Shown here piece after piece: positions 1 through 64,000 of a stretch of DNA of 64,000 nucleotides. The translations under genes and the position numbers were made by a program. The first letter of the stretch is position 1. The number at the start of each line of letters is the position of its first letter. The notes below the pieces were generated by a model. The model worked only from the letters and a program-made list of their open reading frames with translations, was not told the origin of the DNA and ran no database searches. This stretch comes from an uncultured Chthonomonadaceae bacterium (GTDB lineage Bacteria > Armatimonadota > Chthonomonadetes > Chthonomonadales > Chthonomonadaceae), in assembly GCA_963835065.1 (NCBI GenBank), contig CAWIEK010000049.1, forward strand, positions 480,001-544,000, in the 5' to 3' direction.

Positions 1-894
1 TTGCTGCGTTAATTGTGCTTCGCGCTGCCGGGCTTGTTCCAGGTCAGACTGGAGAAGCGCGGCTTTCGCATCATTTTCTGTTGCCTGCCTGACGCGCGCC
101 TCATCCCGCGCCTCCATCTGCCTGCGCAGGGGCAACAAAAACCCGATTATCAGTACGCCTGCCGCAAACGCCGCCCCCACTCCGAAGGAGACGAGGGAAT
201 TCGGCGCGAGAGTAAAGTTCGGCAGCCATTTCGCGCGCCGGCGCTGCCAACCTGTTTCTGCTATGGGTTCTTTGCCGGAAAGTGGCGCGTCATTGTTCGG
301 CGGCGCGTCCGCTTTTGGAAGCGCGGCAGGCGCGGCGTCCGGGACAGGCAGCGGGGGAGCGGGCGCAGTAACAGGCGGCGCAAGCGGCGGCGCGAAGGCA
401 GTTGAACCGGCCAGGGATTGAAACACCTTCTCGGCATCCGTGTGGAGTTCCCGCAATTCCCGCGCGTCCCGGCGGCACAAATGGCACTCCTGTAGATGGG
501 TCTCGACTCGCGTTTTATCGGGCGCGCTGAGTTCATCGGCAGCGTAGCGAGAAAGGTCTTCCTGCGCGATACACCCCCAATCCTCTTCCTGCCAACTGTC
601 TTCCGCTCCCTGCGCTTGCCTCCATTCCTCTGCCGCCCGCTCCGTCTCCTCCCACTCGCTTTCCGGCTTCGCGCTGTCCTTCCATTTCGCTTCCTGCACT
701 TCGCTTTCCGTTCGGGCAAACAACTGCAGGAGTTGCGCTTCGACGGCAGGCGCTTGAGAATGCAGAGCGCGGCGGCATTGCTCACATTCGCTCAGGTGCG
801 CGTTTGCGGCTTCGGCAAAGGGAGCAGGATGCCGCGCATGGCCGAGGATACGGTCAATTTCTGCGGGTGTCAGATGTGGATTGGTTTCATTCAT
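1..894 (-). CDS. Membrane anti-sigma factor with two zf-HC2 (ZAS) zinc fingers; 3' end runs off the window
   Basis: Hand translation from ATG at 894 (not in ORF track, no stop in window): MNETNPHLT...AHLSECEQC...CIAQEDLSRYAADELSAPDKTRVETHLQECHLC, then Pro-rich linker, TM helix (VSFGVGAAFAAGVLIIGFLL) and coiled coil. Directly downstream of the sigma gene. Confidence 0.8.
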   Translation of the reverse strand, partial: MNETNPHLTPAEIDRILGHARHPAPFAEAANAHLSECEQCRRALHSQAPAVEAQLLQLFARTESEVQEAKWKDSAKPESEWEETERAAEEWRQAQGAEDSWQEEDWGCIAQEDLSRYAADELSAPDKTRVETHLQECHLCRRDARELRELHTDAEKVFQSLAGSTAFAPPLAPPVTAPAPPLPVPDAAPAALPKADAPPNNDAPLSGKEPIAETGWQRRRAKWLPNFTLAPNSLVSFGVGAAFAAGVLIIGFLLPLRRQMEARDEARVRQATENDAKAALLQSDLEQARQREAQLTQQ

Positions 895-970
895 CGGAGG
901 TGATTCATCCAATTTCAAGGCAATTTCAAACTTCATGTCGCAGCAAAGTTGGGCGCTGCCATACATAACC

Positions 971-996
971 GTTGGTGAGTTTCTATAATTCTTACA
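971..996 (-). promoter_or_regulatory. Putative ECF-type promoter TGTAAG-N13-CACCAAC upstream of the anti-sigma gene
   Basis: Minus strand reads TGTAAG aattatagaaact CACCAAC; the same two half-sites recur at 6048-6074. Confidence 0.55.
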
Positions 997-1021
997 TCAG
1001 AATGCCTGACAGCATGCGAAC

Positions 1022-2053
1022 TTACAACAGGGGTGGCTCACCAAGCCGCTTCCTTATCTGTTCCAGATAGTAGCAGCGCATGCGATGCACTGCGCCGGCC
1101 GTTTTCCCATAGCGAAGGGCCATTTCTTTATCCGGCAGCGGAAGGCGGTTCCAAATTGCCTGCATTGCATCAGGATCAATTTCCAATGCGGCGGCAACGG
1201 AGTCGCAGGGATTCTTTGAGGTTACAAAAGATTTGAGTTCCTCGCGGTCCCGCGCCAGCAGAATATAGGCGCGGAACGGCATAGGTACGCTGCAAATTGC
1301 CTGCCAGCAGGGTTCCCAATTCCATATAGTCTTCGGCTCTTCCGGCGCGGTAAGCCATTTCTCCGTATCCCTGTTCTCATTCTCGCCCGGTTCCGGTAAT
1401 GCAACGGTGACAAGCGGCAATTCCGCGCGCAGTTTCACCAGATGCGCAGCTAATGTATCTTCCTCCAGCGGCGTTTGTACCCATTCTAAAAGTTTTACCA
1501 ACAGTTCCGATAAGCTGACCTGCTTATAATTTGCCGGATGGCGTCCCTGTAAGGCTTCCTGTACAAATGTCGTATCGTCGTCGCGAAACGCGCTATATCG
1601 CCGCGTTTCCCGAAAATCCTCATGTTGCCAGTTGGCGAAGCCGACCAGCCATTTTTTCTTGATCTGCCAGCGCGCCAGAAGGGTGTTCAGCGGCGGCTGC
1701 CGTAATCTGTCGCGCACATCGCGTTCCATGCGGCCTTCCGGGGAATTCCGTCGAAATTCTTCATCAAGGAGACGGTCTACAATTGTTGCCGCCAATCCCA
1801 AAACGTTCGTAACCGGAGTCTTATTGTCGCGGTATCTTCTCAATTGGTTAAGGATTCTAAAACGCGCTGTCTGACACATATCTTCGGCATCGGTACGCGA
1901 AAACCCCTCCGCCGCTATACTTCGACGGATGAGTGGAGCAAGGTCGCCAAGAAGCGTTTCTTCCAGACGCTTAGACGCCTGCAAATCTATGGCAGCCGTC
2001 GCATAGTATTCCTCAAGCAGACCTGCCAATCGTTGGAGTTTCTCTGAATCCAT
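1022..2053 (-). CDS. Expanded ECF-like sigma-70 family factor
   Basis: Sigma2-like segment DAEDMCQTARFRILNQLRR and C-terminal HTH-like segment LPDKEMALRYGKTAGAVHRMR. Likely start MDSEK at 2053; the longer ORF reads through a palindromic element. Confidence 0.7.
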   Translation of the reverse strand: MDSEKLQRLAGLLEEYYATAAIDLQASKRLEETLLGDLAPLIRRSIAAEGFSRTDAEDMCQTARFRILNQLRRYRDNKTPVTNVLGLAATIVDRLLDEEFRRNSPEGRMERDVRDRLRQPPLNTLLARWQIKKKWLVGFANWQHEDFRETRRYSAFRDDDTTFVQEALQGRHPANYKQVSLSELLVKLLEWVQTPLEEDTLAAHLVKLRAELPLVTVALPEPGENENRDTEKWLTAPEEPKTIWNWEPCWQAICSVPMPFRAYILLARDREELKSFVTSKNPCDSVAAALEIDPDAMQAIWNRLPLPDKEMALRYGKTAGAVHRMRCYYLEQIRKRLGEPPLL

Positions 2054-2080
2054 GCCTTCTCCGCGCCATCGCCACATTTT

Positions 2081-2280
2081 GCCGGGTATTTTCAACGCTT
2101 GCTGTGAACTACTGGCCGTGTGGTTTACCGGGGGTTGAAAACCCCTGTCTGGACAAAGCAAGCGTCTTTCAGACGCGCCCAGGCTTTCGGGAAGTTGCGT
2201 CTGGAAGACGCTTGCACTTTCCTGCCGGGGATTTTCAATCCCCGGCCAGTATTTCACAGCAAGCGTTGAAAATACCCGGC
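2081..2280. mobile_element. 200-bp MITE/REP-like palindromic element
   Basis: 37-bp terminal inverted repeats (gccgggtattttcaacgcttgctgtgaa(c/a)tactggcc, 1 mismatch) with nested internal hairpins. Confidence 0.75.
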
Positions 2281-2285
2281 TACAC

Positions 2286-5200
2286 TCATTTCCAATCGCC
2301 AACCATCTGGAACGCCGCCCAATAGTAGGGATGCTGCCAAAAATGTTTTTGGTCATGCATTACCGCGATTTGCGCCCGCTGCAGCGCGACATCTTTGCTT
2401 GCTCCCGCTTTGTACTCGGTGTAGAAGCGTTTCATCAAGGCGTTGGCGCTGTTGGCGTCCACCTGCCATAAACTCACGCCCACGCTGCGCGCGCCCGCAT
2501 ACTGGAAGGCCCGCGTCAGTCCTACGACGCCCTCAAATTGCGTTTGTTTCCCCAACCCCGTTTCGCAGGCGGAAAGCATGACCAGATCGGCGGGCAAATG
2601 CAGGCGCAGAATATCCGCAGCGGTCAGCAGGCCCTTATCCGCGCCGTCCGAACGGAGTACGAGGGCGGAAGAAAGCGGGTCGCCATTTACCAGCAGGCCG
2701 TGACAGGCCAGATGCACAATAGTGGCCTGCCTCCCCTGCTGTCGCAGCGGCACACTGGTGGCCTGCTTGCCGGTATACGCTTCCACGCGATTGCCGTACA
2801 GGTTTTTCAAATCCGTAATCTGCTGCGTGATTTGCGGGACGAACGGCAGATGCAGGTTGTTTTGCTCCGAAGCCGGGACGGCCAGCGCGAGGATTTTCCC
2901 GGAGTGGGAAACCTGTATCTGACGCAGTTCGCGGTACAGGCTCAGGGAGGCAATCACGTGCAGGGGTTTGGCCTCTATCAAATGCGTGACCGGTTTGGGC
3001 TTTGCCGAATGTCCGACCGGCTTGTCCGGTGGAGAGGTGACCAGAGCGGCAAAGGGAAGCATATTCAGAACGCCGTCGGGACACAGCAGCAGGCGGTCAG
3101 AAGCGGCAATCTCCTTCTGCGCGGGCGCGACCAGTTGCTGATAAAGCAGGCGGGCGATAGGTTGGTAACTGCCGTTCGTTAGCAGCGCCCCGCGCAAATT
3201 CCGAACTTCCCGGCCAAGCGTTTCCTCGCCGATAGCAAGCGGAATGACGCGAACCTCGGTTTTGTTGGTCACGACAAACAGGTAGCTTTGTTTCTCGCCA
3301 AGCGCATACGCCAGCAGCAGGGTTCCCTCGTTCAGTGTCTGCTGCGCTTCCGCAAACGTCAGCGGTTTGGGATAGTGCAAGCCCGCGTAATGCGGCGAGG
3401 TCTGGCGAACGGTTGTTTCCAATTCGCGCTGCTTCGCATCCAGCGCTTGAATCTTGTCGCGCAGTTCATTGGCTTCAGCCTGTTGCGAATTGGCAGCCGC
3501 CGCAAGTAATTTTCGCGCTAACTCGCTGCGTTGCTGGGTGATTTGCCGCTGTTCCGCCAACTCCGGGGGCGCATCCGGCAGGGGAAGCGTGGAGGCCGAT
3601 GGTTCCCGTTCGCTGATCAGGTCTACAAGGCTGCGGGCGCGGGCGCGTTCCAGCGTTTCAAACGCGCCTTCCTTCTGGTTCAGGGCGATTTGCGCCTGCA
3701 TCATTCCCAAAAAAGGAACGGAATAATGTTCCAGCAGAAACGCGCGGTTTTCGGGGTTGGCAAGCTGCCCGCGCCGCGCTTCCACAATGTTCACGGCGTG
3801 GTCAAATTGCTTCAAGGCGTCTTCATTCTTGTGCTGTTCCAGCAACGTATAGCCCAAACAACCCCGTGAGTAAGCTTCCTCCAGAGAGTCAGGAGCGAAT
3901 TTCAGCGTCAGGTCGAGCATCTGCTGAAAGTGGCTTTGCGCGTTGTTGAAGTCTTCCTGCCGCGCCTCAACATACCCAAGCAGGGCATAGCTTTCTATCA
4001 GACTCGCAGAAGCGGGGGAGGAGCGTTGTCGAATTGTCAGCAACTCCTGCGCGTACTGCCGCGCCGGTTTCCAGTGCCCTTGTTGGACGGCTGCCAGGCT
4101 CAGACCTTCCAGCAAGACAGCCCTTTCCGCCGGGTTGGAAGTATTTTTCAGTAAAACAGCCGCTTTCTGAGCGTATCCTTGCGCGTCCGACAAAGCGCTC
4201 TGTAGAATTGCGACCCCATCCAGAAGGCGCAAAACCGTCGCTGTTTCAGAAAGCGGCGAACCACAATTCTTACAAATGGCGAGAGCGCGTTTATAGTAAC
4301 CTTTCGCCTGTGGTAAATCTCCTTCATTAAGCGCGACGATTCCCAGTGTATCCAGGGAAGCACACATATCAAGGGGATAAGGCTTTTGCTTCTCATAAAT
4401 ATCAAGCGCCATCTGCGCGTACTTCCGCGCGTCGTCTAATTTATACTGTGGCAAGGCAAGAATTCCAAGTTGTGCGTAACAAGTCGCTTCCTCTTGTGTG
4501 CCGGGAAGAATTTTGTGGCGGATAGCCAGCGCTTCCCACATATATTCTTCCGCCTTCAGAAAATTTCCTGAACCACTCTCAACTAAGCCCAGGTGTACAA
4601 GAATATCCGCATGAACAGGAGAGCCGGGCATCTTCTTGCGGGCCAGGGAAAGCGCTTCTTCAAGATAGGGGCGCGCATGGCTGAAGTCTTCCTGCATCAG
4701 TGCGACGTGTCCCATGTTGTCAAGTATCACCAGCATTGTTTCGGGTCGAAGTTTTCTCGACGATAAATAACCAGCGCCTGACGCGAATACTCCATTCCCT
4801 GTGGTAAGCGGTTCTGGTTGAAAGCTGCAACTGCCAAATCAGCATAAAAACGATGGCAATATCCAACGAATCGGGCGCATGTTTTTGTAAAATGGCAAGC
4901 GCCGCCTCATAGTTTTTTTGCGCCTGCTGTATAATTGCCCTGCCCATCGTCGGCTCTGCCCAAGCCGTCAGAGCGCGTCTGCGGTCTGCCACGAAACAGC
5001 AGCCTGCGTCCGGCAGCGGGCAAGCGCCTGTTCATAAAGTTTACGCGCTTCCTTCCAATCCTGACGCACAATGGCAATGTGTGCTTGTTGCTCATGTCTT
5101 CGGCTTCCCAAAAAACGTTCCGGTTGGCGGCGTCCAAGTTGCCGCGCCTGCTCATACCATGTCAAAGGCTCCCGGTAGATCGTTTTGATATTCCCGCGCC

Positions 5201-5862
5201 TCGCCCAATGCAAACAGAATGCTTCTTTGTGCGGCGGCATCATCTCCCGTTTTCTCCACATTCTTCCAGGCGCGTTCCTGCCATGTCTGCACCTGTTTCC
5301 AGTCACTCCGAAGACGGTACATTTCGCCTGTTCGCCAGCACAGCCAGCCAGCCCCAGCAATATTGCCCGCCTTTTCCAGCGCTTCAATGGCGCTCTGCCA
5401 GGAAACCACGCCCTCTTCCATATGCCCGTTTGCAATATTTGTCAGTCCGGCGTCATACAAAGCTTGCAACGGAGCCGGCCATTGCGGACGAACGCGCACG
5501 TCCGACGCTTTGTCCGGCGAAAGTATTCCCGGCAATGGTACCGGCAAATGACCATCAGGGGCTGATTTGCCCGCAAGCCTTTAAGCGTGATGGCGGACCC
5601 GGACGCATTTTCCCGCGCCGCTACAAAATCAAACGCGGAGCGCAAAGGACGCGCGCCGCACCACTGCAACACATCGCCGACATGCAAACCGGCTTTTTCC
5701 GCAGAGGAACCCGGCGCAACCGCTTCCACACACCCCGGACGGCTGCGCATCATTCGGCGTTTGCGCCTGCCTGTAATTTGCAGACGCGGACTTGAACATC
5801 AGGCGGGAACCACCGACACACAGGACTACAACGACAACAAGGATACGTGAGGAAAACCGCAT
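2286..5862 (-). CDS. PDZ-TPR-CHAT (caspase-like) protease with N-terminal hydrophobic segment; N-terminal third frameshifted
   Basis: CHAT catalytic motifs IVHLACHG and LVMLSACETG, terminal HPYYWAAF; many TPRs; PDZ-like VEAVAPGSSAEKAGLHVGDVL; start MRFSSRILVVVVVLC after RBS GAAGGAAGG. Fragments in several frames between 4720 and 5862. Confidence 0.85.
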
Positions 5863-6047
5863 GAGAAACCTTCCTTCGATATTCTTCCCTGCGAACGTGA
5901 AAAAGCGCGTGGATATGCGAGCATTGAATAGACCTCTATATTCAATGCCCCTTACCTGTCTGTAAATTTTGCTTCGATAGTACAAATACCTGCTTCCTGA
6001 AAAACAAAAGATGAGGGAAAAAATTATTGAAAAATTTCTGGTAGTGT

Positions 6048-6074
6048 TGTAAGCCAGGCAAATTTTACACCAAC
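6048..6074 (+). promoter_or_regulatory. Putative ECF-type promoter TGTAAG-N14-CACCAAC upstream of the PEP-CTERM gene
   Basis: TGTAAG ccaggcaaatttta CACCAAC; matches the motif at 971-996. Confidence 0.55.
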
Positions 6075-6190
6075 TATGGAGACAAGAGCGGCGCAGGGTT
6101 TCGACAAGCCCAAGTTTTGGCCTCTTATGCCACTTTCAAGCCTGTATGGGTTGTGACGCTGGTACTTTCACTTCAGAAAGAGAATTTCTT

Positions 6191-7116
6191 ATGTACAAAA
6201 ACACGTTTAAGTCTCTGCGGCCTTTGTTTCCGGCAACGTTACTCGCTTGTTTATCTCTATGTGCCTCTACGGCACACGCGCAATTCTTAATTCGTATCGG
6301 TGACGCCGATGGCTTCGGCTACCAATCGGCTCCCGGATTCAGGGCGGCAAACGGTGGGCCGGCCAACCGTGACGGCTTGGGCATCCTTGGCAACAGGGAT
6401 TTCCTTCCCGACATCAATCGAGACGGCCAGACCGCGAGCGGCAGGGGAGATGATTTTGACCTGCGTACCGCCAACGAGATTGCTAACACCGCACTCACTG
6501 GCGGCTTTGGCGTGACCAATACCACGGGTACGCTTGGCTCGAAATTCACCGATATTTCTCTTTCGACAAGCTATGACACCAGCAGCGCAGCCAAAAGTGT
6601 CCTGATTGGCGGCAACCCGAACACAGGCTTAATTCGGGGCGCAGGCGGCGCTTTTCCGTCGCCTCCAGCGTCTTCCCTGCCTAATCAGCCGGGTTTCGTG
6701 TTCCACTTCAATGTGGATAAAACGGCTTTAAGTTCTTCGAGTTCGATTTTCTTCAATCTCGTCTTCGGCGACTATGATGTGACACGGCGGATATTCAGCT
6801 TACGGAGGCAGACAACACAACGCGCATCCTCAGTTTGGTGCAGCAGGACACAACCTCTGATGGCTTGATTCAAGCAGCCACCGCGAACCTCACCTTCGGA
6901 GACGTATTTACCGACGGCGGCTCAGTATGGATCGGGTCTCTAAAAGTGGACTTCATTGCCCCGAATGAACCCTACACTGCGTTTGACTACGTGGAGTTAA
7001 GTACCACTCCACTGGTTGCCGTACCCGAACCCGGCACAATCGCCCTGCTTCTGGCAGGTGGATTGAGTGGCACGGGATGGCTGATGCGCCGCAGACGGGC
7101 TAAACAAGTCGGGTAA
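6191..7116 (+). CDS. PEP-CTERM surface protein (frameshift near 6785)
   Basis: Signal peptide ending STAHA; C-terminal VPEPGTIALLLAGGLSGTGWLMRRRR sorting signal in the second frame. Confidence 0.85.
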
Positions 7117-7162
7117 GATAAAGAAGCCATTCCGATAGCTTTGTGCCACGCCGGGGGCTTTG

Positions 7163-8008
7163 ACCCTCAACCCCGGCCCTTCTCCCTGATTCCCGAACTG
7201 CGTTCGGAGGGAGAAGGGAGCGAGTGTCATACCTTTACCTGACCAGTGGAAGATGGACGTGTTGTAAAGATTATAATCAACGGACACAGGCTGTGCCTTC
7301 GCTCCCTTCTCCCTGCGACGAAGGAGCGAATCAGGGAGAAGGGCCGGGGTTGAGGGTACCATCTTCCGGTTGCAAACGCGCACAGGTCTGCGCAATCACA
7401 ATCAGGACACCTTCCAGATTGTCGCGCACATCGGCGTTGGTAACGCGCAGAGTATGGTAGCCGTGCAAATGCAGCCAGTCGTCGCGGGCGGCGTCACGCT
7501 CGACGGTTCCGTTGTGCGAACTGCCGTCCACTTCCACGAGCAGGCGTAACTCCGCGCAGTAGAAGTCGGCAATATACCTGTCCAGAACCACCTGACGGCG
7601 AAACTTGTGCCCGTCGCACTTCCGGTCACGCAAATACGCCCACAACCGCGCTTCCATAGGAGTCATTTCGCGGCGAAATTGGCGGGCGCGTTCCGTCAGT
7701 TGCGGACGGATACGCAGGCGTTTCTCTTGGGGCATACGTTCGTTTCCTTTCCGGGGCGGGATTGCAATGGCGATTGCTTCGACAGCGGCGTGGATGGTTC
7801 CTGCCAGGTTGTACCCTCAACCCCGGCCCTTCTCCCTGATTCGCTCCTTCGTCGCAGGGAGAAGGGAGCGAGTGTGGTAGCTTTACCTGTTGAACGTGAA
7901 GTGGGCGCATTCGTAAATCTTGTAGCTCACGCACTCACCTTCCGCCTTCGCTCCCTTCTCCCTCCGAACGCAGTTCGGGAATCAGGGAGAAGGGCCGGGG
8001 TTGAGGGT
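7163..8008. repeat. Four ~60-bp REP-like palindromes in two inverted pairs (7163-7222 +, 7300-7357 -, 7813-7870 +, 7949-8008 -)
   Basis: Core accctcaaccccggcccttctccctgatt-loop-agggagaagggagcg repeated four times. Confidence 0.9.
7331..7735 (-). CDS. DUF559 / Vsr-like endonuclease
   Basis: RARQFRREMTPMEARLW...FRRQ...YIADFYC...LLVEVDGSSH motif pattern. Confidence 0.85.
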   Translation of the reverse strand: MPQEKRLRIRPQLTERARQFRREMTPMEARLWAYLRDRKCDGHKFRRQVVLDRYIADFYCAELRLLVEVDGSSHNGTVERDAARDDWLHLHGYHTLRVTNADVRDNLEGVLIVIAQTCARLQPEDGTLNPGPSP

Positions 8009-8070
8009 ACAACCTCCCGTTTTGCAGCAGCCTGAATAGCCAGAATCAGATTTCGCTATAGCGCGTATTG

Positions 8071-8808
8071 CTACGCGCTTTCGAGCGTAAAGAACGCGAC
8101 TTCGGGCGGGCAGAGGAAGCGGAACGGCACATCCGCGTTGCCGATGCCGCGATTGACGTACAGTTGCGCTTTGCCCGTTGTGTACCAGCCTGCGCGGTAG
8201 TGTTTGGCTTTGATCCACTTCAGGGCGCGGGCGGTGAGGATGGGAACGCGCACCTGCCCGCCGTGCGTGTGGCCGGAAAACACGATGCACTCGCGGTCTG
8301 CCACAAGGTCGGCCTCGCCGGGGTTATGGGCAAGAACCAGAACCGGCGCATCGGGAGGCACGTCGGCAAACGCGGCGTTGACATCCGGCGTTCCGTACCA
8401 GTCTTCATCCAGTCCGACAAGCCACAGGCCGTTGGCAAGGCGGTGATTGCGGTTGCACAGGTATACGATGCCGAGGGCTTCCAATGCCTGCCGTATCCGC
8501 TCCAACCCGGCTTTTACATCATGGTTGCCCGGCACGGCATACACGCCCAGGGGCGCGATACCGGGCTGCATCAGGGGCGCAAGCATTTCCATGCAGGGCG
8601 CAATGTCGGCGGGATCGTCGTTGACAAAATCGCCCGTCAGCACAATCAAGTCAGGCCTCTCGCGGCGCGCGCAGGCAACGGCCTCGCGTATCACGGCGTC
8701 GGAAGTCAGGCGGCTGCGGTGAAAGTCCGACAATTGCGCCACGCGCAGGCCGTTCAATGCGGGTGGCAGATGCGGCATAACAACCCGATGGCGCGTCGTC
8801 TGCATCAC
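8071..8808 (-). CDS. Metallophosphoesterase
   Basis: LSDFH, LTGDFVN, PGNHD, LAHNP and SGHTHGGQ motifs. Confidence 0.9.
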   Translation of the reverse strand: MMQTTRHRVVMPHLPPALNGLRVAQLSDFHRSRLTSDAVIREAVACARRERPDLIVLTGDFVNDDPADIAPCMEMLAPLMQPGIAPLGVYAVPGNHDVKAGLERIRQALEALGIVYLCNRNHRLANGLWLVGLDEDWYGTPDVNAAFADVPPDAPVLVLAHNPGEADLVADRECIVFSGHTHGGQVRVPILTARALKWIKAKHYRAGWYTTGKAQLYVNRGIGNADVPFRFLCPPEVAFFTLESA

Positions 8809-11537
8809 GGCGTAGGGCGGCCCTGTGTTGAAGTTCCCGAGTGGCGCATTCTTTGCGGCGGGTTCATTTGCGTTGGGCTGCTTTGCATTAGAGTTTTCCG
8901 GCGCCGCATTGTCCTGCCCTGCCGCTTTTTGCGCCGCTTCCGCGTCCGCTTGCTGCTCCTGATGGAAGGTCGTCTGCTCTGCCTGCCACCTGCGCGCGGG
9001 CTGCGTTTTCGGTCCCGCCCTGCTGCTGTAAAGCCTTTTGCCATTCCGTTAGAACCTGATCGTACAGCGTGGTCAACCCGGCTGCTTTTTCGGGATTTTG
9101 CGCGCGCTGTAATTGGTAAATCTCGTAGCCGCGATGCTGCCAGTAAGCGCGAAGCAATCCGGCGGCTTTCTCGAACTGCGCCGCCGCTTCCTTTGCCTGC
9201 TGCCGCTCCAACAGCCATTTGCCAAGCCGCGCATGGGCAAAAGCGAACTCGGTTTCCGTCGCTTCCGGCATTGCGCGTACCGTACCGACAGGTGTTGCTT
9301 CCAGGCCGGCCATCTCCTGATAGGTTTGCGCAGACTGCGCCGCATTTCCCGATAAAGCCTGCGTTTCAGCCAGCGCGCGCAGGGTTTGCAGGTTATGCGG
9401 ATCATATATCGCGGGCGTTTTGCAGGGCGTCCAGAGCCGGCTTGTACGCAGTCGCGGCTCCTCCCTGCAAAACGCCGCTCAGGGCAAGCGGAGCATCGTT
9501 ACCGGAACTGTTTGCGCCTCCCAAAGCCTGCCGAATAGCCTGTCGCTTGTAAAACTGCCCTAACTGGTAGTACGCTTTGCCGGAGGGCGCAATTCGCGTT
9601 GCCTGCTCCAGCGCCATTCTCGCTTTATCCGGTTCTCCCATCATCTGGTATAGGCTGCTTGCTTTCGCCAGCGGTTCCGACGTAAACGGGTCTATATTCG
9701 CCGCAGACTGATAACTGTGCAGGGCGTTTTGCAGGCTGTCCCGCGCTCCCGCCGCGCCCTGCGCCTGCTGCTCCTGAAACTCGGCTACCGACAGCATGGC
9801 CTGCGCCGCCTGCAACCGCGATAGATAGGTCACGCCCCCGCGCCATGCCAGCAGCAGCGCGACAACGCCACACGCCGCCAACATTCCCTTCGACAAGGGA
9901 CGGGGCTTTTGCGTTGCAAGCGGGGCAATGTCCCGCGCCTGCGCCGTCAGAAGCCCGACAACCGCGCTCAGGGTCAGGGCGGTTGCCAGAATGTACCAGT
10001 CCGAATCGAACAGACTGTGCAGGATGGAACACACTATCGCCGCCAGCAATCCGGCTAATAGCAGGCGAGGCTCTTCAAACAATTGCCGATTGCCGATTGC
10101 CGATTTTCGATTTTCGATTTTCGATTTTCGATTTTCGATTTGGGCAGATGGCGTTGTGTTTTCCGGTAATTCTATATCGTTGATGTAGAGGTCGTTGGTG
10201 GCGGGATGCGCTTGTGACGTTGGGGCGTTTTTGGCGTTTGCGCGTGATTTGCCGGGAGTGTTTAGAAACAGGACGTAGACGGCGAAGGCGGACGAGGCGG
10301 CGAAAACAACGAGCAGGCACAGCGCGCCGGGTACGCCGGTTTCCGCCGTCCATTGCAAAAAGCTGTTGTGGGCATGGGCGGTGGGGGCGGCAACAGCGTA
10401 GCGCGGGTAGGCGGTTTCGTAGCTGCCGATGCCGGTTCCCGTCAGCGGGTTGGCGCGCGCCATGCCCAATGTCGCCGTCCATGTCACCTGCCGGAACTTG
10501 CCGGAATGGGCCTGCGTGTCCGCCGCTTCTCCGACACTGGCAACAGCAGCCGTCGCGCTGCCCGTCGCCTGCTTGCCCGTATTCGTCAGGCGAATCAGCA
10601 GGGGCGTAGACGCCAGCAGCGCGGACAGCAGCATCACGCCCAATCCGGCAAGCAACTGTCGGCCTCGCCCTCGCACAACGCCCACGCGCAGCAGCAACAG
10701 CAGCCATCCCACTACAACCACAAACAGCATTGCCACGCCCGCCCGCGAACCCGTCAGCAACAGGCACGCGGTTTGCAGCACAAGCCCCAAACCAACTAGC
10801 AGCTTGGCTTTACTTTCGCGGGCGGACACGAAGCACGACAGCGTTAAAGGCAAGGTCAGCAGCAGATACCCGGCAAGAAAGTCGGGGTTGAGAAACGTGC
10901 CGAACACGCGATGCGCGGAATTGCCCTGCTTCCACTGATCCAGATACTCGTGAATGCCCCACGCGCCCGCCAGACTTCCCGCCGCTATAATCACGAGAAG
11001 CAATGTAATTAGCGCGTTATGGTCACGGCCCAACCGTGACGCCAGCCCGCCGACTGTCAGCGCGGCCAGCAGCATGGCCCACGTATCCAGACGCGCCGCA
11101 TTGAGGGGCGGATGCGCGAACATGGAAACTGCTGCCCAAATTGTCAGCACACATGCGCCTCCCGCCAAGCCTCCTACCGCGCCAATCGCAACCGGGCGGT
11201 GCCACTCGCGGGCTATCGTCACGCCCAACGCCAGCGCGGCCACAACGCTGAGTATGGGTACGCTCATTATTTGCAGCCAACTAATCACATCTGCGGGCGG
11301 AACGGAGTTCAACGACGTAGACGCAAACACGCCCGCCATCAAGGGAGCCAGCAACAGCGCAAAGGCGACCAGGTACAACGCGATTTTATCCAGCGACGAC
11401 AGAGCGCGCGCATCTCGTTCCTGCGCCGTTTCAGACACGGATTCAGGCGCAGGCTTCACATTCCCTACAGGGCTATCCTCAAGGCCATCTTCATCAGCAG
11501 AAATATCAACAAGTCGCAAAGGCGGTGGTTCGGTCAC
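8805..11537 (-). CDS. O-antigen ligase family membrane protein with C-terminal TPRs (frameshifted near 9405 and 8900)
   Basis: Multiple TM segments, GTFLNPDFLAGYL, TGSRAG, HAHNSFLQW; TPR tail continues in other frames. Confidence 0.8.
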
Positions 11538-12820
11538 GAAGCGTCTCCGGGGCGGCGCAAACCGGAAGCCTCCGGGGGCGCAGTCGCCGCGTTGGTTATA
11601 GTTGAGTCAGGTACAGGCGAGCCGGTTATGGCTGCGTTGGTCAGGGCTGCATTAGTTAGGGCTGCATTAGTTAGGGTTGCATTAGTTACGGATGCATTAG
11701 TTAAGGTTGGAATGTGTGGCACGGCTGATAAATTCGGCAGCGCGGAAACTTTTGGCTCAACGGGCGCAGATCTTTTTTTACGCCACGCCGCCAGTTTGCG
11801 CTGCCAGTAACGGACGCGCCAGCGCAATATCTGCCCGACTGCCCGCAGCGCGATACCCGGCAAAATCAAAGGCCGCAGCAAAAAGGACGTTTGCGCCCGA
11901 TAGTGCTTTTTATAAAACAAATACTGGCTGCGATGAAATTCATACGTCATGCGCGTCGGAGCCTGATCGCTGCTTTTGCCGATGTAATGGTAGATGATGG
12001 CGTCGGGCAGGTAGGTAACGCGCCAGGTAAGGGAACAGGGAACAGGGAACAGGGAACAGGAGTCTTTAGTTGATAGTTGATAGTTGATAGTTGATAGGAC
12101 ATCCGCTCCTTCTGTCTTCTCTTCTGTTCCCTGTTCCCTGTTCCCTGTAACCTGTAACCTGTAACCTGTTCCCTTTTCCCTCACCGAAACGTGATTGGCC
12201 CGCCAGCACAAATCTACATCCTCGCAGTACATATAATAATCTTCATCGAAGCCGCCGATCTGGTCGAGGCAGGCGCGGCGGATCATCAGGGCGGCCCCGG
12301 ATACCCAATCCACATCACGGGGCGTGGCGTGGTCCCAGTTTTTCATCAGGTAGTCGGCGGCATGGCGGTTTTTGGGCAATAGTCGTCCGAGCGGCGTGTT
12401 GTGCAGAAAGCCGGTGGCAAGATTGGGATACTGACGGCACGAGTATTGCAGGCTGCCATCCGCATTGAGCAGTTTGGGGCCGAGAATACCCACATCGGGG
12501 TTGGCGTCGGCGTAATCCACGAGGCTTTTTAACGCGCCCTCCGTCACCTGCGTATCCGAGTTCAGGAACAAAACGTAACGCCCCGCAGAAGTGGGAATGC
12601 CGACATTGTTGCCCGCGCCGAAGCCCAGGTTCATCGGGTTGGCAATCAATTTTACCTGTGGAAACTCGCGCCGTACCATATCGCGGCTGTCGTCACTGCT
12701 GGCGTTGTCCACGACAATCACTTCCACATCCAGGCCGTTGTGCGGACGTGTCAGGGTTTGCAGGCACTCCTGCAGCAGTTTGCGGGTATTCCAGTTTAGA
12801 ATGATAACGGATAAATCCAC
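11534..12820 (-). CDS. GT2 glycosyltransferase with in-frame repeat insertion and TNAAL-repeat tail
   Basis: VIILNWN, VVDNASSD, LNSDT, VSGAALM and EDVDLCWR motifs. Confidence 0.9.
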   Translation of the reverse strand: MDLSVIILNWNTRKLLQECLQTLTRPHNGLDVEVIVVDNASSDDSRDMVRREFPQVKLIANPMNLGFGAGNNVGIPTSAGRYVLFLNSDTQVTEGALKSLVDYADANPDVGILGPKLLNADGSLQYSCRQYPNLATGFLHNTPLGRLLPKNRHAADYLMKNWDHATPRDVDWVSGAALMIRRACLDQIGGFDEDYYMYCEDVDLCWRANHVSVREKGTGYRLQVTGNREQGTEEKTEGADVLSTINYQLSTKDSCSLFPVPCSLTWRVTYLPDAIIYHYIGKSSDQAPTRMTYEFHRSQYLFYKKHYRAQTSFLLRPLILPGIALRAVGQILRWRVRYWQRKLAAWRKKRSAPVEPKVSALPNLSAVPHIPTLTNASVTNATLTNAALTNAALTNAAITGSPVPDSTITNAATAPPEASGLRRPGDAS

Positions 12821-12854
12821 GTTGTTACGCTTTCTGCGCTTCCAAAACGATTTC

Positions 12855-13493
12855 CTACCGAACTTCCGGCGTCACCACAACCTTGTTGTTATCAATTGCG
12901 TCCAAAATTTGCTCCAGCGCATGACACAGCCGCCGAAATGAGCGGGAATTCGCGCGGGCTTCTGTCGTGTTTATCAGCCGCGTCAAATGGGCTTGATCTA
13001 TCGTCGGCGAGTAGTCGAATACCGGCCGGAGGCTGTTGATCAAGCCATGCTTTTACGCCGCGTCTGCTTTCCACATTGCCTGAGTACGCAAGATTGGCAG
13101 GCATCGTGTAACGCCCGCCTACATCTTGTCCCTGCAAGGCTGTCATGCTTGCGAGAAACCACGCCTCATACTCGCAAGCCGCAATGACTACAGCCACCGG
13201 CTGCCGCAAGCCATGCGCTTGAACGCGGCTGCAAAGGTCTTTGCGCCAACGTCATCGCGCACGCATCATCGGCATCCAGCAGTATCAAACGGCGGCACAA
13301 TCCGGTTCTCGGTATGCTGCGTTCAGGAACTTCTCCACGCCGCTGGCGGCTAACAAATTACTACTCCCTTCGCTACAAGAGGAGTAGCAACAAAGAGGTC
13401 GTAGCTGCCTAATTCGCGCAGTATCTTATAGCAAAGCGCAGGCACAGCCTTCTTTTCGCCTTCCCCTTCCACAACAGGCACGATTTTAGGCAT
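12855..13493 (-). pseudogene. DUF4276-like protein, multiply frameshifted
   Basis: Start MPKIVPVVEGEGEKKAVP; fragments EYEAWFLAS, YSPTIDQAHLT, SRSFRRL. Confidence 0.55.
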
Positions 13494-14711
13494 TGCTTGC
13501 GCTCACCGGTTCAGCAGGGCAGGCTGCGCAACCCTTCAATTCGCAGCAAATCCCCTGTTGTAAACAGGTGATCGTTGATAATCCTTCGCTGCACCTCATC
13601 TACGGCCCGATCAGTGCGTTAAGCCATCCTCGCATTTCCACAACCCGCAAAGTGCTCTACATCGAACTCAGAAATGAAATCCGGGCTTTGCGTGGTAACA
13701 ATGATTTGAGATTCTGCCGGCGGCTTCTTTGACAACATCTGCCACAATGGCATTGAGTTGGGGCCGGATGCAAACCTATTTCAGGTTCTTCAACGGCAAT
13801 CAAGGAGAACGTTGCGGGGAGCAAGTAAGCTCTGGTAAAGAGCGGTTAATACGGCTAACAACCGAATGGTTCCAGTCTGATTCCTGAGCCAGTTCAAACA
13901 CGAGGGGCCATCTTCCAGTAATGCACGCGACATATGCTGCAATTGTATTGTACAGATAGCTTCCAATCGAATTCGTATACGAATCTTCTCTACATCGTCT
14001 AATGCTGACTTTCAAAGCGCGCGTGTCACTATCAGGTAACGATCCTGTTCACCGACATTTGCTGCAATGTAGAAGCGAGATTGGTTCCGTCTTCAAACAG
14101 TAGGAAAAAAGTGCAATTTCTTCTGCGGACGCGGGAAAACATCCAGGGATGAACGCTGTAAAAATAGTAGGCTTTCAAGAAATGTTGTCACATAAATAGC
14201 AACATCCATTATCGGCACAAGCAGGTGGCAACAGCAATTGACTGACATCGAAATTGATACGTCGGAAGACGAAATGAGCGGCCAATGGAAAGTAGCGGCT
14301 GGAAGGCGAACTTTCCATTTTTCGCCTTCGATTTCAAAACAGTGTTTGGCAGAGGCTTCGCTTGATCCCTGCCGCAAGAATTCATTTGTACACGGCATAA
14401 GTACTGTCATCGGTTCAGAAGAAATTGCAAAGCCGTATTCTGCGCAAAGTGCTTCCGCTTCGATATGGAGAACTAGAAGGATCATGCGCACAAGACCATC
14501 AGGCTTTCCAACGCACGAATTCTCCCAAGCCCCTCGCTTGACGTACCGCTTCCTCAACATTGCTTCGCAAAGCATCCCGCACAAAACGCAAAGCGTCTAT
14601 GAACGCGCTTTTACCCGCGCCATTGCGCCCGACCAAGACCGTCAGCGGGCCAAGCGTGACATCCACATCGGCCAGACTGCGAAAATTTTTCACACGAACG
14701 CGCGTAATCAC
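13490..14711 (-). pseudogene. AAA_21/ABC-type ATPase, multiply frameshifted
   Basis: N-terminus (V)ITRVRVKNFRSL...VGRNGAGKS (Walker A); garbled ESDG-like and VEEPE (Walker B) remnants near 13780-13890. Confidence 0.65.
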
Positions 14712-14803
14712 GAAACACCTTCCTTTAGAAGTGATGAACAATGAGTGATGAATAGAATTCTGCTTCATCATTCGTCATACGCCGCTTGCTTATTCATCAT
14801 TCA

Positions 14804-15727
14804 TCACTCATTGTTCATCACTTGCTTGTGTCTTTTCCGCGCTTGCAGCCAGGCGTGGGGCCAGGATGCGGCGGCGATGAGCAGGCGCAGGGGCCAGAAC
14901 CAGACAGCGCGGTAGTGCTTGGCGTAGAAGCGCAAAAGCCCACGCCGCGACTCCCAGGCCATTGCGCTGCCGACTTGGACGGTACTCGCGCCGCCATAGT
15001 GGATAATCTCGACTTCGGGCGTGAACCAGATTTTCCAGCCCGCCCGCTTGCAGCGCAGGCACCAGTCCACTTCGTTGAAGAAAATCGGGAAGGCCAAATC
15101 CATCAGGCCGACTTCTTCTATGGTTTGACGGCGCAGCAGCAGAAAAGTGCCCATCGGCTGATCCACTTCCGCTGTATGCGCGTAATCGAACCACGTCATA
15201 CGGTACGCGCCGAACACGCGGCTGCCTGGCAGCAGGCGGCTCAGGCCAAGCAGTTCCCATAGTACCGCCATAGGAGTCGGAAACCCGCGCACCGATTTTT
15301 GCAGGCTGCCGTCCGGGTGTACTTGCCGAACGCCCAACGCGCCCGCGTCAGGATGTTGTTCCATAAACGCGACGGCTTTTTCCAGCCCGCCGGGCGGCAA
15401 AATCACGTCTGGGTTCAATAACAGATTATACGCAGAACGCGCGCGTTGCAACGCCTGATTATTGCCTTCCGCGTAACCGGTATTGTCCTCATTGGCGATA
15501 AGCCGCGCCTGTGGAAACCGTTCCCGAACCGCCGCCGCGCTGCCATCATGCGAATTATTGTCAACGACAATCACTTCAAACCCAAAATTAGGCGGCGTGT
15601 CGTAAATACTGGCAAGCGCGCCGAGCAGCAAATCCCGCGTGTTCCAGTTGACGATGCAAATGGAGAGGAGGGTGTTCGGGTATTCGGTATTCAGGTGTTC
15701 AGGTATTCGGGTATTCAGGTTATCCAT
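14804..15727 (-). CDS. GT2 glycosyltransferase
   Basis: IVNWN, VVDNNSHD, LLNPD, EVDWCLR; paralogous to 11534-12820. Confidence 0.9.
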   Translation of the reverse strand: MDNLNTRIPEHLNTEYPNTLLSICIVNWNTRDLLLGALASIYDTPPNFGFEVIVVDNNSHDGSAAAVRERFPQARLIANEDNTGYAEGNNQALQRARSAYNLLLNPDVILPPGGLEKAVAFMEQHPDAGALGVRQVHPDGSLQKSVRGFPTPMAVLWELLGLSRLLPGSRVFGAYRMTWFDYAHTAEVDQPMGTFLLLRRQTIEEVGLMDLAFPIFFNEVDWCLRCKRAGWKIWFTPEVEIIHYGGASTVQVGSAMAWESRRGLLRFYAKHYRAVWFWPLRLLIAAASWPHAWLQARKRHKQVMNNE

Positions 15728-15772
15728 ATGCCTATTCCGCGTTCGCTGCCCAACGGTAAAACGTCATGCAAG

Positions 15773-16516
15773 TTACGCCTCTGCCTGAACACCTGAATAC
15801 CCGAATACCTGAACACCTGACCACAGTTCGCCCACATCTTTGAGCAGAACATCGGGTGGGCAGGCGGCAAAGGCTTCGGGCTGCTGCTTGCGCAAGAAGC
15901 CCATTGTATGCATTTTAGCCGCGCGTCCGGCCTGTATATCCATAACGTGATCGCCCGCCATCAGGCAGTTTTGCGCCTGCAGGCGGCGTTCGGGAAACTT
16001 GGTTTGCAGGACGCGCAGGGCATCCATCAGATGGCCGGGGTGCGGCTTCACCTGTTCCACGTCCTCGCGGGACAGCAAAACGTCGCACTGCAAATCGCCT
16101 TCCACGAGCAGGCGGTCTGAAACCATGCGGCAATTGCGGGTAACGATGCCAATGGGAACACTCCGCCGGTTCAGGTAAGAAAGCAATTTGGATGCGCCGG
16201 ACAGTAAAACAGGATCGGCGCACTGCGCGGCCTCCTGCGCGGCCAGCATCGCAAACGCCGCGTCATGAAAGTTTTTGTGCGCCCCGCTCATCGTGATGCT
16301 TTGCAAAATCGCCGTGACGCGCTCCACAATCGAAAGAATGTCCATATCGCGCATATAATCTGTTTCTACGCCCCACTCCACGCCCAATGCCAGAGTCTTC
16401 TGCTTCATCTCAACAAAGTCAATATGCGTTTCAATCAGCGTGTTATCCAGATCAAACAAAACCGCGTCGCTTTGCAGCAGCAGGCGAACCGCCTTTTCAA
16501 TCATTTCGATGTGCAT
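15773..16516 (-). CDS. HAD family hydrolase
   Basis: FDLDNTL, VTRN, KPHP and GDHVMD motifs. Confidence 0.9.
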   Translation of the reverse strand: MHIEMIEKAVRLLLQSDAVLFDLDNTLIETHIDFVEMKQKTLALGVEWGVETDYMRDMDILSIVERVTAILQSITMSGAHKNFHDAAFAMLAAQEAAQCADPVLLSGASKLLSYLNRRSVPIGIVTRNCRMVSDRLLVEGDLQCDVLLSREDVEQVKPHPGHLMDALRVLQTKFPERRLQAQNCLMAGDHVMDIQAGRAAKMHTMGFLRKQQPEAFAACPPDVLLKDVGELWSGVQVFGYSGVQAEA

Positions 16517-16607
16517 TACTCCTTAATATTTTGCCTTCCGGTTTTTCGTTTTGGTTCGCGTATTTCGCGGTTCCTCTCTCCTTTTCTCCTTCTCTTCTTT
16601 TCTTTTC

Positions 16608-16648
16608 CTCTGTGCCCCCTCTGTGTCTCTGTGCCTCTGTGGTGAAGG
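16608..16648. repeat. 41-bp dispersed repeat; second copy at 46960-47000
   Basis: ctctgtg(c/a)cccctctgtgtctctgtgcctctgtggtgaagg at both sites. Confidence 0.85.
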
Positions 16649-16651
16649 TTC

Positions 16652-18631
16652 CTATTTCCCCGCGATGGCAGGCAGGATGTACCCCAGTTGGCGCAAGCCC
16701 TTACGGAAGGCGGCTTCGTTTTCCGCGCTGACGACAATAAAGCGCTCCCCGGCGGGCTGGCAGTAACGCTTGGTGCGCGGGTCGTGGACAATCAGCAGGG
16801 CCGTGTCCTTGTCGGCGCACTCAATCAGCCGCGCCATGCCCCGATCTAAGACGCGGCGGCTGCGTTCCTCCACATCGTCCAGAAACCGCGCAATCACATC
16901 GGGCAGTTCGTTTTCACTGCGCGTTTGCAGCAGTTCGCGCAGTTCTTTCAGGTCGCGCCCGCTTTCCACCGCTCCCAGCATCTTCGCCTGATCCAATTTC
17001 CACACGCGCTCGGAACTCTTTTCCGCGTACAGGCTCAAAATCAATACTTCTCCCGCTGCCGCCTCCAAATCCGTAATCACCACATCCCGGTTGGGCAGGA
17101 CGCGCAGAGTCGGGCGGTGTTCCTGCGGGGCAAGCGCATAGGTTTCCGTCAGGCCCAGGCAGTACGCGCCCAGCGCATTCAGGCGCAGGTATAGCAGGCC
17201 GTCATAGCGGCTGAAAAAGTCCAGTTCGTCCGTTCCCCACAATTCGGAATAGTCCGAACGGACGCCTGCAGGCTGCGTATATGCCACATCAATCAAGCCA
17301 AGCGTGGCCGCGTACTCGAACAGGAAGCACAGCGTATAGCGTCCCTGCAAAACATTCCACGAACTCTCCCCGCCGGCATCTCCCAGGCTGCCATACTGCG
17401 CGGACTCAATATACAGGCTCCATTCATCACGGGTTACTTCAAAATCGTGTTCGGCATGAAGGTAGCGCAAAAAAGCGTCCACAGACACCCATTTCCCAAC
17501 CGGGCAGACCCGCAGCATTTGCCCAATAGCCTCGCGGCGGCCTTTGGGCGCGGTCAATCCTTTTTGGCCGTTGCCCGTCTGCCCACGTATGTTGTTGATA
17601 CGCCGCAGTTCATCATACAAAGACGACTTCAGCCAACTTTGCCACAGTCCGCGCAGGGTTTCCGAGGGAGCAGCCAGCAGAGTCTTTTGGCCGTTGGGCG
17701 TCAGGGCAAGTTTTTTACCGTTCAGCGCGGCCAGTCTTCCCGCCTGCACCAGAAGGGGCCAAGCAAACGCCTTGACCGGCCCGACGGCCTCCTCCTCTTC
17801 CTCACGCCAGGGAGAAGCGTTTGGATGCTGACCTTTGGGCCGGCTGCCGAACGCCGTCATTTCCAGGGGTGTGGGTTCGTCACCATCCGCGTCTTCGTCC
17901 TCATCTGTTTCCTCAGCCGCGCCGGGCATGTTGTCGTAGAAGTCGCCGCCGTGCAGCAACGCGCCCACTGCTTTGACCGCGCCCGCCGTTGCCAGATTCG
18001 TCTTCTCACTGACAGCGATTTTGCCCGCGCTGATGAGCCGCAGCACGACGGACGCATCCTGCAAAGCGTCCCGCTCTGTTTCCCGCCGGACAATCGGCAG
18101 CGGCGTGATGACATTGGAATACTTTTTGGTCCCGTAGTCATACCGCTTTTCCGCCAGCCCATACAGGGCGGGGATGTCGTCGAGCGTTTGCAGCGTCAGG
18201 GGCGGCGGGATTGGCACAAACGCCTTCAGGCGCGGCTTCAAGTCTGCGGGCAGCAGATCGCGGTGCAGGAACATACTCAGCAGCGCAGTTTCTTCCTTAT
18301 ACCCATTTTGCCAGCTTCCCCGTGTGCCGAAATAGGGAGTTTTGCCATACTTTGCGCGGAACCGGACGGCATCGTAGCGGCCATCTGAGGCGTATAAAGC
18401 CTCTGCCACTGCCGCCTGCTGCGTCGCGTCCAGGCGATCCCAGGCTTCGCGCAGTTTCGCCCCGTCCATCTGCGCCACCAGAAGGTCAATGATTGCGGAC
18501 TTGCGCGTTGGCCGTTCCGCCGTCTTGAACAGCGCAAGCAGTTGCTTCAAACTGTCTATGGTATAAATTTCCAGCGCGTCTTTCAGCGTGGCGTAGGCAA
18601 CCATTTCCTGATAGGAACTCATTCTGTGCAT
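16652..18631 (-). CDS. Helicase-associated (XPB-binding, Helicase_C_3-like) domain protein
   Basis: 659-aa ORF; C-terminal LRVLPNRDVV...VWKLDQ...LRELL...LP pattern. Confidence 0.6.
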   Translation of the reverse strand: MHRMSSYQEMVAYATLKDALEIYTIDSLKQLLALFKTAERPTRKSAIIDLLVAQMDGAKLREAWDRLDATQQAAVAEALYASDGRYDAVRFRAKYGKTPYFGTRGSWQNGYKEETALLSMFLHRDLLPADLKPRLKAFVPIPPPLTLQTLDDIPALYGLAEKRYDYGTKKYSNVITPLPIVRRETERDALQDASVVLRLISAGKIAVSEKTNLATAGAVKAVGALLHGGDFYDNMPGAAEETDEDEDADGDEPTPLEMTAFGSRPKGQHPNASPWREEEEEAVGPVKAFAWPLLVQAGRLAALNGKKLALTPNGQKTLLAAPSETLRGLWQSWLKSSLYDELRRINNIRGQTGNGQKGLTAPKGRREAIGQMLRVCPVGKWVSVDAFLRYLHAEHDFEVTRDEWSLYIESAQYGSLGDAGGESSWNVLQGRYTLCFLFEYAATLGLIDVAYTQPAGVRSDYSELWGTDELDFFSRYDGLLYLRLNALGAYCLGLTETYALAPQEHRPTLRVLPNRDVVITDLEAAAGEVLILSLYAEKSSERVWKLDQAKMLGAVESGRDLKELRELLQTRSENELPDVIARFLDDVEERSRRVLDRGMARLIECADKDTALLIVHDPRTKRYCQPAGERFIVVSAENEAAFRKGLRQLGYILPAIAGK

Positions 18632-18727
18632 CCTTCGATGAGGGATATATGTCCATCAGTATACCGCTAAACTTCTGCCAACAGGTCTCCGGGATGGCCG
18701 AACAATCCGTAATGGCATCAACAAGAC

Positions 18728-18756
18728 TTGACAAGTCTGCCAAATCCGTTCATACT
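18728..18756 (+). promoter_or_regulatory. Sigma70-type promoter with overlapping palindrome
   Basis: TTGACA-17 nt-CATACT; AGACTTG-a-CAAGTCT inverted repeat (18724-18738) covers the -35 element. Confidence 0.5.
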
Positions 18757-18866
18757 AAACTCGCCTCGCACACATCTTCGCAGTTTATTCGATTTTGAGT
18801 CTGACGTTGCCGCTCACGGTTTCCTCCCCACCAACCGGAACCACGTTCCTCCCAGGAGATATTTTC

Positions 18867-20241
18867 ATGGTTTTTCATCGCTTCACACCGTCCTGTTTCT
18901 CACATTCTACGCGACGCGCCGCAAGCCTATTGCTTGTTTCCGCTTTCGCCGCCACCGCCACCACCCGCGCCCAAACACCTCCCTCCCCCAACCCCAACAC
19001 TCAACTCCCAACCTGCTTCCCCAATCGCAATCCAATCGGCAATCGGCAATGAAGAATTGCGCGGCATGTGGGTCATCTGCGACAGCCTGGAATCGCCCGC
19101 GTCCATTCATCAGGTAATCGTCACGGCGAAGAAATACGGATTGAACGCGCTGTTTGTGCAGGTGCGCTCTCGCGGGGATGCCTGGTACAATTCATCGTAT
19201 GAACCCCGCGCCGAAGGCTTGAGCGGGCAGCCGCGCAGTTTTGATCCTCTGACGCAGATGGTTGCGGAAGGACACGAGGCGGGGCTGGAAATCCATGCCT
19301 GGCTCAATACCTTCATTACCTGGAGCAAGCCGCGCCGTCCCCGCAGCCCGCAGCACGTTTGGAACGCGCACCCGGAGTGGTTTTCCCATGACTGGCACGG
19401 ACGGCTTTCCACCGCCAACACGGAAGACTGCGAGGGCGTGTTCCTGCAGCCCAGCAACCCGCAGGTGCAGCAGCATCTTTTCAACGTGTTTACCGATGTG
19501 GCCGCCCGCTACGACGTGGACGGCATCCACTTCGATTATGTGCGCTACCCTAACACCACGTATGATTTTTCCGGTTCTACGCTGGCCCGCTTCGCCGCTT
19601 ATATGCGAACGGACACGGACGCGGCGACCATTCAGAAACTCGACGCCCGACTGAAGCACGATCCGAAAGCCTATGTTCATGCGTTCGGCAGGCAATGGGA
19701 GGATTGGCGGCGGGCGCAGGTGACGGGACTGGTAACGCGCATTTCGCAGGCAGTGAAGGCCAACAAGCCCTGGATGCAGGTCTCGGCAGCCGTGTTTCCC
19801 GACGCCAAAGATGCGTCTACGGATCGGGGGCAGGACTGGATGGCCTGGCTGCACGAGGGCGTACTGGACTCGGTTTCGCTGATGGCCTACAATACCAGCA
19901 CGGCGCGGATCGTGGAGCAGACAAAGCGCGCGGTTGCCATAGCGGGCGAGCGCAAAGTGTATACGGGTATCGGCGCATGGCGCTTGTCCGCCCACGACGT
20001 AGCGGCGAAAATCGCCAAAGTGCGGCAGGCGGGCGCGTCGGGCGTCAACCTGTTCTCTTACGACGAAGTTCACAACCGCCGCCAATACCTGAGTACGCTA
20101 TCACGGGGCGTGTTTGCCAGTCGCTCGGCTCCCCCGCGTATGCGCTGGCTGCCCTCCCGGAGCGGAAGCGTCAACCGGAACGGCCAGAACCCGGAACAGT
20201 CCAAACCGGAACAAACCAAACCGGAACAAACCCAACCGTAG
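18867..20241 (+). CDS. Glycoside hydrolase-like 10 (GHL10/DUF187) family, exported; frameshift in the N-terminal repeat region
   Basis: ELRGMWV, FVQVRSRGDAWY, EIHAW, YDVDGIHFDYVRYP; signal peptide from ATG 18867 in another frame. Confidence 0.85.
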
Positions 20242-20317
20242 GTTACAACATTGGCGCAGAACAAACAGAGGCGCGACACCCGGCTTATAAGAATCCGGTT
20301 CCAACAAAGGAGACACG

Positions 20318-22690
20318 ATGCGGAAAGGAACTGTTGGTCTTCTGGCGCTGTTTTGCCTGTGGGCGGCGCAATGCCGCGCGGACATCCCTGCCGAAGTGAT
20401 TCGGCAGGGCAAGAAAGCGACGGCGTTTGTGTACACGAGTCGGGCGGAGGGAAGCGCCTTCTGCATTGACGCGAACGGGCTGTTTGTCACCAACGCGCAT
20501 GTGCTGGAAGGCGCGGCGGTCCACAGCCGCGTCATGCTGGCGCTCAATCCCGGCGAAAGCAACCAGCGTGTGCTGGAAGCCGAAGTTGTCCGGGAAGACA
20601 AGCAGGCCGATCTTGCATTGCTGCAAACCAAAGAAACCACCGGGCTGACGGAACTGGAACTTGGCAGCGTCGGGGCATTGTCGGAAACGCAATCGGTTGT
20701 CGCGTTTGGCTATCCATTCGGCTCCGAACTTGCTGTTGCGGGCGGCAAATACCCTGCCATATCCGTCAACGTCGGGCGCATTACCGCCCTGCGCCACAAG
20801 GGCGGCAGCCTGCACGAACTGCAATTGGAAGCGTCCCTGAACCCCGGAAACTCCGGCGGGCCGGTACTCAACACAAAGGGGCAGGTTGTCGGCGTGGTGC
20901 AGGCGGGCGTACCGGGAACCCGCATTGAGTTCGCCATTGCCGTCAATCGCCTGCGCGACTTTCTGCGCAGCGTACAAGTCGTGCCCCGTTTTCCACAGTT
21001 GACGACGCGGACGCAGCAATCACCGCAAACGTTTGCTGTAGACGTGCTAACCCCGGTCAGACCCGCTTCGACGCTTGCCGTCACGCTTGCGCTGACGATG
21101 CCGGGGCAGGAAACCCGCGAATTTACCCTCAAGCACCTGAGCGGCAATCGGTTCAGCGTACAGGCCGTACCCCTTCCGTTGAATGTGCAGACCGTGCATT
21201 TACTGGTGAAAGACGCTTCCGGTTCCGGTGACTACATCGTAAAAAACAAGTCCGTGTCCGTAGGCGGCCAAGCCTGCAAACTGAGCGACATCAAACAGGT
21301 GGTTTACGGCAGTTCCGCTTATGCCGTGATGACGGACGGGCAAAAGCGAACGGGCATTATTTACGGGCTGACGGGGCTGGAAACGATTGAGGGTGGCGGC
21401 GTTCGTTTGGACATAACCGGAGCCAGAGAGATTCAGATACAGCCGCAGACGCTGGCAGGCGAAGAACTGAAATATCGCATTGTGGTGCGCGCGGACGGGC
21501 AGACGGTTTGCGAAGCATCCGGCGGACTGAAAATTCAGGCCGCTCCCCTTGCGCCGCTTGCGCCTGCCGCCGATGTGGTGACAGGACCGGGGCATCCGGC
21601 AGGCGCGGGGGAACCGGGCAGTATTTCTTTCGCCCCCTCCCGCGTGTACCCCGTTCCCGCAGCGCTGGATGTTGTTACAGCGGCGGACCTGGATGGAGAT
21701 AAATGGCCGGATGTGGTTGTCGGCGGCGGGCAGGAACTCGGCGTCCTGTATAATCATCGCAACGGTACGCTGGAACCCTACACGCGCCTGCTGACCTGGC
21801 AGGCCGGTGTTATGAACCGCGCCATTGCCGATGTCAACGGCGACGGTCTCCCGGACATTATCTTCACCGATGGCGCGGAACGGCTCGTGATTCTAATCAA
21901 TCAAGGAAACCGTCACTTTGCGGAGCCGACTTTTCAGCAGATTGGCCGGATTTCAACCCTGACAGTGGCGGATGTGAACGGAGACGGGAACCTGGACATT
22001 ATCGCTGTCGGCGGCGACGGCGGGGGCCTGTCGCGGGTAGTGCAAATTCTGCTGAATGACGGCAGTGGCGTGTTCCATGAGAAGTCACGATTTACGCGCT
22101 TCGATTACGCCGAGGGCGCGGCGGTGGGGGACCTCAACGGGGATGGCAAGGTAGATTTGGCCGTCACTTTTGAAACGTCTACCGTAGACCGAAGCGGCGT
22201 ACAAATTTATTATGGCGACGGCACAGGCAACTTTCAGCCCGGCCCCACCTATTACATCGGTACGCAAAACATGTTCGGCCCGACTCTAACGGATTTTAAC
22301 GGTGACGGCAAACTCGACCTGGCCCTGTGCAACTACTGGTCCGGCACCATCGTCGTGATGTTCGGGAACGGCGACGGCACATTCAAGCCCTACACGCGCT
22401 ACCCTGCCGCCAGCTACCCGCTCCACACGGCGGTGGCAGACTTTAACGGCGATGGCTGGCCCGACATTGCCGTGCCGATTAACGGCAATGGAAGCGTATA
22501 TGTTTACCGCAATCGCGGCGGCGGAATCTTCGTAGATCCCCTCGTTGTGCCTTCCGGCGGCAAGGACACGCGCAGTTGCTGTGTCGCGGACTTCAACCGG
22601 GACGGCAAGCCCGACCTGGTGGTTCAAAACATGGAAACCAAAACCATCGGGGTACTCATCAATACCAGTCCTGATGCTGTGTCACGGTAG
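20318..22690 (+). CDS. Secreted trypsin-like serine protease fused to FG-GAP/VCBS repeats
   Basis: TNAHV, DLALL, NPGNSGGP triad; about seven DxxxDGxxD repeats. Confidence 0.9.
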   Translation: MRKGTVGLLALFCLWAAQCRADIPAEVIRQGKKATAFVYTSRAEGSAFCIDANGLFVTNAHVLEGAAVHSRVMLALNPGESNQRVLEAEVVREDKQADLALLQTKETTGLTELELGSVGALSETQSVVAFGYPFGSELAVAGGKYPAISVNVGRITALRHKGGSLHELQLEASLNPGNSGGPVLNTKGQVVGVVQAGVPGTRIEFAIAVNRLRDFLRSVQVVPRFPQLTTRTQQSPQTFAVDVLTPVRPASTLAVTLALTMPGQETREFTLKHLSGNRFSVQAVPLPLNVQTVHLLVKDASGSGDYIVKNKSVSVGGQACKLSDIKQVVYGSSAYAVMTDGQKRTGIIYGLTGLETIEGGGVRLDITGAREIQIQPQTLAGEELKYRIVVRADGQTVCEASGGLKIQAAPLAPLAPAADVVTGPGHPAGAGEPGSISFAPSRVYPVPAALDVVTAADLDGDKWPDVVVGGGQELGVLYNHRNGTLEPYTRLLTWQAGVMNRAIADVNGDGLPDIIFTDGAERLVILINQGNRHFAEPTFQQIGRISTLTVADVNGDGNLDIIAVGGDGGGLSRVVQILLNDGSGVFHEKSRFTRFDYAEGAAVGDLNGDGKVDLAVTFETSTVDRSGVQIYYGDGTGNFQPGPTYYIGTQNMFGPTLTDFNGDGKLDLALCNYWSGTIVVMFGNGDGTFKPYTRYPAASYPLHTAVADFNGDGWPDIAVPINGNGSVYVYRNRGGGIFVDPLVVPSGGKDTRSCCVADFNRDGKPDLVVQNMETKTIGVLINTSPDAVSR

Positions 22691-22747
22691 AAGGCAGGGT
22701 ACGTTATGGCGTTTCTACTGCATACATTGTTACGACGGAGAATACAA

Positions 22748-23320
22748 ATGCGAAAATTAAGCGCGGGCTTTTTGGTGGCTTTAGGCTTGATTGGCCTGCC
22801 GACGCTTGCCGCTACGGAACCGCAGGCAGACTTGCCGCCGGATTTTCTTCCCACCTTTCAGATAATGGATGCGGCGTATGCGCGCCAGGACATCGAGGGA
22901 ATTGTGGCGCGCTACGCCCCGCATTGCGCGTTCACTGAGGTTAGTCTAATTACCAGCATGTCAACTCCCAATGCTGCCGGCAAGGACGTGGAAACCAAGC
23001 TCAAAACCCATTTCCGACATGATCTTGCGTGGCAGCGTCAGAACTTACAGCAGTTTTTCACGGTGACAGATGGGCCGCCAGACTCTCAATTTCCACCGGC
23101 GCGAAAGACAACCGTCACGTCCAGCGTACAACAATCCGTTCTGAACCGCAAAGCAACGGAATTGCGCCTGACTGTGGAGCGCAAGGTTCATTTTGATCGC
23201 GGGCAGGCACAGGAAATACGCAGCGAAGTGGATGAGGAGGTATGGAGCAAAAACGCGCAGGGCTGGAAGCTTAAACGCCTCACGATACATCCAAAAGGAG
23301 ATATGATCTTTATCGGTTAA
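22748..23320 (+). CDS. Exported hypothetical protein (possibly NTF2-like)
   Basis: Signal peptide; MDAAYARQD and C-terminal W..GWKL pattern. Confidence 0.5.
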   Translation: MRKLSAGFLVALGLIGLPTLAATEPQADLPPDFLPTFQIMDAAYARQDIEGIVARYAPHCAFTEVSLITSMSTPNAAGKDVETKLKTHFRHDLAWQRQNLQQFFTVTDGPPDSQFPPARKTTVTSSVQQSVLNRKATELRLTVERKVHFDRGQAQEIRSEVDEEVWSKNAQGWKLKRLTIHPKGDMIFIG

Positions 23321-23465
23321 TAGAAAAAACCAGTTAAGCATGGTACTGACGCTTGTGACCGGTATACGAAATACCGGCTGTCAGGCATGCGACCAATTGT
23401 CCTGCGGACACGAGATAGCGCCATGTTAAAGTGGTTTGTCTATAAGCGTTACTTTGAGTTGTGAT

Positions 23466-23500
23466 AAAACGGGCAGAGGTAATGTTCCTTTGCCCGTTTT
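23466..23500. terminator. Bidirectional intrinsic terminator
   Basis: aaaacgggca...tgcccgtttt between convergent genes. Confidence 0.6.
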
Positions 23501-23532
23501 GCTTCGGATAGGCGCGTGGCGGGGTTATGCCG

Positions 23533-24132
23533 CTACTTCTTTTTATCGGCTTTCTTGGTGTCCTTGTCCGCGTCTTTGTCGCCGCTCAGCCGGACGGACG
23601 TAATCACATCGCCAACAGCCAGTTTGTCCACCAACTCCGCGCCTTTGGTCACTTTGCCGAACGCGCAGTAACCGCTGTCCAGGCTGTGGTTGGCTTTCAG
23701 GTTGATGAAAATCTGGCAGTCGCCGCTGTTGGGATTTTGGGAACGCGCCAGGCCGAGCGTGTACTTCTCGTGCAGCATCTTGGCCTCTAAGGGAACCGGG
23801 TGGCCGGAGTCGTGCGATCCAATCCCGTTCGCGTCGAACTGATCCGGGCTGAGATTCTTGCTTTTAGGGTCGCCCCATTGCACCACGAAGCCGGGTTCCA
23901 CGCGGTGAATTTTGATGCCGTCGTAGAACTTCTGCTTGACCAAATCCACGATGTGCGCGACGGTTTTGGGAGCCATGTTCGGGTACAACTCCATGACAAT
24001 CGTGCCTCGTTTGGCAACCACCATCGTAATCTTGGGGTTGTCGGCGGCATGAGCCGCTAATGTCGCCACCACAAACAACATCGCCAGCAGCGCCGACCAA
24101 AAGCCGCGCTCTCCAAATCTATTCGTGTTCAA
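23533..24132 (-). CDS. Cyclophilin-type peptidyl-prolyl isomerase, exported
   Basis: APKTVAH, FYDGIKIHRVEPGFVVQWGDP, YCAFGKV. Confidence 0.9.
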   Translation of the reverse strand: MNTNRFGERGFWSALLAMLFVVATLAAHAADNPKITMVVAKRGTIVMELYPNMAPKTVAHIVDLVKQKFYDGIKIHRVEPGFVVQWGDPKSKNLSPDQFDANGIGSHDSGHPVPLEAKMLHEKYTLGLARSQNPNSGDCQIFINLKANHSLDSGYCAFGKVTKGAELVDKLAVGDVITSVRLSGDKDADKDTKKADKKK

Positions 24133-24264
24133 ATGCTTCTCCTTGTAGGTAGGGGGTTATGGTTTTAGGGTTCTATGGTGTTAGGTATTGGGTATTAGGT
24201 GTTGGGCTTCTGTCTTCTGTCTTCTGTCTTCTGCCTAATATCTAATGCCTAATGCCTCATGCCT

Positions 24265-24996
24265 CTACTGCGCCGTCAAACTTTTAATCACATCGCCCTT
24301 TTGGATTTTGTCTACCACGTCCTGCCCTTCCACAACCATGCCGAAGACGCAGTATTGATGGTCGAGGGCGGGGTTATCATTCAGGTTGAAGTAAAACTGG
24401 CAGTCGCCGCTGTTGGGCGATTGCGAGCGCGCCAGGCCGATGCTGTACTTCTTGTGCAGCAGATGCGCTTCCAGGGGCACAGTCTTGCCGGAGTCGTGGG
24501 AGCCGATGCTTTTGGCGTCGAACTCCTCCACGCTGGCGTCTTTGCTTTCCGGGTCGCCGCCCTGCACGACGAAACCGGGTTCAAGGCGGTGGAACTTGAT
24601 GCCTTCATAAAAATGCCGATGGCACAGATCGAGGAAATGCGCGACGGTTTGCGGAGCCGCTTTGGGGTACAACTCCATGACGATTTTACCCCGGCCTTCC
24701 ACTTCCAGAGTGGCTTTTTGCGCCCCGGCTTTCACCTGTTCAAAGGTCATGGGCGTGGTGTCCGCGGGGGGCGCGTCTGCCGCTGCCGGGGGCGTTGTTT
24801 TTCCATTGGCTGGCGTTGATTTGGCGGTGGCCTGCTGTTTGCGCGCTTCTTCCTGCTCTTTCTCCTCGTCAACGCGGGCCTGGTCAGCGGGCGGCAAAGC
24901 GCCGCGATTCGGATGCCTGGAGGAAACAACGGCAGTCAAGAGAATGGCGGCTAAAATTAACCCCACAATTCCCAACAAAGGGCTGATGGATCGCAT
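24265..24996 (-). CDS. Cyclophilin-type peptidyl-prolyl isomerase, membrane-anchored paralog
   Basis: FYEGIKFHRLEPGFVVQGGDP, YCVFGMV; N-terminal TM helix. Confidence 0.9.
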   Translation of the reverse strand: MRSISPLLGIVGLILAAILLTAVVSSRHPNRGALPPADQARVDEEKEQEEARKQQATAKSTPANGKTTPPAAADAPPADTTPMTFEQVKAGAQKATLEVEGRGKIVMELYPKAAPQTVAHFLDLCHRHFYEGIKFHRLEPGFVVQGGDPESKDASVEEFDAKSIGSHDSGKTVPLEAHLLHKKYSIGLARSQSPNSGDCQFYFNLNDNPALDHQYCVFGMVVEGQDVVDKIQKGDVIKSLTAQ

Positions 24997-25262
24997 AACA
25001 ATAGATTCTCCTATCGCAAAGATAAAAACGCAAGGGTAGAAAGCGCAAAGCATAAACGCGCATGGCAAAGGCAATTTGGCAGGGGCTATGCGCTTGTGTT
25101 ATAATGGTGTCTTACCGTGTTGGATGGCAAGTTTTGTTCCCGACAATGAGTGAAGCGCCGTTGCGTGGCGTTGCGCCGTTTTGAGGCTACAAACCGCGCT
25201 TTTTTGATGCAAACAGCCCGACTCAAAACGTAAACAGAGTTATTCTAAGGATATTCTACCCG

Positions 25263-26033
25263 ATGTTAGCTTCCCGCGTGATTCCCTGTCTGGATGTAAA
25301 AGCCGGGCGTGTCGTAAAAGGCGTGAATTTCGTCAATCTGCGCGACGCGGGCGACCCCGTGGAACTGGCCGCGCGCTACGACGCGATGGGCGCGGACGAA
25401 TTGGTTTTTCTGGATATTACGGCCAGCCATGAAGAGCGCGATGTGATTGTGGACGTAGCGCGCCGGGTGGCCGAACAGGTGTTTATTCCCTTTACGGTTG
25501 GCGGCGGCATCCGCACGGTGGACGATTTTCGCAAGATTTTACGGGCAGGAGCCGACAAAGTAGGTGTCAACAGCGCCGCTGTAAAAAACCCGGCCATTAT
25601 GACGCAGGCGGCGGAACAGTTCGGGCGGCAGTGCGTAGTAATCGCCATTGACCCCAAGCGCGTGGGAACCAAACCGGACGGCTCGCCGCATTGGGAAGTG
25701 TTCATCAACGGCGGCAGGACCCCAACGGGATTGGACGCGCTGGAATGGGCGCAGGAAGCCGAACAGCGCGGCGCGGGCGAAATCCTGCTCACAAGCATGG
25801 ACAGGGATGGTACGCAAGTCGGCTACGATCTGGAACTGACCCGCGCCGTCGCCAACAGCGTACAAATTCCCGTCATCGCCTCCGGGGGCGCGGGTACGCC
25901 GCAGCACTGCCTGGAAGCCATAACAAAGGGCCACGCCGACGCCGCTTTAATCGCCTCAATGGTGCATGACGGCCATTACACCATAGAAGACATTAAACAT
26001 TATATGCGCGAACACGGCGTTTGCGTCAGGTAA
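25263..26033 (+). CDS. hisF: Imidazole glycerol phosphate synthase subunit HisF
   Basis: [39 protein letters not shown]. Confidence 0.97.
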
Positions 26034-26171
26034 GTAGTTGATAGTTGATGGTTGATAGTTGATAGTTCCTGTACCATAGTCTTTGCTGTGGGTTTGGCTG
26101 ATGATGAGGCTACTCTACATTCGGGCAGATGCCTATCAACTATCAACTATCAACTAAAAAGGAGTGTTTTC

Positions 26172-26543
26172 GTGCAAATACCGGAGGGTTTGAAGTACGA
26201 CGGCAATGGATTGATTGCCGCAGTGGTGCAGGATGCGGCCAATGGCGACGTGCTGATGGTTGGTTACATGAACCGCGAGGCTGTGGAACGGACGCTGCAA
26301 ACAAAGCGCGTTACTTTTTGGAGTCGTTCGCGTCAACAATTTTGGGTGAAGGGTGAAACTTCCGGCAACGCGCAGCACGTTATAGAAGTCTATGTGGATT
26401 GCGATCAGGACTGCCTGCTCGTGAAAGTGGAACAAGTCGGCGCCGCCTGCCATGAAGGCTACCGCTCTTGTTTCTTCCGCCGCATTGCCCCCGACGGCAA
26501 CGAACTCGAAACCCTCGGCACACCGTTGATGAAAGCTTATTAA
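26172..26543 (+). CDS. hisI: Phosphoribosyl-AMP cyclohydrolase
   Basis: [34 protein letters not shown] start after GGAG. Confidence 0.95.
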
Positions 26544-26692
26544 TGCGGGTGTTCAGGTGTTCAGGTATTCGGGTTTCAGGAAATACAGAAGTACCGCAGT
26601 TTACTATGGCACAGCAAGTTGAATACCTGAACACCTGAACACCTGAACACCCGAATACCTGAACACCGTTTTACGAAGGGAACTACCCATCC

Positions 26693-29600
26693 ATGTCTGC
26701 TTTGTCCGCTTTTCGCAGGAAGATTGGTTTGCGCCGCGTCCTTGCCGCTTCTGTAGGCGTTGGAGCGTTGTTGGGAGATCGGCAGTTTCGGGACAGCCCG
26801 CGCAGGCTGCCCCGCCGCACTATGCGGACATTATGCCTTTGAGTCAGGTAAAGCCGGGAATGACCGGGTACGGCCTGACTACGTTCAAGGGCACGACGGT
26901 TTCGCGCTTTGAAGTGACCATTATCGGTATCGAGCGCAAGGTGAACAACGGGCATGACCTGATTCTGATTCGCATGAAGGGCGGCCCGATCACCGAACGG
27001 GGCGCGAACCTGATTCACGGCATGAGCGGCAGCCCCATTTATATTAACGGCAAGTGCATCGGCGCGTTCTCGCAGGGCGAAGCCTGGCCCAAAGAACCCG
27101 TCGGCATGGTCACGCCCATCGAAGATATGCTGGAAGCGTGGGACCCGGATATTCCCCAACAGCCCCCCTATTTCCAGCCCGCCGACAAGCAGCCCACGCC
27201 GAACGCGCCTACTAACCCATCGCCGACAGACAAAGACAAGCCGGAAGCGAGTAAAGGAAAAAAGGAAAAGGGCAAAACCACCCGCGCGGGTATTTACCCT
27301 CAACCCTCAACTCTCAACCCTCAACCTGTGACAGTGCAGTTGTCCACGCCTGTAACGGTTGGCGCTCGGCGGATTAAAACCATTGTGCTGAATGCGGGGC
27401 CGAACAGCGCTTGGCAAGTCGGGACGATTGCGCCGTGCTGCACCGGGCGACCTCATTTGCAGTGGTCAGCGGCGTCAGCGACAAACAGCGCGAAGCGTTC
27501 CAAAAGGAACTGGACAAGCGCGGCTTTGCTATGACACTTATGCAGGGGCCGGCAATGGCGGCGGGCAAGGCCAACATTCCCGCGTCGTCCTTAAAGCCCG
27601 GTTCCGTGTTCGGCACGTTTTTGTCGTCCGGGGATGTAGAATTCGGCGCGTTCGGAACCGTGACGTACCGCAAGGGCAACCGCATTTTGGGCTTCGGGCA
27701 TCCGTTCTTCGGATTGGGGGCGCTCAATGCCGCCACGACAACCGCGTCCGTCGTAGACGTGTTTTCGGGCTTGCAGACTTCGCACCTGATTGCCGAAGCC
27801 GGCCCGGTTGTTGGCACGTTCACGCAGGATCGGAATTTTTCGGTGGGCGCGGAATTGGGCCGCAAACCCATACAAATTCCCTTTACCATCACGGTCAATG
27901 ACCAGACCATGCACCATAGCCAGACGTTCCACACGCAGATGTTCCAGCATCCCGACCTGACCGCCGCGCTGATGAGCATGATCGGGCAGGCGGCGGTATC
28001 GCGCATTCACAACATGCCCGGCGACATGATGGCGCGGGTGACGACAACGGTGGACGCGGGCGAAGTGGGCAAAACCACGCGCACCAACCTGCTGTTCGAC
28101 GCCGACGACATTTCGCAGGCCGTGACACATGACCTGACCGACATTACGGGCATTATCAGCGGCAACCCGTTTTATCCCCTGCCGATTAAAAGCGCGAGTA
28201 TGACCGTGAACCTGTACAGCGGGCACAACACGGCCACCATTGAGCGCATCTTTCTCAAGCAGGGACGCTACGAACCGGGTGACACGCTGGAAGTGGGCGT
28301 CGTGCTGAAACCGTATCGCCGCGACCCGATTTTCAAAAATTTAACGCTGAAAATTCCTTCCGACACACCGACCGGACGCTACGCGCTTGCGGTGCGCGGC
28401 GGTTCGCCGACCGTAACGCGCATCGGCCCGTTTGTTCTCAGCGGGGGCGGAGCGCCGGACACGCAGACTCCTCCCGTCAACGTCCGGCAGATGATCGCTC
28501 GCTTAAACGCGCGGGAAACCAATACCGACATGGTAGCGCGTCTGGTGCTGAACACCGCTGCCCCTGCTATCGAAGGGGAAAAACTGTCGCAACTGCCGCC
28601 CAATCTGGCCGTGCTGATGCGCAGTGACCGCAACTCCGGCGTCCGAATCGAGCGCGACGAATTGCGAGCGAGTGCGCCTACGGATTATGTTGTGAGCGGG
28701 ACGCAGCAGCTTGTCGTGACCATTGTGCGCAAGAACACGCAGGAAGTGCCCGGCGCGGTCACGTTCCCAAGTTCTTCGGGCAGTTCCTCAGCAGGCAGCA
28801 GTTCCTCCTCCTCGTCGCTGCAATCAGGAAGCAGCAGCGGCGCTTCCGCGCAGGACGATGACGCGAAAGCAGCGCCGGACAGCGTGAACATGGGACTTTT
28901 GCAGTTGGGCAGTGAAACGCAGCGCTGGTTTGATGAATTGACCGGCGCGAATAAAGCAAAGCCGCAGGAAACGGCTGCCGAGCAGGACCCTTCCGTGAAC
29001 CCGCTCAAGCCGACGGCTCCCGACGCCAAAACCAGGCAGGACAAGAACTCTAAAACCAAAAACACGAAGCAGGCGGTGGCGGCTCCGCCTGCCCCTGCTG
29101 CCACTCCCGCCGCTGCCGCCACAACCGGGGATACCAAGCCCGCAACCACGCCTAGCGACAACGAACCCGTGAAAATCGTCGCCCGCCAACTGCAAGTGTG
29201 GCGGCAGTCGGGCGCGAACGGCTTTGCGTCCGGCAAGTTCATGGGAACCAGCGTGACGGCAACGGGGGAACTGCGCCTTGCGCCCCGCCTGCGTCGACTG
29301 GCAACTACGAATGAAACCTATATCTGGTCCGTCGTAACCGACAATGACGGCAACGTGTACGCGGGAACCGGCACATCGGGCAAAATCCTGAAAGTGGATG
29401 CAAGCGGGGCGGTGAAAACATTCGCGCAGTTGCCTATCGTGTCCGTGCAAAGCCTGCTGATGGCGCGGGATGGAACCTTGTGGGCAGGCAGCAGCGTGAA
29501 GGGACAACTGTTTCACGTCAAGCAGGACGGCACATTCACGCTGACCGCCACCCTGCCGGAAAAATATATCCTTGCGCTTGCCGAAGACAGCGCGGGAAAT

Positions 29601-31355
29601 CTGTACGTCGGACCGGGCGGCGGCGGCAACATTTACAAAGTGCCTGCCGGCTTCAACGCGCCGGACGCCACGCGCCCGGACACCTTGAAGCCGTTCGTGA
29701 AAACGCCTGCCGATTACGTCACGTCCATGACGATTGACGGCAAAGACAATCTGTATGTCGGCACAGGCAACGAGGGTATCGTCTACCGCATCACGCCGGA
29801 CGGCAAAAGCAGCGTCCTGTACGACGCTAAAGAAAACAGCATCACCGCGCTGGCAATGATGCCGGACGGCAATCTGTACGCGGGAACGGGGCCGAAGGGA
29901 CTGCTGTACCGCATCACGCCCGATGGCCTCGCCAGCGTCGTTTATGACCGCGCCACCAGTTTCTATACGGGCTTGCGCGTGGCAAAAGACGGTTCGCTGT
30001 ACGCAACGACGGTCAATGCCGCGTACCATATCACGCCTTCCGGTTCCGATCCGGCGCGTCCCGTTGTGCAGCCGCTTGATAATCCCCGCGACGTGGACTT
30101 TCTGACGCTCGGCCTGCTGCCGGACGGTACGCCCATCATCGGCACGGGCAACATCGGCGAGTTGTACACGGCGGCAGGCGACAACAGCGGTTCCGGGGAA
30201 GGCCGTCAGCCGGGTTCGGGAACGTTTGAAAGCGTGATTCACGATTCCAAAGTGGTGAGTCAATGGGGCGCGCTGCGCGTCAACGCCCTGCTCAATGGCG
30301 GCGCGAAACTGGCAATCGCAACGCGAACCGGCAATGTGGCGGAACCGGATTCAACATGGAGCGACTGGAAAACGGCCACGCCCATCGGCAACAATGAAAA
30401 CCGCGTTACCAGCCCGCCCGCCCGCTTTATCCAATATCGCCTGATGCTGTCACCGTCTTCCGGGACATCGGGAACCACAAGCGGCATTGGCATGAACGCG
30501 CCTTCGGTGCGCGAAGTAAGCCTGTCCTACATGCCGCGCAACCAGGCTCCCCGCGTGGCGTTTGTGTTGCCGCAGGGTGGCGAACGCTGGGCCAAATCGC
30601 AAACCATTCGCTGGTCGGGCATAGACCCGGACGGCGACACGCTGAGTTACGAACTGTTCTATTCGACGGATGGCGCGAATTGGAAGCCCCTACCCACTGC
30701 GGCAACGGCTTCCACCAGCGCGTCCACAACTACAGCCGCCATCTCCACATCCGGCACGGGCAGGAATGTGGCAGCCGCTACGCCCGCGCTTTCGCTGGAC
30801 GAAGTTCAGAAACGCTTGGAAGCGCAGAACGCGCCCGAATCGGTACGCCGCATGGTGCTGGAATCCGCGCAGCGCCGCCTTGCGGCGGGCGGAGACGGGA
30901 GCGGAACAGGAGGGGCCGGCTCACGGGAAACCTCCAAAACGTGGGACACGAAAAGCCTGCCGGATGGAACCTACTGGCTGAAAATCGTGGCTTCCGATTA
31001 TCCGAGCAACCCCTCCGATGCGCAAACCGCGCAGGCGATTTCCGACCCATTCGTGATCTGTAACAGCCTGCCGCAGCTGACGATGAGCGGAACGCCGCTT
31101 GTTGGCGCGGACCGTCGCGTCACCCTGTCCGGCAGCGCGACACAGGGCCTGATCTCAATCACAGCCGTGCAGTATCGCGTAGACGGCGGCGACTGGCTGG
31201 CTGCCGCCGCCCGCGATGGCCTGTTCGACTCGACCAACGAAGGCTTCGCGCTGACCACGCTGCCCCTGACGCCCGGCAAGCACACGATTGAAGTCGCCGC
31301 CTTCAACGCCGCCAGCGGCAAAACCACGCAGCGCGTCGAAGTGACCGTGCCGTAG
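26693..31355 (+). CDS. SpoIVB/S55 serine peptidase fused to beta-propeller and Ig-like domains (frameshifts near 26790 and 27410)
   Basis: GMSGSP, GTVTY, FGHPF S55 motifs, then repeated (D)GNLY(A/V)G blades. Confidence 0.8.
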
Positions 31356-31383
31356 CGCCTCACCGAGCGTACATTCGTAGATA

Positions 31384-31473
31384 TGGCTCCTCGTCTGGCC
31401 GCGCAGCCAAATGAACACGTACAAGCGCTGAAACCGTGTTCGTTTGCGCGGTCAGGAGTGGGAGCCACTTTTT
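31384..31473 (+). terminator. Long three-segment hairpin followed by a U tract
   Basis: tggctcc/ggagcca, ctggccgcgca/tgcgcggtcag and aaatgaacacg/cgtgttcgttt pairings, then cttttt. Confidence 0.5.
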
Positions 31474-31679
31474 ATGCGGGCTGTAGCAGTCCATTGAGGA
31501 ACGGCAGGAGAAAACTATGGCAATCGCGCAATCCGACCTGTTGCCACAACCGATGACGTATGAAAGTGCGCCTTACACATGGAAGCCTGGCATAAAATAC
31601 ATGACCCGGTAGCGAAAGTTCGCCGCCAGGTTGTTGGCTCTGGTATACTATACACAGACACAAGTATCTGGAGAAGCCC

Positions 31680-32060
31680 ATGATGCAAACAGAATTGTTG
31701 GAGCGGATACCTGCACAGGATTGGGAAGCGACCCCTGCTTCTGTGCGAACATTGTTGCTTTCTCTACTGCCGCTGGAAACGGAAGTTTCCGCCTTGCGCG
31801 CTCGATTGCTGACGTTCGACCAGAACAGGGAAACCGCAAGTAACCAAATACAACTAACCGGCAGTGACCGTTATCAGGATTTGGTGGAGAAGCTGCTGAT
31901 AAGCGGCTTGAGCGCAGAAGAAACACAAGAGATGGAACGCCTGGGAGCGCAGATGGATACGCAAAGCGCGCCTTTCTACAAAGCGGCATTGCTGCGCATG
32001 AAGGCTGCCTCTAAATATACGCAACTTCGCGCTATGCCTCCTGTCCAACAGAGCATATAA
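31680..32060 (+). CDS. Hypothetical protein
   Basis: 126-aa ORF with GGAG RBS, directly upstream of ccmA. Confidence 0.55.
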   Translation: MMQTELLERIPAQDWEATPASVRTLLLSLLPLETEVSALRARLLTFDQNRETASNQIQLTGSDRYQDLVEKLLISGLSAEETQEMERLGAQMDTQSAPFYKAALLRMKAASKYTQLRAMPPVQQSI

Positions 32061-32082
32061 ACGCCTTTTTTCGCCAACGCTT

Positions 32083-32721
32083 ATGTCCTTACTGGTTGAA
32101 CTGGAAAATGTGGAGTATCGGTTCGGATTGCGGCGCGTGTTTTCGGGCGTGAACCTGACGGTGCGGACGGGCGAAATTGGGCTTGTGATGGGCGCGAACG
32201 GCGCGGGCAAAAGTACGCTGCTCAAAATCATCGCCGGGTTATTGCCACCCGCTTCGGGAACCGCGCGCATACAGATGGACGGGCGTGATCTGGACTCTCG
32301 AACCCGGCGGCAAATCATTGGCTACGTCGCGCCCGACCTGACGCTGTACCGCGAATTGACCGGCGTGGAGAATTTAGAGTTTTTTGCCAGTCTGCGCGGC
32401 ATCCGCATGGAACGCCAGCAGTTGCGCGACGTTTTGGAACTTGTCGGCCTGCGCGGACGCGGGCGCGACCTGGTGGGCGCGTACTCGTCGGGGATGCGGC
32501 AGCGCTTGAAATACGCTTTCGCCCTGCTCGGCCAGCCACCGATTTTGCTTTTGGACGAACCGACCGCCAATTTGGATGTAGACGGCATGGCAATGGTAGA
32601 GCGCGTGATTGCCGGCCAGCAGACCCGACCCGGCGGCGGTTTAACCATTGTCGCCACCAACGAGCCGCGCGAGGAGCAATGGGGAACGGTGCAGGTACGC
32701 TTAGGAAAGGATGAAGGATGA
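32083..32721 (+). CDS. ccmA: Heme ABC exporter ATPase
   Basis: GANGAGKST, YSSGMRQR, LLLDEP; operon context. Confidence 0.9.
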   Translation: MSLLVELENVEYRFGLRRVFSGVNLTVRTGEIGLVMGANGAGKSTLLKIIAGLLPPASGTARIQMDGRDLDSRTRRQIIGYVAPDLTLYRELTGVENLEFFASLRGIRMERQQLRDVLELVGLRGRGRDLVGAYSSGMRQRLKYAFALLGQPPILLLDEPTANLDVDGMAMVERVIAGQQTRPGGGLTIVATNEPREEQWGTVQVRLGKDEG

Positions 32722-33503
32722 ATACAAATGATGAACGAGGAATGATGAGTGATGAATGGGGATTCAGTTCATCACTCATCATTCATCATTCATCATTTCT
32801 CTCCGAAGCCGTCGCCCTCTTCCGCAAAGACTTGCGCGCGGAATTGCGCACCAAAGTGGCGCTCAGTTCCGTAGGATTGTTTACATTTTCTGCGCTGATG
32901 CTGATCGCGCTGGCGACTCGGACGCTCAAAGACGTTAAGGTTCCGGTTTCGGATTTAACGGAATCGTTTGCGTGGAGTTACGAGAGCCGCATGGGCATGC
33001 TGTGGGTGCTGCTGTGCTTTGCCGCGTTTGCCGGATTGTCGCACTCGTTCGTACATGAGGAAGAAGCCGGCACGACAACCGCCCTGCGCCTGTCCATGTC
33101 ACCGGAAGCCGTGTACGCGGGCAAACTGACGTTCAATCTTGCCCTCGTGCTGGCGGTTACTACCGTAGTAACGCCCGTTTACATGCTGATTACCGGCCTG
33201 CCCATCTTCGCGCCGCTGCAATTCGGACTGGTAATGTTCAGCGGGTGCGTGGGATTGGCGGCGGCGGCAACGATTGTGGCCGCGCTTGCCGCCAAAGCGC
33301 GCAGCACGGGCGCGCTATACGGCGCGTTGGGACTGCCGATGCTCGTAGTCTTCCTGACGCTGCTGATGAACGCGGCGGGAACGCTGTACAAGTCCGGCCT
33401 GCCGACGTGGGTAGCCGTGCGCGACATCGGCGGCCTGTTGAGTTACGGCATTTTGCTGATCGCGCTTTCCGCGCTTACCTTTGTTTTTGTTTGGGAAGAT
33501 TAG
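32718..33503 (+). CDS. ccmB: Heme exporter permease
   Basis: KDLRAELR start, about six TMs, EEEAGT motif; N-terminus is repeat-derived. Confidence 0.85.
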   Translation: MNTNDERGMMSDEWGFSSSLIIHHSSFLSEAVALFRKDLRAELRTKVALSSVGLFTFSALMLIALATRTLKDVKVPVSDLTESFAWSYESRMGMLWVLLCFAAFAGLSHSFVHEEEAGTTTALRLSMSPEAVYAGKLTFNLALVLAVTTVVTPVYMLITGLPIFAPLQFGLVMFSGCVGLAAAATIVAALAAKARSTGALYGALGLPMLVVFLTLLMNAAGTLYKSGLPTWVAVRDIGGLLSYGILLIALSALTFVFVWED

Positions 33504-33583
33504 CGCGTAGTGGCGCAGAGCGATTTTTGCGGCGTATGCGCGAACGGATTCATTCCGTCGCGTTAAAATTGGAAAACATATCA

Positions 33584-34351
33584 ATGGCGACAATACCCAA
33601 GTCACCTTCTTTTGCACAGGAAGCCCCATCTTCAGCGCCAACAGCGTTCACGCGCAGAGCGCCGGGTCCACTAAAGGGCGCAGGCTGGAAATACGCGACG
33701 GGCGCGTTGATGGCGTATGTGATTTACGGCGCGTTCTTTATTGCGCGGGGCGCGAATGGCTTTGGACGCAGCGGCAATCCCGCCCGCATCGTGTTCTTCC
33801 ACGTTCCTGTCGCCATTCTGTCGTATGTGTGCTATACGGTTGCCACTGTGTACGGGATCAAGTACCTGGTGAAAGATCAGGATTTGGATACGGACGCCAA
33901 ATCCGCCGCTTCCATGGAACTTGGCTTTGTGTTCTGTATCCTGGCGACCATCACGGGCAGCATTTTCGCCGGCGTGCAGTGGGGCAGCTTTTGGAACTGG
34001 GACCCGCGCGAAACTTCCATCGCCGTAATGCTGCTGCTGTACGGTTCGTATCTGGTACTGCGGGGCGCGGTTTCCAGTCAGCCGGAAAAACGCGCGCGCT
34101 TGTCCGCCGTGTACGCGATTGTCGCGCTTGTGCCCGCCACGTTTCTGATATGGGTCGTGCCGCGCATCCCCGGATTGGGCAGCCTGCATCCACCGGATAC
34201 GGTTGTCAACCCGGATAAGACAAGCTGGACCTACAAATGCGTGTTGTACCCCGCGTTTCTGGCGTTTACAATGCTGTACATCTGGCTGTTTCAATTGCGC
34301 GTCCGCCTGTACAAACTGCTGGCGAAACGCGAAAAACAACGCCTGCTGTGA
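33584..34351 (+). CDS. ccmC: Heme exporter / cytochrome c biogenesis protein
   Basis: IVFFHVP, WGSFWNWDPRET (WWD domain), SLHP. Confidence 0.92.
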   Translation: MATIPKSPSFAQEAPSSAPTAFTRRAPGPLKGAGWKYATGALMAYVIYGAFFIARGANGFGRSGNPARIVFFHVPVAILSYVCYTVATVYGIKYLVKDQDLDTDAKSAASMELGFVFCILATITGSIFAGVQWGSFWNWDPRETSIAVMLLLYGSYLVLRGAVSSQPEKRARLSAVYAIVALVPATFLIWVVPRIPGLGSLHPPDTVVNPDKTSWTYKCVLYPAFLAFTMLYIWLFQLRVRLYKLLAKREKQRLL

Positions 34352-34388
34352 AGGATTCCACCGCATGATTAAGCCACTTGGTGATACA

Positions 34389-34514
34389 ATGACATTGGTG
34401 TTGGTGATGGCCGTGCCCCTCCTGGTATGGCTTGGAACCTTCGGCTACCTGCTGTTTGTGGATCGCTCGCTGCGGCAACTGGAGCGCGGCGAAACCGGTG
34501 AGGACGACCTGTGA
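34389..34514 (+). CDS. ccmD: Small membrane protein, CcmD-like
   Basis: 41 aa, one TM and a charged tail, between ccmC and ccmE. Confidence 0.65.
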   Translation: MTLVLVMAVPLLVWLGTFGYLLFVDRSLRQLERGETGEDDL

Positions 34515-34945
34515 ATAAAGCTTACATTTTCGCGTTTCTTGTCATCAGCCTGGCGCTCGGATTTACGCTGTACGCCTTCAGCGCGTCCATGACGCCGTAT
34601 GTGGATATTCATACCGCGCGGCAGTCCACGTCGCCCGTTCAGGTGAAGGGAAACATTCTGCATGACACGGTGACGTATGACAAAGCCATCGGCGCGCTGC
34701 GCTTCCAAATCGAAGACAAGAACAAGGAGCGCATCGAAGTGGTCTATTTAGGCGCAAAGCCGGACGCTTTCGACACGGCTCCCGAAACCGCCGCGACGGG
34801 CATGATTCAGAAAGACAAGACCGACGGGCATGATATTTTCGTGTCCCGCAGCATGGTCGTCAAATGCCCTTCCAAATACGACGATCAGAACAAAGGCAAG
34901 AAATCGCAGACACCCACTGTCGCCAGCGCGGGGCAGGGAGCTTAG
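34511..34945 (+). CDS. ccmE: Heme chaperone, CxxxY type
   Basis: N-terminal TM, KPDAF, VKCPSKY. Confidence 0.9.
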   Translation: MNKAYIFAFLVISLALGFTLYAFSASMTPYVDIHTARQSTSPVQVKGNILHDTVTYDKAIGALRFQIEDKNKERIEVVYLGAKPDAFDTAPETAATGMIQKDKTDGHDIFVSRSMVVKCPSKYDDQNKGKKSQTPTVASAGQGA

Positions 34946-34951
34946 TTTACT

Positions 34952-37729
34952 ATGACTACCGGACAATTCGGAACCTGGGCGATCTGGCTTGGCCTGATCG
35001 CTTCCCTGTTTACCTTCGGCGCGTACAGCGTGGCCCTGCTGCAGCCGCAGCGCGAACGGCAATTGCGCAATGTGGCGCGCGGCGGCTATTTGCTGACCGC
35101 GCTGGGTGTGTTTGCGTCCTTTGCGTCCCTGTGCGCGATTGTGTACAACAACAAGTACCAGTACGATTACGCTTATTCGCACACGGGCAACGATTTGCGC
35201 GCCCTGCCCACCGACACGGCCTCGCACTGGCTGTTCCACCACTGGATACGATTGGCGGCTACCTGGTCGGGACAGGAAGGCAGCTTTTTACTGTGGGCGT
35301 TCTGGACGGCCTTGCTCGGCTTCCTCGTGTTCGCCAAGGCGGGCAAGTACGAGGCGCGGGTAATGCCGTTCTTCGTGTCTGTGCTGACGTTTTTGTGCGC
35401 CATTCTCATTAAGCAGTCGCCGTTCCACTACCTCAGCGTAGCCCATCCCGATTTGTGGTCAACGGTTCCGCCGGATGGTCAGGGCTTGACACCGAGCCTG
35501 CAAAACTACTGGATGACCATACATCCGCCCACTATTTTCTTCGGCTTTGCGTCCCTTGCCGTTCCGTATGCGTATGCGATGGCCGCGCTGCTGTGGAAGG
35601 ATTACAAAGGCTGGACAAGCCGCGTGATGCCGTATGCGCTGTTGACGTGCGCCACGCTGGGACTTGGCCTGTTCATGGGCGGGTATTGGGCCTACGAGAC
35701 GCAGGGCTGGCACGGCTTCTGGGCGTGGGACCCGGTTGAAAACGCGAGTTTCTTCCCCTGGCTGGCGATTACCGCCCTGGTGCATGGCCTTGTTGTACAG
35801 AAATCCCGTGACGGCATGGCGCGTACCAATACATTCCTGGGTCTGTTCGCCTTCTGGCTGTTTCTGCTCGGCACGTTCCTGACCCGTTCGGGCGCTCTGG
35901 CTGGTAAAGGCGCGGACGGCAACATTATGTCGGTTCACGCTTTTGACAACATCAGCAAAAGCGGCCTGATATTGATGGAAGCCATGCTGCTTGTGTACGG
36001 CGTCGGCGGACTGGTTCTGTGGATTGCGCGCGTTCGCAACATGCCGCGCCGCCGGACAACGGGCGACACGCTGGTATCCCGCGATTTCGCGTTCTTCGTC
36101 AGTATCCTGCTGATGATACTTGCGTGTCTCGCCGTGACGTTCGGAACCACGACGCCCCTGTTTATGAGCTGGATGAACAAGCGTCCCACGCAGCCGCAGC
36201 CGTTCTTTTACAATCAGGTGATGCTGCCGCTCACGGTTCTGTTCGCGCTTGTTTTGGGATGCGTACCCTGGCTGGCGTGGAAGCGGACTGACCCCGAAAA
36301 GTTTTTGCGCAAATTGATCGCGCCCTGGCTGATTATGGTGGGCTTCGGCTTCTTCATGATCTTCTGGGTGCAGAACGCGACAGCCGGCTTGCAGCAGGCG
36401 ATGGAAGCGAGTGATTACACCAGTACCCTGCACTACTGGTTCGGGCCGGTTGTACAGCGCGTTCTTGTGGTGCTGCTGTCTTCGCTCGGCGTGTTTGTCG
36501 CGCTGTCCAATGCGATGCTGGCATACCGCGTGTTCCGCGCCAAGCCGCTCAATGCGGGCGGCTGGCTGGCCCACGTCGGCATGGGACTGCTGATTGTCGG
36601 CGTCGTTGTGTCCAACACGTTTGAGCGCACCGTCCGCGTTGTCGTGACGGAAGGCGAACCCGCGCAGAACGTGTACGGCTACAAAATCGCGATGGAAGGC
36701 ATGACGGGCAAGCCCAAAGACATTCGCCCGATTGACGCCAGCACCGACCCGACCAATTCCGTGAAACTGCGCGTCACGCCCCCCGGCGTGGATGAAGGCA
36801 GCACTTCCAGCGCAGGGGCAGGCGAAGCCAAAACGTTCGTGCTGGAACCGCGCTGGTTCATTCACAACCTGGGCAAAGCGTATCCCTGGAAGCTGGAGCG
36901 GATGCGCTGGCCGTCCATCGAAAAGTATCTTGGACACGATCTGTACGTGGGATTGGCAAGCGACGCGGAATACGAGTGGCCGTTCGGCAGCCAGTTTAGC
37001 AGCAAAATGGCGTTCACGCTCAAACCCGGCCAGAAAGTAGACATCGGCGGCTACCGCATCGGCTATTACGAGCCGATCATGCAGGTGACGAAACTGATGG
37101 GCGCGCGGATCGTGATTTTGCCTATTGACGAAAAAGGTAATCCGACCGGCGCTCCCATTATCACGGAGCCATGCCTGCGGATGATGATGCCCGCCCCGGA
37201 TTACGACCCCACGCAGCCGGAAAGCGATGATAACCAGCAAATGCGTCTTTTCCCTATCAATGAGGACATTCCGCAGTTGAAGGACGCGGACGGCACATTG
37301 GGCGCAATTGAGGCCGTACAACTCGATCCGGCGACAAAAGCGTTCTCCTTCAAACTGAGCCTGCCGCATTATCGCGGACGGTGGGCTGTGCCGCTGGAAG
37401 TGACGCACAAGCCCTGGGTCAATCTGGTCTGGATCGGCGTGATCGTGGCCGTGTCGGGAACCCTGCTCGCCATGTTCCGCCGCATCCTCGACGCCCGCAA
37501 TGTGGACAAGCCGAACCCGAAGAACGGCAAGGGCGGCGACAACAAGGACGGCAACGAGCCGAACGGTTCCGACGACGGCGTGAACTTCGGTGATGGCGAT
37601 AAGATCGTTGGCGCGCAGCCCTGGGATATGCCCGACGCCCCGCCTACCGCGCCCGAAACCGCTATGCCGATTGCCGTCACGCCCAGGCCCCTGCCAACTA
37701 AGGGGCGGCTGAAACCGGCGAAAGAATAA
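34952..37729 (+). CDS. ccmF: Cytochrome c heme lyase subunit
   Basis: WSGQEGSFLLW, IHPP, WAYETQGWHGFWAWDPVENAS, SVHAF. Confidence 0.93.
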   Translation: MTTGQFGTWAIWLGLIASLFTFGAYSVALLQPQRERQLRNVARGGYLLTALGVFASFASLCAIVYNNKYQYDYAYSHTGNDLRALPTDTASHWLFHHWIRLAATWSGQEGSFLLWAFWTALLGFLVFAKAGKYEARVMPFFVSVLTFLCAILIKQSPFHYLSVAHPDLWSTVPPDGQGLTPSLQNYWMTIHPPTIFFGFASLAVPYAYAMAALLWKDYKGWTSRVMPYALLTCATLGLGLFMGGYWAYETQGWHGFWAWDPVENASFFPWLAITALVHGLVVQKSRDGMARTNTFLGLFAFWLFLLGTFLTRSGALAGKGADGNIMSVHAFDNISKSGLILMEAMLLVYGVGGLVLWIARVRNMPRRRTTGDTLVSRDFAFFVSILLMILACLAVTFGTTTPLFMSWMNKRPTQPQPFFYNQVMLPLTVLFALVLGCVPWLAWKRTDPEKFLRKLIAPWLIMVGFGFFMIFWVQNATAGLQQAMEASDYTSTLHYWFGPVVQRVLVVLLSSLGVFVALSNAMLAYRVFRAKPLNAGGWLAHVGMGLLIVGVVVSNTFERTVRVVVTEGEPAQNVYGYKIAMEGMTGKPKDIRPIDASTDPTNSVKLRVTPPGVDEGSTSSAGAGEAKTFVLEPRWFIHNLGKAYPWKLERMRWPSIEKYLGHDLYVGLASDAEYEWPFGSQFSSKMAFTLKPGQKVDIGGYRIGYYEPIMQVTKLMGARIVILPIDEKGNPTGAPIITEPCLRMMMPAPDYDPTQPESDDNQQMRLFPINEDIPQLKDADGTLGAIEAVQLDPATKAFSFKLSLPHYRGRWAVPLEVTHKPWVNLVWIGVIVAVSGTLLAMFRRILDARNVDKPNPKNGKGGDNKDGNEPNGSDDGVNFGDGDKIVGAQPWDMPDAPPTAPETAMPIAVTPRPLPTKGRLKPAKE

Positions 37730-37757
37730 ACCACGGGGAACACGGGGAACACGGGGA
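37726..37757. repeat. 32-bp 9-mer-derived repeat; inverted copy at 46912-46943
   Basis: ataaaccacggggaacacgg(g/a)gaacacgggga, 1 mismatch between copies. Confidence 0.85.
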
Positions 37758-37891
37758 GGAGAACAGGGAAAGATACGGAGAGAACCGCAAAACACGCTAA
37801 GGGCGCGTAAGGCTATGGCTTCCCGAACCATCGGGAAGCCTAACTTTTTGCCAACGGCAAGTGGTGGAAGCGTTGGCAAAGCGGTAGATAG

Positions 37892-37934
37892 AAAAAAGGA
37901 TATGTAGAGTCATCGTCGAAATCTTGGCAATACA
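37892..37934. repeat. Dispersed non-coding repeat; second copy at 63959-64000 cut by the window end
   Basis: gatatgtagag(t/g)ca(t/a)cgtcgaaatcttggcaataca at both sites. Confidence 0.85.
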
Positions 37935-38218
37935 GCGCTTCCAGCCCGATGTCTCGTTGTGTCAAGTTGTAGGAGAGAGGCGTCGTGACCTCAGCAGCAT
38001 CAGGGCGAACGGGAGGGGTGAAACATAGGCTCTGCACCTCCCTTCTTGTGTGTAACATCTGTATAGCAGACGTTGTTCTACTGTTTAGACGGCTGTGTGG
38101 GGCAAAGGGTTCACTGTTTTTTGCGTTGTCTGAATCTTTTTTCTATCTTTTTTCTATCTTTGGCGGGATTGTTTCGGGATTGTTGCTGTTGGCGTCGTGG
38201 GAACGGACAAGAAAATAA

Positions 38219-38258
38219 AGAAAGAGAAGAGGGGAATTGCTTCCCCTCTTCTCTTTCT
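38219..38258 (-). terminator. Intrinsic terminator after hsdR
   Basis: agaaagagaagaggggaa-ttgc-ttcccctcttctctttct perfect stem. Confidence 0.75.
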
Positions 38259-38267
38259 GTTTTTTGT

Positions 38268-41200
38268 TTATGATGGTGGCTGATAGGTACGGAGGAAGGA
38301 CACGTTTGTAATAAACCGCTTGATGTCCGGGTTGTCCTTGAACAGCTTGTAGAGCAGAGTGTTGTCTTTAATAAACGTGACGAGGGCGCGTTCCAAAGCG
38401 AAGTCGTGTTCGATTTCCGCGCTCTGCTTATCGGAGTGCTGCATGGCGTTCTGGTACTTCACGTCGCCGGCAACCTTTGCCGGAATCTCGTTGGTAATCA
38501 GCTTTAACAGCTTGTCCTCGTCGCCGAAATTGAAACTGCCAAAAAGGTCGTTGAACTGGCTGATGATGTTGCTCAAGTGATCCAATTCCGGTTCGGGCGC
38601 GTGACCACTGCCGCCCACGTCAGAAGGGTCTATCTCCGCGTCCTGCGCTTCCAGTGAGAGCGACAGCATGGAACGCTTTTCGGCGCGGTAACTGTCCATA
38701 TCAATCGCTTCCAAAATGCCCTGCGCCAGATCGTCACCCTGCGGCGCGGGCAGTTTCGACACAAGAAGCGTCAGGAAGATGGACAGCTTCTCCCATTCCG
38801 GCAGGCTGTACGGCAAAATGGCGGCGAGAAAATTGTAATTGCGCACAAACGCTTTGGCGCTGCCCTTGAATTCGATTTGCGCGTTGGCATCCAGCGAATT
38901 CTGATAGGCGGCAGCGCAGGCATCCAGTATGGGATCAAGGACAGGACGCTCCGCGCCGTTCAGGTAACATTCGACAAGGCTATCCACCTGCTCCGGCGTA
39001 TACACCTGATGCGCGTCCATGACGGCTTTGAGATCATGGAGGCGGTTGGGGTCGCTTTCCTTACTCAAAATCGTCGTCTGGTAATAATCCTGAAAGGCGG
39101 CCTGTATGATGTCCGTATCGTTGTAAAAGTCCAGTACGAAGGTATCATGCTTTTTGGGATGGGCGCGGTTCAGCCGCGACAGGGTTTGCACGGCCTTGAT
39201 ACCGGCCAGCGATTTGTCTACATACATCGTGTGCAGGAGGGGTTCGTCATACCCTGTCTGAAATTTGTCGGCGCAAATGAGGAAGCGGTACGGGTCTTCC
39301 CGAATCTTCGACTCGATTTCGCCGCTTGGAAAGCCGTTCAGGGTGGCTTCCGTTACCTTCTGCCCGCCGTACTCCGGTTCGCCCGTGAACGCGACAATGG
39401 CTTTGTAGGGACTCTGACGCGCCTGCAAACACTTGTTGATGGCGTGAAAATACTCAATTGCCCGCGCTATGCCGCCCGTGACTACCATTGCCCGCGCCTG
39501 CCCGCCGATCTTTTGTTTGGCGATAACGTGAGCGTGGAAATGCTCTACCATGATTTCGGCCTTTTCGCCGATGGCGTGGGCATGACTTTCGACATAGCCG
39601 CGCAGCCGTTTTTGCGCCCGCTTCACATCGAATTCCGGGTCTTCCTCAACGGTTTTCATCAGGCGGTAAAAGGACGCGACGGGCGTGTAGTTTTGCAGCA
39701 CGTCCAGAATAAAGCCTTCCTGAACGGCCTGCTTCATAGTATAGGCGTGGAATGGGCGGAACTTCTTTTCGCCGTTTTCTTCGTAAGCGATGCCGAACAT
39801 TTCCAGCGTTTTGGGCTTGGGCGTGGCGGTGAAGGCGAAGTAACTGGCGTTGGGCAGCAGTTTGCGCGATTCGAGGATGCGGAGTATCTTGTCTTCCGTC
39901 GTTTCTTCCTCATCGTCCGCGCCCTGTTCCGATAAGGCCATGCTCATTTTTGCGGACGCGCTTCCGCTCTGGCTGGAATGGGCTTCGTCAAGGAGAAGCG
40001 CGAACTTGCGGCTCCGGTGGGAATTACCGATTTCATCCAGAATAAACGGGAACTTCTGAATGGTGGTGATAATGATCTGCTTGCCGCCCGTGATGAATTG
40101 CTTCAGATCGTCCGAGTTGTCGGTATGGCCTACGGTCGCGCCTACCTGCGTAAACGCCTTGATGGTGTTGTAGGTTTGCTTGTCCAGTATGCGGCGGTCA
40201 TTGACAACGATGATGGAGTCGAATACGGTGTCGCCGTTCCGTTGCAGGCCGACAAGCTGATGCGCCAGCCATGCGATAGAATTGCTTTTGCCGCTGCCCG
40301 CCGAATGTTGGATGAGATACCGCTGCCCCGCGCCATTCAGCCGCGCGTCGGCAAGCAGTTTCCGCACCACGTCTAATTGGTGGTAGCGCGGAAACACCTG
40401 CTTTTCCACGATTTTGCCCGTCTTCGGGTTCGGCTCTTTTACTACTTTGGCGTAGTTTTCCAGTATGTCGGTCAGGCGTTCGCGGGTCAGGATTTCGCGC
40501 CACAGGTAGTCGCTCATCAGGCCGTCGGGGTTGGGCGGATTGCCCGCGCCGCCCTTATAGCCCTTGTTGAACGGCAGGAACCAGGAGGCTTCGCCCTCCA
40601 AGCGGGTACAGAACTTCACTTCGCAATCGTCTACGGCCCAGTGCGCGAGACAGCGCTTGAATTGGAACAGCAGGTCTTTGGGGTCGCGGTCGTTCTGGTA
40701 CTGCTTCACGGCGTTTGCAATTGTTTGCCCGGTAAGATGGTTTTTCAACTCAAAGGTGAAGAGGGGGAGGCCGTTGATAAACAGGGCGAGATCAAGCGCG
40801 TCGTTGGGCTTGCTTTTGCTGAAATGAAGCTGCCGCGTGATGCTGAATCGGTTCAGGGCGTAGAAGGTGGCGGCGGTCGTGTTGCCGGGCGTGGGGCTGC
40901 CATAAAAGAGGGTGACATGGGCGGGGCCGTGCTTGACGCCATGCCGCAATACGTCTACGACGCCGCGTTTGCCGATTTCCTGCGAGAGGCGGGCGAGAAA
41001 CTGCGTTTGCTTTGGGCCGTCCATGTCAAGGCCGAGCGATTGAAACGCGGCGGGCTGCGTAGCTTCCAGAAAGGCGAAGAGCTGCCTGCGGTCAAGCGCG
41101 AATTCTTTGTCATAGTCGGACGACGCGCCGGAAACGTACAGCCCGGATTGGTACGTGGGGCGTCCGTCCTGCACGGTCGGGGCTGCGCTAGGGTTGGGCG

Positions 41201-41276
41201 TAGCCGCGCTTGCGCTGCCGGTCAGCGCGGCGACAATAATGTTTTCAAGTCCCTTTTCGGTGGTGTCGGTTGGCAT
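38268..41276 (-). CDS. hsdR: Type I restriction endonuclease subunit R
   Basis: ELKN nuclease motif, QHSAGSGKS, DEAHSSQ, FTATPK, FQTGYDEP. Confidence 0.95.
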   Translation of the reverse strand: MPTDTTEKGLENIIVAALTGSASAATPNPSAAPTVQDGRPTYQSGLYVSGASSDYDKEFALDRRQLFAFLEATQPAAFQSLGLDMDGPKQTQFLARLSQEIGKRGVVDVLRHGVKHGPAHVTLFYGSPTPGNTTAATFYALNRFSITRQLHFSKSKPNDALDLALFINGLPLFTFELKNHLTGQTIANAVKQYQNDRDPKDLLFQFKRCLAHWAVDDCEVKFCTRLEGEASWFLPFNKGYKGGAGNPPNPDGLMSDYLWREILTRERLTDILENYAKVVKEPNPKTGKIVEKQVFPRYHQLDVVRKLLADARLNGAGQRYLIQHSAGSGKSNSIAWLAHQLVGLQRNGDTVFDSIIVVNDRRILDKQTYNTIKAFTQVGATVGHTDNSDDLKQFITGGKQIIITTIQKFPFILDEIGNSHRSRKFALLLDEAHSSQSGSASAKMSMALSEQGADDEEETTEDKILRILESRKLLPNASYFAFTATPKPKTLEMFGIAYEENGEKKFRPFHAYTMKQAVQEGFILDVLQNYTPVASFYRLMKTVEEDPEFDVKRAQKRLRGYVESHAHAIGEKAEIMVEHFHAHVIAKQKIGGQARAMVVTGGIARAIEYFHAINKCLQARQSPYKAIVAFTGEPEYGGQKVTEATLNGFPSGEIESKIREDPYRFLICADKFQTGYDEPLLHTMYVDKSLAGIKAVQTLSRLNRAHPKKHDTFVLDFYNDTDIIQAAFQDYYQTTILSKESDPNRLHDLKAVMDAHQVYTPEQVDSLVECYLNGAERPVLDPILDACAAAYQNSLDANAQIEFKGSAKAFVRNYNFLAAILPYSLPEWEKLSIFLTLLVSKLPAPQGDDLAQGILEAIDMDSYRAEKRSMLSLSLEAQDAEIDPSDVGGSGHAPEPELDHLSNIISQFNDLFGSFNFGDEDKLLKLITNEIPAKVAGDVKYQNAMQHSDKQSAEIEHDFALERALVTFIKDNTLLYKLFKDNPDIKRFITNVSFLRTYQPPS

Positions 41277-41305
41277 CTGCGTTTTCTGCGGCTTTCTTTC
41301 GGCTA

Positions 41306-41713
41306 TCAGGGAACAACGGTAAAGGCGCTTCCATCGGCTTTGCGGTACGCATAAAAATGGCTATCCAGGGTAAAAATGCGCGTCGTGTTCAGGGTTTCCG
41401 ATGCGGCGACGAGGGAAGCGTCGGCGAGGTCGCAGGGCAGGTCACGGTATTGCGTCATAACGGCAACGACGCGGGCCAGTTCCCCGTCATCTGCATGGTG
41501 AACGCGCAGCGCCCTTGCGGACAGCATTTGCAGCAGTATGGCGACACGCGGCCAGCCGCCGGATTTGTCCAGCAGATAAGCGGTTTCGGCAAGGCACGGC
41601 CAGGTAGTTTGCAGCCCCTCGCGGAATGAGGCAACGGCGGCAGTACATCGGGCGTGAGCCGGTTCGCGGGGATCAATCAGCGCAACAAGCGGCGTTGTAT
41701 CTGTGAGCATCAA
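41306..41713 (-). CDS. vapC: PIN-domain toxin
   Basis: LTDTTPLVAL, CLAE, DLADASLV, FTLDSHF. Confidence 0.9.
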   Translation of the reverse strand: MMLTDTTPLVALIDPREPAHARCTAAVASFREGLQTTWPCLAETAYLLDKSGGWPRVAILLQMLSARALRVHHADDGELARVVAVMTQYRDLPCDLADASLVAASETLNTTRIFTLDSHFYAYRKADGSAFTVVP

Positions 41714-42060
41714 CGGCTGTTCTCTTTTGCTAAATCCTCAGCCCAATGGTTCCAGAGAGACTCCTCGACGTGATCCCCAAACTGCTGGTGCGTCGTGTTC
41801 GGCTGATACTGTTCCGGGTGAGCCGTTTGTGCGTCCCAGTGCGGCTTGAGAAACGCAAGCAGGCGCTCGCCTTCAGTAGGTTCCGGCGGATACTCAATAG
41901 ATTGTTGTTCTTCGGTTCGGGCGGTGTCGGTCAATTGCTGCAACGCCTCGGTCGCCAGTTCGTTCAGGCTTTTGCCCTGCGCGGCAGCAATGTGCATCAA
42001 TTGTTCCGCCAGTTTGTCATCAAGCGTCAGTGTCGTCATGGGCATCATTCTCGCTTTCAT
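41710..42060 (-). CDS. Putative antitoxin (ribbon-helix-helix-like N-terminus)
   Basis: TLTLDDKLAEQL...GKSLNELATEAL; overlaps the vapC start. Confidence 0.65.
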   Translation of the reverse strand: MKARMMPMTTLTLDDKLAEQLMHIAAAQGKSLNELATEALQQLTDTARTEEQQSIEYPPEPTEGERLLAFLKPHWDAQTAHPEQYQPNTTHQQFGDHVEESLWNHWAEDLAKENSR

Positions 42061-43490
42061 CGCCTGTCTCGTCTGCCTCGTCGTCCGCTTCGATTTCTTC
42101 CCCGATGGTTTCCCACTCTGCCGCCGATTCCGAAACCGGAAAGTTCACGCCGCGCACGTCTATCTTTCCGGTGACAACATCGGCAATCAGGCGGGTACGG
42201 TACTCACGGATAAGTTCGATCTCGCATGTTGGCTTTATCTATTGCCATGCGTAATCCGCGCTGTCTCTACTCAATATAGGAATAATCTGATCCTTCCAAC
42301 ATCGGCCTTGCTCGTCAATTGACGGAACCGGGATGGTTATTGCCATTAAGCGGTCTTTGGTGAGTTTCGGTTGCGCGGCTCCGGTAATCCAAGGTCGGTA
42401 ATTTAGAGTTTCCATGACGAGAGCAAGGTATTCAAGTCTACCGCTTTTCGGCTTGAGAAAGTGCGCGTGATTGTTGACCCAAAATTTTCCTCGTGCGATA
42501 ATAGCGAGTGGCAGATTGCGAAGAACAAGATTCGCTCCCATCTACAATGGCAATTCACCAAGTAGGTTGTCTTCAAAGAGATAGACGTCACTTGTCAATT
42601 GCGGCTGACTGCGCCATAGTACTGTCATATTCTGCCGCAGATGTCATTCCTACGCCCGCTCATAATGCCATAAGCGTTGGGATGCGGCGCGTGATAAGGA
42701 AAACGCCACTTTCAGTTTTGTTCGGTGTCTTGCCTCTGTAATCAACTATCGAACTACCAACTTCGTAAGTGCTGTACTTGCCAATGCGCGGGGATGTCGC
42801 CGAGCCAGTCTACGCCGGAAGGCTTGCGGGGCGCGTCGGGGTCAAGGCCGACGGTGACGGCGCGGTGAATGACGGCCTGTTTCTGCTCGTGCAGGAGTTC
42901 GATCAGGCGGCGTTTGGCTTTGATGAGACGGTTTACGCGGTGGTCAGTGTGTTCGAGAAAACGTACAATAGCGTCTTGTTCGTCACGCGGAGGGCAGATA
43001 AGGCCTGAATGCGAAACGCTCGTATGTAAAGGCGTCAATGCCACTTCCCAACTCCGGTTAGAACGCTGTTCAGATTGGTCACATAATGCTGGCTGACTTG
43101 AATAAGTACTCGATAGTACCGCGGCATTGCCGTTTCCATGGGGGCGATAAACACGTGTACGCAGGACTAACAAGGCCATTTGCCGCGAGAACGGCGCATA
43201 CTCCATTCCACGCCAGCAGAGGTTATACGCAAGATCATTCGCGTCGTACTATCTCGTAGTTTCACCAGATGACGACTGTCTGCGAGTTCAATACTCGCTT
43301 TCATTCATCCAGGCGCGACGCCTGAATATTGGGATAGCCGACAGTATCTGAGCCGTCTTCGGATACGCCTGAGTTTACCTTCGTAAATAACAGATCTTAA
43401 CGACGCATATCGCCAATGCGCGGGTATCTGTCCAAGCCATTCGACGCCGGAGTTTTTGTAGGTAGAATAAGGTTTTAGACAAAGACTCAT
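42020..43490 (-). CDS. hsdS: Type I R-M specificity subunit; both TRDs disrupted in this sequence
   Basis: LKPYSTYKNSGVEWLGQIPAHW, central PPRDEQ...KPSGVDWLGDIPAHW, C-terminal EYRTRLIADVVTGKIDVR; stop at 42020-42022. Confidence 0.85.
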
Positions 43491-43531
43491 TGTGATTTTC
43501 CAATTGGGAGCGATACCGGATGTAGGATCGA

Positions 43532-44509
43532 TACGGGGCAATCACGGCGGATTGCCCGTACCGCCGTTTATCTCTATCTATTGCGCTGCCAATGTAGGGG
43601 CAACCCCCTGTGATTGCCCTGCTATCAATTGGGCCGTGTTGGGGCAATCACGGGAATCAGGGCAATCACGGGAATCAGGGCAATCACGGGAATCAGGGCA
43701 ATCACGGGGGATTGCCCCTACGCATGGTTTGTGTTCTCGGCGTCCTTGTCCCATTGACCGGGATTGTTTTCGATGTAGGCGCGTATGGAATTGAGCGATA
43801 CCTCGTTGCGGACGATGTGTTCGTAATAGTTGCGTTGCCAGAGCCGTCCGGCGTAGGGTGTCCATCCCTGCCCCTTAACGCCGTCCGTGTACCGTTTCGT
43901 TGTCATGGTTTTGAAACGATGCACCACGTCCGGCAAGGACATGGTAGGGACAATCCCCCGTGATTGCTCCCGTTCCAATGATTGCTCCCGTTCCAATGAT
44001 TGCCCTGCTTCCCGTGATTGCTCGGTAGGTACAGGGGCAACCACAGGGGGTTGCCCGTACACTATTGAGTCACGATTTTGTGCCTGCCCGGTATTATTTA
44101 CCGTTTCCGGCGCGTCGTTGGGCGTCAAAACAATGATACCGTGAAAATGGTTGGGCATGACTACGAAGGCGTCCGTATCCACGCCATAATAGAAAATGGA
44201 CAATTCCTGCCAGATTGTTTCTATCATGCGGCCTGCGTCATTGAGAAGCATCTGCCCGTCAATGATCTCGCCGAACAGATTTTCCCGGTTCTGGACGCAG
44301 AACGTAACGAAGTACGCTCCGGCGCGAGTGTAGTCGTACCCTTTCAATCGAATAGAACGGCGATGATGTTGGTCTGGATCATGTTTTGTGGTCATGCCTG
44401 CGCCTTCGTTCGTAATGGGGGCAACCACGGGGGGTTGCCCCTACACGGTATTGTTTCGTTAATTATAACGGCAATGACATGGTACGGGCAACCCCCGTGG
44501 TTGCCCCTA
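43532..44509. repeat. REP cluster around and inside the RAYT gene
   Basis: GTAGGGGCAACCCCC(T/C)GTG(A/G)TTGCCC-type palindromes near 43535, 43594, 43696, 43944, 44035, 44417 and 44482; 18-bp tandem gggcaatcacgggaatca x3. Confidence 0.9.
43718..44395 (-). mobile_element. REP-associated tyrosine transposase (RAYT, Y1/HUH)
   Basis: HRRSIRLKGYDY, FVVMPNHFHGII (HUH), LWQRNYYEHIVRN, YIENNP. Confidence 0.92.
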
Positions 44510-44819
44510 ATGACCTCACCCGGTAGCCCACCGAAATAATGACATCGAGGTTGTAGTAAGCGGAACGGTATCTTTTGCTATCGGCGGCAGTTGTCAAGTA
44601 ATACTTGACAACTGAATCTTCCTCCAACTCCCTTTCCGCAAAAATGTTACGAAGGTGCAGGCTGATATTCTGTTTTGTGGTCTGGAAAAGTTCCGACATC
44701 TGAGCCTGAGACAGCCAGACCGTCTCTCCCTCCAGACGCACTTCGATCTGCGTTTGCAGGTCTTCCGTTTGGTAGAGGATCAGTTCGGATTGTGGGGGAT
44801 TCTCATTGGCTTCGTTCAT
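44463..44819 (-). pseudogene. rhuM: RhuM-family protein, C-terminally truncated at a REP
   Basis: ETVWLSQAQMSELF...YYNLDVIISVGYRVRS, then REP-derived sequence. Confidence 0.8.
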
Positions 44820-46891
44820 TCTGCCGCCTCCGTTTCAATCAGGATTTCGCCAAGCAAACCTTCGGTTTCGCGCTCTAAGGCTTCTATGTCGGCGCGTATG
44901 GCGTCCAGCGAACGCAAGGGCTGCGGTTTGTAGAAATAGCGCGTGAACGAGATTTCATAACCGATTTTGGTGGCGTCCGTATCTATCCATGCGTCGGGAA
45001 CGTAGGGCTGCACTTCGCGGCAGAAAAAGGCTTCGATGCCGCCCGGTTCCAGAAGCGGAACCTGCTCCGTATCGCGCAATTCGGGGTCGGGTTCGTACTC
45101 GGTCGCGCCCCTGATGCGCCGAACAATGGGCGCGGCGGTTTCGTCTCGGACGGCAAGCGCGGACTGCAGCAGTTTCAAGCGCTTGGCCGGCAGCTTCACG
45201 CCCTGTTTGGCTGCGTCCCGCGCGATGGCCTCCGAAAACACGTTGTAGTCGGGATGGGGGCCGGGGCCGAGTGTGGCGGCAACGCGCTCCACGAGTGGCG
45301 CCAGCGGTTCCTCTTTCGCGTCCGCGCAGGCCGTCCGAAACGCAGCAAGACGCTCCGGCGACAGAGTTACGGACAGCCGCAGAGGACGCTCGACCGTGAT
45401 TTTCCAGTACCCGAACGCCTCATTGGGGAAAATCCGGCTTTGCGGGGTTTCTTCAAACTTGAGAAACGTATCCAGAATACGCTGCTGATCGGCATGGGAC
45501 AGTTCGCAGTTTTTCTTGCCCAGGTTTTTGCGCAGGGGCTTGAACCATTGCGTGGCGTCAATCAACTGCACCTTGCCGCGTCGGTGGTCGGGCTTGCGAT
45601 TGGACAGCACCCAGATATAGGTGGCGATGCCCGTATTGTAGAAGATATTGAGCGGCAGGGCGATAATGGCTTCCAGCCAGTCGTTTTCGCAAATCCAGCG
45701 GCGGATATTGCTTTCTCCCTGTCCCGCGTCACCGGTGAACAGGGATGAGCCATTATGGACTTCGGCGATGCGGCTGCCGTGCGGCGCGTCCGGCTTCATC
45801 TTGGACAGCATGTTGACCAGAAACATCAACTGCCCATCGGAAGAGCGCGTCAGCAGGCTGTATTCCGGGTCGCCCGCGTGGGTGATCATAAAGCGCGGGT
45901 CGCTCATGTTCTTCTTGCCGTCCCATCGGTTGAGATCGGCCTGCCAACTTTTGCCATACGGCGGATTGGAGAGGAGAAAATCAAAGCGGCGGTTGTGGTA
46001 TTCGTCCTGTGAGAGGGTGGAGGCCAGGCGGATGTTATCGGCGTCCGCGCCCTCGCCTTTGAGCAGCAGATCGGCTTTGGCAATGGCATAGGTTTCCGGG
46101 TTCACTTCCTGCCCGTACAGGTGAATGGAGGGCGTCACGCCGCGCTGCGCGGCCAGTTCCAATAGCCGCTCCTCGGCAACCGTCAACATTCCGCCCGTGC
46201 CACAAGCCCCGTCGTAAACGTGGTAACTTCCCGGCGTGATTTTGTCGGCAATCGGCAGCAGAATCAAATCCGCCATCAGCCGCACCACGTCGCGGGGCGT
46301 CCAGTGTTCCCCGGCCTCCTCGTTGTTGTCTTCGTTGAATCGGCGTATCAGCTCCTCAAAGATCGTTCCCATCGAATGGTTGTCAAGACCGGGCAGGCGT
46401 TCCGTGCCGTCGTCGTTCAGAACGGGGTTGGGCGACAGGTTGATTTTATCGCTGAGAAACTTGTCCAGCAGGCCACCGATAAGGTCAGCCTCCGCCAGAT
46501 GCGGTATCTGGTTGCGAAACTTGAACTTGTCCAGAATGGTACGCACGTTCTCGGAATAGCCGTCCAGGTATTCCTCGAAGTCGGCTTTCAACTGCGCCTG
46601 TTTCGTCTGCTTCTTCAAATCGCGCAGGGTAAACTTCGACGTGTTATAGAACGCCTGCCCTGCCTCGGAGCGCAGGGCGGCTTCCTTATCAATGACGCCT
46701 GCATTGTCGAGCATCGCGTTCATAGCGAGAACCGCCTGCTTGGTGTCTTCCAGCAGGGCGTCTAAGCGGCGCAGAACCGTCATCGGCAAAATCACGTCAC
46801 GGTATTTGCCGCGCACATAATAATCGCGCAGCACATCGTCGGCGATATTCCAGATAAAGCTAACAAGACTGCTATGCAGTGCCTGATCCAA
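44816..46891 (-). CDS. hsdM: Type I R-M methyltransferase subunit
   Basis: FIWNIADDVLRD, AGEHWTPRDVV, YDGACGTGGML, NPPY. Confidence 0.95.
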   Translation of the reverse strand: MDQALHSSLVSFIWNIADDVLRDYYVRGKYRDVILPMTVLRRLDALLEDTKQAVLAMNAMLDNAGVIDKEAALRSEAGQAFYNTSKFTLRDLKKQTKQAQLKADFEEYLDGYSENVRTILDKFKFRNQIPHLAEADLIGGLLDKFLSDKINLSPNPVLNDDGTERLPGLDNHSMGTIFEELIRRFNEDNNEEAGEHWTPRDVVRLMADLILLPIADKITPGSYHVYDGACGTGGMLTVAEERLLELAAQRGVTPSIHLYGQEVNPETYAIAKADLLLKGEGADADNIRLASTLSQDEYHNRRFDFLLSNPPYGKSWQADLNRWDGKKNMSDPRFMITHAGDPEYSLLTRSSDGQLMFLVNMLSKMKPDAPHGSRIAEVHNGSSLFTGDAGQGESNIRRWICENDWLEAIIALPLNIFYNTGIATYIWVLSNRKPDHRRGKVQLIDATQWFKPLRKNLGKKNCELSHADQQRILDTFLKFEETPQSRIFPNEAFGYWKITVERPLRLSVTLSPERLAAFRTACADAKEEPLAPLVERVAATLGPGPHPDYNVFSEAIARDAAKQGVKLPAKRLKLLQSALAVRDETAAPIVRRIRGATEYEPDPELRDTEQVPLLEPGGIEAFFCREVQPYVPDAWIDTDATKIGYEISFTRYFYKPQPLRSLDAIRADIEALERETEGLLGEILIETEAAE

Positions 46892-47008
46892 TCGGTTCTC
46901 CTCCCCTGAATTCCCCGTGTTCTCCGTGTTCCCCGTGGTTTATCTTCTCTTGTGTTTTTCTCTGTGACCCCTCTGTGTCTCTGTGCCTCTGTGGTGAAGG
47001 GTTCTCTC

Positions 47009-48421
47009 CTACTCCCCCGTGACGCCTTCCACCTGCCCCCGGTAATTGGGCGCGGACAGGGCGGCGGCTTCCACGGCTTCGGGGAAACTCGGATAGGCAT
47101 GCATGGTGTCGGCGATTGACGTGACCGGTAAGTGGTGCTTCATGCAGATGGCGAGTTCCGCGATGATGCTGGATGCCTGCGGGCCGATGAGATGCGCCCC
47201 TAAAATCTGGCCGTCCAGTTCGTCCAGCACCAGTTTCACCATGCCTTTGGGTTCGCCGTACAGAATGGCGCGGTCCAGATCGGCGAACGAGAACGTCCGC
47301 GTCACCACATCCATATCTTTTTCGCGGGCTTCTTTTTCCGTGCAGCCGATGCTGGCGACTTCGGGGTGGATGTAGGTGCAGCGCGGCACGACGCGGTGAT
47401 CGAACGGTTCCGGCTTGTCGGCAAAGGCGTTCATGGCGACAAGTTTGCCCTCATAACTGGCGACGTGCGTGAACAGATACCCGCCCGCAATATCGCCCGC
47501 CGCCCAGATATGCGGCACTGACGTGCGCAAATAGTGGTCGGTCTTGATGTGGCGCGGGTCGGAGTCAAGGCCGGTTGCGCCGATGTTCAATCCCTCGAAC
47601 GCGCCCATGCGCCCAATCGCCACCAGTATCTCGTCGCAGACCAAATCCTCGCTGCCGCCCGAATGGTGAACGCGCACCTGCTTGGCAGCCACGCCGTTCT
47701 GCACCTTCTGAACATTCTCCACCTTTACGCCCGTCAGGATACGTATCCCCTCTTCGGTCAAGAACTGTGCCGCTAAACGGGCAATGTCCTCATCTTCGCG
47801 GGGCAAAACGCAGCTATCGCGCTCCAAAACGGTCACTTCCGCGCCGAACCGCCGAAACACCTGCGCGAATTCCAGTCCAATCGGCCCCGCGCCCAAAATC
47901 ACCATGCGCTTTGGCAGCGATTCTAAATGCACGGCCTCGCGGTTGGTAATGAAGCCGGTTTCCACCAGTCCGGGAATCGGGGGCACGGCGGGCACGGTTC
48001 CGGTTGCTATGATAATCTGCTTGCCCGTGACAACCTCATCCCCCATGCGGACTTCATGCGGCCCTTCAAACTGCGCCCGCGCCTTGAAGAACGCGCCGCC
48101 CATTTTGCCCAGCCCGCCGTCCAGCGAGGGCGAATCGCCTTCTATCCGGCGCACCGCGCGTTCCTTATAAGCCATTGCGTCGGCAAAGTCGGCTTTGGTA
48201 ACATCCACGTGGATGCCGAACTCCTGCGCGTTGCGTACCGTGTGCCACACTTCCGCCGCGCGCACCATCGCCTTTGTCGGCACACAGCCGGCCCAAAAAC
48301 ACTCGCCGCCCACTTCGCGCTCTTCGGCCATCGCCACTTTGCGGCCCAATTTGGCGGCGGTCCGCGCGGCCTTCAGTCCCGCCGAACCGCCCCCAATAAC
48401 AACCAGATCAAACTCCTGCAC
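47009..48421 (-). CDS. Pyridine nucleotide-disulfide oxidoreductase (dihydrolipoamide dehydrogenase / mercuric reductase-like)
   Basis: IGGGSAG, GGECFWAGCVPTK, HAYPS. Confidence 0.88.
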   Translation of the reverse strand: MQEFDLVVIGGGSAGLKAARTAAKLGRKVAMAEEREVGGECFWAGCVPTKAMVRAAEVWHTVRNAQEFGIHVDVTKADFADAMAYKERAVRRIEGDSPSLDGGLGKMGGAFFKARAQFEGPHEVRMGDEVVTGKQIIIATGTVPAVPPIPGLVETGFITNREAVHLESLPKRMVILGAGPIGLEFAQVFRRFGAEVTVLERDSCVLPREDEDIARLAAQFLTEEGIRILTGVKVENVQKVQNGVAAKQVRVHHSGGSEDLVCDEILVAIGRMGAFEGLNIGATGLDSDPRHIKTDHYLRTSVPHIWAAGDIAGGYLFTHVASYEGKLVAMNAFADKPEPFDHRVVPRCTYIHPEVASIGCTEKEAREKDMDVVTRTFSFADLDRAILYGEPKGMVKLVLDELDGQILGAHLIGPQASSIIAELAICMKHHLPVTSIADTMHAYPSFPEAVEAAALSAPNYRGQVEGVTGE

Positions 48422-48545
48422 GTTCGTTCCTTTCGAGGAGGTAGTCAGTAGTCAGTAGTCAGTAGTCAGTAGACAATGCTCCTCTACTCATAACTTTAGT
48501 TGTCAAAACAGTCTTGCAGGAGCAGGCATTTCTACTGACTACTGA

Positions 48546-49370
48546 CTACTGACTACTGACTACTTCTACTATGCTCGTTAATGCCGCCCGGATCGCCCGA
48601 TCCCAGTAGGGCAGCGTGTGATGGCCCGACGTTTCGACATAAGTGTGCCGGTAGCCGAGGAAGTCGAGATGCTGATGGAAGCGGCGGTTCGCTTCTAAGA
48701 GGGGGTCTTCCACGCCGCAGGCAAGGTAGAGATTGGGGCGGGCGGGGGGCCATGTGGAAAGCGCGTCTTCGGCCAGCGCGAACACATTGGACGCGCGGCG
48801 CAGGGCGGCGTTTTGCTGCGGGTCGCCGAAAACAGGATGCGGTTCTTTGGCGCGGGTGATTTCAAACGCGCCGCTGAAACTCAGCGCCAGCGAAAACATC
48901 TGTCCGTACTTCAGCGCGATTTTCACGGCTCCCTGCCCCCCCATGCTCATGCCGCCAATCGTCCAATTTCTGCCGGGGGAAAGCAGGGGCAGGGTTTGCT
49001 GAAGATGCGGGACAAAATCCTGCATCAAGTCGTCCTCATAATTGGCCTGCCCGTCGTAAGCGTTCGTGTACCAGCCCTGAGCGCCTTCGGGAAAGGCAAT
49101 AAACAGGTTGTACGCGGCGGCATAGCGGGCAAGGCGCGTATGTTCCGGCCACGTACGATAATCGCCTTTCCGTCCGTGCAGCAAAATCAGCAGGGGGAAG
49201 CGCGTATCCGGCGGCGTTTGTTCCGGCTCAAATCCGGGCGGCGCAAAGTAACCGTAAGGCTGTTCGCGTCCCAATGCGCGAGAAAAATACGCGCTTGTAT
49301 GCAGGGGAAGCGGCGTTACGTCATTCACCGCCGAATCATTGTGACGAACGGGCATTGCTAAAAACCTCAT
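48546..49370 (-). CDS. Alpha/beta hydrolase esterase
   Basis: LLHG, GMSMGG, CGVED, GHH. Confidence 0.85.
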   Translation of the reverse strand: MRFLAMPVRHNDSAVNDVTPLPLHTSAYFSRALGREQPYGYFAPPGFEPEQTPPDTRFPLLILLHGRKGDYRTWPEHTRLARYAAAYNLFIAFPEGAQGWYTNAYDGQANYEDDLMQDFVPHLQQTLPLLSPGRNWTIGGMSMGGQGAVKIALKYGQMFSLALSFSGAFEITRAKEPHPVFGDPQQNAALRRASNVFALAEDALSTWPPARPNLYLACGVEDPLLEANRRFHQHLDFLGYRHTYVETSGHHTLPYWDRAIRAALTSIVEVVSSQ

Positions 49371-49401
49371 GAACACCGTCCCAAATCTGTTATAATAAAT
49401 T

Positions 49402-50241
49402 GTGAACGACGAACTTTTCCTCAAACAACTGGATGACAATATCCCGCAGATGGACAGTACCCGGCATACCCGCACTCCTGCCGACGACCAGCAATTTCAG
49501 CAGGCGCTTCATGCCCGCGCCTGGGAGTCGGAGCGTACACAGCACATCATCTGGGAACTGCCTGCCAATCCCCGTTTTCAGGTGACGCGCGGCGGCTTGC
49601 GGCGGGATTGGACATGGCTGCGCCCCATAGCGGCGAACATCGCGTTTTTGAGCCTGTTTATTTTTACGCTGATGTTATGGCCTCATTCTCACCCACGCCC
49701 CGCGTCTTCCGCTATCCCTTCACAACCTGTAGTTCCTGCCGCGCAGGTCCACTTTGCCGTCCTCCCCTGCCGCTTATCGCGTGGCGGCGACAAACTGGCA
49801 GTCAAGTTCCCTGAGAACAAACCTTCGCCCCGGCTATTCTCCCGTTGCGCGTTCGTTCCCGGCAAGGCCGTCGCTGTATGCGGGCAATCCCATCCACGAT
49901 TATACGCCCGCGCGCCCCGCAATTCCATTCCACGCCACCAGTTACCGGGTTGCGCCATCCGCCCCTATCGCCAGCAGCATCCCCGCCCTGCAATCTCCCT
50001 ACTGAGGCGTTTACAAGCGCCCCGACGCGATGCTTGTAAATCGCTGCTTGTGTATTGTACTCCAAAGGGTTTTTCCTGTCTACTTGCGCTTTGCAGTGGC
50101 AATAAAATGCTGTCTGTGCCGCGTACATATCTTCCTTTCCGCCGGTTCAGCAATGCTCGCCTGTCCACTTCAACACAGGAATATCGCCCGTGCGGCAAAA
50201 GAATCCAAATAAATTTACATCTAGGGGCATTAACCTCTTGA
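49402..50241 (+). CDS. Hypothetical membrane protein; 3' part uncertain
   Basis: Plausible N-terminus with one TM (IAANIAFLSLFIFTLMLW); the remainder may be out of frame. Confidence 0.35.
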   Translation: MNDELFLKQLDDNIPQMDSTRHTRTPADDQQFQQALHARAWESERTQHIIWELPANPRFQVTRGGLRRDWTWLRPIAANIAFLSLFIFTLMLWPHSHPRPASSAIPSQPVVPAAQVHFAVLPCRLSRGGDKLAVKFPENKPSPRLFSRCAFVPGKAVAVCGQSHPRLYARAPRNSIPRHQLPGCAIRPYRQQHPRPAISLLRRLQAPRRDACKSLLVYCTPKGFSCLLALCSGNKMLSVPRTYLPFRRFSNARLSTSTQEYRPCGKRIQINLHLGALTS

Positions 50242-50362
50242 CAACCTACCGCTAGGGATGATATTATCTTCTCAGGCCGTATTTAGATACAATTTTGAAC
50301 AGATCACGGGAATAATACAGACAGGTAGCGTTGGAAGGCGCGATTACCGCTAGATATAGGCC
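50213..50362 (+). promoter_or_regulatory. Sigma70 promoter overlapped by NrdR-box-like sites
   Basis: TTGACA 50238-50243, TATTAT 50262-50267; tacatctaggg (50216) and taccgctaggg (50247) 31 bp apart; third site cgctagatataggc near 50348. Confidence 0.65.
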
Positions 50363-50448
50363 ATCGTAGGGTGGAAAGCAAAAGTTCGCGCGCTTGTCGG
50401 CAAGCAGTCGCTTTCTCACATAAAAGCAGGCAGGAACCATTGTAACGT

Positions 50449-50922
50449 ATGAAGTGTCCGTTCTGCGGCATTGTCAACCGGGATCGCGTGCTGGAAACGC
50501 GCACGCTCAATGAAGGAGCCTCCATCAAGCGACGGCGCGAATGTGAACATTGCGGTCGCCGCTTCACCACGATGGAGGAGATCGAAGAACTGCAGCTTTT
50601 TGTGGTCAAAAGCGACAATCGCCGCGTACCCTTCGACCGCAACAAGATCGTCGAGGGCATGCGGCTGGCCTGCAAAGGCCGCAAAAACATCGAGATGCAA
50701 ACGCTGGAAGAAGCCGCCGCCGACATCGAGCGGATGCTGTACAACCGCCTGGAAAAAGAAGTCCCGTCCCGCGAAATCGGCGAACTGGTAATGGACAAAC
50801 TCAAAGCCATTGATCAGGTAGCCTATGTGCGCTTCGCTTCCGTGTACCGCCAATTTGAGGACGCCACGCAGTTCAAGGAAATCGTCAACATGCTGCGGCG
50901 GCGCAATACGAAGAAGTCGTAA
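50449..50922 (+). CDS. nrdR: Transcriptional repressor NrdR
   Basis: MKCPFCG, RRRECEHCGRRFTTME, ATP cone, VAYVRFASVYR. Confidence 0.97.
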   Translation: MKCPFCGIVNRDRVLETRTLNEGASIKRRRECEHCGRRFTTMEEIEELQLFVVKSDNRRVPFDRNKIVEGMRLACKGRKNIEMQTLEEAAADIERMLYNRLEKEVPSREIGELVMDKLKAIDQVAYVRFASVYRQFEDATQFKEIVNMLRRRNTKKS

Positions 50923-51077
50923 AGGGTGTCGGGTATTCGGTGTTGGGGTGTTCGGAAGCGCTCACCTTCGCGCACTGATTTGAGCGGAAGTACACGGGTT
51001 GTTACTACAAATTTTAGCCTGCCGAATACGAACATCTGCAACTGCCCGAACACCCAACACCTGAACACCGAACACCG

Positions 51078-51728
51078 ACAAGCGCCATTCTGTTCGACCT
51101 TGACGGGACGCTCGTGGACACGCACGGCCTGATTATGCAGTGTTACGAGCATACGATAGAAACGCATTTGGGGCGTCCGATGCGGCGCGAGATTTGGGAG
51201 CGGCTTGTCGGCCTGCCATTGGACAACACGCTGACGGAAGTATGCGCGTTTTACGGCGTGGAACGGACGCCCGCATTGCTCAACGCCCTGCGGCAAACGT
51301 ACCGCGCCCACATGCGCGACAACTGCGACGGCATACGCGCCTTTCCCGGCATAGTGGAAATGCTGAACGGCCTGCGCGAACGGGGGCTGCGCATGGCGAT
51401 TGTCACGACCAAGTTCCGGCACATGGCGACGCGGCATCTGGAAACATCGGGACTGACGGAGTATTTCGAGTTCATCGTTCCCGGCGACGAAGTGACCAAC
51501 GCAAAGCCGGACGCGGAGCCATTTGTACGCGCTTTAGAATTGCTCCATCTTGCGCCCGAACACGTCGCGCACGTCGGCGACAGCAGCCACGACATCACAG
51601 GCGCAAAAGCCGCCGGCATCTACGCCATCGCTGCCCTGTGGGGCACGGACAACAAAGAAGCCCTGCTTTCCGCCGCTCCTGATTTGATTGCAGCAGCGCC
51701 GGGGGAGTTGATACCGGCAAGATATTGA
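51078..51728 (+). CDS. HAD family phosphatase; start codon unclear
   Basis: In-frame AILFDLDGTLVD upstream of the called GTG; KPD and VGDS motifs. Confidence 0.85.
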   Translation, partial: TSAILFDLDGTLVDTHGLIMQCYEHTIETHLGRPMRREIWERLVGLPLDNTLTEVCAFYGVERTPALLNALRQTYRAHMRDNCDGIRAFPGIVEMLNGLRERGLRMAIVTTKFRHMATRHLETSGLTEYFEFIVPGDEVTNAKPDAEPFVRALELLHLAPEHVAHVGDSSHDITGAKAAGIYAIAALWGTDNKEALLSAAPDLIAAAPGELIPARY

Positions 51729-51859
51729 CAATGTAAACTGTTGACATGACCAGCAGCCTTGTCCTCCATAGTGTTTGCTGCCTTCAGCCATTTTGTTCTC
51801 ATCCATTGTTCGTTACCGTTTATGGTAACTCAACGTAACTCGAAAGGGAGTTCGCACCC

Positions 51860-54800
51860 ATGCAAGACCCCCAGCAAACCAACATTGACAGCGTGATCCA
51901 TTCCGATGACCTGCAAACCCCGCCCACCGATGTTGCCGTAGCGCGCGTCAGCAACGGTCATAGCGGCAGCGACAAAGCCGAAAAGACCGACAAGGCCAAT
52001 GGCCGCGTGAAAGTGCCCGCCGACCCCGCCAATGGCAATACCAGCAACTTCCGGCTCAACAACGCGCCCGGCCTGACCGTCGAGCGCCGCTTCACCAAAC
52101 CCGGCGAGGATGTGTACAGCACGGTGGAATGGGAACTGCGCGACGCGGTAATCTCCAATGAGCGCGGCGAAAAGGTGTTCGAGCAGAAGAATTGCGAAAT
52201 TCCCAAGTCGTGGACGCAGCTTGCCACCAATGTCGTCGTGTCCAAGTATTTCCGGGGGCACGTCGGGACGCCCGAACGCGAACACAGCGTCCGGCAATTG
52301 ATCGGGCGCGTGGCGGATACCATTGCCAACTGGGGCCGCCGAATGGACTATTTTGCGACCGAAGCCGACGCGCAAACCTTTCAGGACGAACTCACCCACA
52401 TTCTGCTGCACCAGAAAGCCGCCTTCAACTCCCCCGTCTGGTTCAACGTCGGCCTCAAAGATCAGCCGACCCCTCAGGCCTCGGCCTGCTTCATCAACAG
52501 TGTAGATGATACGATGGAGTCGATTCTGACGCTTGCCAAGACCGAGGGCATGCTGTTCAAGTTCGGCAGCGGCACGGGAACCAACCTTTCCACTTTGCGC
52601 GGCTCCAATGAAAGGCTCAAAGGCGGCGGTACGGCGTCCGGTCCTCTCTCCTTTATGCGTGGTTTCGATCAGTTCGCGGGCGCAATCAAGTGCCTGACGC
52701 CGGATGCCTACATTTACACAGAGCGAGGTATGCAAACGCTTGGCGAAGTGATTGATACCGCGCAAGCGTCCGGCTTCCACCCAACGATTCAGTTGTGCTG
52801 GCGACCAAAGATGCCCCGACGCGCATCTCGCATGTCTACGTCAGCCCGGAAGCGGAAACCTTTCGCCTGACCTTGCAGCATACCAATCTATCCCTGCGTG
52901 GAACCGGTGAACATCCTGTCTTGACACTCACGCCCGAATTTGAATTGGTGTGGAAACGCCTGACCGACCTTGCCGTTGGAGATCGCGTGGCGGTTTCGCG
53001 TCATACCGACCTGTGGCCGAACGAACCGCCTTCCTTCGCGGACTTTCAGCCCTACATGAAATCCGCCAAAAAAACGCTGACATATCCCACGCAAATGACG
53101 CCGGAACTGGCGCGATTGCTCGGCTACATGATTTCGGAAGGCTGCATGGATGCGGAACGCTTCCGCTTCTGCAATGCGGATGAGGATGTGTTCGCTGATT
53201 TCATCGCGTGTGTGCGCTCCGTTTTCGGCATTGACCCGGTTCGCAACATCAGCAAGCGCGTTCATCCGACTACGGGAGTGACCACATGGCTTTTCGAGGC
53301 TTGCTGGACAAACGCGCTCCGGTTCTTGCAGCATGTCGGCCTGACAACGGCTCTTTCTAATGCCAAAACCGTTCCCTGGAGCATTCGCTGCGCCCCGCGT
53401 TCTCTGGTGGTCGAGTTCCTGCGGGCTTATTTCGAGGGCGACGGGCACGTTTCCACGCATGTTTACGCCGCCAGCGCGTCCGAAATCGCTGCTGCGCGAA
53501 GTACAATTGTTGCTGCTGAACATGGGTATGGTGTCGCTATTGCGTCCGCATCCCGTCAACGGCAAAAACTATTGGAGCCTGTATCTGCGTGGCGAACAAG
53601 CATGGCTGTTTGTGCGCGACATCGGGTTTGTGTCCGCGCGCAAGCAACAGGCGGCACAACTGGCAGGCGACAAGAACACCAACATTGACTCCGTGCCGTT
53701 TCTTGCAGACGTGCTGCGAACGCGCGTGTATGGCAAATATTTCCGATGCGAGGATGGCGTAAGCAGGCGGCTTGGCTTCAATTTCTTTGCCCGAAGCCCT
53801 GGCACTAATCTATCTTATAAACAACTCCGCAATGCGCCGGGGGTGGTGGAGAAGGTACGCCAGATAAATTCGGATTGGGGCGCAACTCTGGAAACCATTT
53901 TGCAGCGAGAGTTCTTCTGGGACAAAGTCGCCGGTGTGGAAGCTGCGGAGGCCGCAGTCACCTACGATTTCACCGTTCCTGAGACCCATTCTTTCATCGC
54001 AAACGGCATTGTAAACCACAATAGCGGTGGAAAAACCCGGCGCGCGGCAAAAATGACATTGCTTGATATATCACACCCGGACATAGAGGCGTTCATTGTC
54101 AGCAAGGCGGCAGAAGAGAAAAAGGCATGGGCGCTGATTGACGCGGGCTACAGCGGCATGTTCAACGTGCCCGGCGGCGCGTATGACAGCGTCCAGTTCC
54201 AGAACGCCAACCATTCCGTGCGCGTCACCGATGAGTTCATGCAGACCTACCTCAAAGGCGGGCAGTGGACCACGCGCAACGTGATGGATAAGCAGCCCAA
54301 CAAAACCTACGAAGCTGCCGACCTGATGAAGAAAATCGGCGAAAGCGCGTGGATTTGCGGCGACCCCGGCATGCAATACGATACCACCATCAACAAGTGG
54401 CACACTTGCAAAAACACAGATAAAATTAATGCAAGTAATCCATGTTCAGAATTCGTTTTCCTAGATGATACCGCATGCAACCTGGCTTCATTAAATCTGA
54501 TGAAGTTCCGCAACGAGCAGTACGACTTTGATGTGGAGCCGTTCAAGCATGCCTGCCGCGTCCTGATTATTGCGCAGGAGATTCTGGTGGACAACGCCAG
54601 TTACCCGACGCCGCGCATTCAGGAAAACTCCCACGATTACCGCCCGCTCGGATTGGGCTACGCCAACCTGGGCGCGTTGCTTATGGCGCGCGGCTTGGCC
54701 TACGACAGCGATGCGGGGCGCGCGTATGCCGGCGCGATCACGGCCATGATGACGGGCGAAGCGTACCATCAGTCGGCTATCATTGCCCGCGATCACGGTT

Positions 54801-57479
54801 GGGCGTTCCCCGGCTACCACAAGAACCGCGAACCCATGCTGGATGTGATGCGGATGCACCGGCAGGCGGTAGAAGACATTGACGGCAAACTGGTTCCCGC
54901 CGAGATGATGCAGTCCGCCCGCAAGTGCTGGGACGATGCCGTAGAAGTGGGAACCGGACACGGCTATCGCAATGCGCAGACAACAGTACTTGCGCCTACA
55001 GGTTGTCTTGTCGGCAACAGCCTGGTGCTGACCAGTCGCGGCCTGGTGCGGCTGCAAAGTCTGGGCAATCCAAACGGCAGCCAGTGGCAGCCGCTGGATG
55101 TGGAAGTTTCCACGAATGAGGGGGCGCGGCAGGCCACGCAGTTCTATGTCAATGGCGCGGAACCGGTTGTCACCATCGAAACCAAACGCGGCTACCGGAT
55201 TCAGGGTACAACTCTGCACCGCATCAAGGTTGTGGACGCGCAGGGCGAATGGCAGTGGCGGCGTTTTGGCGACATTCGGCCCAACGACCGCATTCCCCTG
55301 ATGCTTGGCGGGTTGGTGGGCGTTCCGCAGCAGGTGGCGTTGCCGCCTCTTGCCGAAGCGTACTGGACGTCTGACCATGCCACATTCGCGCCGCGCCGCA
55401 TGAACGCGGAATTGGCGGAGTTCGTCGGCTACTTTATGGGCGACGGTTCGCTGCACAGCAAAGGCATTCGCCTGTGTGTCGCCAATGAAGATCCGGATGT
55501 TGTCGCGCATCTGTCCGCATTGGGCAAGCAATTGTTCGGCCTGGAAGCGGCAATTACGGCAAAGCAGGGCTATACGGAAGTGTCCTTTAATTCCGTCGCG
55601 CCTGACGCTGTGGTGGGAAGCCTGCGGGTTTGCCAAAACTGCGCCGTCTGCGGATCACAGCGGCAAAGGCTATGCGCCCCGTATTCCCGATGCCGTTTTA
55701 CATGCCAACGATCCACAAGTTTACGCGGCGTTCGTGCGCGGTTTGTTTGAAGCAGACGCCTGCTGCACGAATGGCTATGTCGCCTGGACAACCACGCACG
55801 ACCAGTTCAGTCGGGATATGCAATCCCTCCTGCTCACGCTTGGGTTTGTGACGACCCGCAAGATAGACATGCCTGGCGAAGGCAGTTTCGGGACCAACCC
55901 GAAATATGTGCTGCGCCTGCTGAACGTATCCGTGACAGGACGCTTCGGTGAAGAAGTCGGCTTTCTGTCCGCGCGCAAGCAAGCGCTGACAAGACTCGGT
56001 CAGCATCCGCAAAGCGCCAAGCACGACCAGATTCCGCTCACCCGCGAAATGGTAGACCTGCTGGCGCCGGTCAATGACAGCCTGCGCAAAAACCTGCTGA
56101 TGTCGCTGGCGCGGCACGGAACGGTATCGCGCCAGTTGGCAGAGGAACTGCTGACACGCGCCGCGCATCCCAAACTCGGCCATCTGCTCGGCTTCTTTTA
56201 CGATGAAGTGGCAACGGCGGAGTTGGGCGAGGAACAGTTTACTTACGACATTTCCGTTCCCGACAATGTCACTTACGTTGCCAACGGTTTCGTCAGCCAC
56301 AACACCATCGGCTTCCTCATGGATTGTGACACGACGGGCATTGAGCCGGATATTGCCATTGTCAAGTACAAGAACCTTGTCGGCGGCGGCGTGATGAAAA
56401 TCGTCAACAACACCGTGCCCGAAGCCCTGATGCGCCTGGGCTATTCGGAAGCGCAGGTAAAAAGCATCATCGCTTACATTGACGAGCATGACACCATCGA
56501 AGGCAATCCCGACCTCAAGCCGGAACACCTGTCCATTTTCGATTGCGCCTTCAAGCCCGGCAACGGCGAGCGTTCCATTCACTATCTTGGGCATGTCCGC
56601 ATGATGGCTGCCGCGCAGCCGTTCCTTTCCGGCGCAATTTCGAAGACGGTCAACATGCCGCATGAGGCGACGGCAGAAGAAATCATGGGCGTTTATGTCG
56701 AAGGCTGGAAACTCGGCCTCAAAGCCATTGCCATTTACCGCGACGGCTCCAAGCGCACTCAGCCGCTCATGACGAAAAAGGCGGATAAAACAGATGAGGG
56801 AAAAGGGAAAAGGGAAGAGGGAACAGAAGCCACCCCAACACCCAACACCCTTACTGTCAACAAGCCGTTGCGCCGCAAGCTGCCGGACGAGCGGGCGGCT
56901 ATGACCCACAAGTTCAGCATTGCGGGACACGAAGGCTATATTACGGTGGGCATGTACCCGGATGGAACGCCCGGCGAAATCTTCCTGACCATGAGCAAGG
57001 AAGGCTCGACGATTTCCGGCCTGATGGACTCGTTTGCAACCGCCATATCGCTCGCCTTGCAATACGGCGTTCCGCTGCAAACGCTTGTGGACAAGTTCGC
57101 GCACGCCCGGTTTGAGCCGTCCGGCGTCACCAACAACCCGGATATTCGCTTCGCCAAGTCCATCATGGATTACATCTTCCGGTGGCTCGGCTCCAAGTTC
57201 CTCAACCGCGTGCCGGAACCCACGCAACCCACGCTGTCGAATGGACACGGCGAAGAGACTGTGGCGCTTGCCGCCGATGCCCCTCCCCTGACCCTGACCG
57301 CAGCCCCGGCAGTCGAGACGCCGGTTCCGGCGCAATCGCTGTCGCTGGCCGAACGGGAACACCAGACGTTCCAAAATCAGGCTGACGCGCCTATCTGTAC
57401 GGAGTGCGGCGCAATCATGGTGCGCAACGGCGCGTGTTTCAAATGTCTGTCGTGCGGTTCCGTGTTCGGCTGTTCGTAG
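51860..57479 (+). CDS. nrdJ: Vitamin B12-dependent ribonucleotide reductase (class II) with two inteins and a C-terminal TSCPD/zinc-ribbon region
   Basis: FNSPVWFN, QASACFI, SNPCSE, ACNLASLNL, APTG|TIG, GAISKTVN; three single-base indels, all inside the inteins. Confidence 0.95.
52691..54022 (+). mobile_element. Intein 1 with LAGLIDADG homing endonuclease
   Basis: AIK|CLTPD...IANGIVNHN|SGG; LLGYMISEG and FLRAYFEGDG blocks. Confidence 0.92.
55004..56303 (+). mobile_element. Intein 2 with LAGLIDADG homing endonuclease
   Basis: APTG|CLVGN...VANGFVSHN|TIG; FVGYFMGDG and FVRGLFEADA blocks. Confidence 0.92.
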
Positions 57480-57616
57480 TGCAGACATTAGGCATCAGGC
57501 ATTAGGCATTAGAATATTCTTTTCCTGCCAAGCTGTCCGTGTGCTGTACAGTTTTGAGTAGACAGGCATTTCAAATGCCTGATGCCTGATGCCTAATGCC
57601 TCCCCGGAGATTTCTC

Positions 57617-58057
57617 ATGCTGAAAATCGTAGAAGTCCATCCTTCGGCCAACCCGCAGGGGGAATACGTGGTGCTGCAAAATCTGGGATTGGTCACGGTC
57701 AGCCTGCGCGGATGGGCGGTATGTACGGACGATTATCTGGAGGGTTGTCCGCAGGCGGCGGCGGGCGGCATGTACATTTTCCGGGAAGATATTACTGTCA
57801 GGCCGTATACCCGCGTGGTGCTGTTCACGGGTTGCGGCGAGGATGGATGGGTTCCCACGGTAGACGGCAAGCAGGCATACTGCGCGTTTTGGAAGCGAAC
57901 TGAAAGCGTGTGGAAGCGTTCACAAAACGTTCATGTGCTGCAAATCGCCACATCACGCAAGGTGATGCCGCCGGAAGGTAAAACCCCCCATACCAACCAG
58001 CCTTCTGCGCCTCCTTCCAATCAGCGCGAAGAGAAGAAAACACCACAGTTTGCATGA
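57617..58057 (+). CDS. Lamin-tail-domain-like protein
   Basis: IVEVHP...EYVVLQN.G...VSLRGW...YIF...VVLFTG.G pattern. Confidence 0.65.
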   Translation: MLKIVEVHPSANPQGEYVVLQNLGLVTVSLRGWAVCTDDYLEGCPQAAAGGMYIFREDITVRPYTRVVLFTGCGEDGWVPTVDGKQAYCAFWKRTESVWKRSQNVHVLQIATSRKVMPPEGKTPHTNQPSAPPSNQREEKKTPQFA

Positions 58058-58175
58058 ACTACGTTCACCTTGGAGTATGAATATGCCGGATTGTCCGAAC
58101 ACCGAACACCGAACACCGGCATTTTCAGGATAGAGGGAAGCGGCTTGCTCCGTATAGACAGAGTACAGGCACCAA

Positions 58176-58213
58176 AGTAACGCAGGACGCACTCGGGCGC
58201 GTCCTGCGTTACT
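58176..58213. terminator. Hairpin between convergent genes
   Basis: agtaacgcaggacgc-loop-gcgtcctgcgttact. Confidence 0.65.
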
Positions 58214-58241
58214 GTTAGACTTTAGCCGTTACTGCTGGAAT

Positions 58242-59243
58242 TTAGCGCTGCTGGGCGAAGTCGGGCGATTTGGCGGCTTGATCTTCGATGTCGCCTACCG
58301 TGCCGACGTTTTGCTGATCTCCGGGCATTGTGCCGATGGCGCCGCCCTGACGCGGACCACCATCGTGCATGGTTTCCTGATCTACAACCAGTTTTTGTGA
58401 GGCCGCGCCGCTTTTCTGCGGCGGAACGGGGAACTCGCGGTCACGCAGTTCTTCGCCAACCGCCAATTTGCCTTCGGCCTGCGTGGACAAAGCCTGCTGT
58501 GCCGGCTCGGAGGAAGATGAGGCGGGAGCGGGCGCAGCGGCGTCAACAGTTGTTGTGCCTGCCTGCGCTTTGCCGGTGTTGGCGGACATATTTCCTGACA
58601 TAGTTTCGGCTTCCATTCTTTGATTTACCCGCTCCCCTTCGCGGCCATCGGTGGACAAAGCGTTGGCTTGCAGCGCCTGATCGTACTCCTCGCTCATTTT
58701 GCCGCGCTTGCGCGAACTCCCGGAGACTGCTGTATTCGTGGTGGCCGCAGTTGCTGTCGTTGCCGTTGTCGCAATGGCGGGCGGCGCTATCATGTCCGGT
58801 GTTGCTGCGGTTGATTTGGCCGTTTTGCTTGTTCTGGCTTTCTTCGAAGTGTCAGCGGAAGTGTCGGACGGCGGCAGCGGGTTTGCCGCTTGATTTTCGA
58901 TATGTTCCGAGGCCAGTTCCGGTTCCACAAGGGCGGTACGCGCATCGTTGGTAGGCGCGGCGCTTTGCGGCATTCCAGTAACAAGCGGAACAGGAGTGCC
59001 TGTGCCTTCCGCTTGCTGCGTCAAATCTACCGTTTGAACGCCATGCGGCAAGGCATTGACGGACGGAGCGGCGGAAGTTCCCTGACGGGCCTGCATCGCC
59101 CACTTTGCGATTGCGCCTGCCACGCCCACCGCGCCCGCTCCCAAAATCAACCAGGAACGCGCCTGCCGTTTACGCGCCGCAAGCGACGTTTCCTCAAAAT
59201 CCTGCGTTTGTTTTGATTGTGGGCGTGATGACCGGGTTCGCAT
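58242..59243 (-). CDS. Hypothetical low-complexity protein with one TM
   Basis: Ala/Thr/Pro-rich; WLILGAGAVGVAGAIA segment. Confidence 0.6.
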   Translation of the reverse strand: MRTRSSRPQSKQTQDFEETSLAARKRQARSWLILGAGAVGVAGAIAKWAMQARQGTSAAPSVNALPHGVQTVDLTQQAEGTGTPVPLVTGMPQSAAPTNDARTALVEPELASEHIENQAANPLPPSDTSADTSKKARTSKTAKSTAATPDMIAPPAIATTATTATAATTNTAVSGSSRKRGKMSEEYDQALQANALSTDGREGERVNQRMEAETMSGNMSANTGKAQAGTTTVDAAAPAPASSSSEPAQQALSTQAEGKLAVGEELRDREFPVPPQKSGAASQKLVVDQETMHDGGPRQGGAIGTMPGDQQNVGTVGDIEDQAAKSPDFAQQR

Positions 59244-59430
59244 AACAAAGTCTCCCTGTTCGGCACAGTTTGGCAAAATGACGTTGATTCGCTCGCGCTT
59301 GTTCCGGCAAAGCGATGAGAAGCAAGGGCAGCAATCATCTCTCCTTATAACTGTTCCCATTCGATTCGCGTGATGCGCGTGTTGTCCATTATGTATTTTC
59401 CAGCATGTATTCCAGCAGAATTCGTTGTAC

Positions 59431-59988
59431 TCAGGAAGGTGAGGAGGCGGTGTGCTGCGCTTGTCTGCGCGAACGCCGATGGGAAGGGGACGGTGGCCCC
59501 ATCAGCAGCACCAATGTAAAACCAATCAACAAAATGATCAGCAGGATGACTGCTATCCGCCGCGTTTTTTGCGATTCCGCTTTCCGATTGCGTTCGCGTT
59601 CCGCTTCTGCCCGTTCCGCTTGATCAACTTCCCGATTCGAGTCTTCAACAAACGCGCTCAGACTTGCCCACTCTTCCACAATAGAAAGATCTTCGTGACT
59701 TATCAGATACACGGGCGAGTGGGTAAGCGCCGTATCTATCAGATGTTCGTCACCCGCCGCGCCGTGTCCAATGACGAGGTACGTCGGCTTCCAACTCGTC
59801 CTGTCGTAGTCACTGGCGCTCATGGGAAAGCGCGTGGTGTTGATAACCGCCTCAGGATCGTCGTAGAACCAGTAGACCTCCTCGTTTCCCATAGGACGGA
59901 ACGGAAACTCCCGACTGACAGCGCGATAATCGGCGGGCAGTTTCAATCCCAATTCCGCTTCAATCTTGTCCAATTGTGTATCCGTCAT
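59431..59988 (-). CDS. SMI1/KNR4 (SUKH) family protein with C-terminal TM
   Basis: LDKIEAELGLKLPADY, VIG..AAGD, VYLISHE, SLSAF. Confidence 0.8.
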   Translation of the reverse strand: MTDTQLDKIEAELGLKLPADYRAVSREFPFRPMGNEEVYWFYDDPEAVINTTRFPMSASDYDRTSWKPTYLVIGHGAAGDEHLIDTALTHSPVYLISHEDLSIVEEWASLSAFVEDSNREVDQAERAEAERERNRKAESQKTRRIAVILLIILLIGFTLVLLMGPPSPSHRRSRRQAQHTASSPS

Positions 59989-60067
59989 GTCGCGTTGACT
60001 CCTTCAAAACTGCCCCTTCACGCATAGGATCAATCCATTTCTTGTCTGCCCCGCTTTGCTCCTGCGT

Positions 60068-60167
60068 TTGTCTTGAACCATGATTTTGCATGATTAGGAG
60101 GATTAGCATGATCAGGCTGGTCTTCCTCATGGTAATCCTTTAATCCGGTAAATCCTGGTTCAGACAA
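60068..60167. repeat. ~100-bp palindromic element; inverted copy at 62363-62463
   Basis: Ends ttgtct(t)gaaccatgattt...tggttcagacaa; shared core catgattaggaggattagcatgatcagg. Confidence 0.85.
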
Positions 60168-62350
60168 TCTCCCATTCTATAGTGACAGGGCGTGAATCTG
60201 TGTATGGCAGTTGAAATTCCAGAAGGTGGGTGTCTTCCGCGTAGGTGAAGGGCAGAATGAGATTGCCTTCGTGAACCTGCGCGGGGCGCGTTTCGCACCA
60301 GGCCAGAAAACGGCCTTCGCCGCGTAAACGCATGGCAAGCCTCCGCTGCGTTGCCGTTTTTTCCATCGCGTCATATTCCAGAATCGCGCCTCCGCTGTTG
60401 TACATATCCGCAAGGCCGATAGGCGCAAAACCTTCCATGATCCGCGCAACGGTGAATATATCGCCCGTCAGCGCAGGCATCTCGATTTTCCAGCGCTCTG
60501 AAGCCTGCATTTTGCGGCACTCGCCGGTGGAATGGCGGTAAACGGCAAACTCATCAAGGCCGCGCCAATCATGTATATCAGAGGGAGAGACATGCCCGGC
60601 AATGGTTTCCGCCTGTTGTACTTCCGGTTGCGGCGCGGCAACATCCGACAGCGAGGCTTTCTCCACGTTTGCAGCGTCACCGGGTACGGGCGGCGTGTCG
60701 GGCGCATGGTAGCGCGCATTGAACACGCCAATCACGCCACACATCATCCGGCATATAATTTTCATTGAAGATTTTGAGCAGAATATTTTCTTTCGTCGGG
60801 TCGTGGAACAGGCAGTCGCGGGTCGGGAGTCCGGGATTGGGCGCGCGCAAAACGGTTCCATTGGGCAGTACCAGTTTGCGCAGTATGTCAAAGTTGTGCG
60901 TACCGGGCTTGTCGGAAACGTATACGGGACTGCCACTGACGGCGCGCGCCATCGCGTGAAATTCGCCCATCGCGTGTCCCGACTGAAACATATCCCAATC
61001 GGGGTGTACGAACTCGCCGAACCACAGGCTGACGAGCGCGTTGACGTACAGGTGTTCGCCGTGCGATTCGGGCTTGTTGGGCCAGAAATCGGTTGATGTG
61101 CGCGTGATCGTGGAATTGAGCGCGCTGTACAGCATGTCATTGGCGCAGGACATGCAGTTGATAACATTGCCGTCGAAGTGCGTGTTTACCGAGCCTTCGA
61201 GCGCCTCGTGGTAGTTGCGCATCAGGCGGACGCGCCCACCCTCGCCATACGCGATGCCTTCAATCGTGGCCTGCGTATCCACCTTCACGCCGTCCACGCC
61301 CTGTTTGCGCAGATGCCGGTGATAATCCTGAAAGAAGCGGTAAATATCCTTGCCGCTGACCAGCCCGACTGTTTCGCCCCACCATTGCGTGTTCATCATG
61401 GGACGATGGTGCAGGATTCCGGGCGCAAAACGGCGCGAAGTCGGGCGAACGTCATACTCAGGAAAGGCTTCCTCATCCACGCCGCCCCAGTAGCCATTGA
61501 GCGCATGCCAGACAAGAAACGTTTTTACGCCGTATTCTTCCTTCGCCATGCGGATCATGGGAGCCAGATCGCCCGGAAACTTTTCGTTGGCGGCAAACGC
61601 GGTCAGGCGCGTTTCGCCCGAATCGCGCTTGCGAACGGATTGCCAGCCGTCGTCCAGAATCAGCAGGCGCGGCTGTATTCCGCCCGCCTTGAAACTTTCC
61701 AGCCCCTCTTTCACTTTGTCCTGCGACACGTCCTGATAAAAAGCGTCCCACGTACACCAGCCGAATTGATCTACAAATTCGGGCAGAAACTTCTCGCTGC
61801 GGATTCGTCCCGTCTGCATCCGGTCCATGACGCTGTAGCGCGCCGCGCCCATGAGCGGATAAGGGCTGAAACAGTCAGCAATGAACAGGGCTGTGGCTTC
61901 GCTTGCGCAAACGGATGGATCGTTGGACTCGACCACCAATTCCAGGCCGTTTTCGCCCGCGCCCTGCAAACTCGCCCGAAAGTTGCCATCCAGAATGGGC
62001 GCGAACAGAATCACGCTTTCATCCGCGCGCTCGCACAGCAAGAATTGCGTTTCCGGGGGCACATCGCCGCCTGTCGCGCCCACTTTCGCGGTCATCCAGA
62101 ACGGCTCATAGCGGTGGGCGCACACAAGGCGCGTCACGTTCTGCAATTCGCCAAGCGGAAACACAAGCCGCGAACTCGGCTTTTCCGCTATGCCCCCGAC
62201 GAACACGCCGCTATCCATGGATTCGTCGGCTGCCAGAGTTGTCGCAGCGGGCATGTTGGCGAGAATAGCAACGCCATCGGCGCTTAACACGCCGTCTTCC
62301 AGCGTCCAAACCGTTTCAAAACCGCTTTCTGAGGGAACATTGATAGGCAT
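60160..62350 (-). CDS. Sip1/raffinose synthase-like alpha-galactosidase (GH36); frameshift near 60735
   Basis: FGWCTWDAFY, ILDDGWQ, VWHALNGYWGG, GVKVD, PDWDMFQS, VYVSDKPG. Confidence 0.9.
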
Positions 62351-62466
62351 AGTGGGTTCCTGTTGTCTGAACCATGATTTCACATGATTTAGATGATTAC
62401 CATGATGAAGACCAACCTGATCATGCTAATCCTCCTAATCATGAAAAATCATGGTTCAGACAATTC

Positions 62467-63766
62467 CTAATGGTACACAGGCAAAAGGTCGGCATGGGCA
62501 TGGACGCAGGCATTGAGGGTTTCGTATCCCGCCCGCTTGTCCAAAATCGTCGGGTCGAGTTCTGCCGCTTCGTATAAGCGAGTCAGGCTGCGCTCCTTTG
62601 CGGCGCGAACAATGGCGTTGGTGACATTGGCTGTTTGGCGGCACAATTCCACAATGGGCGCGGGCAGTTCAACCGCATTCGGGATGCAGTCCATCGGCGT
62701 CCGCATTGCAGGCCGTTTCTACAAAAACGTTGGGCGGCAATTGGGGAATTTGCCCCGCGTTCGGCAAGTTGAGCGAATGAAGACGCTGCGGGCGGCCATA
62801 CGCGAGGGCGGCAATCACGTCGCCGGGGCGTTCCCACGAAGGCTTTTGCAGCAGCGCGTCCCACGATTGGCTGCCGTCGGCTATGCCGCGCATCAGTTCG
62901 AGCCGCTGGTGGCGCTCGTCGGGCGAGCCGTGTCCGGGGGCAGAGCGCGAATGTTGCCCCTGTGGCGGCAGGAAATCTCGGACGTGATCGTCACCGGGCA
63001 TCAGCAAAAATCCGGTTTCGCGGGCGATTTGCTCGGAACGAACCTGTCCGCAGGTCGCGCCGTTTTGCAGTCTTTGGTGCAGGACGGGAAGCAGGTCTGC
63101 ATCCGTGTCCCGATTGCGCAGGTCGCACAGCCATGAAAAATGGTTGACGCCCGCCATTGTCGCTTTGTATTTAGCTTGCGGTTCGGCGAAAGGGTAGTAC
63201 GCGGGTTGGCTGTCGAGCAGGCGCGACAGCATCCCATAGCCCTGGATGCTGACGGAACAAAAGCCCGCCGTTTTAATTCCGTTTTCCTGCGCGGCCTGGC
63301 ACACGCGGGGCAGAGGATTGGACACGTTGAGCAGCCATGCGTTCGGGCACAAGCGCTTCATGTCGGCGGCAAGGCTTTCAATAAGCGCGATCTGGCGCAG
63401 GGAGTAGCTGATGCCCGCGATTCCGCCGAACTCCGTAACCAGATGGCCGGGCAGGAGGCTGTCAATGATTTCGCAGTCCATCGCAAAGCGCCGCCACATT
63501 TGCGGAGCCGCGCAGCAAATCACGAAATCGGCTCCGTCAAGCGCGGGTTCGCGGTCCGTATCGGCTGTGGTAACGCGGGTATCCAGTCCCATTTCCCGCG
63601 CCATGCGCCGCGCCACGCCTGCCATGCCGTCCAGCGCTTCCCGGTCAGGATCAATCAGCGCGAGTTCCAGACCGGGCAGGCGGTGGTGCAAAAGGGTCTG
63701 CTCCAGCACACTCGGCCCAAACACAAAACTCCCCGCGCCCACAACCGCCACTTTGCAGTCCGGCAT
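62467..63766 (-). CDS. GH4 NAD-dependent glycosidase (alpha-galactosidase-like); frameshift near 62680
   Basis: VVGAGSFVF, ALDGADFVI, LNVSNP, AGVNHF, NLPNAGQI...VE. Confidence 0.85.
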
Positions 63767-64000
63767 TGCCCTGTTCCCCTTCCATCCGTTTCTCTCATTC
63801 CACTGTACGCGGCCTTTCGCCATAAGCCAAGAAAATTCCTGCCGATAAAGCGGCAGGAAGGCTGCACAGGACGAAAGGCCAGCTGTAGGCGCGACGTATG
63901 CCGACAGAGTATAACTTTAGAGCCACCCCAATTTGAAGGATGATGGATGAGGGTATGTAAAAAAGATATGTAGAGGCAACGTCGAAATCTTGGCAATACA

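Follow-up and report, generated by a model that had tools for sequence, protein, structure and literature searches.

A putative split, DdvA-like switch of a predicted exported TPR-CHAT protease, a membrane anti-sigma factor and a long sigma factor in an uncultured Chthonomonadaceae bacterium

Introduction

The DdvA/DdvS system of Myxococcus xanthus (PMC11506125, PMC6061681; PDB 8ROT) combines an ECF sigma factor with a zinc-finger, single-pass anti-sigma factor, which is fused to a periplasmic TPR-CHAT protease with a His-Cys dyad. A site-1 cut in the DdvA linker, followed by RseP, is proposed; the promoter reads GTAA-n16-CGT, and the system controls a CBASS/CRISPR island. In the type III-E Craspase (PMC10028731; PDB 8EEX, 8EEY), the TPR-CHAT protein Csx29, which is cytoplasmic and activated by Cas7-11 and RNA, cuts Csx30, the inhibitor of CASP-sigma, with a non-Arg specificity; in craspases, the residue before the cut is Met or Leu (PMC11506125). 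In the HetF/PatU3/HetZ system of Anabaena, the CHAT protein HetF has been demonstrated to cut PatU3, an inhibitor that sequesters a regulator, after Arg117 (PMC9457339). EACC2-caspase systems (PMC8195603) tie a predicted caspase-fold sensor to an ECF sigma factor, with variable sensors that include PDZ.

Here we analyse a module at positions 1 to 7,116 of a 64,000-nucleotide stretch of genomic DNA (the window) from an uncultured Chthonomonadaceae bacterium. Among the known systems DdvA/DdvS comes nearest to it, nearer than type III-E CRISPR, which a sequence-only reading of this DNA had taken as its model; from that comparison the Csx29-like TPR-CHAT fold, here putatively directed against a sigma inhibitor, and a pocket without Arg-type residues are retained. 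Csx29 differs from the predicted exported protease in its location and activation, Csx30 is not described as a zinc-finger membrane protein, and the type III-E profile NF041237 reached only 24.4 bits in the window, against a cut-off of 300. Like DdvA/DdvS, the module pairs a zinc-finger, single-pass anti-sigma factor with an ECF-like sigma factor and a TPR-CHAT protease, here predicted to be periplasmic, with His and Cys, and the same order of cleavages may apply. Unlike in DdvA, the protease and anti-sigma factor are encoded by separate genes, with the sigma gene between them, at the window locus and in its relatives. The module further differs in its two zinc fingers, FN3/DUF928-TPR ectodomain and PDZ domain, in a sigma factor of about twice the ECF length, and in a family promoter of the form GTAA-n17-CGTC. 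A RAMP search of the genome identified clusters on contigs C44 and C48 only, and none on the window contig C49, which agrees with the CRISPR independence previously claimed; no CBASS/CRISPR genes were noticed beside the module. The module shares a CRISPR-independent CHAT with the HetF system, although HetF has a cytoplasmic CHAT, a transmembrane segment and periplasmic TPRs, whereas the EACC2-caspase systems have a DUF1822 partner, and neither an exported TPR-CHAT nor a zinc-finger membrane anti-sigma factor. No printed description of the split trio was found in the main texts covered by our literature search.

Results

Components of the module

The 3' part of the protease gene (2286..4736, minus strand; 816 aa) contains a CHAT domain (PF12770; ORF 4736-2289(-), E 4.6e-67, 226.9 bits against a cut-off of 24) with an intact dyad of His679 (2702-2700) and Cys724 (2567-2565). 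In the 5' part (4737..5862, minus strand), matches to PDZ and the first TPRs sit in frameshifted pieces that reach an ATG at 5862, where a hydrophobic, signal-like segment begins, as anticipated from the letters alone. The best Foldseek match of the modelled CHAT fold was Csx29 (E 5.5e-11), and DdvA also matched. A MITE-like palindromic repeat of 200 bp (2081..2280) is inserted between the CHAT and sigma genes; related sequences occur at 155 sites in the genome, and the orthologous locus G002 has a 20-nt gap without the repeat, which is not part of the conserved module.

The sigma gene (1022..2053, minus strand) encodes 343 aa, and falls under the cut-off in Pfam and NCBIfam profile searches. 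Structure searches with its model placed the two end domains and nothing else: region 2 (residues 1-104) resembles SigC (2o7g; Z 11.1, rmsd 2.1, 87 aligned) and region 4 (about 240-340) resembles SigE (2h27; Z 7.6, rmsd 2.5, 66 aligned), while Foldseek gave no match for the model at E 0.001. The modelled protein has both ECF (group 4) domains, sigma2 and sigma4, in line with the expanded sigma factor noted earlier. ECF sigma factors typically have a short linker between these domains, and about 160-200 aa in all. The ECF chains matched here are 138-176 aa long, whereas the window protein has a folded insert of about 135 aa at residues 105-238. Clustered at 50% identity, the long-sigma family falls into no fewer than 1,446 groups.

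The N-terminal part of the anti-sigma gene (1..894, minus strand; the start was set at 894 because the G002 locus conserves it) encodes two zf-HC2 fingers with HxxxCxxC motifs at 798-775 and 498-475 (PF13490, 27.1 bits, above the cut-off of 22.2), an acidic/Pro-rich spacer, a single transmembrane segment (195-127) after both fingers, and a coiled coil. The position of the motifs ahead of this segment, on the predicted cytoplasmic side, suggests an anti-sigma factor of the class I zinc type. The two-finger membrane protein of the sequence-only reading is therefore present, in a gene longer than the window shows: it extends about 770 nt beyond the left edge (L001 11235-12008), crossing one further frameshift at about position -30, into a linker with the motif VTMG and then an FN3/DUF928-like and TPR ectodomain. 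PF06051 (DUF928) matched 8 of 32 ectodomain homologues (E up to 0.01, best 2.4e-5), and the window's own ectodomain gave weak fn3/Ig/TPR matches only. A predicted complex of the TPR-CHAT (700 aa) and the ectodomain (215 aa) scored 0.00, which is evidence neither way.

Distribution of the trio

The sigma, anti-sigma and CHAT genes recur together in Armatimonadota and Acidobacteriota, and CRISPR-independent trios of this type are widespread. CHAT genes adjoin 44 of the 55 loci with an FN3/DUF928-like ectodomain and only 4 of the 35 loci without, which bears out the co-conservation expected of the three genes. This holds in Armatimonadota (27/36 loci with the ectodomain have a CHAT in the flank, against 3/26 without) and in Acidobacteriota (17/19 against 1/9); about half of the long-sigma loci lack a neighbouring CHAT. 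A signal-like CHAT N-terminus and a transmembrane anti-sigma factor occur together in 36 of 46 triads, consistent with the predicted export of the protease towards a membrane anti-sigma factor, and two PDZ-first CHATs without a signal have anti-sigma partners without a transmembrane segment.

Covariation between the protease pocket and the anti-sigma linker

Gln639 (2822-2820) and Ala761 (2456-2454) stand where CHATs conserve a Glu and an Asp (W-x-V-x-D), the former in the helix following the first core strand; the window protease thus lacks both acidic residues expected of an Arg-specific CHAT/separase-type pocket. As gingipain and MALT1 have their P1-Arg-binding Asp at that helix (PMC4626109), we infer from position and the published work that the two columns form the S1 pocket. 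Glu is present in 160/170 CHATs and Asp in 160/167; in Scalindua Csx29, the Asp column is occupied by Ser.

The conserved Glu is kept in all 36 loci with an Arg in the anti-sigma linker, and lost in 13 of 20 loci with a Met/Leu linker (linker classes being assigned by eye), the window locus with VTMG among them. An Arg elsewhere in the window linker (R-A-G), six residues past the Met, is not kept in G002, and the locus L077 has neither linker motif, yet retains Glu. The Glu-less CHATs do not form one clade (AU p 6e-54), and all of them retain His and Cys. A blind test of the rule passed in part: Acidobacteriota loci with an Arg linker kept Glu in 7/7 cases, while Glu was also kept in 7 of the 14 Met/Leu loci of the blind set. 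Arg-type loci had also been expected to retain the Asp, but in Acidobacteriota only 1/7 did so, and this part of the rule was rejected there. Three independent phylogenetic pairs on well-supported branches gave two changes in the same direction, none in the opposite and one without difference, which is not significant. This covariation, which is what is new here, suggests a candidate cut site in the linker and a switch in specificity; the joint absence of the CHAT Glu and Asp and of the usual linker Arg at the window locus points to where and how its protease would cut.

The divergent PEP-CTERM gene and promoter-like sites

Divergent from the module, as had been noticed, lies a gene for a secreted PEP-CTERM protein (6191..7116, plus strand; one frameshift near 6785), which matches TIGR02595 at 31.1 bits (cut-off 16) in a genome that encodes four exosortases. 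The protein has the signal peptide, PEP motif at the C-terminus, transmembrane segment and basic tail that characterise this class. Its orphan body has no homologue among 300 other genomes of the phylum. Promoter-like sites TGTAAG-N16-CAAC (971..996, minus strand; ahead of the anti-sigma gene, where the family motif is located) and TGTAAG-N17-CAAC (6048..6074, plus strand; 117 nt upstream of the PEP-CTERM start codon) are both kept in G002. The family promoter scores above 10 bits ahead of the anti-sigma gene in 52/111 loci, against 5/111 for the opposite strand and 2.3% of shuffled sequences. With the family matrix, the two window sites reach only 7.9 and 7.4 bits, where the background at 7 bits is 1.7 per kb, and the PEP-side site of G002 stays below 7. 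Two of the ten copies of TGTAAG-N16/17-CAAC in the 8-Mb genome lie at the module; 14 copies would be expected across the genome, so that the motif is not enriched, and inspection of five other sites revealed no clear regulon. A TGTAA-N12-TTACA palindrome at 6048 was rejected as a family element, being absent from other loci, and a sigma-70 promoter scan of 5700-7400 found nothing.

The local promoter variant before both the anti-sigma and the PEP-CTERM gene supports the surface-protein output proposed previously. The PEP-CTERM gene is, however, not a conserved fourth member of the module: it is present in only 6/62 and 1/28 loci, and a same-genus ortholog carries a different cargo in its place. 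A strong promoter site accompanies only 1/8 other PEP-CTERM neighbours. The gene is likely an exchangeable output.

Discussion

We consider it somewhat probable, from sequence comparison, that the module is a split, two-protein, DdvA-like trans-membrane switch, in which a predicted exported CHAT protease would cut the anti-sigma linker and thereby release the long sigma factor. The protease, its frame breaks being treated as local assembly errors, would stay inactive as long as its PDZ or TPR domains have bound no periplasmic or surface signal. As the site-1 protease, it would clip the FN3/DUF928-TPR ectodomain off the anti-sigma factor; most relatives would be cut after Arg, whereas the window linker would probably be cut after the Met of V-T-M-G. 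An RseP-type protease of the M50 family, which is represented in the genome, would complete the process, and the freed sigma factor would transcribe the anti-sigma gene, as feedback, and the divergent secreted PEP-CTERM gene. More tentatively, and at less than even confidence, the long-sigma family as a whole may be switched by exported caspase-like proteases whose pocket and linker site were retuned together from Arg to Met/Leu several times, the window locus being a Met-cutting member with a swappable surface-protein cassette.

Binding without cutting is an unlikely alternative to this switch: the TPR-CHAT would be a co-receptor that holds the ectodomain, the Met/Leu a securin-like pseudo-substrate, and another protease would make the site-1 cut. 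Securin blocks separase through a large hydrophobic residue at the P1 Arg position (PMC10317155), autoproteolysis of DdvA is itself a proposal (PMC11506125), and half of the blind Met/Leu loci retain Glu. Nonetheless, none of the Met/Leu loci examined has lost His or Cys, and the acidic residues were lost repeatedly, with loss of Glu confined to linkers without Arg, a pattern that a pocket still reading P1 would produce. It is very unlikely that the CHAT is an output under sigma control or an independent passenger, with other secreted proteins or its own chain as substrate, beside a sigma/anti-sigma chassis with exchangeable sensors. The same sigma family does pair elsewhere with anti-sigma factors fused to a dicarboxylate symporter, with kinases or with caspase-family C14 proteases, and several CHATs have their own R-G loop adjoining the Glu helix; but CHAT presence follows one ectodomain type, its pocket residue follows the anti-sigma linker, and a search for shared motifs ahead of 108 sigma or CHAT gene starts revealed no family promoter.

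Genuine decay, with real 5' breaks and an operon uncoupled by the repeat, would leave the sigma/anti-sigma pair and, at most, a CHAT that is truncated and confined to the cytoplasm; we regard this as quite unlikely. The density of at least seven breaks and one in-frame TGA within 1.1 kb, against a much lower background of 4 per 62 kb (0.064 per kb) in the genome, would fit decay, as would the accessory nature of the module, which is missing from the same site in G001, and the G002 copy, which is also broken, at different places. Against this, the frame is unbroken over the 2.45 kb of the 3' part, the codon-position differences of the broken part resemble those of the sigma gene (0.27/0.20/0.40 and 0.26/0.21/0.38), and an unrelated neighbouring O-antigen-ligase-like gene (9-11.5 kb) is frameshifted. 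Of the eight other long CHAT genes that the genome carries, five are open over 995 aa or more. The repair from reads that had been suggested succeeded at 4742, the one site of seven or more that was compared with another data set, where a near-identical strain (run X1) carries the base that restores the frame. The 5' breaks are thus probably assembly errors.

Since DdvA is its own substrate and has no known signal, a first cut of the membrane anti-sigma factor by its CHAT is still a proposal. In the split system, with its predicted scissile bond and natural pairs of Arg type and Met/Leu type, the idea becomes directly testable by swaps. If the family-wide retuning holds, a lock-and-key code would insulate paralogous switches from one another, and would predict each cut site from sequence. 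The proposed switch would also add a long-insert sigma family, which current profile libraries miss above the cut-off, together with its promoter consensus, and would give a specificity rule for many uncharacterised bacterial TPR-CHAT proteins.

Architecture of the module

We identified, from its domain content, a PDZ-TPR-CHAT protease gene on the minus strand (ATG at 5862, stop at 2286), whose CHAT domain scores 226.9 bits in profile searches and retains His679 and Cys724, confirming the intact dyad of the sequence-only reading. The best structural matches of its predicted model are Csx29 and DdvA. The expanded sigma factor of that reading also held: it is a 343-aa protein (2053-1022, minus strand) with no match above cut-off in any profile searched, and its predicted model (pLDDT 80) assigns residues 1-104 to sigma2 and residues from about 240 to 340 to sigma4, the stretch between them being a folded insert. 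The anti-sigma (minus strand, start at 894) extends past the left end of the window, and shows the two HxxxCxxC motifs and single transmembrane segment expected of it, followed by a coiled coil, a linker and an FN3/DUF928-like and TPR ectodomain, the linker and ectodomain lying left of the window (11235-12008 of L001, the extended window locus). A PEP-CTERM gene, recognised by profile match, is divergent from these three (6191-7116, plus strand).

A 200-bp nested palindromic element occupies 2081-2280; the genome has 155 sites with related sequence, and at 19 of these it spans at least 150 nt. Positions 7152-8022 hold a DUF559 endonuclease-like gene (7735-7331) between two palindromic repeats of about 210 bp; the counterpart in the same-genus relative G002 has similar repeats, and no matching gene was found there.

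Distribution and co-conservation

The module is real and widespread. Run against 1.84 billion representatives, a profile of 15 long sigma homologues recovered 1,446 clusters with E ≤1e-30, the nearest Atlas clusters being labelled "hypothetical" and mostly from Acidobacteriota. With five candidates scored per genome, the family occurs in at least 69 of 401 Armatimonadota and at least 25 of 401 Acidobacteriota genomes. The loci compared numbered 81 in the first phylum (16 + 60 + 5, training loci and near-duplicates included) and 35 in the second (34 out of 36 matches, plus one obtained separately). A zinc-finger gene follows the sigma gene in 66/81 and 30/34, and carries two fingers at 43 and 26 of these loci. 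CHAT is present in 30/62 and 18/28 loci with full flanks, and tracks the anti-sigma ectodomain (27/36 and 17/19 with it, 3/26 and 1/9 without, by an ectodomain profile trained largely on CHAT-adjacent genes), in support of the co-conservation of the three genes. Among 46 triads, 36 combine a signal-like CHAT start with a transmembrane anti-sigma, two have neither and eight are discordant, several probably through start-codon picking. The module is accessory: the genes on either side of it, for a metallophosphoesterase and a P450, are neighbours in genome G001, which lacks it at that site.

Other long-sigma loci use C14 caspases, kinases or symporter-fused anti-sigmas. C14 caspase-family proteases replace or accompany CHAT beside the sigma and ectodomain-type anti-sigma in L029, L045, L053, L061 and L078. 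Elsewhere, a second long-sigma paralog precedes an anti-sigma that combines two zinc fingers with a complete sodium:dicarboxylate symporter domain (PF00375), which may be a transporter-type sensor for the sigma factor (L022:6017-7882; L023:9136-10956, in the source genome at about 320 kb of C49; L024:9130-10902; L037; L038); a second symporter gene adjoins it in L022 at least. Three loci of genome G011 are apparently cytoplasmic versions: the anti-sigmas of L026, L031 and L033 have no transmembrane segment, and the TPR-CHATs of L026 and L031 are PDZ-first without signal peptide (the L033 start lies off the contig). The sigma C-terminal part is duplicated in L031 and L033.

Covariation of linker and protease

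Most anti-sigma linkers carry hydrophobic-Arg-Gly/Ser/Asp immediately ahead of the ectodomain, as a candidate site for the protease to cut; the motif is V-T-M-G in the window, with a second Arg six residues past the Met that is missing in G002, and V-T-L-G in G002. Linkers were classed by eye and the proteases inspected afterwards. One CHAT Glu was present in 20/20 Arg loci and missing from 8/8 Met/Leu loci, the latter containing two close pairs, with L077, L078 and L067 left unclassed. Among 170 non-redundant CHATs, Glu is found in 160/170 and the Asp of W-x-V-x-D in 160/167, both being lost in seven. From its spacing and motif, this Asp is the putative equivalent of the invariant Asp of separase. 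The Glu lies in the helix following the first core strand, where gingipain and MALT1 have their P1-Arg-binding acid (PMC4626109, in extract); separase uses its invariant Asp (PMC10317155, in extract).

A blind prediction was written down before 21 new loci were examined. Arg loci kept Glu in 7/7 and Asp in only 1/7, so the prediction that they keep Asp failed; Met/Leu loci lost Glu in 7/14, and Glu or Asp in 13/14. Pooled with nine Arg loci classed later, Glu is kept in 36/36 with an Arg linker and lost in 13/20 with a Met/Leu linker. As judged from these alignments, the rule is one-way: an Arg linker would require Glu, and a Met/Leu linker would free it. On a quick tree the two traits change 8 and 7 times, and a single clade of Glu-less CHATs is rejected (p-AU 6e-54); independent pairs on strong branches number only three (two in the same direction, none opposite), which is not significant.

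An R-G motif often stands in the loop just ahead of the Glu helix (CHATs of L026, L031, L033, L040, L051 and L083), possibly as an autocleavage or pseudo-substrate loop; the window CHAT has a short loop there, without R-G. A CHAT paralog in the source genome (G000:C48:8086-11070) has Tyr at the Glu column and retains His, Cys and Asp, with an ectodomain-like gene about 4 kb away.

Promoter motif and putative output gene

Between the sigma and anti-sigma genes lies a motif, G-[TC]-A-A-T ... C-[GA]-T-C (GTAA-n17-CGTC), whose matrix, trained on the same loci it scored, exceeds 10 bits at 52/111 loci, versus 5/111 when the reverse strand is scored and 2.3% for shuffled sequence. The DdvS promoter is GTAA-n16-CGT (PMC6061681, in extract). 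The window has two promoter-like sites: TGTAAG-N16-CAAC at 996 (minus strand), before the anti-sigma gene and kept in G002, and TGTAAG-N17-CAAC at 6048 (plus strand), which points towards the PEP-CTERM gene and lies within a block that G002 also conserves. TGTAAG-N16/17-CAAC occurs 10 times genome-wide, and the family matrix scores the two sites weakly (7.9 and 7.4 bits).

The site at 6048 lends support to the proposal that the PEP-CTERM gene is an output, but such genes are not conserved neighbours: PEP-CTERM genes adjoin 6/62 and 1/28 loci, the last overlapping a CHAT gene and probably spurious, and one of eight neighbours tested has a strong site (L087, 18.8 bits). The G002 cargo differs, comprising an NHL-repeat PEP-CTERM protein and a small Gly/Pro-repeat secreted protein, whose G-G-P-G-R-P-G-T repeat gene heads the divergent unit (L020, about 4680-5010). 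We therefore reject the gene as a core part; it is plausibly an exchangeable target.

Frame breaks, favoured mechanism and alternatives

The 5' 1.1 kb of the CHAT gene carries short indels near 5730, 5551, 5161, 5137 and 5080, and the frame shifts again around 4970-4930, where a TGA also falls in frame, around 4850 and at 4742, a strong local excess given a genome background of 4 frameshifts per 62 kb (51 conserved genes). Assembly error is favoured, because the 2.45-kb 3' part has no break, differences from G002 in the broken part fall mostly at third codon positions, as in the sigma gene, neighbouring genes are broken too (once each in the anti-sigma and PEP-CTERM genes, at least once in an unrelated ligase gene), and the frame-restoring base at 4742, the one break compared, is present in one contig, at depth 2, of sequencing run X1, which represents a near-identical strain and may come from the source sample. 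The read-based repair proposed earlier is supported at 4742. The ligase gene is O-antigen-ligase/TPR-like (8805-11537; 886-900 aa in G002 and G001). That the window copy is instead decaying is improbable; the G002 CHAT gene is also broken, at other positions.

The most likely mechanism, which we favour by a modest measure, is that a signal-activated, exported CHAT would cut the anti-sigma linker, an M50 protease (a type encoded in the genome) would complete sigma release, and the sigma would fire the anti-sigma and surface-protein promoters. A CHAT that serves as a non-cutting co-receptor has the retained dyad and the linker covariation against it; we consider it unlikely, if a little less so than decay. 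Least likely is a passenger protease, which the same covariation speaks against.

Relation to known systems

The module appears to work like DdvA/DdvS, but is not DdvA, because DdvA is one fused protein whereas the window has separate protease and anti-sigma genes (PMC11506125, in extract). Craspase (PMC10028731, in extract) was likewise rejected, the NF041237 match being far below cut-off. CRISPR-independent precedents are HetF/PatU3 (PMC9457339) and EACC2-caspase systems (PMC8195603), both as excerpted, and excerpts of a type III-B SAVED-CHAT preprint (10.1101/2023.06.23.546230) add nothing further on specificity. Literature searches, supplements excluded, found no published description of the split trio. 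As a general claim, a protease/sigma/anti-sigma switch has ceased to be surprising; it becomes testable through the covariation and the promoter motif.

Follow-up and report, generated by a model that had tools for sequence, protein, structure and literature searches.

Organization of the locus

The window, a 64,000-nt stretch of an 8.0-Mb genome (G000), carries an ECF-like sigma gene with the genes of a putative anti-sigma factor and a caspase-like protease on either side, and a divergent gene for a predicted surface protein lies beyond the protease. The features are as follows.

1..894, minus strand: putative anti-sigma factor with two HxxxCxxC zinc-finger repeats, a Pro-rich linker and one TM helix (residues 234–252)
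971..996, minus strand: site 1, predicted anti-sigma promoter (-35 TGTAAG at 996-991, 16-bp spacer, -10 CAAC at 974-971)
1001..1026, minus strand: tandem copy TGTAAG-N16-CATT upstream of site 1, overlapping the sigma stop codon
1022..2053, minus strand: 343-aa ECF-like sigma (sigma2 1–104, insert of ~135 aa, sigma4 241–340)
2286..5862, minus strand: PDZ-TPR-CHAT caspase-like protease gene (CHAT E 4.6e-67, with PDZ and TPR matches)
6048..6074, plus strand: site 2, predicted divergent output-gene promoter (-35 TGTAAG at 6048-6053, 17-bp spacer, -10 CAAC at 6071-6074)
6075..6107, plus strand: leader block after site 2, conserved with the sister genome G002, whose similarity stops here
6191..7116, plus strand: PEP-CTERM surface protein of ~305 aa, predicted output gene, with one frameshift near 6785

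In the AlphaFold model of the sigma (mean pLDDT 82.6), residues 1–104 adopt a sigma2 fold that matches SigC, SigW and CnrH with Z scores of 11.2–10.7 (SigC: Z 11.2, rmsd 2.4, 88 aligned; SigW: Z 11.0), and residues 241–340 adopt a sigma4 fold similar to region 4 of E. coli sigmaE (Z 7.6, rmsd 2.2, 66 aligned). Arg326 within sigma4 is present in 149 of 149 relatives. The ~135-aa insert departs from the minimal two-domain ECF build with its short linker and is predicted to comprise a beta-hairpin and an RNAP-delta-like subdomain; a family profile relates it to the RNAP delta subunit (E 0.0018), and the fold search with the insert reached a best Z of only 3.5. With 17.7 bits against TIGR02937 (cut-off 42.9), the protein falls below the curated ECF cut-off, and 70 of 72 relatives match this model at E up to 1. 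The sigma family, which scores below that cut-off, counts 1,368 clusters at an E-value limit of 1e-30.

The adjacent zf-HC2/TM gene (zf-HC2 E 3.9e-6, over the cut-off) encodes the putative anti-sigma partner, and a zinc-finger gene follows the sigma at 47 of 63 family loci. It is frameshifted in the assembly and runs ~765 bp past the window edge, where an Fn3-like and TPR part is located; a Pfam search shows no match to DUF928 in its C-terminus. The protease has a hydrophobic signal-like N-terminus and a His679/Cys724 dyad in an 816-aa C-terminal ORF, the gene being interrupted by several frame breaks in the assembly. Since a CHAT gene was found in the fetched DNA of 39 of 73 family loci, the protease step would not be universal. 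The PEP-CTERM protein scores 31.5 bits against TIGR02595 (over the cut-off of 16) and has 119 homologs of median length 298 aa, 86 of which bear the terminal sorting tail.

Two conserved sites share a bipartite motif

The two sites read TGTAAG-N13-CACCAAC (minus strand, 996-971) and TGTAAG-N14-CACCAAC (plus strand, 6048-6074). They are the sole matches in the window, where 0.01 are expected, and a scan of the entire genome with spacers of 8–19 returned the same two. Each site faces its gene, at 77 bp from the anti-sigma ATG (894) and 117 bp from the PEP-CTERM ATG (6191), close to the ~80 and ~120 bp given in the first-pass annotation. The expectation of 0.01 overstates the significance, because the words were picked by the reader after they had been seen. 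Under a look-elsewhere null that admits every pair of words common to both intergenic regions (3,000 shuffles each), word lengths of at least 4, 5 and 6 nt give P values of 0.089, 0.067 and 0.038, respectively, so that the coincidence of two sites within a single genome is weak evidence (P 0.04–0.09). When the null is restricted to columns that are conserved in G002 as well, 6/3000 and 1/3000 shuffles qualify, and the two-genome null for shared sites gives P 0.002.

The sister genome G002, whose orthologous sigma is 59% identical, retains both sites at the orthologous places, and at site 1 the half-sites are kept although the spacer between them has diverged. The 1-nt spacer difference had been attributed to a possible homopolymer error; G002, however, keeps each site's own spacer (13 nt before the anti-sigma gene and 14 nt at the divergent site), so the difference is real and such an error is rejected. 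Positions 940-1113 are moreover covered by a short-read contig from run X1 that shows neither differences nor gaps. Read pieces from a second read set are gapless over site 2, but their letters are not shown and they were not counted as support. G000 and G002 each contain the form TGTAAG-N13/14-CRCCAAC exactly two times; 7 matches are spread over the other 40 family genomes, never two on one contig, and the long motif is missing from G001, a genome without this sigma. The CAAC form of the -10 is found in two genomes only. Searches of 41 family genomes, 400 phylum genomes and GTDB yielded no third ortholog with DNA, and a metagenome scan returned 2 loci, both spurious 21-aa matches; one protein (P0003) is 51% identical to the sigma.

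The motif is real and is best read as -35 TGTAAG and -10 CAAC separated by 16–17 bp, probably the promoter of the local sigma. TGTAAG stands as originally delimited, whereas the leading CAC of the proposed half-site CACCAAC belongs to the spacer, because site 1 of G002 has CGC there. Reduced to TGTAAG-N16/17-CAAC, the motif has 10 matches in G000, within the range of 2–11 per spacer obtained with other spacers. A sigma70 consensus scan (TTGACA-N16-18-TATAAT), which does not cover extended -10 promoters lacking a -35, found no match over either site in G000 or G002, and Rfam covariance models matched none of four loci at an E-value limit of 1.

Identity between G000 and G002 is 73% until ~35 nt beyond the site 2 motif and 38% thereafter, and the first gene past site 2 in G002 is a different secreted gene. 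By this comparison, the end of the 6075..6107 block is the boundary of what appears to be a swapped output cassette.

A family-wide element precedes anti-sigma genes

A de novo search of the sigma-to-anti-sigma gaps of 39 relatives, from which the clade of the window was held out, yielded the element GG(C/T)AAT-N16-CGTC (consensus GGCAAT-CGTCT) with a total score of 529, compared with 329–354 over 12 shuffles. The spacer is 16 in 35 of 39 gaps (15 and 17 being penalised by 1.5 bits). Sites of at least 10 bits are present in 29 of 39 gaps, as against 2/39 antisense, 1/37 upstream of sigma and 4/39 for each wrong spacer pair, kin among the relatives not being independent in these counts. A matrix built from 21 non-f23 loci recovers 16 of 18 f23 loci (antisense 2). 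Site 1 shares the position and geometry of this element: in the held-out gap it is the top one among 504 windows of G002 (6.7 bits) and the second among 432 of G000 (3.3 bits), where the copy at 1026-1001 is the top window. Site 2 is the best window on its strand of the divergent gap in G000 and the second best in G002.

The elements vary with the clade of the local sigma. In a quick tree of the family, the sister sigma (G038, SH-aLRT 99) is associated with TGTAAG-N16-CGTCT, at a site overlapping the sigma stop codon. Extra exact copies of a locus's own motif with spacer 16/17 are also enriched (12 in 33 loci, 3.1 expected, P 1e-4); two of these copies lie in front of divergent PEP-CTERM genes in G221, and one lies in front of a divergent secreted cluster in G001. 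In favour of a promoter role, no site of at least 9 bits follows the sigma at five f7 loci and L092, whose sigma lacks a following zinc-finger gene; against it, 35 of the 72 family loci examined have none within 340 bp after sigma4. A pyrimidine-purine start signal accompanies only 13 of 39 family sites.

A proposed promoter code of the -10 element

The residue equivalent to RpoE Asn84 is E98 in the sigma of the window. Across the family, Asp at this position goes with G as the second -10 base (26 G, 1 A), as do Ser/Thr (5 G, 0 A), whereas Glu, Gln, Arg, Ala or Tyr are found with 2 G and 7 A. In published mutagenesis, Asp favours CG (0.62) over CA (0.09), and Glu gives CA 0.35 and CG 0.33 with a large SD of 0.26 (PMC7776599 Dataset S3). 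The shift from CG to CA appears to track the change from Asp to Glu, and the mutagenesis allows it. An independent-pairs test was not significant (5 pairs, 4.4 in the same direction, 0.0 opposite, median p 0.125), and the mutual information of column 98 is only 4th of 337. An A at -11 has been linked to acidic residues at the Lys56-equivalent (PMC7776599); this residue is Arg66 here, which leaves the -11 A of CAAC-type sites unexplained.

Alternative readings of the sites

The sites could be genuine promoters that are read by another sigma, for which the 57 sigma70_r2 matches in G000 offer candidates, among them a family paralog on contig C59 that shares the -35 and has TGTAAG-N16-CGTC before its own anti-sigma. 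The sigma4.2 helix of the local sigma is moreover poorly conserved, with 6 of 13 positions identical between G000 and G002 although the -35 is identical; elsewhere in the family, very different sigma4.2 helices are paired with near-identical -35 elements. We regard such a reader as unlikely: the C59 sigma has Asp at the Asn84-equivalent (CG type) and an internal stop, family elements follow the clade of the local sigma, and the two genomes encoding this sigma have the long motif at this locus alone, whereas G001, which lacks the sigma, also lacks the motif.

It is quite improbable that the shared letters are coincidental, with site 1 being a housekeeping extended -10 (TG-n-AAGAAT) and site 2 either a transcription-factor dyad (TGTAA-N12-TTACA) or the -10 (TAAAAT) of the CHAT operon. 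TGATGTAAGAAT is conserved in G000 and G002, as are the dyad and a minus-strand TAnnnT at site 2, the spacer of which is conserved at 12 of 14 positions, and the single-genome P would permit coincidence. This, however, leaves unexplained why CAAC lies at 16/17 bp in all four copies and why the family element occupies the same place; the dyad is missing at site 1, and the sigma70-type consensus is absent from both sites in both genomes. A further reading takes the copy at 1026-1001, possibly a second or ancestral promoter, as the working anti-sigma promoter, with site 1 subordinate to it or left over from a 30-bp duplication. The copy overlaps the sigma stop codon like the sister-clade site, has T at -11 and a spacer conserved at 14 of 16 positions, and outscores site 1 in G000 (5.0 versus 3.3 bits). 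In G002, by contrast, TGTAAG is kept but the -10 has become CGCT, which scores 2.4 bits compared with 6.7 for site 1, and CAAC is common to sites 1 and 2 and not to this copy, making its primary role very unlikely.

A proposed regulatory circuit

We consider it likely that both motifs are conserved promoters read by the neighbouring ECF-like sigma and driving the anti-sigma and the divergent surface-protein cassette, as the first-pass annotation had proposed. Four lines of sequence evidence argue for this reading, namely that both sites are conserved in the ortholog, that a family-wide bipartite element has the same position and 16-bp spacer, that the sister lineage has an intermediate motif and that paralogous loci share the two-site layout. 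The zinc-finger, single-TM anti-sigma would hold the sigma until the exported PDZ-TPR-CHAT protease cuts its outer domain; the freed sigma would then transcribe the surface-protein cassette from site 2 and its own anti-sigma from site 1, thereby closing a negative feedback loop in which accumulating fresh anti-sigma shuts off output. The -10 change from CGTC to CAAC would insulate this system from the same-genome paralog with TGTAAG-N16-CGTC. Self-amplification of the sigma is not expected, because the CHAT-sigma operon has no TGTAAG directed towards it; a candidate for positive autoregulation, GGTAAG-N16-GGTCT at 5956 (11.2 bits), was rejected for want of conservation in G002. The suggested enrichment of the motif before PEP-CTERM genes did not hold, since one exact site was found among 67 PEP-CTERM-like pattern matches, some of them false, and a genome-wide PEP-CTERM regulon was discarded; five others have one-mismatch matches, 578–2,386 bp before the tail.

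Because ECF promoters beside their sigma are ordinary, the arrangement itself is of limited surprise. For the 1,368-cluster family, the analysis spells out a promoter code that can be put to the test, GG(C/T)AAT-N16-CGTC and its clade variants, and identifies the anti-sigma as a likely output together with proteins that are exported or of the PEP-CTERM type. It suggests a way in which individual PEP-CTERM genes of this phylum may be controlled, as well as a source of new orthogonal sigma-promoter pairs, and a reporter for such a pair could also read out CHAT protease activation.

Relationship to known systems

To our knowledge, TPR-CHAT proteases are widespread, with outputs established chiefly in CRISPR-linked and heterocyst systems. 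HetF is a CHAT protease. The locus resembles group 4 (ECF) sigma/zinc-binding anti-sigma systems of the RpoE and SigW type in its sigma2 and sigma4 folds, its adjacent zf-HC2 single-TM partner, its bipartite site with a 16–17 bp spacer and an Asn84-equivalent that tracks the -13/-12 bases (code: Todor et al., PMC7776599). It differs in the insert and the accompanying low TIGR02937 score, in the two zinc-finger repeats of the partner, in the A at -11 and in the placement of the element after sigma and before anti-sigma, not upstream of sigma.

The following comparisons refer to the available parts of the cited sources. Sigma-HetZ of heterocystous cyanobacteria is of the ECF type, carries domain insertions, among them a beta-hairpin that follows sigma2, and activates the operon of its own inhibitor PatU3, a substrate of the HetF protease (PMC13342950; PMC9457339). 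Two motifs 16–17 bp apart and an inhibitor as proposed target are shared here, where a beta-hairpin is predicted after sigma2, whereas the motif is TGTAAG/CAAC rather than TCCGGA-N16-17-TGNA (PMC13342950), the partner is a zinc-finger membrane protein unlike PatU3, and the regulon looks locus-sized, compared with 546 peaks for HetZ (PMC13342950; PMC9457339). No HetZ match appears among the 25 of 66 NCBIfam families listed or the PDB matches. DdvS-DdvA of Myxococcus xanthus likewise combines an ECF sigma, a zinc-binding single-TM anti-sigma and a TPR-CHAT with a His-Cys dyad; there the anti-sigma and the extracytoplasmic TPR-CHAT, a proposed site-1 protease, form one fusion protein, with a CBASS-CRISPR island as output (PMC11506125), whereas here the PDZ-TPR-CHAT gene is separate, anti-sigma and CHAT lie on either side of sigma and the predicted output is a surface protein. 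With CASP-sigma of type III-E CRISPR, in which the cytoplasmic, RNA-activated TPR-CHAT protease Csx29 relieves the anti-sigma Csx30 (PMC10028731), the locus shares sigma motifs within the sigma's own locus and the TPR-CHAT/anti-sigma pairing, but its protease, unlike Csx29, combines a signal-like N-terminus with a PDZ domain and scores 24.4 bits against the Csx29-type model NF041237 (cut-off 300), and the ORFs read between about -15 kb and +20 kb showed no Cas7-11 or CRISPR array. ECF54 sigmas are also encoded near a TPR-CHAT gene, but are 100% actinobacterial and proposed to act without an anti-sigma (PMC8999054; PMC7826278), of which a putative one is present here.

Only tentatively do we suggest, as a joint reading, a large undescribed ECF-like sigma class with a built-in beta-hairpin and RNAP-delta-like domain, freed by a separate exported (PDZ-)TPR-CHAT protease and wired for pulses, in that the sigmas would transcribe their anti-sigma, not themselves, together with an exchangeable set of surface or secreted genes. 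Single-residue changes in the promoter code would keep paralogs of one genome insulated from each other. Three such codes are found in G000: TGTAAG/CAAC, TGTAAG/CGTC and GGTAGC/CGTC.

Two conserved sites at the sigma locus

The sites and genes of the locus are arranged as follows.

971-996, minus strand: site 1, before the anti-sigma gene
6048-6074, plus strand: site 2, before the PEP-CTERM gene
5862-2286, minus strand: PDZ-TPR-CHAT gene, with a signal-like N-terminus and a His679/Cys724 dyad
2053-1022, minus strand: sigma gene, 343 aa
From 894 past the window edge, minus strand: anti-sigma-like gene, with two zinc fingers and a single TM
6191-7116, divergent from the CHAT, sigma and anti-sigma genes: PEP-CTERM gene

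The two half-site pairs, which the first-pass annotation read as a sigma promoter of the form TGTAAG-N13/14-CACCAAC, are present and oriented towards their genes as it described, and they are the sole exact matches at spacers of 8-19 in the 8.0-Mb genome (G000). A PEP-CTERM-wide regulon, for which the annotation suggested a check, is not borne out by genome-wide motif scans of G000, where the regulon of the window sigma looks locus-sized. Because the motif words were chosen post hoc, we used a look-elsewhere null of any two-word pair common to both intergenic regions; for the single genome this yields P = 0.089, 0.067 and 0.038 at a minimum word of 4, 5 and 6 nt, and the single-genome coincidence is therefore weak evidence.

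The sister genome G002, whose sigma is 59% identical, keeps both sites as its only two matches, with TGTAAG-N13-CGCCAAC before the anti-sigma gene and TGTAAG-N14-CACCAAC in the divergent gap, and the remaining 40 family genomes contain 7 matches, no two on one contig. A two-genome null based on columns conserved in both, with the true conservation mask retained, gives P = 6/3000. Since each site keeps its own spacer in both genomes, the 1-nt spacer difference is real, which rules out the homopolymer error suggested earlier; such an error is also contradicted by a short-read contig (run X1) that matches 940-1113 exactly. At site 1 the half-sites are conserved and the spacer has diverged; site 2 has kept its spacer as well, leaving a less sharp footprint.

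At ~35 nt beyond site 2, identity between the two genomes falls from 73% to 38%. In G002 there follow genes for a small secreted peptide with Gly/Pro repeats and then for an NHL-repeat protein, the PEP-CTERM tail of which is identical to that of G000 at 27 of 29 residues. The cargo has changed between the genomes while promoter and sorting tail stayed. The exchanged segments are window 6107-7020 (unknown domain) and L020:7090-5620 in G002 (NHL repeat protein). The G002 peptide (L020:6973-6644, minus strand, ~109 aa), the first gene after site 2, combines PGTGG-type Gly/Pro repeats with a signal-like N-terminus, finds no match in G000 with the low-complexity filter on, and might serve the system as a signal or ligand. 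The G000 cargo (window 6191-6790) is an unnamed domain that matched no Pfam family and has 192 homologs at E <= 0.001, those named including a planctomycete, a gammaproteobacterium and an archaeon.

Frame breaks are present in the CHAT, anti-sigma and PEP-CTERM genes of the window and in the CHAT and anti-sigma genes of G002, and their differing positions in the two genomes suggest assembly errors. A ~200-bp palindromic repeat (2086-2285), high-copy in read run X2, separates the end of the CHAT gene from the start of the sigma gene and may affect read-through into sigma; it is missing from G002, where the CHAT-sigma gap is ~20 bp. A DUF559 gene (7735-7331) with further palindromic repeats on either side (7165-7370 and 7814-8000) lies 3' of the PEP-CTERM gene, and this repeat type is also found 3' of the gene in G002.

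A family element before anti-sigma genes

Among 63 distinct sigma loci, 47 continue into a zinc-finger gene, 42 of them with 25 bp or more between the two genes. With the window, G002 and G038 (the genome of a sister-clade sigma) held out, a de novo two-block search of 39 gaps returns the consensus GG(C/T)AAT-N16-CGTCT, with a total of 529 compared with 329-354 in 12 shuffles (200 starts on the real gaps, 60 on each shuffle). The spacer is 16 in 35/39 gaps, 15 and 17 being penalised by 1.5 bits. Sites of at least 10 bits occur in 29/39 gaps (in-sample), compared with 2/39 antisense, 1/37 upstream of sigma and 4/39 for each wrong spacer pair. A matrix built from 21 non-f23 loci recovers 16 of the 18 f23 loci, a check that is only partly independent, as its 21 picks came out of the joint search. 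In a wider scan after sigma4, a site of at least 9 bits is missing in 35/72 loci, some of which have overlapping genes or lack an adjacent anti-sigma gene.

In the held-out gaps, site 1 ranks first of 504 windows in G002 and second of 432 in G000, at low scores of 6.7 and 3.3 bits, respectively; the top G000 window is a tandem TGTAAG-N16-CATT located 30 bp upstream of site 1. The G038 sister sigma (SH-aLRT 99, quick tree) is associated with TGTAAG-N16-CGTCT, an intermediate between the family element and the window-clade motif. On the family frame, site 1 reads TGTAAG-N16-CAAC and site 2 TGTAAG-N17-CAAC. The sites and their conservation are confirmed, as are the domain contents and the homology of site placement and geometry to the family element, and the interpretation of the motifs as promoters of the local sigma is supported, with the annotated element boundaries corrected to TGTAAG / CAAC.

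The two-site layout proposed in the annotation, an anti-sigma gene plus an output gene, recurs at related loci. Across 33 loci with an anchor site (excluding the window, L020 and the doubtful picks L024 and L032), extra exact copies of the locus's own motif at spacer 16/17 number 12, where counts at other spacers predict 3.1 (P 1e-4, with kin not independent). The G221 locus (L151) carries GGTAAG-N17-CGTC 3' of sigma and GGTAAG-N16-CGTC twice, before divergent genes with PEP-CTERM-type tails, and the mixing of 16- with 17-bp spacers at a single locus thus recurs as well. The G001 locus (L148), comprising sigma, anti-sigma and TPR-CHAT genes, has TGTAAG-N16-CGTC before the anti-sigma gene and again before a divergent secreted cluster. 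Copies at L105, L107 and L112 precede genes with signal-like starts, and one L107 copy sits within an ORF.

The sigma factor and its DNA code

In the structure model, an ECF-like sigma2 (Z 11.2 vs SigC) and a sigma4 (Z 7.6 vs sigmaE region 4) are separated by a ~135-aa insert. A fold search with the insert gave no clear match (best Z 3.5), and part of it (window 1418-1550, residues ~168-212) is similar to RNAP delta in the N-terminal domain of that subunit (E 0.0018). The family comprises 1,368 clusters at E <= 1e-30 and is present in 70/401 phylum genomes, with a CHAT match in 39/73 fetched loci. The G038 sigma/anti-sigma pair (L021:11356-14037) is followed by a NACHT-domain gene rather than CHAT; other pairs precede Ser/Thr kinase-like genes (L030) or genes that by eye resemble caspase-family peptidases (L029, L164). 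We found no literature on this long-sigma family or its promoter, most subscription papers lying outside the scope of the search; the supplement of PMC7826278 could hold an ECF group description that covers it.

Residue E98 is equivalent to Asn84 of RpoE, with the register taken through a canonical ECF of G000. Over 41 rows, Asp at this position accompanies -12 G in 26/27 and Ser/Thr in 5/5, and Glu/Gln/Arg/Ala/Tyr accompany A in 7/9. Dataset S3 of Todor et al. lists CG 0.62 and CA 0.09 for Asp, and CA 0.35 and CG 0.33 for Glu, with SD ~0.25 (PMC7776599). A phylogeny-aware count leaves only 5 independent pairs (4.4 in the same direction, 0.0 opposite, median p 0.125), and column 98 ranks 4th of 337; the covariation fits cognate recognition without proving it. 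Two features count against such recognition: the Lys56 equivalent is basic, whereas -11 A is tied to acidic residues there in the same source (PMC7776599), and sigma4.2 helix identity between the orthologs is 6/13. The HetZ insert is described as aiding reading and unwinding of the -10 (PMC13342950), and by analogy the insert of the window sigma could loosen these residue rules. On balance, we consider it quite probable that the window sigma recognises both sites as cognate promoters.

Proposed circuit and paralogs

The system works like an ECF/anti-sigma switch; sigma-HetZ and DdvS are closest in logic, but it is a member of neither. The sigma would transcribe its own anti-sigma gene, giving negative feedback without self-amplification, because no TGTAAG faces the CHAT-sigma operon. 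CHAT would cleave the outer domain of the anti-sigma and thereby free sigma, a route modelled on DdvA, Csx29/Csx30 and DegS/RseA, as described for such systems in PMC11506125 and PMC10028731, and one for which we see an even chance. Site 1 may also drive a cytochrome P450-like gene (L001, ~840-2250 bp past the left window edge), since such a gene lies 3' of the anti-sigma gene in the same orientation in G000 as well as in G002.

G000 has family paralogs on C59, with TGTAAG-N16-CGTCT, and at C49:319k, with GGTAGC-N16-CGTCT; since these carry CGTCT-type elements, the CAAC -10 would insulate the window system from them. The C59 long sigma (L149:8916-12267) has an internal stop, and an ORF that by eye resembles an IS transposase splits the site from the anti-sigma-like gene, which suggests that this system is decaying. 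At the third paralog (L024:9130, G000:C49 near 319.1 kb), the element lies upstream of sigma itself, and the anti-sigma, which overlaps sigma, carries a fused transporter-like domain.
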